64,000 nucleotides of DNA, from positions 128,001 to 192,000 of the IMG/VR virus record IMGVR_UViG_3300027917_000018. One strand, written 5' to 3'. Below, one piece after another: positions 1-64,000 of this stretch. The position numbers and the translations under genes were made by a program. This DNA comes from a virus. Its lineage: Duplodnaviria; Caudoviricetes. Within the stretch, counting starts at the first letter, position 1, and every line of letters begins with the position of its first letter. The notes beneath the pieces were generated by a model, which was not told the origin of the DNA, made no database searches, and worked only from the letters and a program-made list of their open reading frames with translations.

Positions 1-12
1 GTTCTTATAGGC

Positions 13-1128
13 ATGGAACTGGAACGGCCCATCGTAATGGCGTCCGGCTGCTATGACTTGATTCACGCCGGGCATTTGGAATTCCTCGAAGAGGCCAAGA
101 AACTTGGCCGCTCCCTGGTTGTGACAATCGCCGGGGACAAGGTATTGGCCCAGCACAAGCACCGCGTCGCTGGGTTGCCTGCCGAAAATCGTAAACGGCT
201 CGTGGCCGGACTGAAGCCCGTCGATTACGTGATCATCACGGACTGCGGCGAGCTGGGCATGGACTTTCTGCCGCACTTCCTGGACATCAAGCCGGACTAT
301 CTGGCGGTGACAGGCGACGACACGTTCGCCGAGCAGAAGCTCAATCTGTGCAAGGCCAATCGGTGCAACTATGTCCAGCTGCCAAAGACCCCACCGCCCG
401 GCGGCGCGATCAGCACCACTGACATCCGGCGGCGCATCAATGCCCGGTCGGTGGTGCCGCTCCGCGTGGACTTTGGCGGTGGGTGGCTCGACGTGCCCAA
501 GCTCTCCAGGCCAGGAGCCTACATCGTCAACTGTACGATCGAGCCGGTGGTGACCCTGACCGAATGGCCTTATGAGCATAACAGCGGCCTTGGTGGCAGC
601 GCTGCCGCCAGCCTGTTGACGGGCCGCAATGCCATTGAGACTGAGCTGGCCACGGCGGGCTGGCAGGACCCAGCAGTCATCCTGGAAACCGGGTGCTGCA
701 TTTGGGCCAGTGGCCGGTTCCCGGACCTGCGCCAGAAAGTAAACCCCGAGTTTCTGCTGGGCCGCATGGCCCTCCTGTGGACTGGCAAACCTCACCGGCA
801 ATCCACAGGCGAGGCGGTCGACCTTGAGCGAGACTATGACTTGATCGCCAAGGCCGGGTCAGTCGCTGCGATGGGAGTCGCGATCCAGAAGCTCAAAGAG
901 CTGGCTCGGGGCGTCCAGATGTCCTATGAGGCGCAGGTCGGTGAAGGCATGGACCCGCTGCCCGACGCGCCGTGCCTGGCGCGCAAATACTGCGGCAGCG
1001 GTTACGGCGGCTACGCTGTTTACATTTTTGAGCACCAGCGCACACGCACTGAATGGGCCAAAGAGGTAGGGGCCAAGATCATTGAGCCTTACATCAGGGG
1101 CGTCGGTGCCAGCCAATCTGAGATATGA
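13..1128 (+). CDS. Cytidylyltransferase-like (HIGH) nucleotidyltransferase fused to GHMP-family sugar kinase
   Basis: N-terminal GCYDLIHAGH HIGH motif; C-terminal half has RVDFGGGWLD, SGLGGSAA and CGSGYGGY GHMP-like motifs. Confidence 0.75.
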   Translation: MELERPIVMASGCYDLIHAGHLEFLEEAKKLGRSLVVTIAGDKVLAQHKHRVAGLPAENRKRLVAGLKPVDYVIITDCGELGMDFLPHFLDIKPDYLAVTGDDTFAEQKLNLCKANRCNYVQLPKTPPPGGAISTTDIRRRINARSVVPLRVDFGGGWLDVPKLSRPGAYIVNCTIEPVVTLTEWPYEHNSGLGGSAAASLLTGRNAIETELATAGWQDPAVILETGCCIWASGRFPDLRQKVNPEFLLGRMALLWTGKPHRQSTGEAVDLERDYDLIAKAGSVAAMGVAIQKLKELARGVQMSYEAQVGEGMDPLPDAPCLARKYCGSGYGGYAVYIFEHQRTRTEWAKEVGAKIIEPYIRGVGASQSEI

Positions 1129-1562
1129 CACACCTAGAGGAACTTGAGAAAATCAAGCCCGAGCTGGGCGAGGACGCGGCCTACGCTATCGGCTGGTCGG
1201 TCGTGATCACGGCACCCGGCAGCCAAGGTCGGTACCAAACCGGGGAGCTGGCGTCCTTTTACGTCCGGCAGCTGGATTGTGAGGCGCACGTGATCTTCGC
1301 GAATGAGAAGGACACGATCGCCAGCCTGGGCCGTTCGCAGCAGAGCTACACGACCATCAAGGTCACCTTTTACGATGCGCTGGTGCTCCTAGCCCTGGAA
1401 CACGTGGTATCCTTTGCCCCGGAGGTCTACCCGGTCTTTTACGATCTGAGCATCAAGCATAAGATTCCAATGGCCAATCTCAGGCCCGCGACCCCAGGCC
1501 ACTGGCGGACCATTCGGCCCTGTGTCACGGACGATCAGATCGGCTCGGGTAATGTCGTATGA
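1125..1562 (+). CDS. Hypothetical protein
   Basis: 145-aa ORF coupled by ATGA overlaps on both sides. Confidence 0.6.
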   Translation: MTHLEELEKIKPELGEDAAYAIGWSVVITAPGSQGRYQTGELASFYVRQLDCEAHVIFANEKDTIASLGRSQQSYTTIKVTFYDALVLLALEHVVSFAPEVYPVFYDLSIKHKIPMANLRPATPGHWRTIRPCVTDDQIGSGNVV

Positions 1563-2017
1563 AGCAAACCAACATCGAGGCCGTTAAGCATCACCTGGCC
1601 AAGGTGGCGGCCAAAACTGAGGGCGCAAACGATGGGTTCGTGGAGCGCATGCACCAGATTGTCGAGCAGATCGGCTCGTTGGACCCTGACAAAGACGGGC
1701 CGACCCGCTGGGCTTATGAGACGGCGCTGTGGTCGGCAGACGCGGCCTTGGGCAACTACGAGCTGAAGCGGCACCGGCTGGCCCTGGCTTGCATTGTCAT
1801 GATCCAGATAATGTGCGACGAGCGGGCGGCCTCCATTTACGGCAGTGCCTGCGCGCACCTACAGCTGCTCAAGCAGGTCCAAGACGGAATGCACCATATC
1901 GCCAGCGTGGAGGTCGTGGCTATGATGCCCGCCAAGTTGACGAAAATCCCCAAGAAGCCCAAGCGCAAAAAGAAGGGCAAGACGCTGGGGTTAGGCGGCG
2001 ATCCGTCACTAAATTAG
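1559..2017 (+). CDS. Hypothetical protein with basic C-terminal tail
   Basis: ATGA overlap with upstream ORF; KIPKKPKRKKKGK tail. Confidence 0.6.
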   Translation: MKQTNIEAVKHHLAKVAAKTEGANDGFVERMHQIVEQIGSLDPDKDGPTRWAYETALWSADAALGNYELKRHRLALACIVMIQIMCDERAASIYGSACAHLQLLKQVQDGMHHIASVEVVAMMPAKLTKIPKKPKRKKKGKTLGLGGDPSLN

Positions 2018-2020
2018 GGT

Positions 2021-2048
2021 TTTACTGTTGACGGGTAGGTGCTACATT
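2021..2048 (+). promoter_or_regulatory. Sigma70-like promoter (TTTACT-16-TACATT with extended TG)
   Basis: TTTACT 2021-2026, TGn at 2040-2042, TACATT 2043-2048; ATG 2055 lies 6 nt downstream (leaderless geometry). Confidence 0.5.
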
Positions 2049-2054
2049 ATGAGC

Positions 2055-2513
2055 ATGTTGAGGAAAATCATCAGCGGCGGGCAGACCGGCGCGGACCGCG
2101 CAGCCCTGGATGTCGCCATGACCAAAGGCATCCAGCACGGCGGTTTTTGCCCCAAAGGCCGCAAGGCCGAAGATGGCCCGATCCCTGGTGTCTACCAGCT
2201 GGTCGAGGCGGCGGGAGGCTATCGCGACCGCACCGAGCGCAACGCGGCCCACGCCGACGGAACCGTGCTCTTCTGCCCGGTTCATCCAGGCCCCGGCAGC
2301 CGCCTGACTCTTGCCGTCTGTCAGCGCTTCGAGAAGCCGCTGCTTCACATCTACCCAACCAAGCCCGTCGACGAAGCCGCCCAGGTCCTGCGCAAATTCA
2401 TCAAAGAGCACGACATCCGAGTGCTCAACGTCGCGGGGTCCCGCGCCTCGAAGGAGCCCGGCATTTACAATTTCGTCGTTCTGGTCCTGACCAAGGCCCT
2501 GGGAGGTAGTTAG
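2055..2513 (+). CDS. SLOG-superfamily putative molybdenum-carrier-like protein
   Basis: KIISGGQTGADRAALD, GGFCPKGRKAEDG, RTERN and LNVAGSRASK motifs; alternative start ATG 2049. Confidence 0.8.
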   Translation: MLRKIISGGQTGADRAALDVAMTKGIQHGGFCPKGRKAEDGPIPGVYQLVEAAGGYRDRTERNAAHADGTVLFCPVHPGPGSRLTLAVCQRFEKPLLHIYPTKPVDEAAQVLRKFIKEHDIRVLNVAGSRASKEPGIYNFVVLVLTKALGGS

Positions 2514-2516
2514 GAC

Positions 2517-2735
2517 GTGAGCCGCGCTCGGTCCATTCTCAACGAAGTCACAGACGTTCCGTCCAGCTTTCCCCGCGACCGCACCACCAAGGTCAAGGCT
2601 GGGGACGGCTGGATTTACGTTCGCCCGGCGGGCAGTGGCTTCTATGTGACCGCCACTGGCATGAAGGGTGAGCAGGTGCCCGCCAAGGACATCCGGTGGT
2701 TCGTGCGCGAGCTTTACGCTTTCATGACCCAATAG
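2517..2735 (+). CDS. Small protein with MSRAR-type leader
   Basis: Begins MSRARSILNE; GTG start 4 nt after TAGTTA motif. Confidence 0.6.
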   Translation: MSRARSILNEVTDVPSSFPRDRTTKVKAGDGWIYVRPAGSGFYVTATGMKGEQVPAKDIRWFVRELYAFMTQ

Positions 2736-2743
2736 TTAAAGTG

Positions 2744-3511
2744 ATGGCTTCGCCGAGAGACATGCTGGCCAGGTCGCCGTTTACGGGCAGGCGCTTCGCA
2801 ACTGCCGACGGTTACACCTTCTACGAAAAGCGCGACGGCTCCTGGGTAGACAACCTGGACCCGGAGCGCGTCGACATGTCGTTCGGCAGCGAAGAGGAGG
2901 CCATCAGCGGGCTAGTCGACGCCGGTTACACGCCCGAGGAGGCCAAGCAGCTTATCGCTGGAACCTGGGAGCCCAGTCCCGAGGAGGAAGAAATTCTGCG
3001 GCAGTGGTTTCAGGGCGAAAGCATGGGCCGCGCCCGTGCGATCGTGGAAGAGGAAAGCCCGCGCTCGTTTCTCAAGAAAATTGGTGCTGACCCATTTGGC
3101 AGGGTGGCTATCCGCGTAGGTGCTCCGCTTAACCCTCAGACGGTTGTGGTGCCAGTTCACTGGGTTTACGACATGGTTTCGACCGGAGGCGATTCACTTC
3201 CAGGGGTTGTGCTTCACACTGGCGACGCGCCGCCCGCGCCCCAGGGAATGACCAAGCCGCAGTACTCCTGGATGCTGGCCGTGATCGCTTATGCGTTAAA
3301 CGAAGGTCCAGTGTTTCAGGAAGACCGCCCGAGGGACGATGCTGACCGCGAGATGGACCCGGAAGACGATATGTGGCTGCCGGATTTCAGCTGGGAATTC
3401 CTGGGCGGGGAGAAGGTCTTCGACCGGGCGATGGAATGGGCCATAGAGCATCCCGGCGAGCGCGCCGGTTATGAGTTCCCCAAAGGTTTCGACGGACCCG
3501 TCGTTGGCTAG
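2744..3511 (+). CDS. Hypothetical protein with internal MGRARAIVEEESPR tag
   Basis: ATG 5 nt after TAGTTA; internal tag begins at ATG 3023 (possible second start). Confidence 0.6.
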   Translation: MASPRDMLARSPFTGRRFATADGYTFYEKRDGSWVDNLDPERVDMSFGSEEEAISGLVDAGYTPEEAKQLIAGTWEPSPEEEEILRQWFQGESMGRARAIVEEESPRSFLKKIGADPFGRVAIRVGAPLNPQTVVVPVHWVYDMVSTGGDSLPGVVLHTGDAPPAPQGMTKPQYSWMLAVIAYALNEGPVFQEDRPRDDADREMDPEDDMWLPDFSWEFLGGEKVFDRAMEWAIEHPGERAGYEFPKGFDGPVVG

Positions 3512-3596
3512 GCACAGTGCTCCCTGGCTGAGGCAAAACGTTTACAGCTTCTGTTTCGATATTTCAAGGCCAGGATCGTTCTTAATGTGAACGATC

Positions 3597-4376
3597 ATGG
3601 ACATCACTGGCCGACAACTGATCGTCGCCTACGGTGGCGGCGTAAACAGCAGCGCATTCCTCATCGAATTCGTGCGCCTCAAGATAGTTCCCACGCTGAT
3701 CCTGTTCAGCGACACGGGAGGGGAGCGCCCGGAGACTTACGCGTTCATCGACGAATTCTCACTGTGGCTCCAGGAGCGCGGTCTGCCGGGAATCATCACC
3801 GTCAAGAAGGGCGGGATGCAGGAAACCCTGGAGGAAAACTGCCTGCGCAAGGAGATGCTGCCGTCCATCGCCTACGGCTTCAAGACCTGCTCCGAAAAGT
3901 ACAAGATCAGGGCGCAGGAGAAGTTTGTCCGGCACTACGAGCCTACCAAGGCCATCCTCAAAGCGGGCGGCAAGCTCGTGAAGGTGATTGGCTACGATGC
4001 CGGGGAAGGCCGCCGGGCCAAGCAATACGAGCACAAGGAGTACGATTACTGGTATCCGTTGATCGAGTGGGGCTGGGAGCGCAAGAAGTGCGAGCAGGTC
4101 GTGCGGGAGGCTGGGTTCCGGCCCGCCAAGTCCAGCTGCTTCTTCTGCCCGTCGATGACCAAGCGGGAGATTCTTCAGCTTCGGCAGGAACACCCGGATT
4201 TGATGGCGCGGGCGCTGGAGATGGAGGCCAAGGCCGCCCCGAACCTGGCCACCGTCAAGGGCCTTGGCCGACGCTTCAACTGGGGAGAATTCCTGCAATC
4301 AGTCGATTCAGGCGATCCGAAAGCCATGAAGTGGCAGTGTGACGTGGAAACGCCGTGCGGATGCTACGACGGATAG
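3597..4376 (+). CDS. PAPS-reductase-like (adenine nucleotide alpha-hydrolase) protein
   Basis: VAYGGGVNS PP-loop, FSDTGGERPETY, YPLIEW, SSCFFCP, C-terminal PCGCYD. Confidence 0.75.
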   Translation: MDITGRQLIVAYGGGVNSSAFLIEFVRLKIVPTLILFSDTGGERPETYAFIDEFSLWLQERGLPGIITVKKGGMQETLEENCLRKEMLPSIAYGFKTCSEKYKIRAQEKFVRHYEPTKAILKAGGKLVKVIGYDAGEGRRAKQYEHKEYDYWYPLIEWGWERKKCEQVVREAGFRPAKSSCFFCPSMTKREILQLRQEHPDLMARALEMEAKAAPNLATVKGLGRRFNWGEFLQSVDSGDPKAMKWQCDVETPCGCYDG

Positions 4377-4692
4377 CCGCCGTCAAATTGCGGTGTCGCT
4401 GCGGTCGTGGTGCGGGCACGGTGTAGGTCACGACGTTGGAAGGCTCGGACTCCAGCGCTGACGTGTTGTAGCAGGTCGCGTAGAACGCGTAGGTTCTGCC
4501 CGGTTCCAAAGCTTCGATCACGGTGTTGGTGACGTTGCCGCAGTCCTTGACGACCGTGTAGTTTCCAGGAGGCGATCCGTAATAAATCCGGTAGCCCGCA
4601 ACGTCCGGCTCCGGGTTCGGGTCCCAAGCCAGCATTACCGTGGCGGCATGCGTCATGGCCAGCGAGCAAAGGAGAAAAACGAGCGTTCTCAT
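4276..4692 (-). CDS. Secreted fibronectin type III domain protein
   Basis: Signal peptide MRTLVFLLCSLAMTHAA; LAWDPNPEPDVAGYRIYYG...LEPGRTYAFYATCYN..LESEPSN. Confidence 0.7.
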   Translation of the reverse strand: MRTLVFLLCSLAMTHAATVMLAWDPNPEPDVAGYRIYYGSPPGNYTVVKDCGNVTNTVIEALEPGRTYAFYATCYNTSALESEPSNVVTYTVPAPRPQRHRNLTAAIRRSIRTAFPRHTATSWLSDRLNRLIAGILPS

Positions 4693-5933
4693 CGGAACGA
4701 ATAGAGCGTCGAGCGCCCAAAGCCTGGCTCGTCACGGTCGTAGCCGGTGTCTCTGACAAGACCACGCGCTGCCAGCCGCAGAAGCGCCCGCTCCATGTAA
4801 ACGTAACCCATACCGGTGGAATCGCGCCAGAAAAAGCGCTCGATGCCGCCGTTCTTGAGCTGGGTCAGAATGCTGATCAGGAAGCTTTCGCAGGCGGCGT
4901 CCCTGTAGGGTAAGTCGCTGTCCGCCCAATACACGGCGCTCAGAAACAACATTTCCCTGCCGCTCACCTTCTTCCAGAGCGTTGTCGCGGCAGCGAGCTT
5001 GTTGCGCTCGTTCCACTGGGTTACGGCGGGCTGCCCGCCCTCAACGTGCGTAGTCTTCCAGTCAAAGTTGGGCTGTGCGACCACCTGCAATCCTGCGCGC
5101 CGCAGCAAGGCGCGAGGGCTTACGGCCTCCACCAGGCCGAACACGGCCATGCCCGACCGGTTTGTCAGCCTGACGACGCCTTCCCGCGCCAAAGCTTCCA
5201 GCGCGTCCAAGAACGGATCGCCGGGTTTGAAGAGGCTGAAGAGGAATCTGCCGATACCGCGTGCCTTGGCCTGATCGAAGATGCTTTTGAGAAAAGCTTG
5301 TCGGAAGCTTGGGTCCAGTTCGTCCGGGCCGTCGGCGCGGATCACCAAGGTATCTCCGTCGTGGAAGCTCGTGCTGGCGAACGTATAGGGCTCATGGGTT
5401 TGCCAGACCGTGTCCTGGTAGCGGCTTCGCCGCCGGTACCAGTCTGCGTCGGCAGGCACGGCCATCGGCTTGCCGAATCCAGTCTTCAGCAGGCTCTTGG
5501 GGTCTTCGGCCTCCTCGACGTTTTCCTCCTCGTAGGGGACCAGCCGCCAATGAAATACGCCGGTCTGCTCCTCCCCGGTGGTGGAAACTTCGGCGGGAAT
5601 CCGCCAGGTCTCGGCCCCGGAGCGCTCGCCGCGCTTGAGCGCTTGCCAGACCTTTCGATCATAGTCGAAGATTTCCTCGAACTGCTCGCTTTCTACGTCG
5701 ACCGTGGTGCGATCGGCCAGGAAAGCGTGGACGCCGTACATGCCGTCAAGTTGATCGATGTCGCTGGCGTGGGAGCCGTGAATCTCCGGGTCACGCCCGA
5801 TCCGAAACGGCGTGTACTCGTCCAGCTCGATTGTGTTAACGTAGTAATAGCCAGGTAGGATGTGCTCCTGGCTCATGCGCTTAAGCCAGGCTCGCGGTGT
5901 TTCAGCTTCCAGAATGGCTCGTGCGCGGCCCAC
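4689..5933 (-). CDS. Multi-module protein with MGRARAILEAETPR leader and two internal tags
   Basis: N-terminal tag plus EEAEDPKSLLK and EAVSPRALLRR; GTG start 4 nt after TAATTA. Confidence 0.7.
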   Translation of the reverse strand: MGRARAILEAETPRAWLKRMSQEHILPGYYYVNTIELDEYTPFRIGRDPEIHGSHASDIDQLDGMYGVHAFLADRTTVDVESEQFEEIFDYDRKVWQALKRGERSGAETWRIPAEVSTTGEEQTGVFHWRLVPYEEENVEEAEDPKSLLKTGFGKPMAVPADADWYRRRSRYQDTVWQTHEPYTFASTSFHDGDTLVIRADGPDELDPSFRQAFLKSIFDQAKARGIGRFLFSLFKPGDPFLDALEALAREGVVRLTNRSGMAVFGLVEAVSPRALLRRAGLQVVAQPNFDWKTTHVEGGQPAVTQWNERNKLAAATTLWKKVSGREMLFLSAVYWADSDLPYRDAACESFLISILTQLKNGGIERFFWRDSTGMGYVYMERALLRLAARGLVRDTGYDRDEPGFGRSTLYSFR

Positions 5934-5957
5934 GCCTTAATTACGGTAGTTAGAACG

Positions 5958-6359
5958 ATGAACGCTGAGACGGAAGGCCGATGGTCGAAGGCTGTAGGGA
6001 CGATGCGCGAGCTGATGAAACAGCACGTTCAGGCTCACGCAAAAGTCCGGGAACTGTACTTCTCGATCCTTTACCACGCTGAGCTGGAGAAAGCTGGCCT
6101 CAAGAAAGACCAGGTCTCCTACCTGGTCCACGGGGCCAATCTGCCTGCGGGTGGCAAGTTCAGTCGGCAGCAGATGGCCAGGGCCTACCCGGATTGGGCG
6201 TTCGGCGTGAAGCTCAAGCCGACCGAGGGCGAGACCGAGGGCAAGATCGTGTGGTTCGAGAATCCGATTCCGCCCAAGGAGAAGCTCCACATCGAGGACC
6301 TGGAGACGCCCGCTCAGCGACAAGAACGTTTACGAATCAAGAGCCTTGGCTTGGAATGA
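5958..6359 (+). CDS. Hypothetical protein
   Basis: ATG 5 nt after TAGTTA (5947-5952); ATGA overlap with next ORF. Confidence 0.55.
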   Translation: MNAETEGRWSKAVGTMRELMKQHVQAHAKVRELYFSILYHAELEKAGLKKDQVSYLVHGANLPAGGKFSRQQMARAYPDWAFGVKLKPTEGETEGKIVWFENPIPPKEKLHIEDLETPAQRQERLRIKSLGLE

Positions 6360-6517
6360 GCTTAGCCCGTGACATCCTGGAGGCCGAATCGCCTCGTGCC
6401 TTTATGAAGAGGCTGCCGATCCACCAGCTGGAGCGGCTCGGCGTGTGGAAGGTCCGGCGCACGCCACGGATGCCCGACCCGGACGACGATTCCGGCGATG
6501 CTTGGGCACATTTATGA
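6356..6517 (+). CDS. Very small tagged protein (MSLARDILEAESPRAFMKRLP)
   Basis: 53 aa, ATGA-coupled on both sides, carries the shared leader. Confidence 0.5.
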   Translation: MSLARDILEAESPRAFMKRLPIHQLERLGVWKVRRTPRMPDPDDDSGDAWAHL

Positions 6518-8625
6518 GCGCGGCCCGTAACATCCTGGATGCTGAGACGCCGCGCTTTGTTCTCAAGGCGCTAGGCCGCCGCACGCTCGGCGTTTCGACC
6601 AAGCTGCTGCGCTCCTATCTGCGCCAGGAGGGCTTTCCGGTCGTTCAGCTTTACCGGCGCAGCAACAAGTGGCAGGACGCGATTGAAATGACAATCGTGG
6701 CCAGCGACCCCACGCTCCGCACCGACGCCGTGCTCTACGAGGTTATGGCCAGGGTCGAGAATTGGCTTGAGCAGAACTACCCCAAACTCGCGCCTCTCTT
6801 GTCCGTGAACGGCTGGGTTGCGCTTTGGCGTGACCAGAACAGCTTTGAGATTTCGATTACCAACCAGTACCGAGAGCAGACAGAAGCTCTGGAAAGCCCG
6901 GCCTCCGTACTGCACCAGATCGCGACCAACACGGTCATGGCCAAGCACGCGGACTTTCGGCAAGTCGCGGACGACGTGTGGCTCCTGGACGCGGGGAACT
7001 TTCAGGCCGAGGCTCGGGTCAAGCAGTCCGCGCAGGGCCGCCAGTGGGACCTTGCGATCTTTACGGTGACACACGGACCGTACCGGCGTACGCCCCAGGC
7101 AAGCTGGAACAATCTTACGGATCGCCAGTTCGCGATGGTGATGACGAACGTTTTTGGGGTGGCCGAGGCGGTGGACCCGCGCTCGCTTCTGCGAAAGCTG
7201 TACGACCCATCCGACCCGGTCGTTTCGGCCCTCGTCAAGATAGGCTTTCAGAAGGTGCCCGGCGGCCCGGAGAAGCGGCATCGGTTTGAGCTGCGGCGCG
7301 GCAATCGCACGTACGATCTTTGGTGGTACTGGGACGCGGCTCCGGGCGGCGGCAGGGAGCGTCGGTGGGACTTCGACGTGTGGGAAGATAATCCCGGTGG
7401 CGGCAAAGAACTGGTGGGCAACCACAATTCCATAGGCGACGGGCTTATTGCGAGGCTGCTCGGCAGCGGCTACGGCCTTTTGCCAGAATCCAGGAAACTC
7501 ATCGAGCAGGAGACTGAATCGCCGCGAGGCTTCCTTAACCGGCTCAGGCGGGAGCGCCTGTACTTCGGACAGCGGTTCGAGCGCGTGCCCTTTGGTGCCC
7601 GATGGGGCATGAACGCTCACGTTCGTAGGCTTTCCGACGATGGCGAGCCTGAAGTATTTGTTCAGCCGTCGGCCAGCTCCAGGCCGGTGCCGCTAGACCT
7701 GCAAGCATCTTTGGAAGTGGCTCAGCTGAGCCCGACGGGGTTTGAGTGGGGCTACGGCGGGAGCGGCCCGCATCAGCTTGCCCTGGCCCTTCTTTTGGAC
7801 GTGACCAGCGATCCCCAGCGGGCGTACCACGCACACCACGCCTTTACGGCAAGCGTCATTGCGCACTTGCCGCGCAAGGAATGGACGCTGACCTCCAGGA
7901 GGATTCTGAGCTGGCTGTCTGCCTGGGAAAACACGGGCGTCAAGGAAGCCGTCAGTCCCAGGGAGCTTTTGGTGCCCAGGGCCGCGCACGCGGTCGGGCA
8001 TTGGCTGGCCAGTTTGAAGTTCCACAAGGTCGGCGATGCCTGGCAAAGGTTTTGGCACGGGCATGCGCAAATGGACGTGGAGCCCCAAGGCCAGGACAAG
8101 TGGAAAGTGACGGTTTGGCGCTTGCCGAGCCCAACGGCTTTCGGCTTGCGCCTGCGCCGCAAGCTGCGCGCAACCAGCACCGTGCCGCTCGGGGCTGTGC
8201 CCCAGGTTGTGCAAAAGTGGGTCAAGGAGCTGAGTGTCGAGCAGGACCCTGAGCTTGCCGAGGCCGCCGAGACACCGCGATCCGTGCTTAAGGCATTGCC
8301 CAAGTTCGACGAGGACACGGAGGTCACGCTGCGTTGGCTGCGCCATGTGGTCGGCCAGCACATCGTTCGGCAGGTTGACATCGTGAGCGAAAGGCCAGAT
8401 TTCCAGCATACCGACGCCCGCCTTTACGTGATCATTGAGGTCAGCCAGGGCTACCAACGACAGCCGCTCCTCCGGCGCTACTGGGTCGATTTTGCCAGCC
8501 GGGGTGTGCTGGCCCAGGCGCTGCGCCAATGGGCCAACCTGCAAGGGGCTAAGCTCCGCGTGGACGGCCAGGACGCTGGCAAGGTCGCATACCGTAATCC
8601 CGTTTTGGCAAAACTTGCCGCATGA
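6514..8625 (+). CDS. Large multi-module tagged protein (polyprotein-like) containing a DUF6166-like module
   Basis: MSAARNILDAETPR leader, five internal E-A-x-x-P-R-type tags; module SPTGFEWGYGGSGPHQLALALL. Confidence 0.75.
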   Translation: MSAARNILDAETPRFVLKALGRRTLGVSTKLLRSYLRQEGFPVVQLYRRSNKWQDAIEMTIVASDPTLRTDAVLYEVMARVENWLEQNYPKLAPLLSVNGWVALWRDQNSFEISITNQYREQTEALESPASVLHQIATNTVMAKHADFRQVADDVWLLDAGNFQAEARVKQSAQGRQWDLAIFTVTHGPYRRTPQASWNNLTDRQFAMVMTNVFGVAEAVDPRSLLRKLYDPSDPVVSALVKIGFQKVPGGPEKRHRFELRRGNRTYDLWWYWDAAPGGGRERRWDFDVWEDNPGGGKELVGNHNSIGDGLIARLLGSGYGLLPESRKLIEQETESPRGFLNRLRRERLYFGQRFERVPFGARWGMNAHVRRLSDDGEPEVFVQPSASSRPVPLDLQASLEVAQLSPTGFEWGYGGSGPHQLALALLLDVTSDPQRAYHAHHAFTASVIAHLPRKEWTLTSRRILSWLSAWENTGVKEAVSPRELLVPRAAHAVGHWLASLKFHKVGDAWQRFWHGHAQMDVEPQGQDKWKVTVWRLPSPTAFGLRLRRKLRATSTVPLGAVPQVVQKWVKELSVEQDPELAEAAETPRSVLKALPKFDEDTEVTLRWLRHVVGQHIVRQVDIVSERPDFQHTDARLYVIIEVSQGYQRQPLLRRYWVDFASRGVLAQALRQWANLQGAKLRVDGQDAGKVAYRNPVLAKLAA
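8260..8285 (+). repeat. 26-bp perfect direct repeat, copy 1 (GAGGCCGCCGAGACACCGCGATCCGT)
   Basis: Identical to 9458-9483; encodes the EAAETPRS tag. Confidence 0.9.
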
Positions 8626-9437
8626 GCCGCGCCTTACAGCTTATTCTTGCCGAGGCCCGCCGCAAGCCGGAGAGCCCGAAGTCCATAATGAAGGCGATCG
8701 GCAACCCGGACATCGCAAGCCTGCTGGAGTACGCGCCCGAGGACTTTCGTAGAGCCTATTACGCCAAGCAGACCGCCGAGTGGGACCCGGATTTTGCCGC
8801 TGAGGCCGATTGGAGCCCGTCGCCCGGCGATCATTACGAGGATGAGGAGACCGGCGAGGAGCGTGTGGAGTGGTGGCGCACGGCCTATTATCCGGTTTAC
8901 CGGACCGAAGACGGCAAGATTTACGAGGAAGTCCATTCGGTGGACGGGGACGGCAACCACGAGTACGAGGTCGAGGCCGAGGTTGGCACCGACGAATGGC
9001 GGCGGCAGCAAAGGGATTGGTACCAAGCGCCGCAAAGGCTGTGGAAGGACTACTGGGAATACGTGGCCGAGACCGGGGACGACGCTTTGGGCGAAATCTT
9101 CGTGCCCCGTGAGAAGACCACGCACAAGTGGGTCGCCGGATTTACGCAAGAGCCCGATGGCAGGCTCAAGTTTTGGGGTGCCCGCCCAATTGGGCGCGAG
9201 CAGAGCCACCCGCCGATCCGTAATCTTGACGAGGTCCCGCAGCACGTGAAGGACTATCTCCTCGTTGATCAGGATGGGTACAGCGAGGCTACACTGGATG
9301 ACCTGAAGCGGGAGAACGGCAAACAGGACAAGCAAGGCCGGTGGCAGGTTTGGTTCACCACCGAGCAAGAGAAGGAGCCTGAGAACGTCGTGGATTTCAT
9401 CAAGCGCAAGGCCCGCGAGCAGTTGGAGAGGCAATGA
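8622..9437 (+). CDS. Acidic tagged hypothetical protein
   Basis: MSRALQLILAEARRKPESPKSIMK leader variant; ATGA-coupled. Confidence 0.7.
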   Translation: MSRALQLILAEARRKPESPKSIMKAIGNPDIASLLEYAPEDFRRAYYAKQTAEWDPDFAAEADWSPSPGDHYEDEETGEERVEWWRTAYYPVYRTEDGKIYEEVHSVDGDGNHEYEVEAEVGTDEWRRQQRDWYQAPQRLWKDYWEYVAETGDDALGEIFVPREKTTHKWVAGFTQEPDGRLKFWGARPIGREQSHPPIRNLDEVPQHVKDYLLVDQDGYSEATLDDLKRENGKQDKQGRWQVWFTTEQEKEPENVVDFIKRKAREQLERQ

Positions 9438-9715
9438 GCAGAGCACGCCAGATCATCGAGGCCGCCGAGACACCGCGATCCGTAATTTCGGCGATCCGTA
9501 AAACCAGGTTTGAGCTTGGCATCCAGGACATCATGCGCGACGCCAAAGAGCTGGAGGCTAGGCTGGAGAAATCCGGGGTCATGAACCTCATGGGCTGGTT
9601 TGACGATTCCGCCGTGGCGCAGGCGATCATGCAACTGGCGATCGAGCGGCGAGGCGCTCCCGGCACGAAGCGGGCGCTTTCAGCCATCAAACGGCACGGA
9701 CACTCAGTTTTGTGA
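9434..9715 (+). CDS. Small tagged protein (MSRARQIIEAAETPRSV)
   Basis: Shared leader; ATGA/GTGA-coupled. Confidence 0.65.
   Translation: MSRARQIIEAAETPRSVISAIRKTRFELGIQDIMRDAKELEARLEKSGVMNLMGWFDDSAVAQAIMQLAIERRGAPGTKRALSAIKRHGHSVL
9458..9483 (+). repeat. 26-bp perfect direct repeat, copy 2
   Basis: Identical to 8260-8285. Confidence 0.9.
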
Positions 9716-10710
9716 CGCGAGCAAGAGCCATCCTGGAAGTCGAGACGACACGAACCGGCAAGTTCGTGTCCGCCGTATTGACGCGGGCCAGCCAGGATGA
9801 GCTGCTGGATGCCTTTCCGCCCATCCATCCCAACGTTTACGCGCACCATGCCACGCTGGCGTTCAAGCCCACGGAGCCCGCGCTGGACCGGTACGTGCCC
9901 TACCTGGGCGAGCGGCTTTACCTGTCGGTGATTGGCTACGGCGAAGACGACAAGGGCCAGGCCGTCGTGGTGGACGTTCAGAGCGAGAACCGCATCCCGC
10001 ACATTACCATTTCGACCGCCGACGGCGTTGGCCCGGTCTACTCGAACAAGCTCCTGGAGGCTGGCTACGAGACCGTGGACGGGCCAGAACTGGAAGCTTT
10101 GGTGGACATCGAGAACCTCGGGGAATCAGTTCTGGAGCTGGACCCGCAAGGTGGGTTGCGCCTGACGCCCAGGCCCAAAAAGCCAGGCTCCATCTGGACT
10201 TACCGCCGCCAGGCAGCCGAGGGCGGCCCAAAGCCCTACCGCCGAGTCCGAAGCTTGCCCAGCGGCGGCCAGGTTGAAATCTACGCCGCCTACCACAAGC
10301 AGGCCGCTCCGCTAGAGCTGTTGCGCCAGGCTAAGCAGTATGGACCTCTGGTCGGTAAGATGGCGCGGGCGGGCGCGGATGACCTGACTGCTGCTTTGGA
10401 GGGATACGGCATCACCGAGGTCGTGCCGATTCCAAGCCGGAGCCCAATGGCGGGCCGGTTCGCCCGGCTTCTGGCCAATCGCTTGGGCGTGCCGATCCGT
10501 GATCGTTTGCAGCGGGACTATCCGATCGGCCACGTGCCCATCCATCTGAGAAAAGCTGTGGCCCAGCGCACCATTTCAGCCACGGGACGCCCGCGCCACC
10601 CGCTGCTGGTGGACGAGTACGTCACCACCGGGGCAACCATCATGGCCGCCGCCGAGGCGCTTTTACGGCAGGGAGCCCGGCAGGTCACCGCAGCCGCTTT
10701 TGCGATATGA
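9712..10710 (+). CDS. Tagged fusion: 2H phosphoesterase + type I phosphoribosyltransferase-like domain
   Basis: MTRARAILEVE leader; HxT motifs AHHATLAF and PHITIS; C-terminal VVPIPSRS and LLVDEYVTTGAT. Confidence 0.75.
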   Translation: MTRARAILEVETTRTGKFVSAVLTRASQDELLDAFPPIHPNVYAHHATLAFKPTEPALDRYVPYLGERLYLSVIGYGEDDKGQAVVVDVQSENRIPHITISTADGVGPVYSNKLLEAGYETVDGPELEALVDIENLGESVLELDPQGGLRLTPRPKKPGSIWTYRRQAAEGGPKPYRRVRSLPSGGQVEIYAAYHKQAAPLELLRQAKQYGPLVGKMARAGADDLTAALEGYGITEVVPIPSRSPMAGRFARLLANRLGVPIRDRLQRDYPIGHVPIHLRKAVAQRTISATGRPRHPLLVDEYVTTGATIMAAAEALLRQGARQVTAAAFAI

Positions 10711-11003
10711 GCCGAGCCCGCGCAATTTTGGAGGCTGAGACTCCCAAGGGCATCATGCAGCAGTTTAGTCCGGGCAGCCGGTTCATCATGCAGCCTTTAA
10801 GCCCGCAGGAGATTGAAACGCTTGCCGATGTCATCGCGATGGGACCGCTGACGCGGCAGCCCTGGCACGAGAAGTTCCTCGAACTGGGGTACCTGACGCT
10901 CTACGACGACATGCCCGATGCCGTGGAGGCCGCCGATGGGTTTGCCAAAGCGTTCTACGACAAGAATGGCTTCATTCGCCAGGGCTGGCTTCAGCAGCGC
11001 TAG
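10707..11003 (+). CDS. Small tagged protein (MSRARAILEAETPKG)
   Basis: Shared leader; ATGA-coupled. Confidence 0.65.
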   Translation: MSRARAILEAETPKGIMQQFSPGSRFIMQPLSPQEIETLADVIAMGPLTRQPWHEKFLELGYLTLYDDMPDAVEAADGFAKAFYDKNGFIRQGWLQQR

Positions 11004-11410
11004 AGCATCCGCACGCCCTTGAGCACTGGAGCGGGCGGGTCTCGCCGGTAAATCAGAATCCCGTACTTCTTCGGGGCCGCTCCCTGGTTGGCGATGGTGT
11101 AGCTGAGCGCATTGGTCGAGGCTGAGCGCCCAACCGCGTACCAGCCATCTCCAATGTATTCCAGCAGTAGCAGTTGGTTGGCCTCCGGGTAATTGGTAAA
11201 CGCTCTGGTGTCGAACGTCTGGTTGAACTGCGTCCTGACAATGACGTTCGTATGGCTGAACGTCCCCGCTTCGCTGGCGAGGGTCGTGATGTTGGTGATG
11301 CTGAACACGTTGGTTGCCACAGTTGAGGGGCTGAGCAGCTCAAAATGCTCGTCGGGCCTGGCGACGGCTGTACACAGCACGGCAAGGCACAGAGGGAGAA
11401 TCCTTTTCAT
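11000..11410 (-). CDS. Secreted Thr-Asn-rich protein
   Basis: Signal peptide MKRILPLCLAVLCTAVA; repeated TN dipeptides. Confidence 0.6.
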   Translation of the reverse strand: MKRILPLCLAVLCTAVARPDEHFELLSPSTVATNVFSITNITTLASEAGTFSHTNVIVRTQFNQTFDTRAFTNYPEANQLLLLEYIGDGWYAVGRSASTNALSYTIANQGAAPKKYGILIYRRDPPAPVLKGVRML

Positions 11411-11457
11411 GGGGCTAATCTGCCGAGCCTTGGGCAATCTGTCTAGGTAGTTAGGAC

Positions 11458-11718
11458 GTGAAGAGCTTGCTGGTCATCGCTCTTGTCCTTCTGGCGGGAT
11501 GCACGACTTCATCCGAGAAGGGCAAAGTGACCCGGCATTACGTCTTCGGTTTCGGCGTGGTGACAGTTGACAGGGCAGCGGCGCAGGCTGAAGTGCGCTC
11601 CGTGCGCGCCTTTGGCGTTTACGGTTCTGCGCAGCAGTTTGCAGCTGGATACGTGGACACCTTGTCGACACTGGTGCCGGACGGAACAACGAACCTATTG
11701 ATCGAAGTGCGCAAATGA
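11458..11718 (+). CDS. Lipoprotein
   Basis: MKSLLVIALVLLAG-C lipobox; GTG start 4 nt after TAGTTA. Confidence 0.7.
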   Translation: MKSLLVIALVLLAGCTTSSEKGKVTRHYVFGFGVVTVDRAAAQAEVRSVRAFGVYGSAQQFAAGYVDTLSTLVPDGTTNLLIEVRK

Positions 11719-12332
11719 AACTGTGGCTTTTTCCACCCATTCTCGCGCTGCTGGCCGCCGGATGCACGACGCGGCATGCGGTGATCACGTCCACAGGCAA
11801 CGTCTTTGGCTTTGAGCTGGCGCAGAATCCCTCCAGCGGGATGTACCAAGCCAAGCTGGGCTATGCCAGGACTGAGTTTGCCTACGTGCCCTCCAACCGA
11901 TCGACCTCCACCAACGAGACCAGCTTTGGGCTCGGGGCCAGGGACGTGCCCGACGTGCTCATGGAACTGAAGTTTCAAAACGTATTCAAAGGCGGCGGTC
12001 TCTATCAGCGCCTGGCCATAGGGACTGTGGCAGTCAGCCAGCCAGGAGCGGCCTTTATGTTCGCCAAGGGGCCTGACGGAACCTTGGACCCGGATACGGC
12101 TGCGGCGATAGCCAACGTGAAGACGATCCCCGAGGCCAAGCCGGATTTGATGGCGGCCTTGGCTCCGCTGGCCAACGCCTACCAGAATTCCATGAACCAG
12201 AATGAATTCGACATGGTGGCCGCCGGGCAGGGATACCCCAGCTTTCAAACGTTTCTGACCAACCCCAATTTGACGCTTGAAGGCGTTTACAAGATGGCCG
12301 ACGAGCTGCGTAAACAGGGACTGATCGAATGA
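11715..12332 (+). CDS. Lipoprotein
   Basis: MKLWLFPPILALLAAG-C lipobox; ATGA-coupled. Confidence 0.7.
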   Translation: MKLWLFPPILALLAAGCTTRHAVITSTGNVFGFELAQNPSSGMYQAKLGYARTEFAYVPSNRSTSTNETSFGLGARDVPDVLMELKFQNVFKGGGLYQRLAIGTVAVSQPGAAFMFAKGPDGTLDPDTAAAIANVKTIPEAKPDLMAALAPLANAYQNSMNQNEFDMVAAGQGYPSFQTFLTNPNLTLEGVYKMADELRKQGLIE

Positions 12333-12478
12333 CCACCGTGCTCCGAATCCCACTGACCACCGCCAACCTCGACCAGGCTATCGCGAACACGTGTGATGTG
12401 CAGAAGGCCGCAGGTTATCGGCTGGCAGGATGTTTCTCGGTCGGCGACCAACTTGTCCTCATCTTTCAGAAACCATGA
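12329..12478 (+). CDS. Small hypothetical protein (49 aa, below track cutoff)
   Basis: MTTVLRIPLTTANLDQAIANTCDVQKAAGYRLAGCFSVGDQLVLIFQKP; ATGA overlaps at both ends. Confidence 0.5.
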   Translation: MTTVLRIPLTTANLDQAIANTCDVQKAAGYRLAGCFSVGDQLVLIFQKP

Positions 12479-13392
12479 GCTTAGCCGTTTACGTTTATTT
12501 CGACGGATCGAATCTTCAGCAGAAGATCGACTCAGACGACTATGCCTATGCGGGTAGTTGGGCCGCCGCGACGCCCTACTACGCTGCCTCGCTCGATGTG
12601 GTTGATTACGGCGACGCCCGCTACGTCGCGATACGGGACAACACGAATTTCGCCCCGCTCCGCAGACCGCCCAGGGGTCAAAATGAGGTCTGGTCCATTC
12701 TCTCGAAGATTCAGGAAGGTGACGAGCCACCGTGGCCCGCGCCGCCGCAGACCGAGGTCGCCCTGGAAACGGCGTGGGCAGGCACCGCGCTAGCCCAGCT
12801 GGCCTACGACACCGGCACCGTTGCTCTTTATATGGCCTGGCAGGGCACTCAGGATGCCCGCGTGGCCAATGACCTGGCCTACCTGGCGCTTCAGACTGCC
12901 TGGATTGGGACCAGCGCTGCTGGCGTGGACCTGGCGATCCAGGCCCTGGAAACCGCCTGGATGGGTACGGCGACCGCCAATACGGCGATCGAGACGGCTT
13001 GGGCCGCCACCGCCGCAGGCTCCAATTACGTCCAGAAGTCCGGGGACACGATGACGGGTAACCTGGTTGTGCCCCAGGTCATCATCGGCTACGGCACAGT
13101 TCCCTACTCGGCAGCTGCCGCCGGGACGATCCAGTACGACTTCAACGGCCCCGGCTACCAGCACACAACCATCGAGGGCGCACTGCACATTTCGGTCAAG
13201 AACATGACGGCGGGCGCGGAAATCGCCGTTCCGGTCACCTTCAACGGCAGCTTCCAAGTCGGCTTTCCAGGCCAGTGGACCTGGTACACCGAGCCACCCA
13301 CGGAGCTGAACGGAGCGGGCGAGACGATTTTTGCCTTTGCCGCCTTTGGAACGGACATGGTGGACGTTCGGGCAGCCCACGCAACGCGATAG
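12475..13392 (+). CDS. Tail-fibre-like virion protein with ALETAWxGT repeats
   Basis: Repeats followed by YVQKSGDTMTGNL fibre-type motif; ATG 12475 overlaps upstream stop. Confidence 0.65.
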   Translation: MSLAVYVYFDGSNLQQKIDSDDYAYAGSWAAATPYYAASLDVVDYGDARYVAIRDNTNFAPLRRPPRGQNEVWSILSKIQEGDEPPWPAPPQTEVALETAWAGTALAQLAYDTGTVALYMAWQGTQDARVANDLAYLALQTAWIGTSAAGVDLAIQALETAWMGTATANTAIETAWAATAAGSNYVQKSGDTMTGNLVVPQVIIGYGTVPYSAAAAGTIQYDFNGPGYQHTTIEGALHISVKNMTAGAEIAVPVTFNGSFQVGFPGQWTWYTEPPTELNGAGETIFAFAAFGTDMVDVRAAHATR

Positions 13393-13398
13393 ACGCTT

Positions 13399-15696
13399 AT
13401 GCCAGTTTCAGCATCAGACCAATACGCATACATCAACCTGAGCAGTCAGGTGGTGAATGTCTCGGGCGGTGAAGTCAACGATCGCGGCGTTTACTCGCAA
13501 GCCGAGTTTTACGCGATCAACGACGTGGTGGAGTACTTGAACAGTCTCTACATCTGCCTCACACCCAATTCTGCCCAGCCGCCGACGGCCATTGTCGATG
13601 ACAACTGGTCGGCTTTCGTTCAGACCACGGGCGAGGCCCCGCTGACTATCGAGCAGCTCTACGAAATTGTTCTCCAGAATTATCAGGTGACGCTGTACGG
13701 CACCCAGCTGGCCTACACCGCCTTGGAAACTGCTTGGACGGGAACGGCGCTGGCAAATACCGCGATTCAAGTCGCCTACGACGGGACCAACGCCGCCAAC
13801 TTGGCGCTTACGCAGGTTAACAACGCGCTCACGGTGGCCTATGCGGGCACCGAGCTGGCCTATACCGCGCTGCAAACGGCTTGGACCGGGACCAACACAG
13901 CCAACAGCATCAATATCATCAGCGCGGCAGCCAACGGCACCGACATCAGTGCCGGGCGCTCCGGGGACAATCTTCGGGTCAAGAGCATCATCCCCGGCGT
14001 CGACGTTTACATTGAGGACTACGGAACGGCGGTCGAAATCGGCTCGACCGGTCCCAGCGCGGTGCCTGTTGGGCTGGAAGGCGAGGCGTACATCTTCGTG
14101 GGCGGCGACGCCTCGGGGACTGTAAACGGCGACGCGCTCGTGGCGGCCCACACGGCGGCCAAGACCAAGACGCCGCACGGCCAGGCTCTATCGGCCAACA
14201 ATCGGTACACCATCTTCCTGCTGCCGGGCAATTATACGCTGACCGACGACGCGCTTCAGTTGGACACCAGCTACATCGACCTTATTGGTCTCGGCAAAGG
14301 CCGCGAAGCCTATCTGACCTCCAGCGGTAACACGCTGCGCGTAACCTCGTCGACCGGACACAATCGCCTGGCCAATCTGACGATTCACACGTCGGCTGCG
14401 GCCACCAACAGCAACACCGGCAAGCACGCTTATTCGGGCGAGTTTTCCAGCTCGGCCAGCACGTTTGAGGCGAGGAACGTTTTGTTTACGTCAAACAACA
14501 ACTACAACGCGATGAAGGCGCAGGCGGGGATGTACGGGACCTACATCGACTGCGAGTGCGATAAGGAGGGCGGATTCAACTGCGCTTTCCAGTCCTGGTC
14601 GTCATCCGTCGGCCTCTACGGGAAGTTCATCCGGTGCAAAGCTAAAACGTACTCTTTTGGCGCGACCTTCAACGTCAACCAAACGGTGACGTTGTCGGGC
14701 CAGTTTATCCAGTGCGAGGCGGAAGAAGATTCGTTCGGCAAAAACCAAACCTACGACACGACCATGAGCGGCTATTTCCACAGCTGCCGAGTCAATTCCA
14801 GCGGAGGGTACTGCTTTGGCCACGTGAGCACGGCGGGCCGGACCCTCACGATGTCGGGCATCTTCATCGGCTGCGTGGACGTTGGCAATGGGTTCTGTTT
14901 CGGCAATGTGATCGTGCATGGGAACGTGACGATGAGTGGCATCTTCATGAACTGCACCACCAACGGCGCAGGGTTCGGAACAAACAATTACACGTTTGGG
15001 TCTTCCACTGGCACCCGGCTTCTGAGCGGCGTGTTCATGGACTGCCGCACTACGGGCTACGGCTTTGGCGGCGGTACGACGGCGGGTGGCACAACAACGC
15101 TGTCGGGCCGCTTCGTCAACTGTGAAGCCGTTCAAAACGTTTTTTGTTTTGGTTACGGGGCCAACACCGATTGCTCGGGCTACTTTTTCAACTGCCGGGC
15201 AGGCGGAGAGGCTTTTGGCACAGGCGGTGGCGTGGCCTCTGGAACCTTTATTGGCTGTGTGGCAGGCGCTGGCTCTTTCGGCGGCACCGACACGGGCAGC
15301 TCGACGGGAGGCACGGCTTCAGGAACCTTCATCTCCTGCGTTGGCGGTGCCTACAGTTTCGGCGGAGCGGACGTGAGCGGCTCTCCGGGCACTATGTCGG
15401 GCACGATGCAGAACTGCGTGCTCACCGGACTGCTCTATGCCACGGTGACGGGCAAGATTGAGAACATGCGGATCGAGGCCACAGGCTCCAACCAAAATGC
15501 GGTGCTGATCGGCAGCAACGGCAGACTTTACGGTTGCACCTTGATCAAGACCGGAACCGGCTATGCGATCAGCGGCACAGGCTCGATCACAGCCAAGGTC
15601 GCTCACTGCCGGATGAACAGTGGCCCGGACCCAGGTTTCACCTTCACCAACGGAATCGAGACCCCGTACAACGTCGTGGATAGCGACATCACTTGA
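13399..15696 (+). CDS. Tailspike/fibre-like protein with Cys/Gly-rich beta-helix repeats
   Basis: LAYTALETAWTGT repeats, then ~11 T[ML]SGxFxxCxxxxxxFG repeats. Confidence 0.7.
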   Translation: MPVSASDQYAYINLSSQVVNVSGGEVNDRGVYSQAEFYAINDVVEYLNSLYICLTPNSAQPPTAIVDDNWSAFVQTTGEAPLTIEQLYEIVLQNYQVTLYGTQLAYTALETAWTGTALANTAIQVAYDGTNAANLALTQVNNALTVAYAGTELAYTALQTAWTGTNTANSINIISAAANGTDISAGRSGDNLRVKSIIPGVDVYIEDYGTAVEIGSTGPSAVPVGLEGEAYIFVGGDASGTVNGDALVAAHTAAKTKTPHGQALSANNRYTIFLLPGNYTLTDDALQLDTSYIDLIGLGKGREAYLTSSGNTLRVTSSTGHNRLANLTIHTSAAATNSNTGKHAYSGEFSSSASTFEARNVLFTSNNNYNAMKAQAGMYGTYIDCECDKEGGFNCAFQSWSSSVGLYGKFIRCKAKTYSFGATFNVNQTVTLSGQFIQCEAEEDSFGKNQTYDTTMSGYFHSCRVNSSGGYCFGHVSTAGRTLTMSGIFIGCVDVGNGFCFGNVIVHGNVTMSGIFMNCTTNGAGFGTNNYTFGSSTGTRLLSGVFMDCRTTGYGFGGGTTAGGTTTLSGRFVNCEAVQNVFCFGYGANTDCSGYFFNCRAGGEAFGTGGGVASGTFIGCVAGAGSFGGTDTGSSTGGTASGTFISCVGGAYSFGGADVSGSPGTMSGTMQNCVLTGLLYATVTGKIENMRIEATGSNQNAVLIGSNGRLYGCTLIKTGTGYAISGTGSITAKVAHCRMNSGPDPGFTFTNGIETPYNVVDSDIT

Positions 15697-15697
15697 T

Positions 15698-16081
15698 ATG
15701 TCACAGACCAACCAAGGCAACAGGATTCTGACCACCGACCCCTACTGGCAGGGGCCTAGCGTGGGAGCCCACCAGGTCATCGGCTATGCGGGCACCGTGA
15801 TGGTTGACTTCGCGGGAAGCATGTCGGCCTACCAAACCGTCACGCTGTCAGGGAACATCCACTTTGACGTGATGAATATGGCCGGTGGAGCCAACAACCA
15901 CGGTGTCAGCATCCGGGTAATCGGGGACGGCAGCGACCGCCTCGTGGGCTACAACACGGACATCAAGTGGCTCGGCACCGCTCCAGGCACTCAGGCGGCC
16001 AATAAGGTTTCGGTTGCGAGCTTCACCGCCTACGGCACGCTGCCGACGGACGTGGTGGCGGTTTATGCGAAGCAGCGATGA
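15698..16081 (+). CDS. Small tail-fibre-associated protein
   Basis: C-terminal half resembles end of the 12475 ORF (IKWLGTAP...SFTAYGTLPTDVVA vs WTWYTEPP...AFAAFGTDMVDV). Confidence 0.6.
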   Translation: MSQTNQGNRILTTDPYWQGPSVGAHQVIGYAGTVMVDFAGSMSAYQTVTLSGNIHFDVMNMAGGANNHGVSIRVIGDGSDRLVGYNTDIKWLGTAPGTQAANKVSVASFTAYGTLPTDVVAVYAKQR

Positions 16082-17349
16082 CCGTAAACGTCAATTTCAC
16101 GTGGTTTGATCTGCCGTACCTGGCCTACGCCGGAGAGGCGGGGCCGCCGCCCGACGGTTGGGAGCCTTTCTCCGACTACGCGATTGACTACTACGCCGTA
16201 AACAATCCGTTTCCCTACGGCGGCCAGAATTTTGCGGGCACTTGGTACGCCTCGCCGTCTTCGGAGGGCATCCAAGCCTGGGAGGGCTGGGAATACACAA
16301 CCGGAACCTTGGGCCAGGACAAGGGCACAAGCAGCCTGGATCAGCTGGGCATTGGTTTTGAAGGGACTTGGTATGGCCAGCACAGCGACAGCTATTTCGT
16401 CGGCGAGGACCGGTGGAATTACGGAGCGGGCACCGTCTTCCAGGAGTACGCGGGCACTGAGTTTAACGCGGTCGACGGATTTAGCGGCACCTGGTACGCC
16501 GTGGACAGAGATTACAGCGCCCATGATGACTTTTCCAGCTATGGAACGAGCAGCGGCACGTTTGGCGGCGTTGAGATTGAGCAGATGGGAGCCGGTACCG
16601 TGCCGCTGGCCGCCGGAGGCGCGTGGGCCGGTACCTGGGCGGTTGGTGAGGGCACCTACCCGTCCTTAAGCCCAATTCTGCTCCTGGATTCTGGCTCAGC
16701 TTTCTCCGGCAGCCTGTCGGGCACCGCCGCCGTCTGGTTGGATTTTTCAGGATCGGGCAATCACTTCTACGAGTACACTGCGGGCGGCGGCCCGGTCATC
16801 GACTGGAACAACGCCCTCAACGGCTACCCCGTGCTTTCGTTCGGGACATTCTCCGAGAACCGGCTTTATCGCCAGCAGTTCGTTCAGGACCGTGGCAGCG
16901 TCGAGGCATTCCTGGTCGTGCGAGCGGACGCAGACCCGCCGCCTGCTGGACCAAATGTCGGTGCTTGGGCCAATTTCAGCCAGAACACACCTTCCAGCCA
17001 CACACCGTTCTCCGACGGCAACATCTATGAGAACATGTGGTCGGCGACGCGGTTCTCGTTCAACCCGACTACGCCGCTGAATCAATGGCTGGTGTACAAT
17101 GTCCGCCATAGCGGCTACCGGGTGCAGGTTGAACTGAACGGCACCGAGTTGGCCTACAATACCACTCAGACCTTGGACGTGACGGCATCGGTGACAGGGA
17201 CCTACGTCCTTGGAGCTGGGGTGGCTTCCGGCCCCACCTACTACGCCTGGCTTGGCAAAATGGCCCATGTCCGCGTTTACGACCACGTGCTTTCACCTTC
17301 GGAGCGCGGAGACGTGGTGAAAGAACTCAAAGCCAGGTTTGCGATATGA
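16078..17349 (+). CDS. Virion protein with FxGTWY repeats and C-terminal LamG/ConA-like domain
   Basis: FAGTWY, FEGTWY, FSGTWY, WAGTW repeats; WLGKMAHVRVYDHVLSPSER end. Confidence 0.65.
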   Translation: MTVNVNFTWFDLPYLAYAGEAGPPPDGWEPFSDYAIDYYAVNNPFPYGGQNFAGTWYASPSSEGIQAWEGWEYTTGTLGQDKGTSSLDQLGIGFEGTWYGQHSDSYFVGEDRWNYGAGTVFQEYAGTEFNAVDGFSGTWYAVDRDYSAHDDFSSYGTSSGTFGGVEIEQMGAGTVPLAAGGAWAGTWAVGEGTYPSLSPILLLDSGSAFSGSLSGTAAVWLDFSGSGNHFYEYTAGGGPVIDWNNALNGYPVLSFGTFSENRLYRQQFVQDRGSVEAFLVVRADADPPPAGPNVGAWANFSQNTPSSHTPFSDGNIYENMWSATRFSFNPTTPLNQWLVYNVRHSGYRVQVELNGTELAYNTTQTLDVTASVTGTYVLGAGVASGPTYYAWLGKMAHVRVYDHVLSPSERGDVVKELKARFAI

Positions 17350-18092
17350 GCCTAACCTTTCTGGCAAGAGAAGACGTGGTTTCGATTTCATCGGAGGCCC
17401 TGGTTCTGCGTTCCTCCAGCGTAGCCCGACAGTTGCCCTGGGGCAGCGACTGGCAGCAGCTTATGATCGGGGTTCGCTTTAGGATTGATGGTGGCTGGGT
17501 CAGTTACGGCGACGCGGTGACGAACATGAACTTTGGAACAGCCACGGCGATCCCCAGGTGGCAGGTGGGCCTTTGCTCCGGTGGCCAGGCGGTGGTTGAT
17601 GACGGCATCAATCACTTTTGCGGGGCCATCAGTTTCCTAAACACCTGGGGAAACGCGGGCACGTCCGAAAGCGACCGAGGCTACACCGTAGGTCCTGGCG
17701 GAATGCTGATCGCGACGCAGATCGGATGGACCAGAACCAGCTACGGCGGTAGCATTTCTGCGGCAAGCGCCGGTTTTACCGCCACGGAGGGCCTGGCCTG
17801 CGCGATTTTCGTGCAGATTACCAAGGGCAGTCCCACCTGGAGTTTGAAGTACGCGATACCCAACGCTTATTCTAATGGCGACACGAAGACGGCCCAACAG
17901 GTGTCGGTTATGTGCGAGACCGACATCGAGAACGCGCCTACTTGGGATAGCGGCTATCAAAGGTCCAATTCAGCTGGAACGCCCACCATCGACGAAAGCA
18001 CCTACGGGCCGCTGGATTCGGTCTGCCTGTACTGGAATTGGCAGATGCCCAGGATGAGGATTTTCGACATCTACGTACACAAAAGGTACTGA
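17346..18092 (+). CDS. Putative tail/receptor-binding accessory protein, paralog family member 1
   Basis: WQQLMIGVRF ... IDESTYGPLDSVCLYW shared with 18094, 34193, 34972 ORFs. Confidence 0.65.
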   Translation: MSLTFLAREDVVSISSEALVLRSSSVARQLPWGSDWQQLMIGVRFRIDGGWVSYGDAVTNMNFGTATAIPRWQVGLCSGGQAVVDDGINHFCGAISFLNTWGNAGTSESDRGYTVGPGGMLIATQIGWTRTSYGGSISAASAGFTATEGLACAIFVQITKGSPTWSLKYAIPNAYSNGDTKTAQQVSVMCETDIENAPTWDSGYQRSNSAGTPTIDESTYGPLDSVCLYWNWQMPRMRIFDIYVHKRY

Positions 18093-18093
18093 C

Positions 18094-18816
18094 ATGATTG
18101 CGATTACAGAAAGGATTATCGGCGGGTCGACGGACCAGAACGTGCGGCTCCAAACTGCCGGGCTGTCCCGGCCCATGTCGATCGGAACCGACTGGACCAA
18201 AATCCGTGTGGGCATCCGCTACGCGTTTAATCTTGGCACGTACACAGGCAGCCTGTCGGGCACGCCCAGGTTTGGTTTTGGCATCTGCGCGAATGCCCAG
18301 TACGAGATTTTCAGCTACACGAACGTTTCCCACATGTTTGGCATTTTGAGCAATGCCACCACGATGACTCCTGGGTTGTCCGGTTCTGAGTACGCGATAA
18401 CGGTAGGCGGCGGTGGCATTCTTTTGGCGGACAAGGTGGGAAGCACGATCACCACAGGGTCGGGATCACTTTCGGCGGGCACGGCGCTTTCGGCGTCGCC
18501 GCAGGATGGCCGAAGCTGTCTGTGGCTCCAAATTCAAAAAGGAAGCCCCAACTTCACCTGCGACATGTGCTATCCGGGAAGTGCGGCACCGGCAGTGATC
18601 GACTTGAGTGAGTCCGAGTTTTTCCTGGGCATGGAAACTGATCCGGGCAGCATTCCCGCTTTGAGCGGTAATTTCTCGGGCTACCAGTCCAGAACTGCTA
18701 TTGCCCACGCCTTGGATGAGGCGGCCAACGGCTATTTTAACGGTGTCTGGATCGACTGGAATAGGACAACCTGGTCGGTCGAGGTTTCGGACGTAGCCGT
18801 TTACAAGGTGTCCTAG
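18094..18816 (+). CDS. Paralog family member 2
   Basis: WTKIRVGIRY ... LDEAANGYFNGVWIDW. Confidence 0.65.
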   Translation: MIAITERIIGGSTDQNVRLQTAGLSRPMSIGTDWTKIRVGIRYAFNLGTYTGSLSGTPRFGFGICANAQYEIFSYTNVSHMFGILSNATTMTPGLSGSEYAITVGGGGILLADKVGSTITTGSGSLSAGTALSASPQDGRSCLWLQIQKGSPNFTCDMCYPGSAAPAVIDLSESEFFLGMETDPGSIPALSGNFSGYQSRTAIAHALDEAANGYFNGVWIDWNRTTWSVEVSDVAVYKVS

Positions 18817-18839
18817 CGGGCCAGTGTAGTTAGGGGCGT

Positions 18840-19346
18840 ATGAAGACAAAACTAGCTTCGACCCTACTGGCGCTGATTGTCGCAGTATCAGCGATTTCGT
18901 TTACGACGGGATGCCGGACTACCAACCCGGACACGGGTGAAGTGGTCTTTGATCCTGTGCGCACTGAGAAAGTTCAGGCCGCGATCAAGCCCGCTATCGC
19001 GACGGGTGTCTTGATCGGCATTCGCCAGGAAGCCCAGGCTGCCACGGCTTTTGTCCTGGCGGAGCAGGTCTTGCAGGACCTGGTAGGCCAGCGGCAGATT
19101 GACCCAACGGTGGTCAACGACGCCCTGATAAAACTGAACCTGGCCGCCCTGCAAAGCCAGGACGCCAAGCTTGCGGCCCAGGTCGGCATCAACACCATGC
19201 TGGCCCTGTACAATGCGGCGGTGGCGGATCGCGTTCAGGCAGACATCGCCGAGGACCAGTACCTGTACGCCATTTTGCAGACTCTGGCCGACGGCGTCTC
19301 GATGGGACTGACCCAGGCCAAAGAGGCGGGCTTAATCTCGCCATAA
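18840..19346 (+). CDS. Lipoprotein-like helical protein
   Basis: Signal peptide ending FTTG-C; ATG 7 nt after TAGTTA. Confidence 0.65.
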   Translation: MKTKLASTLLALIVAVSAISFTTGCRTTNPDTGEVVFDPVRTEKVQAAIKPAIATGVLIGIRQEAQAATAFVLAEQVLQDLVGQRQIDPTVVNDALIKLNLAALQSQDAKLAAQVGINTMLALYNAAVADRVQADIAEDQYLYAILQTLADGVSMGLTQAKEAGLISP

Positions 19347-19369
19347 GGCTTTAGCTGGCCATAGGTACC

Positions 19370-19401
19370 AAGGGGCGGCCTTCTTGTTTGGGCCGCCCCT
19401 T
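19370..19401. terminator. GC-rich hairpin, probable intrinsic terminator
   Basis: AAGGGGCGGCC / GGCCGCCCCTT 11-bp stem, 10-nt loop, intergenic. Confidence 0.6.
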
Positions 19402-19436
19402 GTATTTAGGGTGGCGACTATCGCCGTCGAAAAACT

Positions 19437-19823
19437 ATGAATACGACAAAAGCACTGAAATGGGCGGTTTTTTGCGTGTTGACTCTTCCCGTGCTCCTAT
19501 TCGCGCAGGACGAGACCCCACTCGCCGAGCTGCCTAAAAGCACGCAGGAGTTTTGGGTCCTGGGCATCGCTGTTGTTTCCCCGCTGATCGTTCAGGGGAT
19601 CAAGTGGGCGGTTCCCAAGATTCCGAAGCTTCTGCTACCAAGCGTCACACCCTTCATCGGCATGGCTTTGGGCTATGGGCTGAATGCCCTGGGCACGGCT
19701 GACCTGGGATGGGTGGATGCTGCGCAAGCGGGCGCTCTGGCCGTCTTCGTTCGCGAGGTCGTCAACCAAGCGGTGAAGTCTCGGCAGGCGGCTGACACAC
19801 CGGCCCAGCCTCCTTCTGGCTAG
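19437..19823 (+). CDS. Small multi-pass membrane protein (holin-like)
   Basis: Several hydrophobic segments in 128 aa, charged C-terminus. Confidence 0.5.
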   Translation: MNTTKALKWAVFCVLTLPVLLFAQDETPLAELPKSTQEFWVLGIAVVSPLIVQGIKWAVPKIPKLLLPSVTPFIGMALGYGLNALGTADLGWVDAAQAGALAVFVREVVNQAVKSRQAADTPAQPPSG

Positions 19824-20853
19824 GGATTTCAACTGAACCTTCATCCTCCCCTGCGGGTGGCTCATCCGCAGGGGATTTTCGTTTACGGTCTGTTCGGTTC
19901 AATTCATCGGCGAGGCTGTACTGCCTGATCTTGTTGTAAAGCGTTTGTCGCCCGATCCGCAGCCGCTGCGCTGCGTGCTTGATGTTGCCGTGGCAGCCTT
20001 GGATGGCCTCGATGATAAGCCTGCGCTCCGCCAGCTCAATCGGCCCCAGTGTATGGCCCTGTTCCGCCTTTTCCTGCGCCGTTTTGTCGAGGGCAGCCTG
20101 GGCGACCGGAGGGCTGAATCCGTCGGGCGGTAGGGAGTGTCGGTAGCCCAAAGCCAGCACGCGTTGTATTTCGTTCTCCAACTGCCGGACGTTGCCAGGC
20201 CATTCGTAAGCCAGTAGAGCTTCCTTGGCTTCCTTACCGAGGTAGACGGGTTCGGTAACAGCCTGTTCCTTAGCGTACCAATTGAGAAACGTTTCGGCCA
20301 GGGGCAGAATGTCATTTCTTCGATTGCGCAGCCGGGGCAGAAAAAGCGTGACGGCACCGATGCGGTAGTAAAGGTCAGGACGTAAACGTTTTTGTTCGAG
20401 CAGCATTTCTGGCAGGTTGCTCACGGCGCAAATCAGCCGAAAGTTAATGGCGTCCTCCTTGGTGCTCCCGACGCGTCGGACTTTCCTTTCCTGAAGGACC
20501 CGCAGCAGCTTTGACTGTGCTCCCAGCGGCATTTCGCTCAGCTCGTCCAGGAAGAGGGTGCCGCCATCCGCTGCCCCGATCAGGCCCGTGCGGTCGTTGC
20601 TGGCCCCAGTGTAGGCACCACGGGCCGCGCCGAACAGCTCGCTCTCGACGAGGTCTTTGGGCAATGCCGCGCAGTTGACACAGATCATCGGCTGTTTGCG
20701 CCGAGGGCTGTTCTCATGGATATGGCGTGCAACGACTTCCTTGCCCGTTCCGGTCTCGCCGCAGAGCAGGATGGGAATGCCGCTGGCAGCAATCTGGTTG
20801 CAGGTGGCTACCAGAGCTTGCATTGCTGAACTGGCGAATACGGGCTTGTACAT
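19762..20853 (-). CDS. Sigma54-interacting AAA+ enhancer-binding protein with Fis-type HTH, no sensory domain
   Basis: GETGTGKE Walker A, ESELFG..RGAYTGA (GAFTGA-like loop), FLDEL Walker B, WPGNVRQLEN, HTH AAQRLRIGRQTLYNK. Confidence 0.85.
   Translation of the reverse strand: MYKPVFASSAMQALVATCNQIAASGIPILLCGETGTGKEVVARHIHENSPRRKQPMICVNCAALPKDLVESELFGAARGAYTGASNDRTGLIGAADGGTLFLDELSEMPLGAQSKLLRVLQERKVRRVGSTKEDAINFRLICAVSNLPEMLLEQKRLRPDLYYRIGAVTLFLPRLRNRRNDILPLAETFLNWYAKEQAVTEPVYLGKEAKEALLAYEWPGNVRQLENEIQRVLALGYRHSLPPDGFSPPVAQAALDKTAQEKAEQGHTLGPIELAERRLIIEAIQGCHGNIKHAAQRLRIGRQTLYNKIRQYSLADELNRTDRKRKSPADEPPAGEDEGSVEIPSQKEAGPVCQPPAETSPLG
19847..19883 (+). terminator. Rho-independent terminator
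   Basis: TCCCCTGCGG / CCGCAGGGGA stem followed by TTTTCGTTT where convergent genes meet (overlaps tail of the 19762 ORF). Confidence 0.65.
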
Positions 20854-20860
20854 AGGTTAA

Positions 20861-21313
20861 ATGATACCGCGAGACGTTTTCTACGATCGACTCGGCAAGC
20901 ACTGCCAGCAGTGTGAGCACTGGGCCAACGTCTGCCTTAAGGGCCATGCGTCCAGCTCGCCGGAGGGCTGCCCGATCTACAAGTTTCCGCCGATCCAGGG
21001 AGCCCAATACGCGTCCGTGCGCGAAGCCCCGTCGCCACCGGCCTTCGCCAATTGCTGCGGTAACACTATCCAAGAACTGGAACCGTTAACCTGGCCGCAA
21101 GTTTTGGCGCATTTTGCCGAATCCATGACGAAGTGGATCGCGTCGGGAATGAAGGTCGTCAAGAAGGACACGCACATGAGCCGCTACGGCACCTGCAAGC
21201 TCAACACGTGCGGGGAATTCCGGGATTTCTACTGCCACCACTGTAAGTGCATCGCTTACTGCAAGGCCAAGCTGGCGACGGAAACGTGCCCGAAGAAGCT
21301 CTGGCCTACATGA
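20861..21313 (+). CDS. Cys-rich metal-binding hypothetical protein
   Basis: CQQCEHW, GCPIYKF, CHHCKCIAYCKAKLATETCPKKLW. Confidence 0.65.
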   Translation: MIPRDVFYDRLGKHCQQCEHWANVCLKGHASSSPEGCPIYKFPPIQGAQYASVREAPSPPAFANCCGNTIQELEPLTWPQVLAHFAESMTKWIASGMKVVKKDTHMSRYGTCKLNTCGEFRDFYCHHCKCIAYCKAKLATETCPKKLWPT

Positions 21314-22061
21314 CTTCGAGCTGGGTGCCGTCTTCCGTCGGGCTGATGTAGATTTCGCCGTAGGAATGAGCAGCTGCCGTGAGCCGCTCGCCCGCCTCTT
21401 CATCGTCCGTGAAATCGCCATCCCAAAAGCCAGCGCCGTGGCCGTTGCGGGTTAGCCAGAAGTCGTGCCCGGCCCGTGACGGATCGCCTTCGATGTCCCG
21501 CCAGTTTTTCTTCCAGAAGTCTTCGCATTCAGCCCGGAGCGTCTCTCGGGCCGCGTCGGTGAAGTCCCCGGTGTCGTAATCACGGTCCAGTGGGTGGCCG
21601 TGGCCTTCAGGGTCAACGGCGTCGTTGTTGCTGCTCCAGATGGCTGTCTCCAAGTATTGCTCGAAGAATTCTTCGGGCATTTCGGGCACGTGCGGGGCGT
21701 GCTTTTTGAGAAACTCACGGGGCGTTTCGGCCTCTACGACATCGCTGATTTCCCCGACGCCATGTCCGGTTGAGCTGACGAGAAAGATTTTGTTTACAGA
21801 AGGGCCTATAAGCCTTGGGTAGCCAAGCGGCTTGCCTAAGAGATTGTGGGCAATGCTCTTGGCGTCCTTGTAATCTCGTGTCGACCCATTGTCCGGCGTT
21901 CCACGGCCCCAATACCAGTGGGGTATGCCGTAGGTCCAGTAATAGGGAGTGCCTTCAGCCACACCGACCAGGAAAAACCGTGGATTGCGAAACTTGTGCT
22001 TGAGCAAGTCCCTGGGCGATTCCCCGGCCAATCCGTCGATGATAGCCCGTGCCCGGCTCAT
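21306..22061 (-). CDS. Two-module tagged protein
   Basis: MSRARAIIDGLAGESPRDLLK leader (ATG 22061), internal EAETPREFLKKHAP, module AGHDFWLTRNGHGAGFWDGD. Confidence 0.7.
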   Translation of the reverse strand: MSRARAIIDGLAGESPRDLLKHKFRNPRFFLVGVAEGTPYYWTYGIPHWYWGRGTPDNGSTRDYKDAKSIAHNLLGKPLGYPRLIGPSVNKIFLVSSTGHGVGEISDVVEAETPREFLKKHAPHVPEMPEEFFEQYLETAIWSSNNDAVDPEGHGHPLDRDYDTGDFTDAARETLRAECEDFWKKNWRDIEGDPSRAGHDFWLTRNGHGAGFWDGDFTDDEEAGERLTAAAHSYGEIYISPTEDGTQLEVM

Positions 22062-23068
22062 AGGTCGCGCTCCCGCTTTACGTCGTGGGCGTAGTAGTCC
22101 AGCTTGAAGCCCATCTTTTGCGCCAGCCGCCACGGCGCTTCTTCGCGGGTCTCTGGCGGAAGGTAGCCCCTGTGGCGCAGCCAGTCGAAGGCGCGGGTCA
22201 GGTAGTGGTCGCCGTAGCCTCCGGCCATCGGGAGCGTGTGAACCAACTCGCCGTTTACATAAATGTCCGCCGTGTTGTAGGTGTTGCCATAGGTTCGGCG
22301 AAACCACCGCCTGCCGATGACGGCGACTTCGCGCAGGACAAAGTGCTTTTTCAGAAGGTCGCGGGCCGACACCGCCTCCTGTTGGGGCCTGGGCGGCAGT
22401 AGCGGCGCAAAGATGTTTACGAACTGCTCCTTCGGGAGAAGCCGCGACATCATGCTCATCAGGTCATAAATGTCGCCCAGCGGGATTGGCTTTTCGCCGG
22501 ATATGTCGTACCAGACCTTGTCCTTTTTCTCCCAAAAAGAGCCGCCGGATGGCAGATCGATGCGCCGCCCGGTCCATTCAGTCTTGCGCTTGAAAAACTC
22601 ACGAGGATTCACGGCCTCGACGACTTTGGGCCTGGTCTGCTCACGCGGCCAGAGCACGATGCGCCATTCACGAGGCCCGGCTACGCCGTCCACCCTACCG
22701 CTTCGCTGGCCTTTGCTGGCGTTGGGATACATTTTTGAGGTGTACCTGTGCATTTCGTCGGCGATGACCTGCTCTTCCTCATCCGTGAAATCCAGCAAGT
22801 CGGGATGGTTGGGATACCGCTGGAAGGTCTGCTCGAAGCCTAAAGCGTCTTCCACATCGTTGAGCAAACCGTACTCGCCGTCTTGTGGGAACACCGAGCC
22901 GTCGTCCCCAATGCCGACGGGCACGTATTCGGTCTGGTCATCGTCCATCATCGGCGGCTTACGGATCGCCAGATAGTAGCCTTCTCCGCCAGGTGGCAGC
23001 AGACGCGGCAGCCGCTTGATAATGGATCGCGGGCTCTCAGCCTCAATGATGTCGCGTGCCCGGCTCAT
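22058..23068 (-). CDS. Three-module tagged protein
   Basis: MSRARDIIEAESPR leader; internal EAVNPREFFKR and EAVSARDLLKK; last module GRRWFRRTYGNTY. Confidence 0.7.
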   Translation of the reverse strand: MSRARDIIEAESPRSIIKRLPRLLPPGGEGYYLAIRKPPMMDDDQTEYVPVGIGDDGSVFPQDGEYGLLNDVEDALGFEQTFQRYPNHPDLLDFTDEEEQVIADEMHRYTSKMYPNASKGQRSGRVDGVAGPREWRIVLWPREQTRPKVVEAVNPREFFKRKTEWTGRRIDLPSGGSFWEKKDKVWYDISGEKPIPLGDIYDLMSMMSRLLPKEQFVNIFAPLLPPRPQQEAVSARDLLKKHFVLREVAVIGRRWFRRTYGNTYNTADIYVNGELVHTLPMAGGYGDHYLTRAFDWLRHRGYLPPETREEAPWRLAQKMGFKLDYYAHDVKRERDL

Positions 23069-23304
23069 TTTTGAGCGTAAGCCTTTTTGATCGCGTCCGG
23101 CGGATCGGCGGCCATGAGGCGCATGGTGCTGCCATCGTCGAAGGTGACGATGTGCATGACTTCGGGCATCAAGTCCGAAGCGGGCGTGTTGGGCTGGGCG
23201 ACCTCGGCGCTTACGGGCCGCCTGGCGCGGCGGGCCGCCTGGCTAAAGCGCTTGATTTTGTCCCGAGCGGACTCAGCCTCCAGGATGGTGCGCGCACGGC
23301 TCAT
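23065..23304 (-). CDS. Small tagged protein (MSRARTILEAESARD)
   Basis: Shared leader; ATGA-coupled. Confidence 0.6.
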   Translation of the reverse strand: MSRARTILEAESARDKIKRFSQAARRARRPVSAEVAQPNTPASDLMPEVMHIVTFDDGSTMRLMAADPPDAIKKAYAQK

Positions 23305-23549
23305 TTCCACTTTCCTGGCGTCAGCAGCTTCATGCGCTCGATCGCCTGGATCAGTTCCTCGGGGTCTAGGTTTTCACCAAGCGCTTCGAGCCACGACCGG
23401 ATGCGCTCCCGGTAGTCGGGATTTTTGCCTTTCCAGACCGGCCAGTTGTTCATCCAATCATGCCGTCCGATGACCTGTTCAACGAAGTCGGCAGCGAGGT
23501 CTTCAGCCTCGCTGATGCGCGGCGGGTGATAGTGGAGTGTAGGGTCCAT
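23301..23549 (-). CDS. Hypothetical protein
   Basis: ATGA overlap with downstream ORF; start uncertain. Confidence 0.45.
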   Translation of the reverse strand: MDPTLHYHPPRISEAEDLAADFVEQVIGRHDWMNNWPVWKGKNPDYRERIRSWLEALGENLDPEELIQAIERMKLLTPGKWK

Positions 23550-23563
23550 CTGTAGGTACATAC

Positions 23564-24001
23564 GTGAGCGGCGAGGCACAGACTTGCCCAAGGCGAATGC
23601 AGGAAGTAGGGCCTTGGAAGAAGGCAGAAAACGTGGACTCATGGGAAGCCCGCGACGGCCACCGCTTTTGCTCATTCTGCGGGTGCCTTCACCCGGACGA
23701 GTTCCTGGAGATGGCCGAGTCGGGCGAGCAAATTATCCCGACCGACAAGAGCTACAAGGTCTATGTAAGAACAATGGGCACAGGTGTTTGCAGCATGTGC
23801 CGTGGCTCGGGCAAAATGGAGGATGGCCGCAAGTGCCCTGTATGCCAGGATGGTCGAGCCTGGAGCGGCCCGCAGCTCAAAGCCTATTTTCAGCACTTTA
23901 GCGAGGAGCAGGCTCAGCGGTTCACACGGTTGCACAATGAGAGACGGCTGATCATGGCGCATCCTGGTCACTTTTACGTGAAGCCGTTCTTCTGGAAGTA
24001 G
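23564..24001 (+). CDS. Zn-finger hypothetical protein
   Basis: CSFCGCLHP, IPTDKSYKVYV, CSMCRGSG..CPVCQDG (DnaJ-like CxxCxGxG). Confidence 0.6.
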   Translation: MSGEAQTCPRRMQEVGPWKKAENVDSWEARDGHRFCSFCGCLHPDEFLEMAESGEQIIPTDKSYKVYVRTMGTGVCSMCRGSGKMEDGRKCPVCQDGRAWSGPQLKAYFQHFSEEQAQRFTRLHNERRLIMAHPGHFYVKPFFWK

Positions 24002-24003
24002 AC

Positions 24004-24789
24004 ATGGCAGCGAACCCTTGTGGCATTTTACAGGCACTGGTCGCGTGGCAGATGTCCGTCATCGCCTCGCTGAACAAGAAATTTGCCGCGCTTCAGCGCC
24101 TGACTGAGCTGTTGGAGCAGCTGGGCGACATCTCCAACGCCCTGCCCGCCAGCCTCGATGAGCTGGTGCCGGTCATCGACATCGACCTCGACGTTTACAC
24201 GGCGCTTCAGGTCAACTGTCCTTTCCTGAACCTGCCACCGGCCACGACCGAGGACCTCAACGCGCTGAGAAGCCGCGTAAATGCGGCCTACGCGCTCCTG
24301 GCGCGGGACATCCTGAAGCATCCCTGGATCAGAATGAACAAGGTTCAGGCCATGCTCAACGACTATCAGCAGAAGGTCAATTACCCGTACGGTGAGGACT
24401 ACATCCGCTGCTTGAACAGCGTATGTGCGGCGATCGGTGCCGTGGGCGGCTTTCTCTCCAACATGAGCCAGGTCAACATCGTGAGCGAGCTGGCCAACTT
24501 TGGAGAGAACTTCGTGCGAAACAGCGGACGCGTGCTTTCGGACGCGGCCAAGATCAAGGCCGAAGATGCACTCGACGTTTACAACGGCCTGCTGGACCTG
24601 CGGGACGATACGCTCCAGGACTTCCAGCAGCCCGGCTCGCCGCAGCGGCCTCCGTTGCGCCTGGGCCGTTACGAGGAGCCCGATTTCACTTTCCAGGACG
24701 ATGCGTGGCGCACGAGTTTCCCCGATGGTTTTCCGTCTGGCGCGATTACCAACGTGGGCAGCGTGATACCGCCGTCGGCGCAGCAATAA
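24004..24789 (+). CDS. Hypothetical protein
   Basis: 261-aa ORF in gene-dense plus-strand run. Confidence 0.6.
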   Translation: MAANPCGILQALVAWQMSVIASLNKKFAALQRLTELLEQLGDISNALPASLDELVPVIDIDLDVYTALQVNCPFLNLPPATTEDLNALRSRVNAAYALLARDILKHPWIRMNKVQAMLNDYQQKVNYPYGEDYIRCLNSVCAAIGAVGGFLSNMSQVNIVSELANFGENFVRNSGRVLSDAAKIKAEDALDVYNGLLDLRDDTLQDFQQPGSPQRPPLRLGRYEEPDFTFQDDAWRTSFPDGFPSGAITNVGSVIPPSAQQ

Positions 24790-24790
24790 G

Positions 24791-25009
24791 TTGAACCGGT
24801 TGGAGAAACGAAATAAGGTAAACAGAATGAAGCATCCTGACGATGGAAAATTCGTGGTCGTACAGGGCAGCGAGCGGATGACCGGCACAATGGACGAAAG
24901 CGCGGCCAAGCAAGAGGCTGAGCGCTTGCGCAAGCTCCAGGAGGGCAAGCAGCAGGAAGGCCAGCCGCCCGCCGAGGCACCGAAAGTAGTGCAGAACCTT
25001 TACGGTTAA
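24791..25009 (+). CDS. Small hypothetical protein
   Basis: 72-aa ORF, start uncertain. Confidence 0.5.
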   Translation: MNRLEKRNKVNRMKHPDDGKFVVVQGSERMTGTMDESAAKQEAERLRKLQEGKQQEGQPPAEAPKVVQNLYG

Positions 25010-25024
25010 TCTGTTCTATGCTTT

Positions 25025-25756
25025 GTGCCCGCCCGACGAAAGAAGGCTAGACGGCCAAGAGAAGTTCAAGGCGCTCCGGTTCAAGCCGAGCAAGCGCCGC
25101 CGCAAGAAGCGCTGCCAGAAGCGCAGAACGTTAATCTTCCGGCCAGGCTACCGGTAGCTCAGCCCGGTGAGCCCAACATTCCCCGCAGTGCCGAGGATGT
25201 CGTGGCCAACGTCATCAACCGGCAGCTCCTCGACGAAATCGAGAATCCGCCTGAAGCCGACCCGCTCGATCCCGAAATTATCAGCCTCCAGGAAGTCCTG
25301 AAGGCCATCGATGAGGGGCGGCCCGTCGCGGAGCTGACGCCGTTGATTGCCCACGCCACCAGCGGCCAGGACCAGCTTGACACGCTTGTTTACACCCATT
25401 ACCGCCGGTACCGAGCTAAGAAGCTTTTGCGGTGGCTGGAGAACGACGCCCACGCAGATCGGTTCCTGAATCGGGCTTTCCGCCGTGGCGACTTGACGCC
25501 CGCCGAGGCCCTTGTCTTCAAGCGCCTGGCCCAGTCCGAAATCAAGGAGCAAGCCATGCAGATTCTAAACGAGCTTCGCGAAGGTGCCCCGACCGTCGCG
25601 CCGGAAGAGGCAGCCACGCGTATCGACTACAACCTCCATCAGACTTCGGATCGCACGGTCATTACCAAGACGTTTGAGAAGATGACGCCGCAGGGCCGCG
25701 AGATTGTGCGCAAGCTGATCTTTCGGGCTAGGACAAAACTGTTTACGAAAAAATGA
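25025..25756 (+). CDS. Hypothetical protein
   Basis: GTG 7 nt after TGTTCT motif; helical, basic N-terminus. Confidence 0.6.
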   Translation: MPARRKKARRPREVQGAPVQAEQAPPQEALPEAQNVNLPARLPVAQPGEPNIPRSAEDVVANVINRQLLDEIENPPEADPLDPEIISLQEVLKAIDEGRPVAELTPLIAHATSGQDQLDTLVYTHYRRYRAKKLLRWLENDAHADRFLNRAFRRGDLTPAEALVFKRLAQSEIKEQAMQILNELREGAPTVAPEEAATRIDYNLHQTSDRTVITKTFEKMTPQGREIVRKLIFRARTKLFTKK

Positions 25757-26061
25757 TCGCGACGCTGAGCAGTTTTACTCCGGTCAGCGATTCCACGGAC
25801 AGCACCTATTACTACTCGATTTCAAATTCCGAGCACACTGCTCCCGAGTTCCTGCCGGGTTTCTATTTGCTGCGTTACGTGGACAGGTATGCGTCGACGG
25901 ACGAAATCTATAAGCTGATCCATGCGGCAGAAATGCGCTGCCGTGATTTGAGCGGGCTTTATCGCACGCCGCGTAAACAATTTCCCCTTCGAGCGTTTCA
26001 GGCTCCCCGAGTGATTCGCCAGCCGTGCTGGTCCGCCAGGCGGTGGCGCTCCGTCACGTAA
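25753..26061 (+). CDS. Hypothetical protein
   Basis: ATGA-coupled 102-aa ORF. Confidence 0.4.
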   Translation: MIATLSSFTPVSDSTDSTYYYSISNSEHTAPEFLPGFYLLRYVDRYASTDEIYKLIHAAEMRCRDLSGLYRTPRKQFPLRAFQAPRVIRQPCWSARRWRSVT

Positions 26062-26076
26062 TCCGTTCTGTAAGGC

Positions 26077-26604
26077 ATGAGCACGCAGCCGCCAATCGTG
26101 GCGGTCATCGGCGCGCCGACGCTCGTGCCGCGCCTGGTGACCGCGTTGAAAGAGAAGGGCTACCACGACCCCATCGTGCCTGACGACACTGAGTTGCAGC
26201 ACGAGCCGTCGATGCGCAAGTTCCTGAGCTACGCCAGTCCCGACGTTTTGGTGATCGCGCAGGACCGTGTTAAGGCCGAGTCCGCGAGCATGGTTCAGGC
26301 ACTGCTGACCGGCATCTTCGCGTTCCAGTGTTCAATGGGACTGGCCAAGGTCGTTTTGCTGACCGGCGTATGGCCGGACCCTGAATTCTGGACGCTCGTC
26401 AACATCGGCCAGGTCATGATGAAGGAGGGCAAAATCACGCTCGGCTGGTACCTGAAGCACCCCAAAAGCCCGGCCATGCTCGACTGGGCGGAGGAGTCGG
26501 TTCTAGCAATGCGTGAGCTTTTACAGGCGCAAGAAGCGAACCAGAAAAGCGCCCAAGGCCAGGACCAAAAAGAGCAAGTGCGCAACGAAGTGGTGTCGCA
26601 ATGA
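26077..26604 (+). CDS. Hypothetical protein
   Basis: ATG 7 nt after CGTTCT motif. Confidence 0.6.
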   Translation: MSTQPPIVAVIGAPTLVPRLVTALKEKGYHDPIVPDDTELQHEPSMRKFLSYASPDVLVIAQDRVKAESASMVQALLTGIFAFQCSMGLAKVVLLTGVWPDPEFWTLVNIGQVMMKEGKITLGWYLKHPKSPAMLDWAEESVLAMRELLQAQEANQKSAQGQDQKEQVRNEVVSQ

Positions 26605-27007
26605 GCGGGCGGTCAACAATACGGGCCGCCTCCTGCGGCATTGCTGGAAATGCCGATCACGAATGCTCAAGGAGCGACACCCCGAGACCTACGCCCTTAA
26701 CGCGATGCGCCAACGCGCCAAGCAGCGCGGCATGCCGTTTACCATTACGCTCAGCGAGTGGCGGGAATTTTGTCGAAAGACCGGTTACCTCGAAAACAAA
26801 GGCAAGGAACCCGATTCCTACACGGTTGACCGGATCGACGACAGCAAGGGCTACCACATCTGGAACATCCGAATTTTGAGCCATGCCGAAAACAGCAGAG
26901 ACCAATACCGGAACTTCGAGCCGGGCGAAGAAAGAGAATTCGCCGACGAGGAGGACTTCAGCCAGGACGCCCCGGCGTACCAGCCAGAGCCAGGCGAGCC
27001 TTTTTAA
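26513..27007 (+). CDS. HNH-like endonuclease
   Basis: CxxxxC/CxxC Zn ligands, RAKQRGMPFTIT, YTVDRIDDSKGYHIWNIRILSHAEN. Confidence 0.55.
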   Translation: MSFYRRKKRTRKAPKARTKKSKCATKWCRNERAVNNTGRLLRHCWKCRSRMLKERHPETYALNAMRQRAKQRGMPFTITLSEWREFCRKTGYLENKGKEPDSYTVDRIDDSKGYHIWNIRILSHAENSRDQYRNFEPGEEREFADEEDFSQDAPAYQPEPGEPF

Positions 27008-27008
27008 G

Positions 27009-27260
27009 GTGCCAGAAAGCTTACGGATCGGCCAAAGCGAGGCTCAGGTCCTGGTCTTCGTTTACCAAAATCCAGGGCTGGACCTGGAGGAATGGCCGGA
27101 CCATGTGCGCCGCCTTCGTGCCGTGGAGAAGCTGCGCAAGGAGCGACGTATCACGCGGAAGTACTTCCCGACCCGTTATTACTTGAGCCGGTCAGGTTAC
27201 CCTGTGGCAAGTTGGATTGTACGGTTAAATGGCCTCCAGCAACACAAGTACGCGATCTAA
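27009..27260 (+). CDS. Small hypothetical (possible winged-helix) protein
   Basis: GTG 27009 after upstream stop; basic. Confidence 0.4.
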   Translation: MPESLRIGQSEAQVLVFVYQNPGLDLEEWPDHVRRLRAVEKLRKERRITRKYFPTRYYLSRSGYPVASWIVRLNGLQQHKYAI

Positions 27261-29316
27261 GCCTCGTCGGCTGTCCCGGCAGCAGCGGATCGATCGCGTT
27301 TTGGAGCTTGGTTTCGCGGGCGAGGACGTTGACAAGCTGTTGGAGGCGCTGAACGAGACCGAGCGCGAATGGCTTTGGGACGAGCTGGCCACGCTCAAGC
27401 GCACCGAGTCCGTTAAGGAGAAGGAATCCAAGCGCTTTGACTTTCTCCACAACCCACCGTTGATGGAACAGTACATCAACGACGACTATTACCTGGGAAA
27501 AACGCTGCGGCCCAGCGAGGAGAACATCGGCATCTACCCGCGCTGGGCGCAGGTCCTGACCAGGGATTTCAACATCGATTCCAGGATTCATAACGCCGTG
27601 ATCACGGGATCGCTTGGTATCGGCAAAACCTGGATCATGGTGGCGATCCTGCTCTACCGAATCACGGTCACCACGCTGCTGCGTAACCCGCAGAACTTCT
27701 TCGGCCTGGCCCGTGGCTCGAACATCATCTACAACATTCTGTCGGTCACACGAGAAACCGTGCGGCAGACCGCCTTTGGGGATGCCATCAACTTCATGAC
27801 GGCCAGCCCCTATTTCCTGGAGGAGCTGCGCTTTGACCCGGAGATGGAGTACTCCAAGTCAATCGTCCCGTTCCGCAACAACATCTTCCTGACGGCGGGT
27901 TCCAAGGGGTGGCACGTCTTAGGACGGAACGTCCTGGGCGTGGGCCTGGACGAGGGGAACTTCCGTTTGGAGCAGGACCCGGATGAGCGAGCCTACTCGC
28001 TTTACGATCAGGTGCGGACCCGTATCAGCAACCGGTTTCAGAAGATCGAGGGCTTTCTGCCCGCCATTTCGCTGATCGCTTCCTCGGCAAGTGACGAGTC
28101 ATCGTTTACGGAAACGGTTATCAAGGACATTGAAAAGGCTGGCAGCCCGTCGACCCAGGCCGTTTACCGGGAGCCCGTTTACAGAATCAAGCGGCACGAG
28201 CTGAAACTGGGCAAGCGCTGGTTTCGAGTCTCCTACGGGCTTAAGAATCAGGAGCCGTCGATCATGCGCGGCTGGTACTTCGAGAATGGCGAGCCGATTC
28301 CCGAGGAAGGGCCGCACGAGGACCCGCCCAAGGGAGCCAAAACAGAGCTGGTGCCGGAGATGTACTTCGCAGACTTTCGGCGCAATCCTCGGGTAAATCT
28401 TCAGTCGGTTTCAGGCATTTCGACCGGTGGCAGCCACCGGTTGTTCTCCTCAATGATCGATGTGGAGCGCTGCATCGAGATTTCGGAAATGGAGGGCGTA
28501 GTCAACCCCGTCAAGGGCCAGCAGCGTCTTTTGCCCATTTCGGTAGAGGACAACCTGAACCTGTGGGACTACATGGTTCATTCGACCTTCCTGACCCGCG
28601 TTCAGTCGAAGGTTCAGCCCAAGCGGCACCCGAACCGGCTGCGCTACGTTCATTTGGACTTGGCCACGGTCAGCAAGGCAGGCATCTCGGTCTGCCACTT
28701 GGTTGGCGGCAAAAAGGTCGAAGGCGTGATCCGGGACGGCGAGCCTTTCGACGAGTACCGCCTGATTGTCGAGTACGACTTCATCCTTACGATCTGCGCA
28801 GGGCAGGTCAAAGGCATCAATTTCGACAAGATTTGCCGATTTTTCTTCTGGCTCCGGGACATGTGCGGCTTCCGCTTCGGGCTGATCACCGCAGACTGGT
28901 TTCAGTCGGAAATGCCTCTGCAAACGCTTGAGGCTGCTGGCTTTAAGGTCGACAAGCAGTCGTTGGATAAGGACAAGGCGGCCTACACCGCCTGGCGGAC
29001 CGGATTTGAGGACTTGCGAATCCGGCTCTATCGCCAGGATGAGATGCTGGATGAGGCGGAGCAGTTGATGGAAGGTGACAAGAAGTTTGACCATCCGGCA
29101 ACCGGCTCGAAGGACACAACCGACGCCTGCGCCGGAGCCTACTTTAACGCCGTCAACAGCGACGAGCGCACGACCTTGCTGACTCAGGCTGTGCCGAGTA
29201 TCCACGGCTACACCACCGAGGAGGCGCTGGCTTTGCAAGCCGGTGGCCAGGCCATCATGGAGATTCCGCTACCGTCGAGAACCTATCGAACCGTCAAGGA
29301 GCACCGGCTGAAGTAA
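27229..29316 (+). CDS. terL: Terminase large subunit
   Basis: Walker A ITGSLGIGKT, Walker B GVGLDEGN, RNase H-like nuclease YVHLDLA, ITADWFQS, DHPATGSKDTTDACAG. Confidence 0.88.
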   Translation: MASSNTSTRSKPRRLSRQQRIDRVLELGFAGEDVDKLLEALNETEREWLWDELATLKRTESVKEKESKRFDFLHNPPLMEQYINDDYYLGKTLRPSEENIGIYPRWAQVLTRDFNIDSRIHNAVITGSLGIGKTWIMVAILLYRITVTTLLRNPQNFFGLARGSNIIYNILSVTRETVRQTAFGDAINFMTASPYFLEELRFDPEMEYSKSIVPFRNNIFLTAGSKGWHVLGRNVLGVGLDEGNFRLEQDPDERAYSLYDQVRTRISNRFQKIEGFLPAISLIASSASDESSFTETVIKDIEKAGSPSTQAVYREPVYRIKRHELKLGKRWFRVSYGLKNQEPSIMRGWYFENGEPIPEEGPHEDPPKGAKTELVPEMYFADFRRNPRVNLQSVSGISTGGSHRLFSSMIDVERCIEISEMEGVVNPVKGQQRLLPISVEDNLNLWDYMVHSTFLTRVQSKVQPKRHPNRLRYVHLDLATVSKAGISVCHLVGGKKVEGVIRDGEPFDEYRLIVEYDFILTICAGQVKGINFDKICRFFFWLRDMCGFRFGLITADWFQSEMPLQTLEAAGFKVDKQSLDKDKAAYTAWRTGFEDLRIRLYRQDEMLDEAEQLMEGDKKFDHPATGSKDTTDACAGAYFNAVNSDERTTLLTQAVPSIHGYTTEEALALQAGGQAIMEIPLPSRTYRTVKEHRLK

Positions 29317-29323
29317 TTAAGGT

Positions 29324-29653
29324 ATGGCTGACCGCGTACAGCTTCCACCTTATTCGATGTGGGCCAAGACTCCCGCCTATCCGGCGACGGCGGACGGGCA
29401 GAACATCGTCGTGTTCGGGATGTTGCAGGACGTGATCGTGCCCGACCCGACGGATGTAACCTACAAGGTGCCGGTGGGAGCGCGCTACCGCCTCGATTTG
29501 ATTTCGCAGAGCTTTTACGGCGTTCCCGATCTGTGGTGGGTGATTGCGCGTGTAAACGGAATTCTCGATCCGGTGGTCGGAGCCACGCCGGGTGCGACTA
29601 TCCGAGTGCCCACTAAGGCTCGGTTGGCCAGGGAAGGTCTGTTGAGCGTCTGA
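29324..29653 (+). CDS. Baseplate wedge protein (T4 gp53-like/LysM-like)
   Basis: RYRLDLISQSFYGVPDLWWVIARVNGILDP...IRVP. Confidence 0.75.
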   Translation: MADRVQLPPYSMWAKTPAYPATADGQNIVVFGMLQDVIVPDPTDVTYKVPVGARYRLDLISQSFYGVPDLWWVIARVNGILDPVVGATPGATIRVPTKARLAREGLLSV

Positions 29654-29669
29654 GCCAGGAGCAAGCGAT

Positions 29670-30149
29670 ATGGGATTACTGACTGAGAACAAGCTGAAAT
29701 CGGTTATCGAGCTGCCCATTGCCCTGCCCGCCACGAAGGTCAGGCAGGGCGACTGGCTGATCGCCGCCAGCGTTAAAATCAGCGGTCAGCAGCGGCTATC
29801 GATCCGCCACATGACATTCCAGTTGTCGGAGGCGAATGTGGATGTGGGCGACATCGAGCCTGGCAATAAGGTCATCCCGAACCTGGGGCTGGCCTACGTC
29901 GTTCTGCGCAAGGACTACGTCTCGGGTGTTCCGGGCGGCAGTGGTGCGCTCGATTCACTTTATCTCGACGATATTGGCTCCACGACAACGAGCACCGTAT
30001 CGGCGCTCTACAGCGAGGCCGGAACGTACTCGATTCTCGTGGCCAACAACATGCAAGCTGTTTCGGGCGTGACAATTCCGACGAGCACGTCGATCGATTT
30101 CACGCTGGTTCTAACCGGACACATTCGCCTGGAGCTGATCGGTGCCTGA
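29670..30149 (+). CDS. Putative virion protein, paralog of 30996 ORF
   Basis: LPIALPATKV...AGTYSILVANN...LTGHIRLE. Confidence 0.6.
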   Translation: MGLLTENKLKSVIELPIALPATKVRQGDWLIAASVKISGQQRLSIRHMTFQLSEANVDVGDIEPGNKVIPNLGLAYVVLRKDYVSGVPGGSGALDSLYLDDIGSTTTSTVSALYSEAGTYSILVANNMQAVSGVTIPTSTSIDFTLVLTGHIRLELIGA

Positions 30150-30999
30150 TCGACCCGTCAAAGCTTTCCTGAGCCGGGCGCATTACAGCGCCGAGCTTTG
30201 GGCGTTCACCGAACATGAGCTGTCCGGCGACAATGCCAGGCGATGCCAGCGGGACGGCCAATTCTTTTACGAGCGGTTGGGCGGTGAGCCCCTGCGTGTC
30301 ACTCGCGGTGGCGGGGTGCCGGGCGCAACGGGCCAAGATCAGAAAGCGGTTCAAGAGTTCGACAACGCAATGCGGGCTCTTTATCGCGGGCGTTCTCAGG
30401 GCCAGGAGATTCAGGGGCCGGTGTTGGTTAAGGCTTACGATGACCCCAACAACCTGGCCGAAAATGAAATGGATGAGCTAGCCACTGAATGGCGCTGGGT
30501 AAAGGCCACGCATGACGGTCGGTTCATTGGCTGGTACGCCGCCGAATCCGACCCACGAGCTTTCTTCAGCAAGTTTTCGCGGGAGCGCGTCGCCGAGCAT
30601 GTTCAGAAGAATTTGGAAGGCTGGGGATGGACGCAGCAGTACGATCTGATCACCGTTCGCTACGACTTTCCGGGGCTTTTTATCAACTGGCGCGGTGATG
30701 GTGCCCAAGCCCACGCCAGGATTAAGCTCAAGATCAAACCTCCAGCGGTATTTCGGGATTTGTTTGTGAAGCAGACCGTCATCGGAATTGGGGACGTGGA
30801 CCAGGTCTACATTCAGCTGATCGACGTGGACCAGGCTCTTCCGCCGATTGGGGCTTGGACCAAGACCTTCTGCACCAACCCCGAAAAGGACGTGCCGACA
30901 TACGAGCAGGCCCGGTCCGCCTTCGAGATGCTGAGACGCCAACTGGAAATGCGTGCCATCAACAAAGGCCAGATGATTTTTGGATGGGGACAAGCATGA
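30142..30999 (+). CDS. Hypothetical protein
   Basis: 285-aa ORF within structural run. Confidence 0.6.
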   Translation: MPDRPVKAFLSRAHYSAELWAFTEHELSGDNARRCQRDGQFFYERLGGEPLRVTRGGGVPGATGQDQKAVQEFDNAMRALYRGRSQGQEIQGPVLVKAYDDPNNLAENEMDELATEWRWVKATHDGRFIGWYAAESDPRAFFSKFSRERVAEHVQKNLEGWGWTQQYDLITVRYDFPGLFINWRGDGAQAHARIKLKIKPPAVFRDLFVKQTVIGIGDVDQVYIQLIDVDQALPPIGAWTKTFCTNPEKDVPTYEQARSAFEMLRRQLEMRAINKGQMIFGWGQA

Positions 31000-31415
31000 G
31001 CCGATACGTTTCAGAGAGCTATTTCGAGACGGTGCGGACGCTACCGGTTGCGCTGGCGCAAACGGAGCTGAAGCGCGAGAACTCGCTTGTGATCTGTCGG
31101 CTGCCGCTGGCGTTGAACCAGACGCTGGAGCTTCGGTCTCTGACACTGCACATTATCAAAATCTTAACCCCAGGGGTGAAGCCTTTCAGCGAGGTCACCG
31201 TCAACGGGATCGCCAGCGTCGGCCTTCAGTTTGCTGGAATGGCCACCGGCATGATTGGCTCGGTCAACCTGGAGAATGTTGGGTCGGCGACCTGGAATCC
31301 CTACGAGCCGGTGTTGATCACGGCTCCGGGCACTTATCAGGTAACCGTCCGAAACCACACGAACAACGTGGACATGGCCATTGCCGTGACCGGCAGCGTG
31401 AAGATTTTCAGTTGA
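30996..31415 (+). CDS. Putative virion protein, paralog of 29670 ORF
   Basis: LPVALAQTEL...PGTYQVTVRNH...VTGSVKIF; ATG 30996 overlaps upstream stop. Confidence 0.6.
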   Translation: MSRYVSESYFETVRTLPVALAQTELKRENSLVICRLPLALNQTLELRSLTLHIIKILTPGVKPFSEVTVNGIASVGLQFAGMATGMIGSVNLENVGSATWNPYEPVLITAPGTYQVTVRNHTNNVDMAIAVTGSVKIFS

Positions 31416-31416
31416 T

Positions 31417-34191
31417 ATGCCAGCGCCCTATCCACCAGTACCGTCACAGCTCGAAGCCGCCCTGCTGGTTGTCCTGCGGGATTCGGTGACCTGGGAATCC
31501 GCGTTGGCTCCGATGGATTCATCGGGAACCTATTCGGGCACGCTTACTGAGCCCGGTAGCACCGGCCCGTTCAATGCCCTGGAGTACCAGCGGCGGGACC
31601 GGGAGCTGGCGTGGCTGGACACCCGCAACGCAGCTGCCGTGGTCGAGGTCAGTCTGGAAGTGGCGGACGTGTGGAATGCCTCTGCGCTCCGCCCGATCAT
31701 GCAGGGGCCGCAAATCGGCCACATCACCTACAACGAGCAAGCGTCTGCGCAGGGGCTGCTCAGCAAGGTGGTCCACGTCACCAACGCCTCCGTTCCCAGG
31801 GATGCGCTCAGCACGGACAAAGACCTAGTAGGGCGTGATCTGCTCGTTTACGAGACCCTTTACAACGCCTGCGCAAATCTCTTTGTGCCGCCGCCCATCA
31901 CCAGCAGCGGCTCGGAAATCCCCGGCGTGACGGCCTGGGCGACCGGGTACGGCTCGGCGCAGCGCAAAGACATCAGTACAGCGCTGCCGCTTGGACGCGG
32001 CCTGTTTGAGGACCCGGACAAAAACCTGACCGACCGGGACAACCAGCTTGCCGGGTACGTGGCGCAGCTCTGCGTGCTTCTTCGCGATCCGTTTGCCTAC
32101 GCCAATCGGGTCTACATGGCCGTTTACGGTGCCGACAGCCGCGAGGTCGAAACTTACAGCCTGGTCGAGCCCGTATTCGTGGCGGGCTACTCGTATCGGG
32201 AGGGCGACGAAATCTACTACGAGGGCACGATCTATCGGGTCAAGGCGGGTGTCGGCAGCACGACGGACGTGCCCTGGACGAGCCCGTGGGCCTGGGAAAC
32301 GGTTTCCGAGCCCAACCAGCGCATCTGGATCGCGCCGCCCTACCTGGCCGGGCGCAACCGCCTGGTCTACGACGTGGCCGAGCGCACGCTCCAGTGGATT
32401 CCCGAAGGAGGAACAGCGGTTCACGTGCCGCAGCTGGTTGCCCTGTCGATTCCGGGCGTTTTCTCGGGGCAGACGTTGGCTACTTTGGCCCAGGTGCCGG
32501 AGCGCAAGGACGGCCAATACTGGAGGCAGAAGGCGGGCCGCATTATTCCCAGTGGCGGCACGCTGACCGATAGTCTGTCGATCGAGAATACGGCCAGCTT
32601 CCAGGTTCAAGGCTTTACGATTCAGAACACAGGCGCGTCGATGACCGTGCCAGGTCAGGGCACCGTCAATTTCTTCGACGACAGTAACGCCCAGGCGAAC
32701 GTCGGCTATGCCAGCGTCAAAGTCGCGGCTATGGTCCAGCCCAATTCGACCGTGGAGATGCCCGGCGGCCAGAACGTCGAGGGTGTTTACGGCACGCTGG
32801 GCGGCGTTACGTTCGGTGCTCCGAGCAAGGTTTCCTACGACATCGGGCTTCCGGCGACGCAGTGGACCGTGGAGTTCGACTACACCAATTTGAGCGGTAG
32901 CACGAGCGGCTTCAAGATCAAGGCCGACCTGGACGGTGCGTTGGTCTTCGACGACACCACGCCATTTTACTTCAACGATCAGGACGGCTTTCCGCTTACC
33001 AACGGCGAGCTAGTGACCAGCCGCCCGTTTGTAATTCAGCCAACGGGAGGCAAGCAAAGCTTCGGCGTCGAATGGACGGGCGGTGGCGGGGACCTGCACA
33101 TCCGCAACATTCGGTTCCGCAGCGACGCGACCACCGAGGGCCGCTACCGCATGCTTGGCACGATGGCCGGATCGGTTTCGGTCTGTGACGTTCACGGGGT
33201 CGACGGCGTTTACGACGTGGTCAGTTGGGACTTCCAGGTTATCGAGACTACCCCGGCCACGATGCTGCTCAATTACGAGAAGGACCCGGAGCTGCCGATT
33301 CGGTTCCTGCGCTTTGACGTGGCCACCTTCGGCACGGCAAGTCCGACGCCCAATGTCGCAGGTTTCGAGCGATACCGTAACGACTGCCTGACGCGGGCGA
33401 TGACCAGCGCCCAGCAGTCCTTTAATGAAAACATGGCCCTGGCCGTCGAAAGCGGCACGATCCCAGCCTTCATGTCCACGGGCAGCGTGTGGGATACAGC
33501 CGCTTCGGAGCGGTGGATGGCCTTCATGGAATCGGCGGAGCCGCGCCTGCGCGAGTTGGAGCCTGTCACCGAGATTGTCGAAAATCGGCAGTACGTCGTG
33601 TCCACGGGCTCAGTGGTTTATCAAGGTCAGAGCTACGGGGTGGGAGAAACTTTCTACGGAGCGGGAACCTCATGGTTCTACTTCGCCAGCCAAGGCACAC
33701 TGACCCAGGTCGGAGCCTGGCGCAGGCCGCGATCCACTAGCATCGGGCGGCCCGCCATTGTTCCGGCGGGCGTATATTGGGACAGCAACGGCGGAACGGT
33801 CGCGGTGGCTAACGGGCCAGAAATGACTTATCCGCAATTGGCGTCGCTTCAGCCCTGGATGATTTGGGCTGGATTTTACGTTTCCCAGTTCGAGTTTTAC
33901 CTGCCGCTTCCGTCGTACCGTCAGCCGCCCAAGATTTACCCACCGCCGGGGCCTCCGGGTGGCTATATCGAGGGATTCGCTGGATTCAGCGACACGTTCG
34001 AGGGCAACGACACGGGTGCCGAGACGCTTATCGGCGGCAGTGGTTGGGACGGAAACTGGGCCGCGATCGAAAATATCTACCAGTCCCATGTCATCGCGAC
34101 GGACGACATGGCCTACGCCCACGGTACGCCGCTGGGCAGCATGAGCAGCGCCGAAGGGCTGTCGTCCTCGGGGCCAACCGCATACCCATAA
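31417..34191 (+). CDS. Large putative baseplate/tail virion protein
   Basis: 924 aa, beta-rich, in structural cluster; C-terminal FSDTFEG..GSGWDGNW resembles the 16078 ORF. Confidence 0.65.
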   Translation: MPAPYPPVPSQLEAALLVVLRDSVTWESALAPMDSSGTYSGTLTEPGSTGPFNALEYQRRDRELAWLDTRNAAAVVEVSLEVADVWNASALRPIMQGPQIGHITYNEQASAQGLLSKVVHVTNASVPRDALSTDKDLVGRDLLVYETLYNACANLFVPPPITSSGSEIPGVTAWATGYGSAQRKDISTALPLGRGLFEDPDKNLTDRDNQLAGYVAQLCVLLRDPFAYANRVYMAVYGADSREVETYSLVEPVFVAGYSYREGDEIYYEGTIYRVKAGVGSTTDVPWTSPWAWETVSEPNQRIWIAPPYLAGRNRLVYDVAERTLQWIPEGGTAVHVPQLVALSIPGVFSGQTLATLAQVPERKDGQYWRQKAGRIIPSGGTLTDSLSIENTASFQVQGFTIQNTGASMTVPGQGTVNFFDDSNAQANVGYASVKVAAMVQPNSTVEMPGGQNVEGVYGTLGGVTFGAPSKVSYDIGLPATQWTVEFDYTNLSGSTSGFKIKADLDGALVFDDTTPFYFNDQDGFPLTNGELVTSRPFVIQPTGGKQSFGVEWTGGGGDLHIRNIRFRSDATTEGRYRMLGTMAGSVSVCDVHGVDGVYDVVSWDFQVIETTPATMLLNYEKDPELPIRFLRFDVATFGTASPTPNVAGFERYRNDCLTRAMTSAQQSFNENMALAVESGTIPAFMSTGSVWDTAASERWMAFMESAEPRLRELEPVTEIVENRQYVVSTGSVVYQGQSYGVGETFYGAGTSWFYFASQGTLTQVGAWRRPRSTSIGRPAIVPAGVYWDSNGGTVAVANGPEMTYPQLASLQPWMIWAGFYVSQFEFYLPLPSYRQPPKIYPPPGPPGGYIEGFAGFSDTFEGNDTGAETLIGGSGWDGNWAAIENIYQSHVIATDDMAYAHGTPLGSMSSAEGLSSSGPTAYP

Positions 34192-34192
34192 T

Positions 34193-34972
34193 ATGTCTAG
34201 CAGCCTCATCTGGAAGCGCGAAGTCGGCAGCAAAGTGGTCGCCGAGGGACCGACGCGCAAGTACCTCAAGCTGTCTCAGGCCGCTGTCACCCGCACGATT
34301 GGCAGTGACCATTACCCGTTCAACGAGCTGTGGATGGCTGTGCTCTGGACGTGGGCACCGGCAAGGAATCTTGAAACCTTGGGTCCCAGCACCAGCCAAG
34401 CCTACCTGCGAAATTCCGCCAATGCGCCGTTCCAGTTTCTGTTTGGCCTCATGTCCGGCACGAACTCGCACTGGAACAACGCGTCCACGAACCATTACCT
34501 TGGCATCCAAGTTCAGACTTCCGGGTCTGGTCAAATCTCTCAGGCCACAAGCGCTGCCAGCCATTTTTATTGGACGCCCGCCATTACGGTTTACAAGGTC
34601 GAAAACAGTGTCCCAGCCTACATCTCCTCCGTCACCAATTACATCAACTGTGAGCCAGCAAGACGAACGCTTATCTTCTTACGGTTTGTCAAATCGACGC
34701 CCTGGACGTTCAGCGTGGTCGGCCCGTGGGGCTTCGGTTCCTACCAGGACAACGACTACACCGAGGCCAATATCAAGGCGGTCCTGGAGGAGCCGGACTG
34801 GACAACGCTTAATGCCGCCCTCACGGGCACTTACGGCCTAGTCGCTGCCGTCAATTCAACAGTCAGCATCAACGAAGCAACGTACGGCAACCTGGATTCG
34901 GTGGTGCTTGGGTGCCATTCCTGGACAATGTCTATGGAAGTGGATGTGATCGCTGGAATTAAGAAGTCATAA
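34193..34972 (+). CDS. Paralog family member 3
   Basis: FNELWMAVLW ... INEATYGNLDSVVL. Confidence 0.65.
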   Translation: MSSSLIWKREVGSKVVAEGPTRKYLKLSQAAVTRTIGSDHYPFNELWMAVLWTWAPARNLETLGPSTSQAYLRNSANAPFQFLFGLMSGTNSHWNNASTNHYLGIQVQTSGSGQISQATSAASHFYWTPAITVYKVENSVPAYISSVTNYINCEPARRTLIFLRFVKSTPWTFSVVGPWGFGSYQDNDYTEANIKAVLEEPDWTTLNAALTGTYGLVAAVNSTVSINEATYGNLDSVVLGCHSWTMSMEVDVIAGIKKS

Positions 34973-35799
34973 TGGCCACTCAATTTGAACAAGCTACGTT
35001 CGGCTTTGAAACTCGTGGCGTGATTCGCCTGGAGAGCGGCAAGGGCTTTAAGTGGCTGCTTGACCCAGTTCCGAGCTGGGAGGCGCTGGCGGTTACGGTT
35101 CCGGTGGCGATTACCGGCGGACCCACCACGGGCAACATGACCGGTTGCAGATTTGGCGTGGGCTTCAGCAATTACGCGGGAGACCAGTTCAACGAGGCCA
35201 CGCCGCGCTTCGGTTTTGGCATGACCACGGGCGTCAGCGCGCAAACGCTTACCGGGCTTACCAACCCCAGCACCTACCCGACGACAAGCGCCAATTACGG
35301 ATGGACCTGGACAGCCTGGGCAACGCGGTTCCAGAACGGAGCGGTCGTTGACGGCATTGGCGGCGGCAGCGTTCACATGGGAAATTACGACATTGGCTTC
35401 GCCTACGACGCCAATTCTTACCCGTCAGCGACCGCGCTGGCCATGACAGTGAATAAGGCTGGTGGAACAACCTGGCAGGCAAGCTGGGGCTACAAGTACA
35501 GCTACGCGGGCGACGTTCCAGACTCGGCCAGAAAAAGCGAGCTGACGTGTTTTGAAAAGAACGCGAGCTACAGCTTCTCAGCTTGGACGAATCAAAACGG
35601 GCAGATGTATCGGTACGGGATTTACGACATTGGTTCGACCGGCTACGCGGGAAACAACTCATCCGCTTCGTTCGCGAGCACCGACGAAGCTACTTACGGC
35701 CCTCTGAACGCGATTTGGGCGTACTGGATTTCCGCTAGCCACCCCGGTTCGGCTATGCTGGTGGGAAGGCCGGTAGTTATGATGCTGGAGCACGCATGA
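34972..35799 (+). CDS. Paralog family member 4
   Basis: WEALAVTV, TPRFGFGM ... TDEATYGPLNAIWAYW. Confidence 0.65.
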   Translation: MATQFEQATFGFETRGVIRLESGKGFKWLLDPVPSWEALAVTVPVAITGGPTTGNMTGCRFGVGFSNYAGDQFNEATPRFGFGMTTGVSAQTLTGLTNPSTYPTTSANYGWTWTAWATRFQNGAVVDGIGGGSVHMGNYDIGFAYDANSYPSATALAMTVNKAGGTTWQASWGYKYSYAGDVPDSARKSELTCFEKNASYSFSAWTNQNGQMYRYGIYDIGSTGYAGNNSSASFASTDEATYGPLNAIWAYWISASHPGSAMLVGRPVVMMLEHA

Positions 35800-36440
35800 A
35801 GATCAGGCACGCTATTTTGGGACTGGTCCTGGCCGCCTCAGTTTGCGTCGGCCAGGTCTTCGCAGCGGACGACCGAAAAGTCACGGTTGCCTGGGACCCT
35901 AGCGACACGGGGCCGCCGGTCGCCGGTACCGGCGGCGACGGGGTCATCGGAACCTTCATCTACTTGGGCCAATGGACGAATAAGGTCGACGTTTACGGAT
36001 TGCGTAAGATCGATGTGCCCTACGCGGAGACCAACGGCGTCTGGACCGAGGTCAGCCGTTGCACGATCACCAACTTGTCGGACACCATGGTTTACGCGGC
36101 CTACTGCACGGCGTACAACACCCACGGGCTTGAGAGCGACAATTCAAACACGATCCGCTGGGAGTACCGGGAAACGCGGCCCGGTGTGCCGCTGACCTTC
36201 GACATGTCCCTCCTCTCGACGAACTGGGTGACCTACACCAACGCGACGGCTCCCTGGTGCGTGACGACCAATGGTCAGATGCTGACGTTTACGCCGCCGC
36301 CCAAGCTCCAGGGCAAGGAAATGGTGCGCATGACGGCGACGGAGACCAATCTTCAGGAAGGCAGGGTCGGCCTCTATACCGGAATCACGATCACCAATCG
36401 CGACAACTTCTTCGTGTCGGGCATCCAGATCGTGCCCTAG
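35796..36440 (+). CDS. Secreted FN3-like, Thr-Asn-rich protein
   Basis: Signal peptide; VTVAWDP ... YAAYCTAYNTHGLESDNSN similar to the 4276 ORF. Confidence 0.65.
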   Translation: MKIRHAILGLVLAASVCVGQVFAADDRKVTVAWDPSDTGPPVAGTGGDGVIGTFIYLGQWTNKVDVYGLRKIDVPYAETNGVWTEVSRCTITNLSDTMVYAAYCTAYNTHGLESDNSNTIRWEYRETRPGVPLTFDMSLLSTNWVTYTNATAPWCVTTNGQMLTFTPPPKLQGKEMVRMTATETNLQEGRVGLYTGITITNRDNFFVSGIQIVP

Positions 36441-36793
36441 CGGGACTGCTGCGTCCGGTAGACTTCGTTGACCTGCCAGACCTCGGGGTTCCAGCCACGG
36501 AAGGTCCAGGTGTCGCTGCCGATCAGCGCTCCAGTCTCGCGTTCGTGGGCGGTGATCGTCACCACGATGCGCTCCTCCAAAAGGCGCGGCGTGACGGGGA
36601 CCTGCTGACCGGGCTCCAGTTTCTTGGCGATGGCGACGCCATCCTGGAGGACGCGCAGGTCGTACGGGGTGTTGTTCAGAACCCACTGGCGGGGATTGAC
36701 GTTGAGCCAGCTGAGCTTATTGCAATCGCCGTTGTTGTAAACGGTCGTGCAACCGGTCAGGGCCAAGAGCAGGATGCAGAGGGCTTTCTTCAT
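36437..36793 (-). CDS. Lipoprotein
   Basis: MKKALCILLLALTG-C; ATGA overlap at 36793. Confidence 0.65.
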   Translation of the reverse strand: MKKALCILLLALTGCTTVYNNGDCNKLSWLNVNPRQWVLNNTPYDLRVLQDGVAIAKKLEPGQQVPVTPRLLEERIVVTITAHERETGALIGSDTWTFRGWNPEVWQVNEVYRTQQSR

Positions 36794-37044
36794 TTCTTTC
36801 TCCATTCGTGCTGGTCTTTGGGGATGTCTTCGTAGTGGACCGTGCGGATTACCGGCCAAATGGTAGCCTGCAAAAGTGATTCCTGGGCCTCGGCGATGTC
36901 GATGCGCTTGGGCTCAAGGCTGGCGAAGCCTGGCTTATGTGCCGTGAGGACCTTGATCGCCCGCTCCAACAGGCGCTGGGCGTGCTTGCCGTAGAGCAGC
37001 TGGTCGGTCGATCCCTGGATGATGATTCGGGCGCGGTATCTCAT
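36790..37044 (-). CDS. Small hypothetical protein
   Basis: ATGA-coupled member of minus-strand run. Confidence 0.55.
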   Translation of the reverse strand: MRYRARIIIQGSTDQLLYGKHAQRLLERAIKVLTAHKPGFASLEPKRIDIAEAQESLLQATIWPVIRTVHYEDIPKDQHEWRKK

Positions 37045-37229
37045 GCGTCCTCCACGACGGGGTATTTGCGCGTGTCTTGCGGGCTGGCCGGGCCTTCGTC
37101 GACCCAGCCGATGCCGACGTACTGCATCACCCTGCCGCGCATGATGACCTTTGAGTGCTTGGTCTCGTTGCGCCCGTCGCACATCGCGATGATTGAGCAG
37201 TCGCGGGCCTTGACGGTTTTCCTTTTCAT
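37041..37229 (-). CDS. Small hypothetical protein
   Basis: ATGA-coupled; MQYVGIGWVDEG. Confidence 0.55.
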   Translation of the reverse strand: MKRKTVKARDCSIIAMCDGRNETKHSKVIMRGRVMQYVGIGWVDEGPASPQDTRKYPVVEDA

Positions 37230-37348
37230 GACAGGGCTATGTAGGCGCGGTAGCGCCGCTGGTATTTGCGTGTGAAGGGCCGCAAGTGGCACTGCTGGTC
37301 AGCCAGCCACAGGGTCAGCGCACGGAAGTAGCGTTCTTTTCGGTTCAT
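37226..37348 (-). CDS. Very small basic protein
   Basis: 40 aa, ATGA-coupled both sides. Confidence 0.4.
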   Translation of the reverse strand: MNRKERYFRALTLWLADQQCHLRPFTRKYQRRYRAYIALS

Positions 37349-37914
37349 GGGATTCTCATGGTTTTGGCGTAGTGGCTGTCCCAGCCCGGCTTGCTGCCGA
37401 CCGGCTCTACGACGGTGCCCTCCTCGACGAGGGCAAAGGGCTGGAAGCAGCCACCGCACTGCGGGTCCTCATGGTAATAGCCTTCGTCCTTGATGACCAT
37501 TTGGTTGAACTTGGGCGCAATCGTGAGAAACGTCAGCCGATCCCCGATCTTGGTCCAGAGCGCCACGTTAGCGTTCCTGCCCCGGCCAATGTACCAGCGG
37601 TTTAGGACCAGCTTGTCCTTGGGTATCTGCAAGCGCACGGTGCGCGGCATGCGGCAGGGGCGCAACGGTGTGACGCCTACAGCCTTGCACAGCTCTCGGT
37701 AGCTTACCAATCCGAAGTTATGAAATAGCCTCAAAGCGCCCTTCCGGGGGTACAGATAGCCGCTTTCGATGTCTCTTTTAACGCGTTCGGCGAACTCGAC
37801 GGTTGCTATATCAATGGTTTCATCAGCGCTTGCGTAAAGACGCTGAAGCATATTCCAAATCCTCATGGAGGCGCGGCTATCAACGTGGCTGAACCATTTC
37901 TTTGTCAGTTTCAT
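37345..37914 (-). CDS. Two-part hypothetical protein (possible alphaCTD-like helix-hairpin-helix)
   Basis: LFHNFGLVSYRELCKAVG; C-terminal RWYIGRGRNANVALW module. Confidence 0.6.
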   Translation of the reverse strand: MKLTKKWFSHVDSRASMRIWNMLQRLYASADETIDIATVEFAERVKRDIESGYLYPRKGALRLFHNFGLVSYRELCKAVGVTPLRPCRMPRTVRLQIPKDKLVLNRWYIGRGRNANVALWTKIGDRLTFLTIAPKFNQMVIKDEGYYHEDPQCGGCFQPFALVEEGTVVEPVGSKPGWDSHYAKTMRIP

Positions 37915-38420
37915 AGGGCTGGATTTTCCCAGTAAAGGACCTGGCCCGCCTTGTCGTTGGTCGGCGTGTAGCGCAGCTCATGGCCTTCCAGGCTGCCGTA
38001 AACGTACGCGTAGCCGCGCCGCCGGGCGAACCGGACAGCTTCCTCGCACCGCTCGAAGCTCGGGGCCTTGGGCATGCCTTCCCAGGCGTGCTTGTAGCGC
38101 CGGTTGAGCGTGACGCCGGTCAGGAAGTCGTGCCGCCAGACGCGGTTCTTGGCCTCCCATTGGATGTAGGCGATGCAGGCAAGGTCGTCCTCTTCGGCCT
38201 CGCGCTGCTTGGGCACGCCCCATACGCCGGTCTTGGCGATGGCGTGGAACTCAAGCTCCTCGTTGGCGAAGCGGTGAAAGGTTTTCAGGTCGACCGCCGC
38301 TGGTGATCCGCACGTGTAGCGCGGGGCGACGTTGAAGGAGCAGTGCCGAATCCTGCGGGAGCGCAGGAATTCGTCGATTTCGTCGAGGGTTATGGTTCGG
38401 TGTTCAAGTTCTGCGATCAT
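37911..38420 (-). CDS. Hypothetical protein
   Basis: 169 aa, ATGA-coupled. Confidence 0.6.
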   Translation of the reverse strand: MIAELEHRTITLDEIDEFLRSRRIRHCSFNVAPRYTCGSPAAVDLKTFHRFANEELEFHAIAKTGVWGVPKQREAEEDDLACIAYIQWEAKNRVWRHDFLTGVTLNRRYKHAWEGMPKAPSFERCEEAVRFARRRGYAYVYGSLEGHELRYTPTNDKAGQVLYWENPAL

Positions 38421-38599
38421 GGCGAGGCACGGTTAGGGGTTGTCGGTTGGTTCCGGGCCTCGCGGGCCTCACGATCTTTCTCCAGCAAATCGGTCACCAG
38501 GGCGACCAGTGCCCGGTAGGCCGGGCTGTCGGTCTCAATGCGCGTGTGCTCCTGCACGAAGCGGAGCACAGCGGCATCGATCTGGCGGGCGGTCAGCAT
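38417..38599 (-). CDS. Small hypothetical protein
   Basis: 60 aa, ATGA-coupled. Confidence 0.5.
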   Translation of the reverse strand: MLTARQIDAAVLRFVQEHTRIETDSPAYRALVALVTDLLEKDREAREARNQPTTPNRASP

Positions 38600-38600
38600 G

Positions 38601-38882
38601 TCAATGGTCTCCCGCCGGTCCCCTGCGGTAGCCGATGGAGCGCACGCGCAGCTTGCCGGGTTTGGCTGGGCTGAACGAGCAGTCGGTGGCCGTCATGTAG
38701 CTGATGGCCCGCTGGACAAGGTCACGGTCGGCTTCGTCGATGACGGCGTTGATGCTGGCTTTCCAGTCTTTGGGGTTGCAGACCTTGCCGAAGGCTGTCT
38801 GCATCTGCTCGCGTGTAAACGGATTGGCTCCGAGAATCGACGCGGGGTCGACCACGGTGAGGGTGATAGGTTCGTTTGTCAT
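38601..38882 (-). CDS. Hypothetical protein
   Basis: DWKASINAVI...AISYMTAT..RVRSIGYRRGP; start at ATG 38882 inferred. Confidence 0.6.
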   Translation of the reverse strand: MTNEPITLTVVDPASILGANPFTREQMQTAFGKVCNPKDWKASINAVIDEADRDLVQRAISYMTATDCSFSPAKPGKLRVRSIGYRRGPAGDH

Positions 38883-38928
38883 AGCAGGGTCAAAGTAAGC
38901 CCTGGCCCTGCCGAAGTCAAAACCTTTT

Positions 38929-39381
38929 TTAAGAATTTTGTGAACCAACAACCGCCTGAGCCCGTTTGACATGCTGAGCCATTTCCCAGCTCGTGGCCTT
39001 GGCCCGTTGGCGGTCGTAAAGCATGTGCCGAGCCTTGTCCTGGAGCTGGAACAGCCAGTCCTTGTCCTGTTCGGCGCGGCCCAGGGCTTTCTGGACTGCG
39101 TCGGGGTAATCCCGCCTCAGCTCGTGGCAAAAGGCGTTGATGGCCTGTTTCTTGGAATCGGGCAGATTCCAGTGAAAGCCTGGACTGAGCCCGGCCTTGG
39201 CCTGGGCGCGATCCGCAATGCTTTGCTCGATGCGGCGGGCGAGCTTCTTATCCCGGATGCGCCGGGACAGCTCGGCGTACTCCTGCTTCCACTGGGCCGT
39301 CCATGCCAGGTAGGAGGTTTTGTCGGTGAAGGGCGGGCTTGGCCACGTCCCGAACTTTTCCATGCGTTCTTCGTGTGTCAT
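38929..39381 (-). CDS. Hypothetical protein
   Basis: ATGA overlap with the pth2 stop. Confidence 0.6.
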   Translation of the reverse strand: MTHEERMEKFGTWPSPPFTDKTSYLAWTAQWKQEYAELSRRIRDKKLARRIEQSIADRAQAKAGLSPGFHWNLPDSKKQAINAFCHELRRDYPDAVQKALGRAEQDKDWLFQLQDKARHMLYDRQRAKATSWEMAQHVKRAQAVVGSQNS

Positions 39382-39815
39382 AGGAGGTTCAACCGCCGGG
39401 TGATGTGTTGGACTTCGTGCTTCAATGAAGGACCGAACCCAAGGGCGGTGATCGTGGGACGGCCTTCAAAGAAATCGGGGCAGCCGCTGTCGACTACCAG
39501 GAAGTGGGGCACGCCCGCCTCGGCCAGGGCATCCCTGGTCTTCAGCAGGCGTTGCAGGGAGGCTCCCAGGCAGACTTTGGTGCCGGGGAGGTCCTGGGCA
39601 TAGGCCCTGGCCGCCTCCGAGCCCTCAGTGGCCAAATACGCGCCGAGGTAGGCATGTCCTGCCTGCGAGGCGATCTTGCCTGGAGCCATACCCAGGTCGG
39701 TACGCACGACGGCGTACAGACGGAGGACGGGGTCGGGGATTTACGTGAAGTCGGAAGACACGTCACCCGAGGGGATCGGGGACGGGGAACGGTCGGATAC
39801 TTACGTGAATTTCAC
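39378..39815 (-). CDS. pth2: Peptidyl-tRNA hydrolase, Pth2 family, with two in-frame TAA codons in an N-terminal extension
   Basis: Domain LYAVVRTDLGMAPGKIASQAGHA ... TKVCL ... VVDSG ... TITALGFGP; SD TAAGGA 8 nt before GTG 39815; in-frame TAA at 39803-39801 and 39743-39741; final stop TGA. Family call high confidence, start position moderate. Confidence 0.8.
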
Positions 39816-39823
39816 TGGGATGA

Positions 39824-39829
39824 TCCTTA
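39824..39829 (-). promoter_or_regulatory. Shine-Dalgarno TAAGGA for pth2 GTG 39815
   Basis: 8-nt spacer; the same TAAGGA precedes GTG 40848 in this operon. Confidence 0.6.
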
Positions 39830-39854
39830 AGCTATCAGGCTGTCTTTGTCAAGC

Positions 39855-39929
39855 TGGCGCTGCTGGCGGGAGTTGAACCCGCAACACGGGAGGTTAAAGC
39901 TCCCTGCTCTGCCGTTGAGCTACAGCAGC
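39855..39929 (-). tRNA. tRNA with anticodon UUA (ochre/UAA suppressor), CCA encoded
   Basis: GCTGCTG-TA-GCTC-AACGGCA-GAGC-A-GGGAG-CT[TTA]AC-CTCCC-GTGTT-GCGGG-TTCAACT-CCCGC-CAGCAGC-G-CCA; all four stems pair. Confidence 0.92.
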
Positions 39930-40381
39930 TTCAAAATCCTGGTTGTGCTGAAACCGGTCATGAGCGGGATGAAGCGGATTTCGCCGCCATTCTTGAGGAC
40001 CACGTCGCGCTCCCCTTTGTCCACCGTGTCGATGTTGTAGTCGTCGCCCTTGACCCAAATGGCCGGGCAAACCGTATCCAGAAAGCGCGTGGCGCGTTTA
40101 CCGCGAAAGACATACACCCAGTCGACGCATTCAAGTCCGGCCACCACGAAGGCGCGCAGAGCGGCTGGAAAAATCGGGCGGTCCGGCCCCTTGAGCATCC
40201 TGACCGACCGGTCGTCGTTGATACCGACCACCAGCTGCATCCCAAGTTTACGGGCCTCCTGAAGGAAGTGGACGTGGCCTGGGTGGAGGATGTCGAAGCA
40301 GCCGTTGGTGGCGACAGTTGCATGCCGGGCGCTATTGAGGCGCAGTTCCCGCACGTTCGTCAGCAGCTTTGGATTGTCCAT
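39920..40381 (-). CDS. HldE/RfaE domain II-like sugar-phosphate adenylyltransferase
   Basis: ATNGCFDILHPGHVHFL, VVGINDDRSVRMLKGPDRP, WVKGDDY, FSTTRIL; stop TAG lies inside the tRNA 5' end. Confidence 0.85.
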   Translation of the reverse strand: MDNPKLLTNVRELRLNSARHATVATNGCFDILHPGHVHFLQEARKLGMQLVVGINDDRSVRMLKGPDRPIFPAALRAFVVAGLECVDWVYVFRGKRATRFLDTVCPAIWVKGDDYNIDTVDKGERDVVLKNGGEIRFIPLMTGFSTTRILKLL

Positions 40382-40589
40382 GCTGACTAGAACGCGCCTC
40401 GTTGGCTAACCGCGTGTAAACGCGGGTGAAGTCCGGGTAGCCGTAGTCTCGTGGTTCTGTCACAGTCTTGGCTTGGCCGCACACACCGCACGTGCCTTCG
40501 TGCATGGTGGATGTGTTGAGTTGGCTAAAGCGGCCTCGGGCTTCGTGGGCGCATTCCGCGCACACCCAGCTAGGATATGGTTTGTCCAT
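40332..40589 (-). CDS. Small Zn-binding protein
   Basis: WVCAECA ... TCGVCG..KTVTEPRDYGYP; start uncertain. Confidence 0.45.
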   Translation of the reverse strand: MDKPYPSWVCAECAHEARGRFSQLNTSTMHEGTCGVCGQAKTVTEPRDYGYPDFTRVYTRLANEARSSQHGQSKAADERAGTAPQ

Positions 40590-40848
40590 GATGTCGTCGG
40601 TGGGGTTTGTATGAAGCAAGTCGTCGCAGTAAATCCAGGCGGACATAAGAGCCGCGCCGATTGCTCACAACGATGGCCTCGCGCATGGCGTTTACGAATT
40701 TGATTCGTGGATCGTCAGTCATCAAAGGATTGGTTGTCAGGACCAGCTCGATCAGGGCCACGAGGCTCTCGTAATCTAGCTTGTAGGTTTCCTCGATCAG
40801 GACACCGTCCGGGATTACTTCAATGGACGTTCCGTTAGGCAATTTCAC
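40570..40848 (-). CDS. Hypothetical protein
   Basis: SD TAAGGA 5 nt before GTG. Confidence 0.55.
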   Translation of the reverse strand: MKLPNGTSIEVIPDGVLIEETYKLDYESLVALIELVLTTNPLMTDDPRIKFVNAMREAIVVSNRRGSYVRLDLLRRLASYKPHRRHHGQTIS

Positions 40849-40882
40849 GATATTCCTTACAATTGCAATGATTTAACCGAAG

Positions 40883-41161
40883 TCAAGTCGCGAATCCCAG
40901 CGCTCGGGCCGTCTCCCTGGCCCTTTGTTTCGCTTCCCGTATTTCGCGCTGAGTCCACGGTTTTAGCCGCAAGAACCGCCAGGTGCCTCCCTTAAGCAGT
41001 TGCAGGTAGGCACCCACGGTCAGTAGCCGCCGCTCGCGCTCCGGCAGCTTGGCGATGGCGACCTGCGCCTCGACCTCGTCCTGGGTGTCACACATCTTGA
41101 GGCGGCACCAGAAGCTCTTGCTGCCGACTGAGAGCACGTAGCCTTTAGCGATTGGCTTCAT
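40883..41161 (-). CDS. Hypothetical protein
   Basis: Member of minus-strand run; start inferred. Confidence 0.55.
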   Translation of the reverse strand: MKPIAKGYVLSVGSKSFWCRLKMCDTQDEVEAQVAIAKLPERERRLLTVGAYLQLLKGGTWRFLRLKPWTQREIREAKQRARETARALGFAT

Positions 41162-41660
41162 GGTTTCCATTCAAAGAACGCCATCGGTCGACGGCGTCCC
41201 ACTCGACAAGCTCGCAGTCGTACTCCTGGGCCTTGCCGTTGGGCGCGGGGCTCCAGCGGTGCCAAAGCTCGTGCGCCGTCAGCCCGACCAGCTGCTCACG
41301 CCAGTTGTTGATCCAGAATTCCGGCATTTCCTTGAAGCGAGGGTACCGCTGCAAAACGGGCTCTTCGTGGAGATTTCCGATGAAGACTTTGGCATGATAG
41401 CCGCAGGCGCGGCCCCACCAGCTTCTTGAGGACTTTCCGATCCGTAACACATGGGGCCAGCGCTGCTGGCGTCGCACATATTCCGGGCCGTGCTGCCGCA
41501 GCGCTTCGCGCTTCACGTGGACAAAGGCGCAGGCAATCAGGGGTCGCACAGTCCTCCAGGGTAGGCGCACCGTGCGCTCATTGTAGTCGACAAGCAGCGT
41601 GTCCTTCGGAGCCACGAAGCCGCGCACCTTCATCTTGGGAGCTGTGACGCGGTATCTCAT
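41145..41660 (-). CDS. Hypothetical protein with HExxH-like motif
   Basis: LTAHELWHRW...EYDCE (possible metallopeptidase-like site). Confidence 0.55.
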   Translation of the reverse strand: MRYRVTAPKMKVRGFVAPKDTLLVDYNERTVRLPWRTVRPLIACAFVHVKREALRQHGPEYVRRQQRWPHVLRIGKSSRSWWGRACGYHAKVFIGNLHEEPVLQRYPRFKEMPEFWINNWREQLVGLTAHELWHRWSPAPNGKAQEYDCELVEWDAVDRWRSLNGNHEANR

Positions 41661-42049
41661 TTGCCAAAGAGCCGCTTTTCGGCGCGGCGCATGCGGGCGC
41701 TTTCGCGCTGGCGCGATTTGCTGGCTTTTCGTTTACGCGCTCGTTCCAGGACACGAATGTTGGCCGCGCACCGAAGCATGTAGGCGTAAACGTCAGAGAG
41801 CTTCATGCTGCTGGCTTGGCGAGTTCCCTCCGGGCGAAGCTCCAACAGGTCGCCGTCGCGGAGCGCAACCACCAACCTTCGGCGTTTGTCCCGGCCATAG
41901 CAGCCGCCCAGGGGCTCGCGGGTGACGCGAACGACCTCGCTGGCGACGAGCCTGGTAACCGGCTGGTCGCGCTCGTCAAAGACTGGCACCAGCTTCCCGT
42001 TATGCCGCTTCTTCACGGCCCGCAGTTTTTTCGATCCAATGACTATCAT
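41657..42049 (-). CDS. Basic hypothetical protein, first gene after consensus sigma70 promoter
   Basis: ATG 42049 10 nt after TATAAT; highly basic C-terminus. Confidence 0.6.
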   Translation of the reverse strand: MIVIGSKKLRAVKKRHNGKLVPVFDERDQPVTRLVASEVVRVTREPLGGCYGRDKRRRLVVALRDGDLLELRPEGTRQASSMKLSDVYAYMLRCAANIRVLERARKRKASKSRQRESARMRRAEKRLFGK

Positions 42050-42059
42050 AGCGTAAATC

Positions 42060-42087
42060 ATTATACACGATATACTTAGCCTGTCAA
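42060..42087 (-). promoter_or_regulatory. Consensus sigma70 promoter TTGACA-16-TATAAT with extended TG
   Basis: TTGACA 42087-42082, TATAAT 42065-42060; heads the 36.4-42 kb minus-strand run of small genes. Confidence 0.8.
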
Positions 42088-42143
42088 CAATAATCTTTAA
42101 GCACGAAGACAGCAGCAGACCCGAAGCGCGGCCCGTAAGTAGT

Positions 42144-42470
42144 GTGATGGCAGACGAAGTCCAGGATTCCCGGTACAAGGAACTGACTGTGCCGGACTTT
42201 AAGAGCACGATCCCAGCTCACCTTCTAGGGCGGCTGACGGACTCAGAGCGCTATCTTGTCGAGACGCTGTCCAAGATGGAGCAGCAAAACACCTTCTTGA
42301 TCGGCGCGGTATTGGAGCACCGGCTGGCGATCCGGGATGGGGACATTCGGCTCGGCAAGGTTGAAAAATGGAAAGCGAACCTGAGCAGCAAGTGGGCGGT
42401 CATCGCCGTGATCCTGGCCATCATCGTGCCTGTAGCCCTGAAAGAGATATTCGATCACTGGTTCCCATGA
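42144..42470 (+). CDS. Coiled-coil protein with single C-terminal TM segment
   Basis: KWAVIAVILAIIVPVAL hydrophobic tail. Confidence 0.6.
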   Translation: MMADEVQDSRYKELTVPDFKSTIPAHLLGRLTDSERYLVETLSKMEQQNTFLIGAVLEHRLAIRDGDIRLGKVEKWKANLSSKWAVIAVILAIIVPVALKEIFDHWFP

Positions 42471-42913
42471 CAGCGCTTGACCTGGCCCGGCGATGGGCAG
42501 CGCCAACGCCTGTGCTCGTAGTAGACGATGACGCTGCGGTGAGACGACTGTTCCGTCGCCTAGCCGAGAACTTCGGCCTGGCTGTAGTGGAGGCCGACGG
42601 TGTCGAGGAGGCAAGGGCGGCGTTGGCCGCCCACAATTTCAGAGCAGTTTTCCTGGACCTTCATTTGGGTGAACAAAGCGCCCTTGATCTTATGCCTTGG
42701 GTCGGCAAGGAAACTCCGGTTGTCCTCATGACCGGGCATCTGGACAGCCCGCTTCTGGAACGCGCCTTAGACGAAGGCCCGTACGCCCTGCTGCGGAAGC
42801 CTGACGATTTTCAAGTCGAAAGGATCGGACAAGTGCTTCAGCTTTTGAATATCCGGCATTTGACGCCCAGCGGCATGCCGCAGCTCAAGCCAGCGCAGCA
42901 TGTCGTTCCTTAG
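42467..42913 (+). CDS. Stand-alone response-regulator receiver domain
   Basis: VLVVDDD, VFLDLHL (phospho-Asp), VVLMTG, LLRKP. Confidence 0.8.
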   Translation: MTALDLARRWAAPTPVLVVDDDAAVRRLFRRLAENFGLAVVEADGVEEARAALAAHNFRAVFLDLHLGEQSALDLMPWVGKETPVVLMTGHLDSPLLERALDEGPYALLRKPDDFQVERIGQVLQLLNIRHLTPSGMPQLKPAQHVVP

Positions 42914-43275
42914 CCGAAGATGCGCAGGGCCGTGTTGCTGAGCTGCGGGTTTTTCGTCTCGATCACGTAAACGCGGCCAAAAGTCAGGAACGGGCCTTCA
43001 ACGAGATTCTTTTTGGCGTCGGTGAGGCCCGTAAGCTGAATGTACAGACCAGTCTCTTCATCAGTCACCGTCGCGGCGATAGCAATGTGCCCTTTTTCCA
43101 GGTCCTTTCGCATAATGGGCTGTGTCGTCCTGGTGCGCAGCACTTTGGTCGCGGTGGATGACTGTTCGTGAAAAAGCCGTTCAGCTTCAAGGTACAGGGT
43201 TTCTACAAGACCTTTGCTGGTTGGAAGGTGCTTGCTGGTGACCGTTTGCAGTGGCATGGCATGTTTCTGGTCCAT
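42910..43275 (-). CDS. Hypothetical protein
   Basis: ATG 43275 just after the resolvase stop. Confidence 0.5.
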   Translation of the reverse strand: MDQKHAMPLQTVTSKHLPTSKGLVETLYLEAERLFHEQSSTATKVLRTRTTQPIMRKDLEKGHIAIAATVTDEETGLYIQLTGLTDAKKNLVEGPFLTFGRVYVIETKNPQLSNTALRIFG

Positions 43276-43279
43276 AGCC

Positions 43280-43786
43280 TTAAGAACCGGATTCAATGCG
43301 GCAGCTGCATTCAAGCTTGGTTTCCACTGCAAAGGAGGCCACTGCCAGGGCGCTCCACAAATCCTTGCGGATGCCGTATAACGGGCCGGGTTTTTTCTTG
43401 GTTCCGACCTCGCCGTACTTGTCGAGCAGGGCGCGGCGGATGTTGGGGTCCTTGGCCCTGGCCACGCCGCAGTGATGGACACAGACCGGTTTGCGAAAGA
43501 CCAGGTGCCACGGATTTTGCAGGACGTTCCAGACCTCAACAAACCGCCCGATCCAAAGCACCGTTTCAAAAACCTCCTTGCCGACCGGCATGCCGTAGCT
43601 GGCGATCATCTCGATGTAGAGCGGCGGCCCATTATCTTCGCCCTGGCAAAGTTTCGCATGCAGGTCCGCGTTGGGATAAATTTCAGCTTCCAGTACTTTG
43701 GAGCCGTCCCAAAGGACGTAAGCACTTTCGGTTGTCCCAGGATCGATGCCGATGATAGGTAGCTGCATACTGGTAAGAACGGGCAC
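43280..43786 (-). CDS. RuvC-like Holliday junction resolvase
   Basis: IIGIDPGTT, LYIEM, KDPNIRRAL, DLWSALAVA; start may be ATG 43768. Confidence 0.75.
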   Translation of the reverse strand: MPVLTSMQLPIIGIDPGTTESAYVLWDGSKVLEAEIYPNADLHAKLCQGEDNGPPLYIEMIASYGMPVGKEVFETVLWIGRFVEVWNVLQNPWHLVFRKPVCVHHCGVARAKDPNIRRALLDKYGEVGTKKKPGPLYGIRKDLWSALAVASFAVETKLECSCRIESGS

Positions 43787-43841
43787 GATCGTTTAAGATT
43801 TACGTTGACCATTCCTCCCGTTTCCGTGTTCTTAAGCGCGT

Positions 43842-45062
43842 ATGGGGCGCATTGCGGATGTCGTCAGGAAGTATCGTCTCGACGTTGAAACGGACGTGAA
43901 GTCCGAGAGCCTGGGACTCGGCCCTATCATGGAAAAGGCCGCCCTGGAGACTTTTCTCGCGCACGATCCAAGCGGAAGCGCCAAATACCTGGAATGGATG
44001 ATTTTTCAGGCGGGCGGCGGACAGGTCCTGATGCAGAAGATGCACGATATGTGGAACGGCCTTGGCCCGTCCGACCAGCTTGCCCAGTGTCCCAACGTCA
44101 AGAAGGAATACCTCGAAGAAGTCATGCGGCCCTACTTCGGCGTTGACGGCAAGCAGCATCCGCCCATGACGAGAGAGCAGGCTCTTTGTGCGTGGCCTGA
44201 CGCGGAGCGCCACTATTACCACGAGTTCTTGATGGGCGACCAGGACCTGGCGGTCGGCGGCGGTTACGGCTTCTTCCGTCATTGGAATGAGCGCTACGAT
44301 CGGATTGTTGAAGCCATCAAGTTCTGGCACCAGCAGCTGCCCGCGCTCAAAGCCCTGAACGAGGAGGCTGACATTACGGATCGCGTGGAGCTGGACATCT
44401 ACGCGAAATGGTCATTTGGCGGTTTCAACCAGCCCGACGCCGTTTACGGAACCGTCGAGAAACTGGAGGAGGCTTTTCATTCCGTGCGCTGGCGGCGCGT
44501 GCTGCTGGACGTGCGCTACGACACCGTTTACGAAGATGCGTTGCTTCTGGTGGTCGCGCCGCTGACGATCGGGGCCAGCATGAAGTACGGCGTTTCCAAG
44601 TGGTGTACGAGCAACGAGACCAACCTGCGCCATTCGCTAAACCCGAGCTATCCGGCGGAATCGCATTGGACGAACTACCTTTCCAGAGGACCGGTGGTCT
44701 ACTGGTGCTGGAAAATTCCAATGCCGCCTTATTTGTGGCGGCTGGCCATCCACATCAGCAACGAGAACCTGGCCCGGTGTCGGCCCCAGTTCCTTGCAGA
44801 TCAGGCGTTCATCAACGCCTTTAACGACCCCAAGACAACGACCTACGCCGCGATCCGTGAGGAGATGCTCAAGGAGCACCTTCGGATGAATGCGCCGCCT
44901 TCCGACCAGTGGCCGCTGGCCTTCGGGCGCAAGGACGCCAATCGGGCTTGGGACTCGAAGAAGCAGGGCAAGGAGGTCGTGGCCGTGTTTGACAAGTCGC
45001 TCAAAGCGGTGTCCAACTGGGCCAACGGGTTTGATACGCGCCGCATCGTCAAGCGCCTGTAG
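43842..45062 (+). CDS. Hypothetical protein, paralog of 45071 ORF
   Basis: KYLEWMI and VAPLTIGASMKYGVSKWCTS motifs. Confidence 0.7.
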   Translation: MGRIADVVRKYRLDVETDVKSESLGLGPIMEKAALETFLAHDPSGSAKYLEWMIFQAGGGQVLMQKMHDMWNGLGPSDQLAQCPNVKKEYLEEVMRPYFGVDGKQHPPMTREQALCAWPDAERHYYHEFLMGDQDLAVGGGYGFFRHWNERYDRIVEAIKFWHQQLPALKALNEEADITDRVELDIYAKWSFGGFNQPDAVYGTVEKLEEAFHSVRWRRVLLDVRYDTVYEDALLLVVAPLTIGASMKYGVSKWCTSNETNLRHSLNPSYPAESHWTNYLSRGPVVYWCWKIPMPPYLWRLAIHISNENLARCRPQFLADQAFINAFNDPKTTTYAAIREEMLKEHLRMNAPPSDQWPLAFGRKDANRAWDSKKQGKEVVAVFDKSLKAVSNWANGFDTRRIVKRL

Positions 45063-45070
45063 TTACGGTG

Positions 45071-46318
45071 ATGGCACGGCCAAGACGAAAGAAGGCGGAA
45101 GAGCCACCCGAACCGCCCAAGGCAGCGCAGTACGATCCCGCAACGATCGCCAAACTGCGCAAGTACCGGCTCGCCAACGAGGACGGGACGCTCCGCGAAA
45201 CGGACGTACCCGGCAAAGGCACTGGGCCGGTCATGTCGCCGGAGGTCATCGACCGATTTCTGGAGCTGGACACCAGCCGCAAGAAAAACCTGCTCGATTG
45301 GATGCTTTACGCGGCTGGCGGCGGCAAGCCCGCGATGGAGACAAGCGAGCGCACGCTGGAGCTGGCCAAGCAGTACGTGAAGGGTCAGCGCATGAAGGGG
45401 CTCGACCGCAACAATGCCCAAATCGACCCCATGACCGAGGAGCAGGCTGAGGCGGACTGGGCCAAGGACGAGCCTGGCTACCGGGAAGCTTACTTCTACG
45501 GCGACGAAGACCTGTCGAATGATCCCCAATACCCGATCTTTGGGTACTTCCGGGACTGGCCTGGCCGTGCTGGCGTTTACAAAAAGGTTTACGAAGCGGT
45601 CAAAGGTTTCCTGGAAATCCTGAACAACAAGCAGCTGTTGCAGCAGTACAACAAGCTCTTTCCCACCGCGCCTTTCCAAACTGACCTCAATCAGTACCAA
45701 AGCATCGACGACTTGCTGCGCGTGGTCAGCCAGTTCAAGCGCAAGATCGCGCAGCGGCGGGCCGAGAAGGACGTTCAGTTCATGGGCCACGGCGGCGCAC
45801 GCGGTTCTGACGAGGTCCTCTATGAGGACGACTACATGAAGGTCGTCGCTCCAGCGACGGTAGCCGCGTCCATGAAGACCGGTTTTCCGAACTGGTGTAT
45901 CTCCAACATGACGCGCTTCCAGAGCTATTTCAGCAGCGGGAGCACCGCCGACCTCCTGTGGGGCTCAAACTGCGAAAGAGGCCCCTTTGTCTTCTGGCTG
46001 TTCAAGGTCAACTTTCAGGACCGGAACCTCAAAAAGCTCGCAGGCCATATCTTGCTTAACCGAGTTGGCGCGCATGAGCTTGAAGTAGGGCAGATTCAAT
46101 TTTGGGACGGTGAAAACCGTCAGGCTTTCGACTACCCGACAATCGTGGCGAGGTTGACTAGCGAGATGCCTGAGATTCAGGGACCGTTTGCCCGATCCAT
46201 AGAGGCCGTGAAGAATTGGTTCGGCCAGTGGGACCCCGAGCAGCTGGAGAAATATCCGCCTTTGGAAAGCATCCGCCAGGCGGCAAAGCGGTTAGCCGCG
46301 CAGCTGCTTGCCGGTTAG
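45071..46318 (+). CDS. Hypothetical protein, paralog of 43842 ORF
   Basis: NLLDWML and VAPATVAASMKTGFPNWCIS; ATG 5 nt after TAGTTA. Confidence 0.7.
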   Translation: MARPRRKKAEEPPEPPKAAQYDPATIAKLRKYRLANEDGTLRETDVPGKGTGPVMSPEVIDRFLELDTSRKKNLLDWMLYAAGGGKPAMETSERTLELAKQYVKGQRMKGLDRNNAQIDPMTEEQAEADWAKDEPGYREAYFYGDEDLSNDPQYPIFGYFRDWPGRAGVYKKVYEAVKGFLEILNNKQLLQQYNKLFPTAPFQTDLNQYQSIDDLLRVVSQFKRKIAQRRAEKDVQFMGHGGARGSDEVLYEDDYMKVVAPATVAASMKTGFPNWCISNMTRFQSYFSSGSTADLLWGSNCERGPFVFWLFKVNFQDRNLKKLAGHILLNRVGAHELEVGQIQFWDGENRQAFDYPTIVARLTSEMPEIQGPFARSIEAVKNWFGQWDPEQLEKYPPLESIRQAAKRLAAQLLAG

Positions 46319-47001
46319 CGGCACCGGTCGAACAGGTCCACGATCAGCCGTTCCAAGGCTTCCGCCAGGGACTTTTCCCGCACGTGGCGCATTTTCCACA
46401 CCACAACTTCCGCCAGCCCCACACCCGGACAGTCCGCCAAGTCTTCGTAGCCGTAGGCGGTCACGAACGGCACGAGCGGGTGGTACCGGCGGCAGTTGCA
46501 GTAATCCATCGTCGATCCGTAGGTCCGCAGCTCGATGTTCCGTGAGTTGGCCCGGTGGACATGGCTGACCCGGATCAAGGCGTTGGCGATGTTGGCCGCC
46601 ACGAATCGATCCATGAGCGTGCTGAAGCTCAAGACCAGCTCCTTGTAGGTCTCGTGCTCCGGGCTGGAGACGGCGGCCTGGATGGCGTCGATTTGGGCCG
46701 CCAGGGGCAGGCAGAGCTTCTTTTCCCACCGGGTCTTGACCTTGTCCCCGGCTTTGCGAAAAAGCAGCTTGCCGAATTCGCGCACGAGGACAGCCTGCTG
46801 GCGCTCCGGGTCCAGCTTGGCGAAACTGGGGTAGACGTTGACCTCCGGCTTACCCGCCACATTGAGCGAGGCGTCGGCCCCGCTGGACACCTTGCTGGGC
46901 TTCCACTGCATCTCGCCCCATTGGCGGGTTACGTGGTTGCATCGCCCGACCTGGGATTGGTTCAGGGCGGTTCCGGCTGCTTGGACTGCTTCTTCGTACA
47001 T
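46315..47001 (-). CDS. Hypothetical protein
   Basis: 228 aa, abuts upstream stop. Confidence 0.6.
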   Translation of the reverse strand: MYEEAVQAAGTALNQSQVGRCNHVTRQWGEMQWKPSKVSSGADASLNVAGKPEVNVYPSFAKLDPERQQAVLVREFGKLLFRKAGDKVKTRWEKKLCLPLAAQIDAIQAAVSSPEHETYKELVLSFSTLMDRFVAANIANALIRVSHVHRANSRNIELRTYGSTMDYCNCRRYHPLVPFVTAYGYEDLADCPGVGLAEVVVWKMRHVREKSLAEALERLIVDLFDRCR

Positions 47002-47795
47002 CAGTTGACCCTCATGATCACCGCTCCGCTGTGGAGGGTATCGTAGTTGCCGTCATAAGTATTCAGGAAGTGGGCGAAGCCGTCTGTGCTGACCGCCTCT
47101 TTGGCCGCTGCGTCGATGTCGATGCCGACCAGTTCGATGGCCTGTTTTCCAGCGTCCTCCTTGCCGTAGATGTCCTCCAGGTATTCCATACCGTCGAAAC
47201 GGTCTTCCTGGGAGCTAATCCAGCTTTCCTTGGCTTCGTCGACCAGCTCTGAGTAGTTTTCGACCTTCACAAGCTCGGGATCGCCGTCCTCGTCTTCCTG
47301 CTCGGTCCAAAGGTCATCCTCATCCAGATAGCCCTCTTTTTGCAGGAACTCAGCCCACTCGTCCTCGTCGTCGTACATCTGCTCCAGGTTGTGATCCCGG
47401 TAGTCGCTCCAAAGAAGGCTGTCGAGCCTTTTGGTATCGATGTGGCTGCGCAGCCAGTCTTGGTTGAACAGTTCGGGCTCGTCCCTGAGCTGCTGTTCGA
47501 CGTAGCGGAGCGCGGTTGTTTCTGCTTCGTCCTCGTCCTTGTAGATTTCCCATTCCATGTTGCCGCTGGACACGCGCATCATGGCATCATCGTGGGTCTC
47601 GGGTTCGACTTTGGTCTCCAGGGAGACCTGGGCTTCTCTAGCGGCCACCTGCTGCCAGTCCTCCAAGTCGTCCCAAATCTCGTTCCACGCGTCCGACATG
47701 ACGGTGTAGCTTTTGGCTACCCGCTTGATGAAGTCTCGCGGGCTTTCCTTGCCCTCCAGGACGGCGGTGGCTAGCTCTTTGGCTAGTAGCTCCAT
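47001..47795 (-). CDS. Acidic tagged protein
   Basis: ELATAVLEGKESPRDFIKR leader variant; C-terminal DGFAHFLNTYDG. Confidence 0.7.
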   Translation of the reverse strand: MELLAKELATAVLEGKESPRDFIKRVAKSYTVMSDAWNEIWDDLEDWQQVAAREAQVSLETKVEPETHDDAMMRVSSGNMEWEIYKDEDEAETTALRYVEQQLRDEPELFNQDWLRSHIDTKRLDSLLWSDYRDHNLEQMYDDEDEWAEFLQKEGYLDEDDLWTEQEDEDGDPELVKVENYSELVDEAKESWISSQEDRFDGMEYLEDIYGKEDAGKQAIELVGIDIDAAAKEAVSTDGFAHFLNTYDGNYDTLHSGAVIMRVN

Positions 47796-48310
47796 ACCAA
47801 GCTCCTGTTTTGTACGTCCCACAGCGCCTTGTCATTGTCGTCGTTGCGCACGAGAACGTAGCGGGTTTGGATGCCGTCAAAGTTAGGAGGTTCGTTCGGG
47901 TCGCCGCTGACGATCGAAAGTTTACCTTCAGCCTCCGCGCCCTCCAGGTCCATGTCTTCCCAAGGCCATACGCCGATGTCGGCGGTACTTCCTGGATGGC
48001 TGCCCAAAAATGTAAACGGCGGGCAATACTTGCGTTGGATATAACTGTACAGGTCCGTCTCAACTTCGACCAGGTCCCAGTCCTGTGCCTTGGCCTCGTC
48101 GTAGTTCGCTTGGTATTCGGAGGCGGCTCCGGGGTCAAGCTCCTTGAGCAAACCGAGCCCAGCGTCGATCAAGTCGTCGGTGTCTAAGGTGCCCCTAGAA
48201 AGCTCCCATCCTACGGGCAGGTAGTTGACGCGGGGCAGCTTGCCCAAGACCCGCTTAGGCGATTCTCCGTCCTCCAGGACTGCCCTGGCCAATTGTTCGG
48301 CAGGTCTCAT
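47783..48310 (-). CDS. Tagged protein
   Basis: QLARAVLEDGESPKRVL leader; LSRGTLDTDDL and GSHPGSTADIGVW motifs. Confidence 0.7.
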   Translation of the reverse strand: MRPAEQLARAVLEDGESPKRVLGKLPRVNYLPVGWELSRGTLDTDDLIDAGLGLLKELDPGAASEYQANYDEAKAQDWDLVEVETDLYSYIQRKYCPPFTFLGSHPGSTADIGVWPWEDMDLEGAEAEGKLSIVSGDPNEPPNFDGIQTRYVLVRNDDNDKALWDVQNRSLVWSY

Positions 48311-49140
48311 CGACGTTCCGGTGCGTACTTCCAGGGTTTGGCCTTGCGGATGGCTTTGGGGTCGGTTTCCCGCTTGAGGCGTTCGGCGTCGGCCATCAGC
48401 TCATGCTTGCGCTGGACCCGTTTGAGCCAATGAAGTCGATCGAGGTAGCTTTCGGACAGCAGTCCGAGTCGAACCAAGTGCTCCAAATTAAGCAGCATCT
48501 GGTTGGGGTCGCGCATGCCACGACGCCAGCGGCGCGGCGGATCGTAAGTCAGAATCCGAATAGCGCGCTCGGGCGTGATCACATCCTTGCCATCCAGGTG
48601 AATCGTGCCGTCGGGCTTGGCGGTGCCGCCGTGAAACTCCAAGGTGCCGTCGGGTTTGATCTTGTCCCCGTTGCCGAAAGGAATAGCGAACCAGCGTGGG
48701 TGCTTTCGCTTGTACTCCGTCCAAATCTTGCCCCGCATTTCATCCGGCCAATGGTAGTTGGCCCAGTGCCAATCCCCGCCACCGAAGCCGTGCCATCCGC
48801 TGATGTTTCTGCCGTAAACAAACCAGTTGTGGGGCAGGAAGGAATTAAGGTGCTGCTTGGTGGTGACGGTCTGCCACCGGCCCACGTTGACTTCGACCGT
48901 ACCGTCCGGCTCATAGGACAGGATGTCGGTTTCGTGGTAGCGCAGCGCGTACTTTCGCTCGGCAGGCCAGTACAGGTGCCTGATGTTGCGGTGTTCGCCT
49001 CTGCGGAATTTGGCCCCGTATCGGTCCCAATCGCGCCAGCGCTTAAACTGGGGCCAGGCGTGCGGGTAGCGAGGCGCGTGCTTCTTCAGAAACTCGCGGG
49101 GCGTCAGCTCGGCTTCCAGAATGTCGAAAGCGCGGCTCAT
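48307..49140 (-). CDS. Tagged protein
   Basis: MSRAFDILEAELTPREFLKKHAP; YHETDIL...GRWQTVTTKQHLN module. Confidence 0.7.
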   Translation of the reverse strand: MSRAFDILEAELTPREFLKKHAPRYPHAWPQFKRWRDWDRYGAKFRRGEHRNIRHLYWPAERKYALRYHETDILSYEPDGTVEVNVGRWQTVTTKQHLNSFLPHNWFVYGRNISGWHGFGGGDWHWANYHWPDEMRGKIWTEYKRKHPRWFAIPFGNGDKIKPDGTLEFHGGTAKPDGTIHLDGKDVITPERAIRILTYDPPRRWRRGMRDPNQMLLNLEHLVRLGLLSESYLDRLHWLKRVQRKHELMADAERLKRETDPKAIRKAKPWKYAPERR

Positions 49141-49661
49141 CAATCCAAATCCGGGTTGTACTCGCGCAAGTAGAGCGCGACATAGTAATAAAGGTTGAAG
49201 TCGCCCATCTCGACCATTTCAGCGACCTTTTCCTGGACGGCTTCATTGTACTCCTCGTCGGTCTCGAAGTCGTCTCGATCCAGTTCGCCCTGAGCTTCTT
49301 GGTCCAGCTGACGAACAATTTCGTCGTGGGCGCTGGGCTCGGTGTCTTCAATCTCCTCGACAGTGTCGAGCTTCCAGTAGGAGGCGGCTTGCTCCAGGGC
49401 GTCAGAAGCGGCTTCCGCCGGGTTGTCCCCGGCCCCGACGTAAACATCGTCCCAGTTAGTGAAGGCGGTACCGCGTCCCTGAAAGTAGTCGGAATTGCAT
49501 AGGCCGATCTGTTCCCACTCGTATTCCTGCGGGACTTTGTCGTAGCGCTGGTGATGAGGCGTGTGGGGCGCGTGCTTTTTGAGGAAGTCACGTGGGTTTT
49601 CGCCCTCGTCGGCTTCCAACACGGCCCTGGCTAACTGTCGGGCTGCGCTACGGACATCCAT
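49140..49661 (-). CDS. Acidic tagged protein
   Basis: QLARAVLEADEGENPRDFLKKHAP; YFQGRGTAFTNWDDV module. Confidence 0.7.
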   Translation of the reverse strand: MDVRSAARQLARAVLEADEGENPRDFLKKHAPHTPHHQRYDKVPQEYEWEQIGLCNSDYFQGRGTAFTNWDDVYVGAGDNPAEAASDALEQAASYWKLDTVEEIEDTEPSAHDEIVRQLDQEAQGELDRDDFETDEEYNEAVQEKVAEMVEMGDFNLYYYVALYLREYNPDLD

Positions 49662-50242
49662 TAAGCTGTTTGCGACCGCTGCAATTCCTCGGGCCGGTAG
49701 GCGCGGGCAACGGCGGGCTTTTCCGTGCCAAAGCTCAGCTCGTAGGTTCCGTCGTCGCGCACAGCCTTGACCTTGGCCTGGTAGGCTTTGCCCTCTTCGG
49801 CCACCGTCACGTCCTCGCCCACGACCAGCTTCTGGTTGTCGGCAGCTGGAGTCGGATTGGTCGACTGGGGCGTAGTCGCTGGCGTGGCGGGCTGAGGCGG
49901 AGCAGCGGCCTGGCCACTGCCATAGGCGGCAACCTCATTCAACCGGCGGGAGGCATGCTGAAGGGCCACGTCACGTGGGTCGATCGACTCGGCCTGGCCT
50001 TCGGCCTTCTCGGCGGGCTTTTCCTCCGGCACGTCGGCGGCCAGCTCCTGCATCTCGTGGATGCGGGTCTGTTCGGTCGTGATCATGAGGTAACCGGTTT
50101 CAGTGTCCGGCGTGATCCAGCCACGGTTCAAGGCTTCACCGACAGCGTCAGGGCCGATGTCGGCGGTCAAGGCACCGGGCATCACCAGACCGGAGGCGCG
50201 ACGGTAGTTCAGGATTTTGGCGGCAAGTTCGTTCGGCGTCAT
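49661..50242 (-). CDS. Hypothetical protein with C-terminal SH3/Tudor-like beta module
   Basis: ELAAKIL N-terminus, Pro/Ala linker, VGEDVTV...KVKAVRDDGTYELSF. Confidence 0.65.
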   Translation of the reverse strand: MTPNELAAKILNYRRASGLVMPGALTADIGPDAVGEALNRGWITPDTETGYLMITTEQTRIHEMQELAADVPEEKPAEKAEGQAESIDPRDVALQHASRRLNEVAAYGSGQAAAPPQPATPATTPQSTNPTPAADNQKLVVGEDVTVAEEGKAYQAKVKAVRDDGTYELSFGTEKPAVARAYRPEELQRSQTA

Positions 50243-50817
50243 AAGTTCGTTGGTGTTTCAGGTTCTCGTTCTCCCGGAGCGGCAGCAGGAGCCGCAGGGG
50301 TGGGCTCTGCGACTCCCGCCTCGGCACCCGGCGCAGCTTCAGGAGATTCTTCACCCGGAGGCGCTTCCTCTTCTGGACCGAAATCAGTGCCCAGGGGTGG
50401 CGTGCTTGCCCCGGCTCCGCCCATAAAGGGCTCGTTTTGGGCCGCGTTTCCGGCGGCGGTAGGCGAGCTGGTAATCTCCGTCTTGGCCGAATCCAGGGTG
50501 GTGATCAGCCCTTGGAAAAAGGACGCATCGGGCCAGTCCAGCCGGGCGGCGGTGTTGGCCGCTCCGATCAGGTACTCGTAGGCGTCAGTGTTCTGGTCCT
50601 TGATGTCTTGGGCCTTGAGCCGCCACTGAATCCAGTAATCCCGGATCATCTTGGCGTATTCCGGGTTGGTCTGCTCGTACTTCTTGGCCAGCTTGTCCAA
50701 CCGGAAATCCATCTGGTTGTACCAGCGGCTCATCGCGACCGGATTGATGGCTTCCAGGACCTCCTGGGCCTCCGGGGCGGCGTGCGCCACCGCCAAGTCT
50801 TCGTAGCTGTGGTTCAT
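50239..50817 (-). CDS. Hypothetical protein with acidic low-complexity tail
   Basis: ATGA-coupled, downstream of TAGTTA motif. Confidence 0.65.
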   Translation of the reverse strand: MNHSYEDLAVAHAAPEAQEVLEAINPVAMSRWYNQMDFRLDKLAKKYEQTNPEYAKMIRDYWIQWRLKAQDIKDQNTDAYEYLIGAANTAARLDWPDASFFQGLITTLDSAKTEITSSPTAAGNAAQNEPFMGGAGASTPPLGTDFGPEEEAPPGEESPEAAPGAEAGVAEPTPAAPAAAPGEREPETPTNL

Positions 50818-51647
50818 TGGCCAAAAACAGGCGGCTTGGGAATTCGGTGCTTCTTGGGCATACCGGCTATCGGCATGTCGACGATCCGGCGGGGTCGCCC
50901 GCGCCTGCGAGCGAGGTTCTCGGGCATTGGCGGCTTTTCAGGCTCGGCGGGCTTTTCGGTCGCCCGGCGTTGGTTGATGGCCTGAATCTGTCCCTTGTTC
51001 TTGCAAAATCCGCAGTTGCAGCCGGGAGCGTGCTGCTCCTGGACCAACAGGCGGCTGACGATTTCCTTGGCTTCCTTGCGGGCCGAGCCTTTGGGCGTGC
51101 CGGTTGGACCGGTGCCCGCACTGGGTTTGCCGACGCCCATCGTCTTCTTCCAGGGAGCTTCCGGGTGGGTGACCGGGTTGTTCGGGTCAGGCTCCATCGG
51201 GGTGGTGGCAAACTCGCGGCCTTTCTTGATGACGGCGTCCAGCCCAGCCGAGGGTTTGTCGGCGTCGGTCGTGTCGGCGAGAGCGATGTCGATGAATCGG
51301 ATGCGGTAGTCGGTGGGTTCTCCAGTCATGCCCTGGTCGCCCAGGCAAGCGGCCACCCAGCCCTGCTCTGCCAACTTCTCCATCGCGTCGGGCTGCGTAA
51401 GAACGTTTACGTGGCTGCGGTACTCTTCACCGTCGTTGCAAAGCAATGCCATGCCCTCCGGGTCCAGCTCCAGGCCGTCGCCGACCTCGATGCCCAGGGA
51501 CTTAAGCGCCTTGGCCAGGGGTGTTTTCTTGGCCCGCAATGGATTTTCCTCGGCCTGCTCGAAGATTCGCTCCATCGCCTCGCGACATTCTTCCAGCTCG
51601 GCCTCCATCTGTGAGTCGCCGAACAGGTATGCCAGCATCTTGTTCAT
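50814..51647 (-). CDS. Hypothetical protein (possible head core/scaffold)
   Basis: ATG 7 nt after TAGTTA; Glu-rich helical N-terminus. Confidence 0.65.
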   Translation of the reverse strand: MNKMLAYLFGDSQMEAELEECREAMERIFEQAEENPLRAKKTPLAKALKSLGIEVGDGLELDPEGMALLCNDGEEYRSHVNVLTQPDAMEKLAEQGWVAACLGDQGMTGEPTDYRIRFIDIALADTTDADKPSAGLDAVIKKGREFATTPMEPDPNNPVTHPEAPWKKTMGVGKPSAGTGPTGTPKGSARKEAKEIVSRLLVQEQHAPGCNCGFCKNKGQIQAINQRRATEKPAEPEKPPMPENLARRRGRPRRIVDMPIAGMPKKHRIPKPPVFGQ

Positions 51648-51653
51648 TTGTTC

Positions 51654-52157
51654 CTAACTACTCTCCTTGCGTCGGCGTTCAGCCTCGGCGATCTGAGCCT
51701 GGATAATCGGGGCTAGGCGCGGCGGATCGTAGCTTGGCCCTTTCATCCATTTGCCGTCCTCCCGCAGGAACCCGTCGATGAACTTGGTCATGTTGGAGCG
51801 GTGGACCTCTTCCCAGCCAGGTTCCAGCTCCAGCCCCAGGGCGATGGCTGTGCCGACGGCGAAAACGAGGATGTCCAGGACGGCGTCGTAGGCGTCGCGG
51901 AGGTTTGTCTCGGGTTCCAGCTGAACGGACGCGTAGGGCGATGGGTTGGCGTCCACGCCGTAAAAGCGGACCCCATTGGCCCGGTTTCGTTCCATCCGAA
52001 TGTCCACGTCCAGGGCGTCGCACAGCTCCAGCAGCTCTTCAGCAAGCGTGCGGCAGCGCAGAGCGCAGACATCGCGGCTGGGCATGCCGGGCATGTCCGG
52101 CACGTCCTGGTGGGCGTTTCGCATGAATTCTCGGATTTGTTCTTGGGCTTTTTTCAT
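51654..52157 (-). CDS. MazG-like/PRA-PH-family nucleoside triphosphate pyrophosphohydrolase
   Basis: LAEELLEL, DAVLDILVFAVG, WEEVHRSNMTK, DGKWMKGPSY; ATGA-coupled start 52157. Confidence 0.8.
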   Translation of the reverse strand: MKKAQEQIREFMRNAHQDVPDMPGMPSRDVCALRCRTLAEELLELCDALDVDIRMERNRANGVRFYGVDANPSPYASVQLEPETNLRDAYDAVLDILVFAVGTAIALGLELEPGWEEVHRSNMTKFIDGFLREDGKWMKGPSYDPPRLAPIIQAQIAEAERRRKESS

Positions 52158-53782
52158 TGGCGTATCCATTTCAGGGCTGCCCGCCACCAGGCGGGAAACA
52201 TCTCTTCGTAGTCTCTCCACAGCATGCGGAAATCGCTGTCGGTCACGTAGGTCGTTCCGTAGTCCTCTTCGCTGCGACAGATTCTACCGGACGCCTGGAC
52301 GATGGTCATAACCGTGCGCATGGCGTACCAGGCCGGGTCCACGTCCCGTTTGGCGGCGACCTGCCGGTCCCCTAGATACGGGTAGGGCACCTTGGCGATG
52401 ACCTGCCAGCGCGCTGAGTCGCCGATGAAGTCAAAGCCTTCCGTAAACGAGGGACTGATGATGACCGTGGGCTGAGGGCTCGTCAGATGAAATTTGTAAA
52501 CGTTGTCGCGTTCCTGCGCTTTGGTCGGGAACAAGACGCGATCCGTGGTTGCCGACAAGTGCTCGTAAATCGCCTTGCCTAGCTTGTAGCTGTTGCAGTG
52601 GATGATGCCTTTTTCGTCCTTGTGCGTGTTCAAAATCTTCACCAGGACTTTGAGCAGCCTGGGCAATGTCGCTTCCTGCTCACGGCGTCCCATGCTGCCT
52701 ATGGGCGCGATAAAAATGGGTCTATGTTCCACAGGGAACACGCTGCCCAGGGTCAGCATGGCCGTCCGGCTGGGGTCAAGTCCAAGGGTCCGGCAGAAGA
52801 CATCCTTTGATCCTGGGTAGGCGCTCATGTAGATGCGGACCTTGGCGGCACTTTCGATCAGCTGCTGAAAAAATCCGGCGGCGTAGAGCGGTTTGGCGAA
52901 AGCCGTGCGATTTCCGTAGCCGGTCCATGCCCCTTCCTCGGTCCAGAAAACCCAGTTGTCGGGGTCCTCCACGAAGCTTTTCACCGCGTTGAGCACCTTG
53001 CCCGCTTGTGATTGGAGTTCCTGCTTTTCCCGAGCCTGCGCGCTGGTCAGGTTTTTACCGAATTTCTCCAGCGTGGATTCCAAGTCAGGCAAATAGGCTT
53101 CGGCCAGCCATTGCCCAAATTCATCCAGGTCGCGCAAGTTGGGCACCGGCCCTGCGGTTCTGGCGTACTTTTCCAACTGGTCAGGCCCGACAACGACCTC
53201 GACGAACTGGAGAAGCTGATTCTCCAGCGTGTGGCACTCGTCGGCGATGAGCAGCCGCCGTGTGGGGAGCTGATCCTCATTAAAGGTTCTGCACGTGAAA
53301 AACCACGGATAGTTGGTGATGCCGCAATCCGAAACCAGAAACCTGGCCAGTTGATTACTGTACGTGCATTGGCGCTCCCGGAATTTTTGGCAAATTGGTT
53401 GGTGGCTGAGCCCGGCGGCGCAGCTACCGTGAGCGCGGCATTCGTAGGAGGTTGAGCTTTTGATGGAAACCGCCCGGCTTAAGTGCGGCGGGTAGCGCGT
53501 GATGTCATTTTCCAGTTGGTCCTGGAGCATCTTCTGCGTGCAAAGATAGTAAGCGCCTTTGGCTGCCTCGACAGGGAACGGCTCCTGGGCCGCCCAAAGC
53601 CCTGCGGCGATCCCGATGGCCGACTTCCCGACGCCGGTAGGGGCGCTGACGATGATGTCCTTGAACCCGCGTTCGACCATGCGCCCGATGAAGTCCAGGG
53701 CCTTTGCTTGCTTGTTACGGATCGCGGGCAAAGGAAAGAAATCCTCCGGGCACTGTCTCGGCATCACTACGGGCGCGCTCAT
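52154..53782 (-). CDS. DinG/XPD-family SF2 helicase with Fe-S cluster
   Basis: SAPTGVGKS, 4-Cys cluster, LIADECH, SFTEGFDF, AKVPYP, QASGRICRS. Confidence 0.88.
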   Translation of the reverse strand: MSAPVVMPRQCPEDFFPLPAIRNKQAKALDFIGRMVERGFKDIIVSAPTGVGKSAIGIAAGLWAAQEPFPVEAAKGAYYLCTQKMLQDQLENDITRYPPHLSRAVSIKSSTSYECRAHGSCAAGLSHQPICQKFRERQCTYSNQLARFLVSDCGITNYPWFFTCRTFNEDQLPTRRLLIADECHTLENQLLQFVEVVVGPDQLEKYARTAGPVPNLRDLDEFGQWLAEAYLPDLESTLEKFGKNLTSAQAREKQELQSQAGKVLNAVKSFVEDPDNWVFWTEEGAWTGYGNRTAFAKPLYAAGFFQQLIESAAKVRIYMSAYPGSKDVFCRTLGLDPSRTAMLTLGSVFPVEHRPIFIAPIGSMGRREQEATLPRLLKVLVKILNTHKDEKGIIHCNSYKLGKAIYEHLSATTDRVLFPTKAQERDNVYKFHLTSPQPTVIISPSFTEGFDFIGDSARWQVIAKVPYPYLGDRQVAAKRDVDPAWYAMRTVMTIVQASGRICRSEEDYGTTYVTDSDFRMLWRDYEEMFPAWWRAALKWIRQ

Positions 53783-53808
53783 CGCTGCGTTAGAACGGTA
53801 TTTAGAGC

Positions 53809-54213
53809 GTGAATCGGCTGTACCCGAACGCAAAAGAGCTTTTCGCGACCAAGCAGCTTAGCTGGACGAACGACGCCATCGTCTGCATCCTGGTAGACAC
53901 TGGCGTTTACACCTACAGCGACGCGCACCAAACCCTGGCCGATATTCCCTCCACAGGAACCGTGGCGGTTTCTGGCACAATGACCGGTCGCGTAGCACCT
54001 TTAGGGGTGTGTGATGCCGACGACGTGTCATACCCGATTGTCCCCATCGGCCCGAATGTTGAGGCGTGTGTGCTGGCTGTTAATAGCGGCACGGTCGCGA
54101 CGAGTTTCCTTGTGGCCTACCTGGATCAGGCCGCCGGTCTGCCCTTCAGCCCGGACGGCGGCCCGGCGGTCATCGCGTGGGACAACGGGACGAACCGCCT
54201 CTTTGCCTTGTAA
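53809..54213 (+). CDS. Conserved phage virion structural protein
   Basis: LYPNAKE...LVD...H..LADI...DADDV...LVAYLD..GLP..PDGG...IAW pattern; GTG 4 nt after TATTTA. Confidence 0.7.
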   Translation: MNRLYPNAKELFATKQLSWTNDAIVCILVDTGVYTYSDAHQTLADIPSTGTVAVSGTMTGRVAPLGVCDADDVSYPIVPIGPNVEACVLAVNSGTVATSFLVAYLDQAAGLPFSPDGGPAVIAWDNGTNRLFAL

Positions 54214-54229
54214 TGCCGTTCTAAAACGC

Positions 54230-54457
54230 ATGCCTCGCGAGAGCTATGAATTGCAGGCGGCTGCGCTAAAAAAGCTGTTGGAGAAGGCCGACGTGGATTC
54301 CTCGGACCTTCGCCACTTGCGCAACGCGGTCCGTAATCTTGAGCATCTGGCTGCGCTGCGGAGGGCCATCGTGGAAGGTGAAATGGACCCCGACGTGCTT
54401 TCCGACAAGATCATCCATATTCTGCACTTGCCGCGAGAGGACGTAGTTAAGGCGTGA
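54230..54457 (+). CDS. Small hypothetical protein
   Basis: ATG 7 nt after CGTTCT. Confidence 0.55.
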   Translation: MPRESYELQAAALKKLLEKADVDSSDLRHLRNAVRNLEHLAALRRAIVEGEMDPDVLSDKIIHILHLPREDVVKA

Positions 54458-54885
54458 CCGGCAAAGAACTGGCTGGACGTGTCCTCGAAGGCGAATCTCC
54501 CCGCGAGATTTTGCGCCGGATTGCGCGTACCAACCCGCCCCAGCCGCCGATGTCCGAGGTCGATTTTGATGTGGAGGCTGAAGAGGAATATGACCGGCCT
54601 GAAGGGCACTTCACCGAACCCGAAGACGTTGAGTGGGTTCGGGACCAGATCGAGGCAGGCAATGAGTGGGGCTGGTGTTCCGCGCACGTGATCGCGACCT
54701 GGACTGATCCCCTCACTTACCGGACCTATCAGGGCGACCAGTACCTGGGCGGCTGTTCCTACCGCAGCAAGCAGGACTTCATGGAGCCTGGCGGCTACTA
54801 TGACGACATGAAGGAAGAGGCTTACCAGGACCTGTTGCGCAACATCGAGGACACCTGGGAGCCGCCCGAGGACGACGAGGAATAG
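54454..54885 (+). CDS. Acidic tagged protein
   Basis: ELAGRVLEGESPREILRR leader; WGWCSAHV...YLGGCSY...GGYYDDM module. Confidence 0.7.
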   Translation: MTGKELAGRVLEGESPREILRRIARTNPPQPPMSEVDFDVEAEEEYDRPEGHFTEPEDVEWVRDQIEAGNEWGWCSAHVIATWTDPLTYRTYQGDQYLGGCSYRSKQDFMEPGGYYDDMKEEAYQDLLRNIEDTWEPPEDDEE

Positions 54886-54888
54886 ATT

Positions 54889-57249
54889 ATGGCCACTGAG
54901 AGCACACTTCGATACCTCAAGTACGACTACCAGTCGCACAAGGACGCGCTGCTCCAGCGAGTCCGAAGCCGATGGCCGCTTGTCTGGAACGACTTCCTGA
55001 ACAACAGCTTTGGCATCGTCCTGGTGGACATCATGGCCTGGTGTACGGCCACGATCGCTTTTCTGATTAACCGCGTGGCGGGCGAGCTTTTTGTCGGCTC
55101 GATGACGCTCCGTGAGTCCGCCGTGGCGCTAGGCCAGAATTACGGGTATCAGCTGCGCGGCCCGACTCCGGCTACCGTGGCCTGTGAAGCGACGTTGACC
55201 AGCGTCCAGGCCGCCACGGTGACCATTCAGAAGGGCACACTTTTGCGGACCGCAGACGACAACGCGCTGCCCTTTGAGGTCGTTGAAGACTACATTATCG
55301 AGCCCGGCGAGCTTTCGCCCAAAGAGGTTGTTGTTCAGATCGCTCCCGGCCTCGCGGGCGCGAATACGCTGGCAACCACGGCGGTCGTGACCAACGGCTC
55401 CAGCAACGTGGACCTGACAGACAGTGCCATTGACCTCAACCAGTACGTCGAGGCGGGCCAGACTTTCCAGGTCGATGGCAGCGCCGACGAATACACAATC
55501 TACGCCGTTGAGGCGGCACCCGGCGCGGTCAGCAACAACCGTATCGTCCTGGCGGAGCCCTATACCGGGGCTTCGTCGGTTGTGAACGCTGCGGTCTACG
55601 ACAAGCGCATCCTGCTGGTTCAAGGCCAAACCGTTAACGACCAGTACGTGTCCCCGGCGGGCGAAACGCCAAACTACGCGGTTAAGCTCAGCCGGACGCC
55701 GGTCATCCAGGGCAGTGTTGAGGTTTTGGTCAACGATGAGGCGTGGAGCGAAACGCAGAACATCGCCGCCGAGGACAGCGACGCGAAGGTGTTTGTCGTC
55801 AAGACCTTCGCCACGGGCGAGACGGTGATCGAGTTTGGCGACGATTCCTTTGGCGCGCAGATTCCGCCCGAGGCGGCGGTGGACATCGACTACCGGGTTG
55901 GCGGCGGAATCGACGGCAACGTTGAGCTGAACGCCATCAGTACCAGCGTTACGGGCCTGATCCAGAGCACGGCCAGCCCCGTCACCATCACCGTCATCAA
56001 CAGCACGTCGCCCGGCCAGGGCGGGCGCGACGCCGAGACGCTGGAGGAAGCCCGGACCAACATCCCCTATTACGTCCGCACCAACGACCGGGCGGTCACG
56101 CTGGACGACTATCAGACGGTTACTCAGGGCTTCACGAGCGCCCAGTACGGCAGCGTGGCCTACGCCAGGGCCACGGTCAGGACCGAGAACGCGCTGCTGG
56201 AGGGCAATGTAGTCAGCATCTACGCTTGGACCACGGGGAGCGCGGGCGGCTTGGTGTCGCTGTCTCCGCAGCTCAAGCAGGCCGTGAAGGACTTCGTCCA
56301 AGGCAAGGCGGTGGGCACCGACTACGTGCAGATTTTGGACGGATCGGCGGTGCCGGTTCCGCTAAGCCTGCGCTTCAAAGTTCTGAGCGGCTTCAGTGTC
56401 ACGGACACGGCGCAGCTCGTAAACGATACCATCACAGCCACCGTCAATACGCTTCGGCCAGGCCAGCCGCTCATCTACTCGAACTTTGTCCGCAGCCTCG
56501 ATGAGGTCTTTGGTGTCGATACGGTCAACATGGCCACGCCGACCAGCGACCTTTATCCCAGCACGTCAACGGAGCTGTTTACGATTCCGCAGCCGGATTA
56601 CGTTTACACACTGACGCGTGACGGTGTGGGAAATCCCGTTTACAGCGCCACCGACGGAACAAACATCAGCCTCTACCAGGCGCAGCTCCCGGTGTTCCCG
56701 CTGGAGGCGTGGTCTTTCAGGCTGTTCCTCGGCAGCAATGAGCTGACTGTTGTGCCCGGTTTGATCCCCGGCGAGGCGTTGCTCCTGGGCAGTAACCTGA
56801 GCGTAAACACCACACGGGTCGACGGTGTTTACATTTACAGCTCCACGGTCAACTTGCTCACAGGCAGGGTAAATCTCTGGCTGGTCGGTGCTCCGGGCGA
56901 TCTGACGATGAAGCTCGTGCCGGTGACGGGCTATGCCACCGAGCGTGTGGTCGACGTTTACGTTGGCTACGAGGGAGACAACAGCCAGACCAAGCGCCGC
57001 GAGATTCGCGCCGCGATCCGGGCTTGGAGCGACGGCCTCACTGTGGGCGGCACGATGTACGGCGTTCAGGTGGCTGGCGTAACCAGCAGCCGGTCCTGTA
57101 TCGAGGAGGTTGTTTCGTCCGTGGACGGTGTTGATGTGGTCAACCGTGTGGCCTTGGATACCCCGGCCAATACCGCTGACCGGATCACGGCCATCGATTT
57201 TGAGCTGTTGCGCGTTGGAAACGTCGTTCTCAATAATCAGATCGACTGA
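54889..57249 (+). CDS. Baseplate wedge subunit (T4 gp6/baseplate J-like)
   Basis: YDYQSHKDAL..WNDF..SFGIVLVD, IEFGDDSFG..P, GGRDAETLEEAR, RAVTLDDY. Confidence 0.85.
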   Translation: MATESTLRYLKYDYQSHKDALLQRVRSRWPLVWNDFLNNSFGIVLVDIMAWCTATIAFLINRVAGELFVGSMTLRESAVALGQNYGYQLRGPTPATVACEATLTSVQAATVTIQKGTLLRTADDNALPFEVVEDYIIEPGELSPKEVVVQIAPGLAGANTLATTAVVTNGSSNVDLTDSAIDLNQYVEAGQTFQVDGSADEYTIYAVEAAPGAVSNNRIVLAEPYTGASSVVNAAVYDKRILLVQGQTVNDQYVSPAGETPNYAVKLSRTPVIQGSVEVLVNDEAWSETQNIAAEDSDAKVFVVKTFATGETVIEFGDDSFGAQIPPEAAVDIDYRVGGGIDGNVELNAISTSVTGLIQSTASPVTITVINSTSPGQGGRDAETLEEARTNIPYYVRTNDRAVTLDDYQTVTQGFTSAQYGSVAYARATVRTENALLEGNVVSIYAWTTGSAGGLVSLSPQLKQAVKDFVQGKAVGTDYVQILDGSAVPVPLSLRFKVLSGFSVTDTAQLVNDTITATVNTLRPGQPLIYSNFVRSLDEVFGVDTVNMATPTSDLYPSTSTELFTIPQPDYVYTLTRDGVGNPVYSATDGTNISLYQAQLPVFPLEAWSFRLFLGSNELTVVPGLIPGEALLLGSNLSVNTTRVDGVYIYSSTVNLLTGRVNLWLVGAPGDLTMKLVPVTGYATERVVDVYVGYEGDNSQTKRREIRAAIRAWSDGLTVGGTMYGVQVAGVTSSRSCIEEVVSSVDGVDVVNRVALDTPANTADRITAIDFELLRVGNVVLNNQID

Positions 57250-57254
57250 CGCGC

Positions 57255-57995
57255 ATGCCAAAAACGTTTACGCCAAGACAGGACTGCCAAATCAAGGGAT
57301 TGGGCGGCATTTACGACGAGTACTTTTACCAGCGGACCAACGGGCAGTTCGTTGAGGTTGGTGCCTTTGACGGGGCCAGCTACAGCAACACGGTCTTTCT
57401 GGCTGAGTGTGGCTGGAAGGGCCTTTACATCGAGGCCCATCCTGAGTTCGCCAAGGTCTGCGCCAACAACCACAAGGACCGGCCCAACGTCAAAGTGCTG
57501 TCATGTGCGGTCGGTGATCGAACCACTGAGGTCAAGCTTTACGAAATCGGGGAATGCTCCACGGTGAAGTGGGACAAAAGCGCCGTGGATTGGGGCGGCT
57601 CCAAGGAGCGGTTTGTGCGGGTCCAAATGCGCAAGCTGGACGACATCCTTAAGGAAGAGCAGATCGAGCCTGATTTCGAGCTGCTGATCATCGACGTGGA
57701 GCAGGCCGAATTGGAGGTTTTGGCCGGTTTTGACCTCAAACGGTGGCACCCGCAAATGGTGATCGTCGAAACCCACGAGCAGGACCCAGCGCCGGAACGC
57801 AACTGGAAGGCTAGGCCCATCCGCAAGCTTTTCATCGAGGCCGGTTACCGGGTGATCTATACCGACGCGATCAACAGCGTGTTCGTACAGGGCCTCTCCT
57901 ATGTGAAGCCCGGCACCACAACCAGCATCATCAGCATAGGCCCTGACGGGCGGCAGGAATGGCACGCGTCAGAAGACGACGCCGGGGTGAAGTGA
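57255..57995 (+). CDS. FkbM-family methyltransferase
   Basis: FVEVGAFDGASYSNT, GWKGLYIEAHP, LLIIDVEQAE. Confidence 0.85.
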   Translation: MPKTFTPRQDCQIKGLGGIYDEYFYQRTNGQFVEVGAFDGASYSNTVFLAECGWKGLYIEAHPEFAKVCANNHKDRPNVKVLSCAVGDRTTEVKLYEIGECSTVKWDKSAVDWGGSKERFVRVQMRKLDDILKEEQIEPDFELLIIDVEQAELEVLAGFDLKRWHPQMVIVETHEQDPAPERNWKARPIRKLFIEAGYRVIYTDAINSVFVQGLSYVKPGTTTSIISIGPDGRQEWHASEDDAGVK

Positions 57996-58709
57996 GTTGA
58001 GCCGGGTGTTGTCGCGCTTGGAGATTTCGGACGTGTAAAAGGTGGTGTCGATGATGCGCCCGAACTTGGCGTGGGTCAGATCGGTGCCCAACGCTCCGTT
58101 TACGAAACCCAGCTTGGTGGCCCTGGCCCCGTAGTCATCCCACACGTAGAAAGCATGGTAGTTCTGGTCCAGCATGCCGACCGTTTCGACCAGGCGCTTG
58201 TGGTAGATGACGGGGCCGCTGTTTAGGAATGGCCTCGGAGCGAATTCACCGATGGCCAGCTTGCGGTGAACAGCGGACGCGGTCCACGGGCTCCCGACAA
58301 AGTCGGCGTAGCCCTTGCGGTAACCGTCCCGGCCCGTGACAACGCCCAGGCGTTCGCCGTGCTCTTTCCAAGCTTCCTCCAGGCCCACCAGCGGGCCGTT
58401 CAGGTGCTGGTCGTCCTGGATGACCACCAGCAGCTCGCTCGGGTCATGCTTGAAGAAAGCCTTGAGCAGCTCATTGTGCCCGCCGACCTCGCGCACTTCC
58501 GTTTCGGTCTCGATGAAGTCGAACGTATGCCCGCGATTGCTAATCCAGAACTCGGTCATCGCCTCGAAGGCCCTGGCCGAGCCGTCCTGGCAGGCGTCGA
58601 AGCAAAAGACGATGTGGGAATTGGGCGGAGCGGCCAGGCTGATGCCGTCGAGCAGCCACGCAATCATGTCCACCTTGTTCCAAACCACGCACCCGAACAT
58701 CAGTTTCAT
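57969..58709 (-). CDS. Glycosyltransferase family 2-like
   Basis: FDACQDGS, IQDDQH, GMLDQNY..YVWDDYG. Confidence 0.75.
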   Translation of the reverse strand: MKLMFGCVVWNKVDMIAWLLDGISLAAPPNSHIVFCFDACQDGSARAFEAMTEFWISNRGHTFDFIETETEVREVGGHNELLKAFFKHDPSELLVVIQDDQHLNGPLVGLEEAWKEHGERLGVVTGRDGYRKGYADFVGSPWTASAVHRKLAIGEFAPRPFLNSGPVIYHKRLVETVGMLDQNYHAFYVWDDYGARATKLGFVNGALGTDLTHAKFGRIIDTTFYTSEISKRDNTRLNSLHPGVVF

Positions 58710-58712
58710 ACC

Positions 58713-59264
58713 CTACTTCTTCCTGGCTAAGGTTAAGGAGAAAACCTCGCCGACGATTTCCCACGCGGCGGGGTCACCGTAAACGTAACGGGCCGCCACC
58801 TGGCTAGGCCCTGGGTGGAAGTTGGCCGCGTTGGGCCGTCCCATCCGGCTATCGTGCATTGCCAGCAGTGCGCCCGATTTGAGAAGCGGCGTCCATTGCT
58901 GGTAGTCGCGCTCCACTGCTGTAAAGATGTGGTCGCCGTCAAGGAACAGAAAGTCCAGCGGGCGGTCCCAGGTGATCACAACGTTCTGGCTGTAGCCTTC
59001 GATCAAGGTAAACCGGCTGTTCCACGGCAAAACGTTTCGCAGCACGCGGTCTTTGTGGCCGATGAGGCTGGCCTCCATTGAATCCGGGATGAAGGGATCG
59101 ATGCTGGTTAGACGCAGGTTGGAGCATTCAAGAATGACGCTGGTGCTGAAGCCGTCGAGGCAGCCGATTTCCACGGCCTCGCCCTCCATTCCGGCCAGGT
59201 GTTTACGAAAAAGCTCGGTCTCGGGATCGGCGAGCCCTACGAAGGTGTCAGGTGCAAGTTCCAT
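58713..59264 (-). CDS. Class I SAM methyltransferase (Methyltransf_24-like)
   Basis: VEIGCLDGFST, IDPF, LDFLFLDGDH, GALLAMHD. Confidence 0.8.
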   Translation of the reverse strand: MELAPDTFVGLADPETELFRKHLAGMEGEAVEIGCLDGFSTSVILECSNLRLTSIDPFIPDSMEASLIGHKDRVLRNVLPWNSRFTLIEGYSQNVVITWDRPLDFLFLDGDHIFTAVERDYQQWTPLLKSGALLAMHDSRMGRPNAANFHPGPSQVAARYVYGDPAAWEIVGEVFSLTLARKK

Positions 59265-59282
59265 TTTTAGTTGCAAGTTTCA

Positions 59283-59873
59283 CTAGGTAACGGTCGGTTC
59301 GCCCTGTTGGGACAGGGAGGTTTTGGAGTTTTGACGGTAGTAGCGAAGGACCTTGTCGATGCGGTGCTGGAGCTTCACCTTGGGCAAAAGCTCGCGGACC
59401 CAATACCAGTCGTCGTCGATGTAGCCGTCGGGAAAGGAAGCCTGTACGGCCAAGCCTCGATGCCAGACGCACCAGTGCCACGGCTTGCGTTTGATGTCCA
59501 CCCACACGCCATCCTCCTTGTGGACGCCTTCGTTGTCGTACTCGATGCCGGGCCGGACGACGAACGGGTTTTCGCCGTTGAGGGTGCTTTCCTCGTTGAA
59601 CACGATCACGTCCGCGTTAGGATTTTCCCTGATGGCCTTAAGAATTTCCCCGATGTAGTCGTCCGAGACCATGTCATCGTCATCCATGTGGGTAATGAAC
59701 CGGCCTTTGGACATGCTGAGCAGCGCCTGGCGCTTGAGCCCTGTGGACCGTTGCCGGTTGTCAGTGAGAACCAGCAGCTCGACCGGCTCGTCCCCGATTT
59801 GAGCGAGCAGCTTATTGAACAGCTCGCTTGGGTCGCGCTCGAAAACAGAAGGGATGAGGATGGAAAGGAGCAT
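59283..59873 (-). CDS. Glycosyltransferase family 2
   Basis: LSILIPS, GLKRQALL..SKGRFITHMDDDDMVSDDY. Confidence 0.85.
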   Translation of the reverse strand: MLLSILIPSVFERDPSELFNKLLAQIGDEPVELLVLTDNRQRSTGLKRQALLSMSKGRFITHMDDDDMVSDDYIGEILKAIRENPNADVIVFNEESTLNGENPFVVRPGIEYDNEGVHKEDGVWVDIKRKPWHWCVWHRGLAVQASFPDGYIDDDWYWVRELLPKVKLQHRIDKVLRYYRQNSKTSLSQQGEPTVT

Positions 59874-59874
59874 A

Positions 59875-60081
59875 TCAGGGCAGGATGAAAGGCATCGTGT
59901 GCCGAATGATAGGCGGCAGATTTTGCTGGATAGCGTCGATTAGCTTAGTTTCCAGGGTAAGTCTACGAGGAATGCGGCGCAGACCTTTTGCCAAGATGTC
60001 CATGTAAACGGCCCCGGCGGTTGTGCTCTCCAGCATGTTCAAGTTTTGCAGGGCTTCCAGTTGGTGCTTCTTGATGTTCAT
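59875..60081 (-). CDS. Small hypothetical protein
   Basis: ATGA-coupled 68 aa. Confidence 0.45.
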   Translation of the reverse strand: MNIKKHQLEALQNLNMLESTTAGAVYMDILAKGLRRIPRRLTLETKLIDAIQQNLPPIIRHTMPFILP

Positions 60082-60797
60082 TTGATCCAGTAGATGGAAT
60101 CGCCGCCGTCCTTGAGCCCTTTATCGATGAGGATTTCGGGTTCGGGGACTTGTTGGACTTCCTTCAGAAACTGCCAGAATTCCCGCACAGCCTTTTGGCA
60201 GCCGCCAAGGCCCCAATCATCGATGAAGATGATGCCGCCCGGCGACACGCGACTGTACAGGTTTTCCAGGCAGCACCAGGTCGATTCGTACAGGTCACCG
60301 TCAAGCCGAAGAAAAGCGATCGATTCCAGTGTACAGGATGGAAGCGTGTCTTGGAACCATCCTTTGTGCCACTCGATCTTGACCTTAAAATTCCACCGTT
60401 TCCACAGGTCCTTGACGGTGTCCAGCGGACAGCCGCTGATGCCGGTCGACGTGAGCCGCGTTTCCAGGGGCAAATTCCGATCCATCAAAAAGTGGGCAAG
60501 GCCAGGCTGTTGGTCGTCGTGCGGCCCGGCATGAGGGATGCCGTCGAATGAATCGTAGCCGTGCAGCTGGCGGTCGTAAGCGCCCAGGTCAGCCACTGCC
60601 TGGGCCATTGCCCCGAGCTGTGCCCCAGCGGCCACCCCGCATTCGACCAAGTCTCCGGGCACTTTCCGCTCAAGCAGATAGCGCGTCAGCAGGTAGGTTT
60701 GTGCGGTCGATTGGTAGGTGTTAAAGGCGTGTGCGCAGAACATCCTGATGCGGGTCTGCGCGGCCTCCGAAATCTGCGTAAAGTCACATAGCCCCAT
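60078..60797 (-). CDS. TylF/MycF-family sugar O-methyltransferase
   Basis: PGDLVECGV, YDSFDG, KGWFQDTL, IAFLRLDGDLYEST, GGIIFIDDW. Confidence 0.9.
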   Translation of the reverse strand: MGLCDFTQISEAAQTRIRMFCAHAFNTYQSTAQTYLLTRYLLERKVPGDLVECGVAAGAQLGAMAQAVADLGAYDRQLHGYDSFDGIPHAGPHDDQQPGLAHFLMDRNLPLETRLTSTGISGCPLDTVKDLWKRWNFKVKIEWHKGWFQDTLPSCTLESIAFLRLDGDLYESTWCCLENLYSRVSPGGIIFIDDWGLGGCQKAVREFWQFLKEVQQVPEPEILIDKGLKDGGDSIYWIK

Positions 60798-60798
60798 G

Positions 60799-61521
60799 TC
60801 ACATTCCTTGCGCCACCATCAGAATGTAGGGGTGGATGTTGTCGAAGTTGGGATTTTGCATGAACGTGGTGTTTTGCGGATTCGAGTAGTACTGAAAGTA
60901 GGTCTCGTGCGCGATCACGGTCTCCATGCCTAGTTGCCAGGCGAGGATGCTGCCGACAGCTTGGTCGTGACGGTGCCCCTTGACCTTCGGATGCTTGGAA
61001 ACTTCCTGATTGTTGTTCGTCCAGGAGCCAGGGAAGCTGACGCCGTCGTTGGCCTTCTCGAACCAGCGGTCGAGAAATACCTGGCACTTAGGTCGGCGCA
61101 TGTCCCAGCCCATGCAAATGCCCATCAAGTGCGGCGTGATGGCCAGCTGCTCCCGGCACATGCCGAAAGCCTCCATACAGGCGTCGCTGGTCCACACATC
61201 ACACCAGCCATTGTAGAAAAACAGGTGGCCGTGCTTCTCGATGTGCTCAAAGATGCGCTGGACGTTACGGATCGCCCAAACCGAGGCATCAGCCCACAGG
61301 ACGATTTCGTAGCCGCGCCTGACCGCTTCCCTGAGCGCATAGGGCTTAAACGCGTAAGGAGCGTCCTGATGGGTTGGGCAGCCTTCCAGTTCTGACTCGT
61401 CGCGCCAGGTCAAGATGTCGTGCGTGAATCCGACCTGCCGCAGCGTGTCGACGAGGCGCTGCTGCCCGGTGGTGTACCAGCTGCCCTTGGCGAAGTTTAT
61501 GACACAGGTTTTTGCGCTCAT
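60799..61521 (-). CDS. Putative GT-A glycosyltransferase
   Basis: YAFKPYAL..A, VLWADAS (DxD-like), HRHDQAVGS. Confidence 0.7.
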   Translation of the reverse strand: MSAKTCVINFAKGSWYTTGQQRLVDTLRQVGFTHDILTWRDESELEGCPTHQDAPYAFKPYALREAVRRGYEIVLWADASVWAIRNVQRIFEHIEKHGHLFFYNGWCDVWTSDACMEAFGMCREQLAITPHLMGICMGWDMRRPKCQVFLDRWFEKANDGVSFPGSWTNNNQEVSKHPKVKGHRHDQAVGSILAWQLGMETVIAHETYFQYYSNPQNTTFMQNPNFDNIHPYILMVAQGM

Positions 61522-62018
61522 GCCTTGATAGAACGGTACCAGCACGTGCCCATGACCGAGACCTCCTCGAAATGCTCGTCAACGGCCTGCTTGACCCCGC
61601 AGTCTTCTCCGTAGTCGTGGCCAGCGATCATGCCGCCTGGCCGGATCGTTGGCAGCCAAACGGCGATGTCCGTGCTGACCCACTTGTAGTCGTGATTGGC
61701 GTCGATGAAAACAAAGTCCAGGCTGGCTCTCGGGAACTGGAACGCGGCGTTGATGGATGTCTCCCGGATGATCTTGGCGTCGGCCTCCACGCCCTCGGAG
61801 CGCAGCCGCTTCAGGAAGTGCTGGTAGTGCTCTTCGTTTACGGGAAGGCCAAATTCGGTGTACTCGCTGTCCCACAGATCGACGGCGTAAAACTCGAACG
61901 GTGTGCCCCTGGCCTTGAGGCGCTTGAGCAGGTAGACATAGGAAGTGCCCGTGTAAACGCCAACTTCCACGAATCGAGTCCAGCCCTTCTGTTGGGCGAC
62001 CATGCCGTAAAATGGCAT
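61518..62018 (-). CDS. Class I SAM methyltransferase (Methyltransf_24-like)
   Basis: FVEVGVYTGTS, AVDLW, LDFVFIDANHDY, GGMIAGHDY; start uncertain. Confidence 0.85.
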   Translation of the reverse strand: MPFYGMVAQQKGWTRFVEVGVYTGTSYVYLLKRLKARGTPFEFYAVDLWDSEYTEFGLPVNEEHYQHFLKRLRSEGVEADAKIIRETSINAAFQFPRASLDFVFIDANHDYKWVSTDIAVWLPTIRPGGMIAGHDYGEDCGVKQAVDEHFEEVSVMGTCWYRSIKA

Positions 62019-62044
62019 GAAATTGAAAAAGGCGTCCGGGTGGA

Positions 62045-62533
62045 CTACAGGAACGGAAACTTTTCCCTTAGCTCTTGTAGGCTGAACACCTTGGAGAAGC
62101 GCGCCGGGTTGCCCCTCACGCATGTCCGAGGAGGGACATCGCGTGTGGCGACGGAGCCGCATCCGATCATACAAAACTCGCCGAGTTCGATCCCACATAG
62201 CACGGTGGCGTTCGCGCCGACTGAAGCGCCCCGCCGTAAATAAGTAGGTTCCAGCTTCCAGGGACCGCACGCCCTCGGGTTCCGGTCGTTTGTAAACACC
62301 GCATGCGGCCCGATGAAGCAGTAGTCCTCGACGAACAGCCCCTCGTACAGGCTGACACCGTTCTGGACCCGGACATTGTCTCCAATGACGACGTTGCTGG
62401 CAACGTAAACGTTTTGGCCGAAGGAACAATTTTGGCCGATCCGTGCTCCCGCGCAGATGTGGCACCAGTGCCAAATCTTGGTATTTTCCCCGATAATCGC
62501 GCCCTCTTCAACGATGGCTGTGGGGTGGATCAT
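62045..62533 (-). CDS. Hexapeptide-repeat N-acetyltransferase (WbpD-like)
   Basis: [48 protein letters not shown]. Confidence 0.88.
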
Positions 62534-63336
62534 TGCCATTTGTAAACGGGAATTGCTTCCTTGAGCTTTGCGACGTGCTGGCTTTGAGGATCGAAAGGCC
62601 GGTCGCCGTGCCACTCGCTGTAGCGTCCGGCCCGGATGCCCTCCCAATCAAAGGTGGCCAGCTTATCCTTTCCCCGGTAGAGCCGGTTTGGATTTAAGTG
62701 CTCCCAAAAGAAACGCATCAGGACCACGTCGGTATGCGGTGATAGCGCCCGGCGGCGCAGGATGTCGGAGGAGTATTCTTCGTCGAGTCCCCAAAAGACG
62801 TTGGAAGTCTTGAAGTCGTTCCGACGGTTGAAGACTTTGACAACCTCCTCGTCCCACGATCCGTTTAGGCCAAAAACCTCTTTGAATTTAGTCCCGGTGG
62901 CGACGTGGTGGCTGCTTGGGAACGTCGCCCTGGGATCGCTGGGATTCGGGTAGTAGGCGTCGGCCAGGCCGACGGTGTACTTCGATCGGACTTCGTTCGT
63001 GCGGAAGCTGTCGAAGAAAGCGCCGTTCAGCGGAACCTGGTCGATGCCGCTGAGCATGCAGAGGTCTTGTGGAAACAACGTGGCCCCATAGAAAAGCGCC
63101 CATGTACAGGCCCATTCCTGCTGCCGGTCGACGGTTACCGAGTCGACGCGATGGAGCCGGTGAATTTCGCCGAACTGTGCTGAGAGCCGACAGTCTTCCA
63201 GTTCCTTCTCCGATCCGTAGAAGATCAAGGTGGGAAGGATGTCGTATTTCGTCCGCCAAACCTCGGACACGAAGTTCCAATAAGCGGTATAGAGCGGGTT
63301 CGCCGTGAGTGTCAGGATAACGCGATCAATCTTCAT
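62530..63336 (-). CDS. Putative glycosyltransferase-like protein
   Basis: In glycan cluster; [17 protein letters not shown]; no clear family. Confidence 0.5.
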
Positions 63337-64000
63337 TGTAGCGGTCGATCAGGCTTTTCCAAGTCGGCGAGTAGACCTGGTCGACCACGCGAGGCTCGCC
63401 CTCCAGGGCAAAACCACAATGATCGCAGTGTGAATAGAGCGTTTTGAGCCGCTCAGCCGTTATGTCTTGGACGTGCTTGACTGGGGCGTCGTAGCCGAAC
63501 ACGCGGGCCGCCGCTGCCGCCGGGGCGCAAGGCCAAAAACCTTGTTTATTGAGTGCGATGCCGCAGTCCTGGGCGATGTAGCAGCCGGATGGTGCGGGCA
63601 CCCCGAGGTCCTTCGGGCTCTTGTTTACGGGCACGTAGGGGAGCGGCACGAGCTTTCCCTTGTCGTCGGGAGCGGCGTTGGTGCCGATTTTGACCGAAAC
63701 CAAGTCGGTAAAACCATGCTCCATTGCGAACCTGACCAGCTCCGGTGAGCGCCCGTTGGAGACCACCGACAGCCGCGTGCCGGGGCTGCTGGCGTTTCTC
63801 CAGGCGGCCAGCGCCGTGACGATTTCCTTGTACTGCGGGTGCAAAGTCGGCTCGCCGCCGTGGAGCTTGACCCACGACCACCGGTAGTTGGCCTGGACAG
63901 TTTCGTGGATGAACCTGGTGATGTCGTCCAGATTCATGTCCTCGGTCTTTCGGTCTTTGGGAGGGGCTTGCGGGCTTAGAGCGCAGCAGTTTGCGCAGGC
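63326..64000 (-). CDS. Radical SAM protein (5' truncated by window edge)
   Basis: Frame open to 64000: ACANCC (part of CxxxCxxC), VKLHGGEPTLHP, VVSNG, C-terminal Cys cluster. Confidence 0.8.
   Translation of the reverse strand, partial: ACANCCALSPQAPPKDRKTEDMNLDDITRFIHETVQANYRWSWVKLHGGEPTLHPQYKEIVTALAAWRNASSPGTRLSVVSNGRSPELVRFAMEHGFTDLVSVKIGTNAAPDDKGKLVPLPYVPVNKSPKDLGVPAPSGCYIAQDCGIALNKQGFWPCAPAAAAARVFGYDAPVKHVQDITAERLKTLYSHCDHCGFALEGEPRVVDQVYSPTWKSLIDRYNED

What the first reader, a model, noticed from the sequence alone, without database searches (positions are those of the whole stretch)
39378..39929. Ochre-suppressor tRNA gating a peptidyl-tRNA hydrolase through two in-frame UAA codons
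Seen (minus strand): a tRNA with anticodon UUA ends 40 nt upstream of GTG 39815, which has an SD (TAAGGA, 8-nt spacer). The frame reads M-K-F-T-[TAA]-VSDRSPSPIPSGDVSSD-F-T-[TAA]-IPDPVLR-LYAVVRTDLGMAPGKIASQAGHA..., ending at TGA, which this tRNA cannot read. Both stops share the context TTC-ACG-TAA and lie 60 nt apart. No ATG/GTG/TTG lies between the second TAA and the conserved first strand LYAVVR. The rest of the window uses the standard code. Established: UUA anticodons read UAA (and UAG by wobble); very short ORFs promote peptidyl-tRNA drop-off; Pth recycles peptidyl-tRNA. Inference: Pth2 is made only when the charged suppressor outcompetes release factors twice, so this is a sensor or feedback switch coupling termination status (e.g. 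release-factor depletion or defence-induced translation stress) to tRNA recycling, with MKFT* as a minigene in the off state. I do not know of a description of this arrangement but cannot search.
Basis: partly seen in the sequence, partly recalled or inferred. Interest (0 to 1): 0.95.

Follow-up and report, generated by a model that had tools for sequence, protein, structure and literature searches.

The report
Ochre-suppressor tRNA gating a Pth2 gene
A 203-kb phage from marine sediment carries a single tRNA, one that reads the stop codon UAA, next to a peptidyl-tRNA hydrolase gene that can be translated only through two in-frame UAA codons; about 75 related loci do the same with UAG or UGA and a matching tRNA, so this looks like a real and, as far as I could find, unpublished translational switch.

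Summary
A canonical tRNA(UUA) lies at 39855-39929(-) and is the only tRNA in the 202,975-bp virus record. It is followed by GTG 39815, MKFT, TAA, 19 codons ending FT, TAA, and then an intact Pth2 domain ending in TGA.

TAA and TAG end about half of the phage's other genes, so the genetic code is not reassigned.

In 82 unique loci of this Pth2 clade, 76 have the same early in-frame stop or stops. The stop always matches the phage suppressor tRNA where one was found:
- TAG with CUA in 58 loci;
- TAA with UUA here;
- TGA with UCA in Agrobacterium phage Atu_ph07;
- TAG with CUA in its relative Phosso.

The closest relative, L074, has a colinear two-stop leader with TAG, TAG and CUA. No amber locus ends pth2 with TAG (0 of 82). 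Codons between the gate and the first strand show synonymous-only variation and no conserved start.

I conclude that Pth2 synthesis needs the tRNA to read both stops. Why the two are coupled (compensation, feedback or timing) remains inference.

Earlier agents of this scan noted the amber version in at least 40 other genomes. I found no paper describing it. This window is the only ochre version among the loci I surveyed.

The parts
39855..39929 (-). Ochre-suppressor tRNA, anticodon UUA (39897-39895). Class I, with a 5-nt variable loop, G1-C72, G73 and an encoded CCA. It is the only tRNA in the 203-kb genome.
   Evidence: ARAGORN; Rfam RF00005 at 66 bits; anticodon kept in diverged relatives X4 and X6.
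39816..39854 (-). Spacer between the tRNA and the leader. It holds TTGACA (39852-39847) and the SD-like TAAGGA (39829-39824), which lies 8 nt before the GTG.
   Evidence: Sequence. TTGACA sits at the same relative place in L074, L062, L064 and L066, before a -10-like hexamer. X4 keeps TTGACA but changes AAGGA. The strict sigma-70 scan finds no promoter here.
39801..39815 (-). Leader start and first gate: GTG AAA TTC ACG TAA (M-K-F-T-stop), followed by G at +4.
   Evidence: Sequence. The colinear L074 leader reads ATG CAA GAC ACG TAG. Across the family the codon before the gate is Thr in 69 of 87 gates and the +4 base is a purine in 86 of 87.
39744..39800 (-). Inter-stop segment of 19 codons (VSDRSPSPIPSGDVSSDFT).
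   Evidence: Same length in L074 and 10 of 19 residues identical, four of them through synonymous codon differences.
39741..39743 (-). Second gate: TAA preceded by TTC ACG, followed by A at +4.
   Evidence: Sequence. The equivalent codon is TAG in L074, L002, L062 and L066, all in an F-T-stop-V-x-D context.
39378..39740 (-). Pth2-type peptidyl-tRNA hydrolase domain (120 aa), ending in TGA, which a UUA anticodon cannot read.
   Evidence: Pfam PF01981, E 8.5e-20. Profile against PDB 2zv3, 1wn2, 1q7s and 1xty, E 2e-37 to 3e-31. AF2 pLDDT 96.3. Foldseek TM 0.81-0.85 to solved Pth2 structures. K22, H29 and D84 are conserved.
38929..39381 (-). Conserved downstream gene (150 aa, helical). Its ATG overlaps the pth2 TGA (ATGA), so it may be translationally coupled to read-through.
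   Evidence: Homologs lie directly after pth2 in at least 60 unique loci. AF2 gives a helical hairpin at pLDDT 84.7. No Pfam hit, only weak PHROG hits, and no PDB match.
39920..40381 (-). Upstream cytidylyltransferase-like gene. Its TAG stop lies inside the first 10 nt of the tRNA, which places the tRNA within a same-strand gene row.
   Evidence: Pfam PF01467, E 3e-17; phrog_7878; sequence.

Best explanation
**What it is.** This is a self-contained translational gate. Ribosomes start at GTG 39815 and meet UAA after four codons. Release factors end translation there unless the phage's own tRNA(UUA), encoded 39 nt upstream, inserts an amino acid. The same choice recurs 20 codons later. Only ribosomes that pass both stops make the Pth2-type hydrolase, which then carries a 27-residue N-terminal extension. 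Passing both stops may also drive translation of the ATGA-coupled helical protein downstream. Translation ends at UGA, which this tRNA cannot read.

**What follows.** Pth2 output should scale roughly with the square of suppression efficiency.

**What is shown.** The anatomy is shown, as are its conservation and the covariation of stop and anticodon. The segment after the gate is under coding constraint, and the fold is a genuine Pth2 fold.

**What is inferred.**
- The tRNA is expressed and charged.
- Read-through actually occurs.
- The purpose of the gate. I think it most likely matches the supply of peptidyl-tRNA hydrolase to the activity of a suppressor that also reads through normal stop codons, which would raise stalled ribosomes and peptidyl-tRNA drop-off.

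A neutral route from the common amber form exists. A C34-to-U34 change in the anticodon still reads UAG by wobble, after which TAG can drift to TAA.
For: **Anatomy.** This is the only tRNA in the 203-kb genome, and I found no other convincing TAA-interrupted gene.

**Covariation across 82 unique loci.**
- 76 loci are gated.
- TAG with a same-strand tRNA(CUA): 58 loci.
- TAG with no tRNA on the contig, which is mostly short: 16 loci.
- TAA with UUA: 1 locus, the window.
- TGA: 1 locus, Atu_ph07.
- No mismatched pair.

**Cultured phages.** Atu_ph07 reads MIGEHF-TGA and has a tRNA(UCA) (PMC6102473). Its relative Phosso reads MKY-TAG and has two tRNA(CUA) genes.

**Sister leader.** L074 is 62% identical and is built the same way: 4 codons, stop, 19 codons, stop, 7 codons. 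It uses TAG, TAG and CUA.

**Real terminator of pth2.** TGA 49, TAA 33, TAG 0 of 82. TAG ends 29 of 186 neighbouring ORFs, giving P about 1e-6.

**Coding constraint between the gate and beta1.**
- Asp is GAC 35 and GAT 35.
- Arg and Leu each use six codons.
- Canonical start codons number 0-12 of 82 at each position.

**Context of the gates.** The +4 base is a purine at 86 of 87 gates, against 43 of 114 at this genome's true TAA/TAG gene ends. Thr precedes 69 of 87 gates, against 7 of 114 true ends. From my own knowledge, a purine after the stop favours suppression (Bossi 1983; Miller and Albertini 1983).

**Embedded tRNAs.** In 11 loci no start lies between the tRNA and the gate. The frame stays open through the tRNA gene in all 11, against 25 of 49 loci that have such a start (p 0.002).

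**Controls.** Distant Pth2 genes with a normal ATG have no suppressor tRNA nearby: L006, L007, Xoo-sp13, Phabba, phiM19, prophi86-1, EBPR siphovirus 2, Sandalphon and archaeal MAGs.

**Fold.**
Against: - There are no RNA, charging, ribosome-profiling or peptide data. All six sequencing runs that hold this DNA are DNA runs.
- A UUA anticodon should also read the TAA and TAG that end 114 of 220 phage genes. Suppression must therefore be weak, timed or context-dependent. With two gates and weak suppression, very little Pth2 would be made.
- The amino acid inserted at the stops is unknown. Similarity to other tRNAs did not reveal the isotype.
- 16 TAG loci and L001's 171-kb contig (49% complete) show no suppressor tRNA.
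- Only one ochre lineage was found, so the TAA-UUA pairing rests on one event plus its close relatives.
- The reason for coupling Pth2 to suppression is not established by any result here.
Confidence: 0.75

Rival explanations
1. Negative-feedback homeostat. The gate works as described, but the Pth2-like enzyme, with or without the helical partner, acts on the suppressor itself or on its acylated or peptidyl form. High suppression would then produce the enzyme that lowers suppression, much as release factor 2 controls its own synthesis through an early UGA.
For: - The effector is placed behind a sensor of its own cognate tRNA's activity.
- The phage needs to limit read-through, because half of its genes end in TAA or TAG.
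- In 11 relatives the tRNA gene lies inside the read-through frame. Translating ribosomes could there interfere with tRNA maturation, which would itself be a negative loop.
- The residue after the DxG motif differs from the family consensus Thr (DSGCP here). This hints at altered specificity.
Against: - Known Pth2 enzymes hydrolyse N-blocked peptidyl-tRNA off the ribosome, not free aminoacyl-tRNA (my own knowledge).
- No tRNA-specific feature was identified.
- The catalytic-type Lys and Asp and the whole fold are ordinary Pth2.
Confidence: 0.15
2. Minigene device. The short leader (MKFT-stop here, MT-stop in most relatives) is the functional product. Like the lambda bar minigenes, it would promote peptidyl-tRNA drop-off, with the Pth2 behind it made by some other route.
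For: - Most relatives have a literal two-codon ORF, ATG ACG TAG.
- The last sense codon is Thr in 79% of gates.
- Two-codon minigenes and Pth are functionally linked in lambda and E. coli (my own knowledge).
Against: - This does not explain why the stop type tracks the phage tRNA anticodon.
- It does not explain why the frame continues into Pth2 in every locus.
- It does not explain why the codons right after the stop are under coding constraint.
Confidence: 0.05
3. Pth2 starts downstream of both stops, independently of the tRNA. The start would be CTG 39719, GTG 39707 or another non-canonical site, and the in-frame stops would be incidental.
For: A CTG and a GTG do exist there. Gene callers and GenBank annotators start many homologs at the internal Met or at a Leu codon.
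Against: - The position of CTG 39719 is Leu, encoded by all six Leu codons, and is CTG in only 6 of 82 loci.
- The position of GTG 39707 is Val and is GTG in 44 of 82 loci.
- A start at 39707 would remove strand beta1.
- Residues upstream of these codons are conserved through synonymous changes.
- Covariation with the tRNA would be left unexplained.
Confidence: 0.04
4. The gene is broken (a pseudogene), or TAA is a sense codon throughout this phage.
For: Two in-frame stops in a gene usually mean decay or an altered genetic code.
Against: - 76 of 82 relatives keep an early stop while the 120-aa domain stays intact and conserved.
- TAA ends 56 of 220 genes, often directly before the next start.
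- No other gene needs TAA read-through.
Confidence: 0.01

Closest known systems
Stop-codon recoding in phages with phage-encoded suppressor tRNAs (TAG or TGA read as sense in crAss-like, Lak and other phages; e.g. PMC7886860, PMC9523058; Borges et al. 2022, from my own knowledge)
   Same: A phage-encoded suppressor tRNA makes in-frame stop codons in phage genes readable. Expression of those genes therefore depends on the tRNA.
   Different: - In those phages many genes, often the late ones, are recoded and the stop is largely lost as a terminator. Here the code is standard, with TAA and TAG ending half the genes.
- Here exactly one gene is gated, and it lies next to the tRNA.
- The gate sits in the first few codons.
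- The stop is UAA, which I have not seen reported as reassigned in phages.
prfB (release factor 2) autoregulation through an early in-frame UGA
   Same: An early in-frame stop in a translation-factor gene turns the efficiency of termination at that codon into the amount of protein made.
   Different: prfB bypasses the stop by a +1 frameshift and senses its own product. Here the stop is passed by a dedicated tRNA in the same frame, and the product is a hydrolase, not a release factor.
Archaeal and eukaryotic peptidyl-tRNA hydrolase 2 (Pfam PF01981; PDB 2zv3, 1wn2, 1xty, 1q7s)
   Same: - Same fold, TM 0.81-0.85.
- Same length.
- Conserved Lys, His and Asp positions.
- The native N-terminus lies directly at strand beta1.
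   Different: - Identity to solved structures is only 25-33%.
- The residue after the DxG motif differs from the family consensus Thr.
- The protein carries a read-through leader.
- It is always followed by a helical partner gene.
- Activity is untested.
Lambda bar minigenes and host Pth (rap) dependence
   Same: Very short ORFs next to a stop codon, linked functionally to peptidyl-tRNA hydrolase in a phage context.
   Different: bar minigenes are free-standing and harmful when Pth is scarce. Here the short ORF continues in frame into the hydrolase gene, and its stop matches a phage tRNA.
Orphan suppressor tRNAs reported in jumbo phages (XacN1 CUA, PMC5852040; Atu_ph07 UCA, PMC6102473)
   Same: Phage suppressor tRNAs in genomes that use the standard code.
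   Different: Those papers named no target. The XacN1 authors looked and found none. The GenBank CDS of both phages starts at the internal Met, which hides the gate.

Membership tests
Peptidyl-tRNA hydrolase 2 (PTH2, PF01981) | Sequence match to the family model above its curated cut-off, over the full length | tested here: met
   71.5 bits against a cut-off of 23, over profile positions 2-115 of 115. The profile of 61 relatives hits PDB Pth2 chains at E 2e-37 to 2e-29.
Peptidyl-tRNA hydrolase 2 (PTH2, PF01981) | Pth2 alpha/beta fold | tested here: met
   AF2 pLDDT 96.3. Foldseek top hits are 2zv3, 1wn2, 3erj, 1q7s and 1xty, with TM 0.81-0.85 and probability 1.00.
Peptidyl-tRNA hydrolase 2 (PTH2, PF01981) | Conserved active-site Lys (GK motif) and Asp (DxG motif). 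These are Lys18 and Asp86 of S. solfataricus Pth2 by my recollection of Fromant et al. 2005, which I did not re-read. | tested here: met
   K22 is invariant, H29 is invariant, and D84 is present in at least 90% of the 61 aligned relatives. The residue numbering in the reference enzyme was not verified here.
Peptidyl-tRNA hydrolase 2 (PTH2, PF01981) | Hydrolysis of N-blocked aminoacyl- or peptidyl-tRNA | not testable with these tools
   Needs an enzyme assay.
Nonsense-suppressor tRNA | Canonical cloverleaf with an anticodon complementary to a stop codon | tested here: met
   ARAGORN anticodon UUA. Rfam tRNA at 66 bits, with all stems paired.
Nonsense-suppressor tRNA | Expressed, aminoacylated and active in decoding | not testable with these tools
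   No RNA run holds the locus. The only support is indirect, from covariation with the gated stops.
Initiator tRNA (considered: would the stop serve as a start codon?) | A 1-72 mismatch and three consecutive G-C pairs at the base of the anticodon stem | tested here: not met
   The tRNA has G1-C72 paired, and its anticodon stem is GGGAG/CUCCC with an A-U at 30-40.
Genome-wide stop-codon reassignment (recoded phage) | The stop codon occurs in frame in many genes and is rarely used as a terminator | tested here: not met
   TAA ends 56 of 220 genes. No other conserved gene is interrupted by TAA.
Suppressor-gated pth2 cassette (the scan's own unpublished class) | - An early in-frame stop in the pth2 leader.
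- A matching suppressor tRNA nearby.
- A non-cognate real terminator.
- A conserved helical gene downstream. | tested here: met
   All four features are present in the window. They recur in relatives.

The most novel reading that the evidence does not exclude
The cassette is a stand-alone translational circuit that measures stop-codon read-through in the infected cell. A phage suppressor tRNA rewires termination on host and phage messages. In-frame copies of its cognate stop at the head of the pth2 operon convert the current suppression level into the dose of a tRNA-recycling enzyme and its partner protein. With two gates, that conversion is steeper than linear. In some relatives the ribosome must read through the tRNA gene itself, so translation and tRNA maturation would compete on one transcript and close an autoregulatory loop. 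If so, the orphan suppressor tRNAs of standard-code phages would have a defined target and a purpose.
Probability: 0.3. Interest if true: 0.9.

Novelty: new variant of a known kind. Interest (0 to 1): 0.8.

Why it matters
- **A target for orphan suppressor tRNAs.** Published genome papers on standard-code phages could not explain these tRNAs. The XacN1 authors searched for targets and found none, and the Atu_ph07 authors named none. This arrangement gives them a concrete natural target.
- **A compact natural switch.** It shows gene expression set by the efficiency of stop-codon suppression. All three stop codons are used in different lineages, and the ochre form found here is rare.
- **It is testable now.** Atu_ph07 on Agrobacterium tumefaciens C58 (TGA/UCA) and Phosso on Sinorhizobium meliloti (TAG/CUA) are cultured phages that carry the same gate.
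- **It corrects annotation.** Gene callers and GenBank start these genes at an internal Met and lose the first strand.
- **It links two fields.** If the functional reading holds, it ties phage manipulation of translation termination to peptidyl-tRNA recycling.

Tried and rejected
- **tRNA isotype.** Similarity to about 110 phage tRNAs of known anticodon was inconclusive. Every tRNA was about 70% alike. All that can be said is that the tRNA is class I with G73, so it is not of the Leu, Ser or bacterial Tyr type.
- **Initiator-tRNA reading.** Rejected on the acceptor and anticodon stems.
- **RNA structure in the leader.** The z-score is -0.76, so nothing special.
- **Promoter scan.** The strict sigma-70 scan found no promoter at 38800-40700. 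Whether TAAGGA is an SD or lies in a -10 region stays open.
- **Other TAA-gated genes in the 203-kb genome.** Seven crude candidates all translate to wrong-frame-like sequence. The two other TTCACGTAA sites are each followed almost at once by a second stop.
- **More ochre examples.** A pattern search in IMG/VR gave five tRNA(UUA) genes. None lies beside a gated pth2. One lies about 490 nt downstream of an ungated, distant PTH2-like gene.
- **Phage release factor or Pth1 gene.** None in the genome.
- **Backup TGA after TAA/TAG gene ends.** No enrichment.
- **Downstream helical protein.** No Pfam hit, only weak PHROG hits and no PDB fold match.
- **Complex prediction of Pth2 with that protein.** It gave no answer, so it counts neither for nor against binding.
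- **RNA evidence.** All six runs holding the locus are DNA runs.
- **Literature.** Six searches found no description of the arrangement.
Full report
**What is in the window**

On the minus strand, ARAGORN finds one tRNA, at 39855-39929, with anticodon UUA. Rfam's tRNA model scores it 66 bits against a gathering score of 29. It has a perfect acceptor stem, G1-C72, G73, a five-base variable loop and an encoded CCA. It is an elongator-type tRNA, not an initiator type.

Thirty-nine bases downstream lies GTG 39815, preceded by TAAGGA with an 8-nt spacer. The frame reads as follows:
- M-K-F-T, then TAA at 39803-39801;
- 19 sense codons ending F-T, then TAA at 39743-39741;
- I-P-D-P-V-L-R-L-Y-A-V-V-R..., ending at TGA 39380-39378.

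Pfam PTH2 matches from six residues after the second TAA, over profile positions 2-115 of 115, at E 8.5e-20. No canonical start lies between the second TAA and GTG 39707.

The window is bases 128001-192000 of a 202,975-bp IMG/VR virus record. This tRNA is the only one in the whole record.

**The code is standard**

A crude gene call gives 220 genes, ending in TGA (106), TAG (58) and TAA (56). A screen for other genes interrupted by TAA found nothing convincing. The genome has no release-factor gene and no Pth1 gene.

**The sequence is not an assembly error**

A contig from a second marine-sediment sample is identical over 39300-40000. Diverged relatives in two further sediment studies keep the UUA anticodon. 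One of them, X4, also keeps the first TAA, although it carries seven substitutions and a 4-nt insertion in the 39-nt spacer.

**Related loci**

The first seven IMG/VR relatives of the protein already showed the pattern. The five closest (40-57% identity) have one or two in-frame TAG codons after a short ATG leader. Four of these have a tRNA(CUA) just upstream. The two most distant, at 36% identity, have a normal ATG and no suppressor tRNA.

I widened the search with a profile against viral contigs, metagenome contigs and GTDB genomes, then ran one script over all loci. Of 82 unique loci:

| Class | Loci |
|---|---|
| Gated, in all | 76 |
| TAG with tRNA(CUA) on the same strand | 58 |
| TAG with no tRNA found (mostly short contigs) | 16 |
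| TAA with tRNA(UUA): this window | 1 |
| TGA: Atu_ph07 | 1 |
| Stop and anticodon mismatched | 0 |

Of the six remaining loci, two are in fact gated by inspection. They were misclassified by the script because a Val GTG directly follows the stop.

The Verrucomicrobia MAGs carry the amber form. The archaeal Pth2 genes are ordinary.

**Cultured phages**

Atu_ph07 reads M-I-G-E-H-F-TGA and then runs in frame into its Pth2. It encodes a tRNA(UCA), which its genome paper reports without naming a target (PMC6102473).

Phosso, a related jumbo phage with the same gene order, reads M-K-Y-TAG instead. As predicted, it has two tRNA(CUA) genes, one of them 4.6 kb upstream of pth2.

In both GenBank records the CDS starts at the internal Met and loses strand beta1.

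Other cultured-phage Pth2 genes have normal starts: Phabba, phiM19, prophi86-1, EBPR siphovirus 2, Sandalphon and Xoo-sp13.

**The sister of the window**

L074 is 62% identical and has a leader of the same build: four codons, stop, 19 codons, stop, seven codons, then the conserved Tyr. Its inter-stop peptide is recognisably homologous, sharing S-P-I-P and S-S-x-F-T. Both of its stops are TAG and its tRNA is CUA.

The window therefore differs by three concerted changes. A neutral path exists, because a UUA anticodon still reads UAG by wobble.

**Is the stretch behind the stop translated?**

Across the 82 loci the codons between the gate and strand beta1 vary almost only synonymously:
- Asp is GAC 35 and GAT 35.
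- Arg uses six codons.
- The Leu before the Tyr uses six codons.
- Canonical start codons number 0-12 of 82 at each position.

The window's CTG 39719 is a Leu codon and is CTG in only 6 of 82 loci. GTG 39707 is a Val codon. A start there would delete beta1, which spans residues 6-13 of a model with pLDDT 96.3. Solved Pth2 proteins begin exactly at this strand.

The residues before the stop (F-T) and after it (V-S-D) are also kept through third-position changes among L002, L062, L066 and the window.

**Further independent signs of read-through**

- The real terminator of pth2 is never TAG. The counts are TGA 49, TAA 33 and TAG 0 of 82. TAG ends 29 of 186 neighbouring ORFs, giving P about 1e-6. 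The window uses TGA, the only stop that a UUA anticodon cannot read.
- The base after the gate is a purine at 86 of 87 gates. It is a purine at 43 of 114 of this genome's true TAA/TAG gene ends. Thr precedes 69 of 87 gates, against 7 of 114 true ends. From my own knowledge, a 3' purine favours suppression.
- In 11 loci no start lies between the tRNA and the gate. In all 11 the frame stays open through the tRNA gene, and 9 of them reach an in-frame ATG-leader-TAG in front of the tRNA. The frame is open in only 25 of 49 loci that have their own start (p 0.002).

**The protein**

A profile of 61 relatives hits solved Pth2 structures at E 2e-37 to 2e-29. The model superposes on 2zv3, 1wn2, 3erj, 1q7s and 1xty with TM 0.81-0.85. 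Lys22, His29 and Asp84 are conserved. In this clade the residue after the DxG motif differs from the family's usual Thr. Activity is untested.

**Neighbours**

A helical protein gene follows pth2 directly in at least 60 unique loci. In the window it is 38929-39381, and its ATG overlaps the pth2 TGA. Its model is a helical hairpin with no PDB match.

A P-loop polynucleotide-kinase-like gene lies nearby in six loci. In Atu_ph07 and Phosso it is fused to a metallophosphatase, and Atu_ph07 also has an RnlA-type RNA ligase close by.

**Mechanism**

The gate itself is well supported. The purpose is inferred. I favour dose-matching: the enzyme that recycles peptidyl-tRNA is made in proportion to the activity of a tRNA that also extends normal proteins and so increases stalled ribosomes and drop-off. 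A negative-feedback reading remains possible, as does a pure timing role. Because half of the phage's own genes end in TAA or TAG, suppression must be weak, timed or context-dependent. This is the main unresolved tension.

**Known or new?**

Six full-text searches found no paper that links a suppressor tRNA to an in-frame stop in a Pth2 gene. The XacN1 paper states that no target of its CUA suppressors could be found.

Earlier agents of this scan have noted the amber form in at least 40 other genomes. I re-derived the pattern independently here. Among the loci I surveyed, the ochre form with two gates occurs only in this window.

Noticed in passing
L062:4860-5000; L066:4090-4250; L064:4860-5000 (also L118, L130, L134, L135, L100, L141): In these relatives the tRNA(CUA) gene lies between two in-frame TAG codons. 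A consensus TTGACA-N16-TATAAT-like promoter sits 7-9 nt before the first ATG. The only route into pth2 seems to be translation through the tRNA sequence itself.
   Followed up: partly
window 38929-39381 (-): A conserved helical-hairpin protein of unknown function follows pth2 in at least 60 loci. Here its ATG overlaps the pth2 stop (ATGA). It has two conserved helices, with motifs K-E-x-Y-L-A-Y-R-x-x-W-K and A-Q-R-Q-Y-L.
   Followed up: partly
L009 (MF403008.1 198552-198884) and L011 (PV764938.1 176653-176985): The GenBank CDS of the Pth2 genes of Atu_ph07 and Phosso start at the internal Met and omit strand beta1. Many predicted proteins in the 1.8-billion-protein library likewise begin at that Met.
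   Followed up: yes
L173:938-1800 (IMGVR_UViG_3300028920_000026): Another 190-kb viral contig has a tRNA(UUA) about 490 nt downstream of a distant PTH2-like gene (22 bits, just under the cut-off). That gene has a normal ATG and no gate.
   Followed up: partly
L005:2366-2950: Several tRNA-like 3' halves (GGTTCRAnTCC...CCA) are spaced about 100-150 nt apart and are not called by ARAGORN. They may be interrupted or degenerate tRNA genes.
   Followed up: no
L002:2600-2975: An HNH-endonuclease-like ORF is inserted between the tRNA(CUA) and pth2. A second copy of the leader (MNNTFT-TAG) restores a start in front of the gate.
   Followed up: no
window 40332-40646 (-) and L074:1-90: A small Cys-rich ORF with the motif PRDYGYPDF lies upstream of the tRNA in both the window and its sister locus. 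The synteny therefore extends beyond the cassette.
   Followed up: no
L062:3943-4422; L066:2630-3112; L067:3054-3539; L068:1319-1780; L009:3749-5005: A P-loop polynucleotide-kinase-like gene recurs near the cassette. In Atu_ph07 and Phosso it is fused to a metallophosphatase. Together with an RnlA-type ligase in Atu_ph07, this gives an RNA-repair flavour to the neighbourhood.
   Followed up: no
whole genome G000: At true gene ends, TAA and TAG are followed by a purine in 43 of 114 cases. TGA is followed by a purine in 63 of 106 cases (p 0.002). This could be the ordinary termination-context bias or protection against the phage's own suppressor.
   Followed up: partly

What the first reader, a model, noticed from the sequence alone, without database searches (positions are those of the whole stretch)
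39812..39929. tRNA overlaps the upstream stop codon; readthrough frame ends exactly on the pth2 start
Seen: the tRNA 5' end (GCTGCTGTAG) supplies the last codons and TAG stop of the HldE-like gene. That frame continues open through the tRNA to TAA (39829-39827) and then TGA (39814-39812), which overlaps the pth2 GTG as GTGA, the coupling motif used throughout this genome. Inference: RNase P maturation would leave a non-stop upstream mRNA (a source of stalled peptidyl-tRNA); ribosomes and tRNA processing compete for the same RNA; and double suppression could translationally couple to pth2. The GTGA coincidence may be chance.
Basis: partly seen in the sequence, partly recalled or inferred. Interest (0 to 1): 0.6.

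Follow-up and report, generated by a model that had tools for sequence, protein, structure and literature searches.

The report
Ochre tRNA gates phage Pth2 gene
A 203-kb phage that uses the normal genetic code carries one tRNA, which reads the stop codon UAA, directly upstream of a peptidyl-tRNA-hydrolase gene with two early in-frame UAA stops, so the enzyme is probably made only when that tRNA overrides the stops.

Summary
The tRNA (39855-39929, minus strand) overlaps the TAG stop of the upstream cytidylyltransferase gene by 10 nt. That frame stays open to TAA and then to a TGA overlapping GTG 39815. None of this exceeds chance, and the overlap is absent from all relatives.

- The tRNA has anticodon UUA, making it an ochre suppressor. 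It is the only tRNA in the 203-kb genome.
- The Pth2 frame starting at GTG 39815 has two in-frame TAA codons (39803-39801 and 39743-39741). No canonical start lies between the second TAA and the Pth2 domain.

Across 94 related loci (70 distinct leaders), the same early in-frame stop precedes the domain.
- It is TAG in 66 leaders, and 40 of these have a CUA tRNA just upstream.
- It is TGA in cultured phage Atu_ph07, which carries a UCA tRNA.
- It is TAA here, with UUA.
- No locus shows a mismatch.

Codon-position conservation begins immediately after the stop. TAA ends about a quarter of this phage's genes, so the genome is not recoded.

Best reading: Pth2 translation is gated by the suppressor tRNA. 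Its purpose is unknown and nothing is experimental.

This scan has recorded the same design in over 100 other genomes. I found no paper describing it.

The parts
39855..39929 (-). Suppressor tRNA with anticodon UUA (reads UAA), CCA encoded in the gene. It is the only tRNA in the 202,975-bp genome.
   Evidence: ARAGORN. Rfam tRNA model, 66 bits, full length, anticodon loop CUUUAAC. Homologous to the CUA suppressor tRNAs of relatives (alignment A2).
39920..40381 (-). Cytidylyltransferase-like gene (HldE domain II-like, 153 aa). Its last three sense codons and TAG stop lie inside the tRNA's first 10 nt.
   Evidence: Pfam PF01467, 63 bits. PHROG 7878. C-terminus has the natural length for the family. 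No homologue of this gene in the relative loci compared.
39824..39852 (-). TTGACA (39852-39847), then 17 nt, then TAAGGA (39829-39824), 8 nt upstream of GTG 39815. This is either a decayed promoter like those of relatives or a Shine-Dalgarno-like AAGGA.
   Evidence: Read from the sequence. Relatives show TTGACA-N17-TACAGT-N7-ATG or TATAAT-N6-ATG at the same place. The consensus scan did not call a promoter here.
39801..39815 (-). First leader unit: GTG AAA TTC ACG TAA (M-K-F-T-stop). First in-frame UAA at 39803-39801.
   Evidence: Translation. Same architecture as MKET*VSD and MKDT*VSN in relatives.
39741..39800 (-). Linker VSDRSPSPIPSGDVSSDFT followed by the second in-frame UAA (39743-39741). 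An internal GTG lies at 39761-39759.
   Evidence: Translation. In-frame GC3 is 0.79 against 0.50 and 0.67 in the other frames. TTCACGTAA occurs 3 times in the window against 0.18 expected. Double-stop leaders are common in relatives.
39378..39740 (-). PTH2-family peptidyl-tRNA hydrolase domain (IPDPVLRLYAVVRTDLGM...LNLL, stop TGA 39380-39378). No ATG, GTG or TTG lies between the second TAA and the start of the domain.
   Evidence: Pfam PF01981, 70.6 bits, profile positions 2-115 of 115, starting 5 residues upstream of the table-11 start GTG 39707. Residue 2 of PDB 2zv3 aligns to R of RLYAVVR.
38929..39381 (-). Conserved small gene of unknown function (150 aa). Its ATG overlaps the pth2 stop (ATGA), so it is probably translationally coupled and therefore also gated.
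   Evidence: ORF list. N-terminal motif conserved downstream of pth2 in 7 relatives. No Pfam or PHROG match.

Best explanation
The locus is a two-part translational gate: a phage ochre-suppressor tRNA (anticodon UUA) and, 40 nt downstream, a PTH2-type peptidyl-tRNA hydrolase gene.

Proposed mechanism:
- Translation starts at GTG 39815.
- It meets UAA after 4 codons and a second UAA 19 sense codons later.
- Without the tRNA, release factors end translation on a 4-residue peptide and no enzyme is made.
- With charged suppressor tRNA, both stops are decoded. This yields a Pth2 with an N-terminal extension of about 31 residues.
- Two stops in series make output depend roughly on the square of suppression efficiency.
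- The downstream conserved gene (ATGA overlap) is probably co-gated.

What is shown:
- the tRNA, its anticodon and the two in-frame UAA codons;
- the lack of any canonical start behind the second UAA;
- coding-type conservation directly behind the stop;
- the match between stop identity and tRNA anticodon across relatives.

What is inferred:
- that the tRNA is expressed, charged and competes with release factors;
- the purpose of the gate.

My preferred purpose is that the early stop acts as a sensor of suppression versus termination capacity. Pth2 would then be made when and as far as stop codons are being overridden or termination is slow, which are the conditions that produce peptidyl-tRNA drop-off.

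The 10-nt overlap of the tRNA with the upstream gene's stop is incidental packing.
For: tRNA:
- Full-length tRNA, 66 bits, anticodon UUA, and the sole tRNA in the genome.

Leader and domain:
- The leader reads VKFT*VSDRSPSPIPSGDVSSDFT*IPDPVLRLYAVVRTDLGM.
- The Pfam and PDB alignments start at R/L of LRLYAVV. Starting at the table-11 GTG 39707 would delete about the first 6 residues of the domain, which should cover its first beta strand.

Relatives (94 loci, 70 unique leaders):
- The bounding in-frame stop is TAG in 66, TAA in 3 and TGA in 1.
- A same-strand upstream suppressor tRNA is CUA in 40 TAG leaders and UUA here. There are no mismatches.
- 58 of 70 have no canonical start between the stop and the domain.
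- In most leaders where an upstream in-frame start could be assigned, the stop follows a 2-8-codon mini-ORF (45 of the 56 such leaders).

Cultured phages:
- Atu_ph07 has an in-frame TGA and a UCA tRNA.
- Phosso has an in-frame TAG and a CUA tRNA.

Phylogeny:
- In the tree, this phage sits inside TAG clades, and Atu_ph07 (TGA) pairs with Phosso (TAG). This implies independent switches of stop and anticodon together.

Coding signal:
- Entropy by codon position right after the stop is 0.58, 0.30 and 1.37 in 38 unique leaders.

Not genome-wide recoding:
- TAA ends 51 of 201 crude genes, and no coding signal runs across an internal TAA.
- The same holds for TAG in relative G002.

Negative controls and context:
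- Other phage PTH2 genes are uninterrupted: XacN1, Xoo-sp13, phiM12, Myrna and EBPR siphovirus 2.
- Termination slows and drop-off rises as mini-ORFs shorten from 8 to 2 codons (PMC2490762).
Against: - Nothing is experimental. Expression, charging and the inserted amino acid are unknown, and sequence similarity gave no clue to tRNA identity.
- TAA ends about 25% of this phage's own genes, so an efficient ochre suppressor would extend many proteins. Suppression may therefore be weak.
- A non-canonical start remains possible: CTG 39719-39717 or ATC 39740-39738.
- 12 of 70 relatives have a GTG two codons before the domain.
- The start at GTG 39815 rests on an SD-like AAGGA and analogy with relatives.
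- The ACGTAGGTT context is also repeated on both sides of the tRNA in some relatives, so it may in addition be a nucleic-acid signal.
- From memory, one reported catalytic Thr of archaeal Pth2 is not conserved in this clade. Peptidyl-tRNA hydrolase activity is therefore assumed, not shown.
Confidence: 0.8

Rival explanations
1. This is ordinary gene structure. Translation of pth2 starts downstream of the second TAA, at GTG 39707 or a non-canonical CTG or ATC. The upstream TAAs are then just non-coding sequence, and the tRNA's proximity is a coincidence of a translation-gene neighbourhood.
For: - Table-11 ORF calling gives GTG 39707.
- Every ORF is bounded by some upstream stop.
- 12 of 70 relatives have a GTG two codons before the domain.
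- CTG and ATC occur in frame after the second TAA.
Against: - GTG 39707 would remove about the first 6 domain residues.
- 58 of 70 leaders have no canonical start behind the stop.
- Third-position wobble begins at the first codon after the stop.
- An ATG with a promoter or SD lies 2-8 codons before the stop in most loci.
- Stop identity tracks the tRNA anticodon in all three codon classes.
Confidence: 0.08
2. The phage uses an alternative genetic code in which TAA is a sense codon, as in TAG- or TGA-recoded gut phages. On this reading pth2 is just one of many recoded genes.
For: - Phage-encoded suppressor tRNAs are a hallmark of recoded phages (Borges et al.).
- The phage carries a suppressor as its only tRNA.
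Against: - TAA terminates about a quarter of confident genes, including the 1163-aa and 929-aa ORFs.
- TAA sites with coding signal on both sides are ordinary gene junctions.
- No excess of mini-ORF+TAA starts relative to TAG and TGA.
- Stop-to-stop ORFs of the crude standard-code gene set cover 87% of the genome.
- Relative G002 likewise shows no internal TAG signal.
Confidence: 0.04
3. Ribosomes reading through the HldE-like TAG cross the tRNA, read through TAA 39829 and terminate at the TGA of GTGA, coupling into pth2. RNase P cutting leaves non-stop HldE-like mRNA whose stalled products are the substrates for Pth2.
For: - The frame is open as described.
- From established E. coli genetics, an ochre suppressor reads UAG as well as UAA by wobble.
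- No separate promoter for the tRNA was found inside the upstream gene.
- In 7 relatives an ORF does run through the tRNA into pth2.
Against: - The overlap and the upstream gene are unique to this genome.
- The frame through the tRNA here is not the one used in relatives and is out of phase with pth2.
- The open stretch and the GTGA are within chance.
- Even after such coupling, the two TAAs in the pth2 leader would still have to be read through.
Confidence: 0.05
4. The conserved ACG-TA(G/A)-(G/A)T motif is mainly a nucleic-acid signal, such as an RNA processing site or the insertion or recombination site of a mobile tRNA cassette. On this reading it is not a decoded codon.
For: - In L003, L004, L006 and L007 the motif occurs on both sides of the tRNA, like a target duplication.
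- L008 and L091 carry one copy and no adjacent tRNA.
- Nucleotide context is strongly conserved: ACG 42 of 70 before the stop, GTT 44 of 70 after it.
Against: - It does not explain why the middle triplet changes to TAA or TGA together with the tRNA anticodon.
- It does not explain the codon periodicity after the motif.
- In this genome the GGTT part is not kept.
- It is compatible with gating as an added role.
Confidence: 0.03

Closest known systems
Stop-codon-recoded phages with their own suppressor tRNAs (TAG or TGA reassigned: Lak, crAss-like, Jade, Agate and others; Borges et al., bioRxiv 10.1101/2021.08.26.457843)
   Same: A phage-encoded suppressor tRNA allows translation of phage genes that carry in-frame stops. 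The proposed role there is to make expression of those genes depend on the tRNA.
   Different: - There, many mostly late and lysis genes are recoded, standard-code coding density drops, and the codons are TAG or TGA.
- Here the genome is standard-code and TAA is a normal terminator.
- The only clear target is one translation-factor gene, hit 4 and 24 codons after its start.
- The codon here is TAA. In that preprint, which I read only through term look-ups, TAA appears only in a tally of suppressor tRNAs.
prfB (release factor 2) autoregulation through an early in-frame UGA (established knowledge)
   Same: An early in-frame stop in the gene of a translation-termination or recycling factor makes its synthesis depend on how efficiently that stop is recognised.
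   Different: - prfB bypasses the stop by a +1 frameshift, and its own product is the sensor.
- Here the frame is unchanged and a dedicated tRNA is needed.
- Feedback by Pth2 itself is unproven.
Lambda bar and other toxic minigenes (PMC2490762 and references therein)
   Same: Both are 2-8 codon ORFs ending in a stop. At such ORFs termination is slow and peptidyl-tRNA drops off, and the damage is counteracted by peptidyl-tRNA hydrolase.
   Different: bar minigenes are free-standing and harmful to Pth-deficient hosts. Here the mini-ORF is fused in frame to a Pth gene and paired with a suppressor tRNA.
Suppressor tRNAs of cultured jumbo phages with no known target (XacN1, PMC5852040; Atu_ph07, PMC6102473)
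   Same: These are large standard-code phages carrying a suppressor tRNA and a PTH2 gene.
   Different: - The XacN1 authors looked only at read-through past gene ends and found no target. The XacN1 PTH2 is in fact uninterrupted.
- In Atu_ph07 the PTH2 homologue has the in-frame TGA, but it is annotated from an internal ATG as a hypothetical protein.

Membership tests
tRNA (Rfam RF00005), nonsense-suppressor type | Cloverleaf scoring above the family threshold over its full length | tested here: met
   66 bits against a gathering score of 29, model positions 1-71. ARAGORN call. All four stems are Watson-Crick paired (alignment).
tRNA (Rfam RF00005), nonsense-suppressor type | Anticodon complementary to a stop codon | tested here: met
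   Anticodon loop CUUUAAC, anticodon UUA, reads UAA.
tRNA (Rfam RF00005), nonsense-suppressor type | Expressed, aminoacylated and active in suppression | not testable with these tools
   Amino-acid identity could not be inferred from similarity to other phage tRNAs.
PTH2 peptidyl-tRNA hydrolase (Pfam PF01981) | Profile match above the curated threshold covering the whole domain | tested here: met
   70.6 bits against 23, profile positions 2-115 of 115. Matches seven solved Pth2 structures, best 2zv3 at E = 2e-8.
PTH2 peptidyl-tRNA hydrolase (Pfam PF01981) | Conserved active-site residues and hydrolase activity | tested here: inconclusive
   The Lys of GK and the Asp of VVDSG are invariant in alignment A1. 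From memory, the Thr reported as important in archaeal Pth2 is not kept in this clade. Activity is not testable here.
Genome-wide stop-codon reassignment (alternative-code phages) | The reassigned stop occurs in frame within many genes and is rarely a terminator, with low coding density under the standard code | tested here: not met
   TAA ends 51 of 201 crude genes. Standard-code stop-to-stop ORFs of that gene set cover 87% of the genome. No internal TAA shows coding signal on both sides.
Genome-wide stop-codon reassignment (alternative-code phages) | Phage-encoded suppressor tRNA for the reassigned stop | tested here: met
prfB-type autoregulatory early in-frame stop | Conserved in-frame stop near the 5' end of a translation-factor gene | tested here: met
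   Stops at codons 5 and 25. The feature is conserved in 69 of 70 leader variants.
prfB-type autoregulatory early in-frame stop | Bypass by +1 frameshift, with the gene's own product as sensor | tested here: not met
   The domain is in the same frame as the leader. Bypass needs a tRNA. Feedback by the product is not testable.
Minigene (lambda bar type) | ORF of 2-8 codons followed by a stop | tested here: met
   The first unit is 4 sense codons plus TAA. Relatives have 2 codons in 19 leaders and 4 codons in 12.
Minigene (lambda bar type) | Causes peptidyl-tRNA accumulation and toxicity when Pth is limiting | not testable with these tools
   Known only from the literature on E. coli.
Cytidylyltransferase-like (PF01467), HldE domain II type, for the upstream gene | Profile match above threshold and natural C-terminus | tested here: met
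   63.4 bits against 21. PHROG 7878. The C-terminus aligns with those of homologues.

The most novel reading that the evidence does not exclude
The tRNA-pth2 pair could be a self-contained sensor of the balance between termination and suppression.
- At a stop placed 2-8 codons after the start, release factors act slowly.
- The share of ribosomes that continue into Pth2 would then report suppressor level and release-factor capacity.
- That share would set the amount of the enzyme that clears dropped-off peptidyl-tRNA.

In a subset of relatives the tRNA gene lies inside the pth2 reading frame. One transcript would then become either a tRNA precursor (ribosome stops before it) or a pth2 mRNA (ribosome reads through and unfolds it). 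This would give feedback on the tRNA's own level.

The ochre version here would show that the device can be re-keyed to another stop codon.
Probability: 0.2. Interest if true: 0.85.

Novelty: new variant of a known kind. Interest (0 to 1): 0.7.

Why it matters
Suppressor tRNAs are repeatedly reported in large standard-code phages with no known target. The XacN1 authors say so explicitly.

This locus and its relatives give these tRNAs a conserved, specific target: a peptidyl-tRNA hydrolase gene that cannot be read without them. The ochre case is among the most informative, because both leader stops and the anticodon have changed together. That is the kind of covariation that argues for decoding rather than coincidence.

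If correct, several things follow.
- It would be a new type of single-gene translational switch built from a tRNA.
- Published annotations would need correcting. Atu_ph07 and Phosso pth2 are called from an internal ATG.
- The cultured phages Atu_ph07 and Phosso offer a direct route to test it and to learn which amino acid is inserted.
- Early-stop leaders of this kind might also serve as compact reporters of suppression efficiency.

Tried and rejected
- **Genome-wide TAA recoding.** I trained a codon-usage model, tallied stop usage, and scanned for coding signal across every stop and for mini-ORF+TAA starts. Nothing turned up beyond pth2. The same check for TAG in relative G002 was also negative.
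- **Leader motif as a genome-wide element.** TTCACGTAA occurs only 4 times in the genome, and 2 of these are in the leader. The leader motif is unique to pth2 in G002.
- **Conservation of the tRNA/stop overlap.** The upstream gene's homologues lie in unrelated contigs, and none is present in pth2 loci.
- **A promoter for the tRNA inside the upstream gene.** None was found by the consensus scan.
- **Amino-acid identity of the tRNA.** Similarity to the tRNA sets of G002, Phosso and Atu_ph07 gave best matches of 64-74% to several isotypes, which is uninformative. L235, where the post-tRNA TAG is replaced by CTC, differs from TAG at more than one base, so the replacement gives no clue.
- **RAPP/RGPP arrest motif.** This was a lead from earlier scan notes. 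It is absent in any relevant frame between 38000 and 41500.
- **Nucleotide similarity to cultured phages.** No match.
- **Catalytic residues of Pth2 from the literature.** The paper I read did not list them.

Full report
**Source.** The window is bases 128001-192000 of a 202,975-bp IMG/VR virus record. It is 60% GC and estimated 89% complete.

**Observation.**
- A tRNA lies at 39855-39929 on the minus strand (ARAGORN; Rfam, 66 bits, full length).
- The upstream 153-aa ORF (39920-40381) is a cytidylyltransferase-like, HldE-domain-II-type protein (Pfam PF01467; PHROG 7878).
- It ends ...KLL-TAG, with the TAG at 39922-39920, inside the tRNA.
- Read onward, the frame gives 30 sense codons, then TAA (39829-39827), 4 codons, then TGA (39814-39812) overlapping GTG 39815-39813.

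None of this exceeds chance.
- The TAG is tRNA nucleotides 8-10, which are nearly invariant in tRNAs and in the family aligned here.
- The protein ends at the natural length for its family.
- A 30-codon open stretch and an A after a GTG are unremarkable in 60% GC DNA.

- The anticodon is UUA, an ochre suppressor. It is the only tRNA in the whole genome.
- The frame that starts at GTG 39815 reads VKFT*VSDRSPSPIPSGDVSSDFT*IPDPVLRLYAVVRTDLGM... Both stops are TAA, at 39803-39801 and 39743-39741, and each follows TTC ACG.
- The PTH2 profile (PF01981, 70.6 bits) matches from R of LRLYAVV onward. That is 5 residues upstream of the table-11 start GTG 39707.
- Residue 2 of M. jannaschii Pth2 (2zv3) aligns to the same R. 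The GTG 39707 start would therefore delete about the first 6 residues, which should cover the first strand of the fold.
- No ATG, GTG or TTG lies between the second TAA and the domain.
- The inter-stop linker has a GC3 of 0.79 in frame, against 0.50 and 0.67 in the other frames.

**Not a recoded genome.** I trained a codon-usage model on long ORFs and selected 201 non-overlapping genes, whose stop-to-stop ORFs cover 87% of the genome.
- 51 of these genes end in TAA, 54 in TAG and 96 in TGA. The TAA-terminated set includes the 1163-aa and 929-aa ORFs.
- Sites where coding signal continues across a stop are ordinary tight gene junctions, with no excess for TAA.
- Mini-ORF-plus-stop starts are no more common for TAA than for TAG or TGA.

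**Relatives.** Searches with the Pth2 protein and then with a profile returned three sets of loci:
- 13 viral loci;
- 80 metagenome loci;
- several cultured phages.

A script anchored on the conserved LYAVVR.D motif analysed 94 loci with 70 distinct leaders.
- The in-frame stop just upstream of the domain is TAG in 66 leaders, TAA in 3 and TGA in 1.
  - The three TAA cases are this phage, L206, and L252, which has an ordinary ATG and is uninterrupted.
  - The TGA case is Atu_ph07.
- A same-strand suppressor tRNA lies upstream in the fetched flank in 40 of the TAG leaders, always with anticodon CUA. Here it is UUA.
- No locus shows a mismatch.
- 58 of 70 leaders have no canonical start between the stop and the domain.
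- In 56 of the 70 leaders an upstream in-frame start could be assigned. There the stop usually follows a very short ORF: 2 codons (MT*) in 19 leaders, 4 codons in 12, and 3 or 5-8 codons in 14.
- The codon before the stop is ACG or ACA in 57 of 70. The base after the stop is G in 63 and A in 7.
- Many leaders have TATAAT 6-9 nt before the ATG, which implies a leaderless mRNA. This phage has TTGACA-N17-TAAGGA-N8-GTG at the same place.
- Double-stop leaders like ours are common, for example L173 MKPT*...PFT*DQTLRLY. Both stops are always of the same kind.

**Cultured phages add a third codon class.**
- Atu_ph07's only reported suppressor tRNA is UCA (PMC6102473). I confirmed it at L167:1471-1545.
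- The Atu_ph07 Pth2 homologue reads MIGEHF-TGA-INYEE...KLRIYSIVRDD behind an SD. It is annotated from an internal ATG as a hypothetical protein.
- Its relative Phosso has MKY-TAG-VEEK... and a CUA tRNA.
- More distant phage PTH2 genes are uninterrupted and serve as negative controls: XacN1, Xoo-sp13, phiM12, Myrna and EBPR siphovirus 2.

**Tree.** In a quick maximum-likelihood tree, this phage is sister to the TAG-bearing L091 group, inside TAG clades. L206 (TAA) sits elsewhere, and Atu_ph07 (TGA) pairs with Phosso (TAG). This is a quick search with limited resolution. It suggests that stop and anticodon have switched together at least twice where both are known. Ochre suppressors also read UAG by wobble (established E. 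coli genetics). That gives an easy path: the anticodon changes C34 to U first, then TAG changes to TAA.

**Translated across the stop.** In 38 unique leaders with identical spacing, entropy by codon position after the stop is 0.58, 0.30 and 1.37. Third-position wobble starts at the very first codon behind the stop. The region between stop and domain is therefore under protein-coding selection in the pth2 frame, although it holds no start codon.

**Relative G002.** G002 (199 kb) carries 40 tRNAs and one CUA suppressor 27 kb from pth2, with its own promoter. It shows no internal TAG signal in long genes, and its leader motif is unique to pth2. The gate is therefore gene-specific there too.

**Mechanism.**
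- Shown: the parts and their covariation.
- Inferred: ribosomes start at GTG 39815, and release factors compete with the suppressor tRNA at codon 5 and again at codon 25. Only double read-through yields Pth2. The downstream conserved gene, whose ATG overlaps the pth2 stop, is probably coupled.

The literature on minigenes states that as ORFs shorten from 8 to 2 codons, termination slows and peptidyl-tRNA drop-off rises. It also states that Pth counteracts the damage (PMC2490762). An early stop is therefore where a suppressor competes best, and it is the kind of element whose by-products Pth removes. The purpose of the gate remains open. It could be a timer, a sensor of termination capacity analogous to prfB, or insurance against the consequences of suppression.

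The route through the HldE-like frame is not supported.
- The overlap is unique to this genome.
- The frame through the tRNA here is out of phase with pth2.
- RNase P cutting would indeed remove the upstream gene's last codons and stop. That inference is sound, but it looks like a side effect of gene packing.

One related idea does gain support elsewhere. Seven unique relatives lack a start between the tRNA and the TAG. In all seven, the pth2 frame runs open through the tRNA in the same phase. Where an own start exists, phases are spread 19:13:11. In L235 the only TAG lies before the tRNA.

**Prior knowledge.** Borges et al. describe suppressor tRNAs driving expression of many recoded late genes. 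The XacN1 paper states that no target of its suppressor tRNAs could be found. Full-text searches found no description of a suppressor-gated Pth2. The library is limited to open-access papers, so this is not proof of absence. This scan's own notes record the same design in at least 111 other genomes, and two other first-reader notes on this very stretch state the ochre-gating idea. These are unchecked AI notes. My reading rests on the calls cited above.

**Caveats.**
- There is no experiment.
- The charged amino acid is unknown.
- A strong ochre suppressor would extend a quarter of the phage's own proteins.
- Non-canonical starts cannot be excluded.
- The enzymatic activity of this Pth2 clade is assumed.

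Noticed in passing
L003, L004, L007, L232, L235, L237, L250 (relatives): In seven unique relatives with no start codon between the tRNA 3' end and the TAG, the pth2 reading frame runs open through the suppressor tRNA gene. All seven use the same phase, and the frame begins at an ATG-led leader with its own TAG upstream of the tRNA. In L235 the post-tRNA TAG is replaced by CTC, so only the pre-tRNA TAG remains. One transcript may serve as either tRNA precursor or pth2 mRNA.
   Followed up: partly
window 38929-39381 (-): A conserved small gene lies directly after pth2 with an ATGA overlap. Its motif, roughly F.xK.EYLAW/YR.xWK.xY.xLS.xIR, recurs downstream of pth2 in 7 relatives. It has no Pfam or PHROG match.
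   Followed up: partly
L006:2560-2969: An HNH-type homing-endonuclease-like ORF is inserted between the suppressor tRNA and pth2. Its stop overlaps the ATG of the MNNTFT* leader.
   Followed up: no
L145:1201-1566 (Atu_ph07, MF403008) and L147:1201-1566 (Phosso, PV764938): The published annotations start the PTH2 homologue at an internal ATG (AUZ95035.1 'hypothetical protein'; XYS97424.1). This cuts off the first strand and misses the upstream ATG-plus-stop leader.
   Followed up: yes
L151:1489-1607 (Atu_ph07): A tRNA with a 47-nt insertion in the anticodon loop, missed by ARAGORN but found by Rfam at 57 bits. It is probably an intron-containing tRNA.
   Followed up: no
L099:653-721: A second, partial copy of the Pth2 N-terminus (23 residues, 70% identical to ours) lies about 800 nt upstream of the full gene in a 543-kb phage contig.
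   Followed up: no
whole genome G000: This 203-kb phage has a single tRNA, the suppressor. Relatives with the same pth2 design carry 40-67 tRNAs (G002, G004, G005). The suppressor-pth2 pair therefore persists without a tRNA array.
   Followed up: partly
L208: Besides the CUA tRNA upstream of pth2, this metagenome contig has a tRNA with anticodon UCA on the opposite strand.
   Followed up: no
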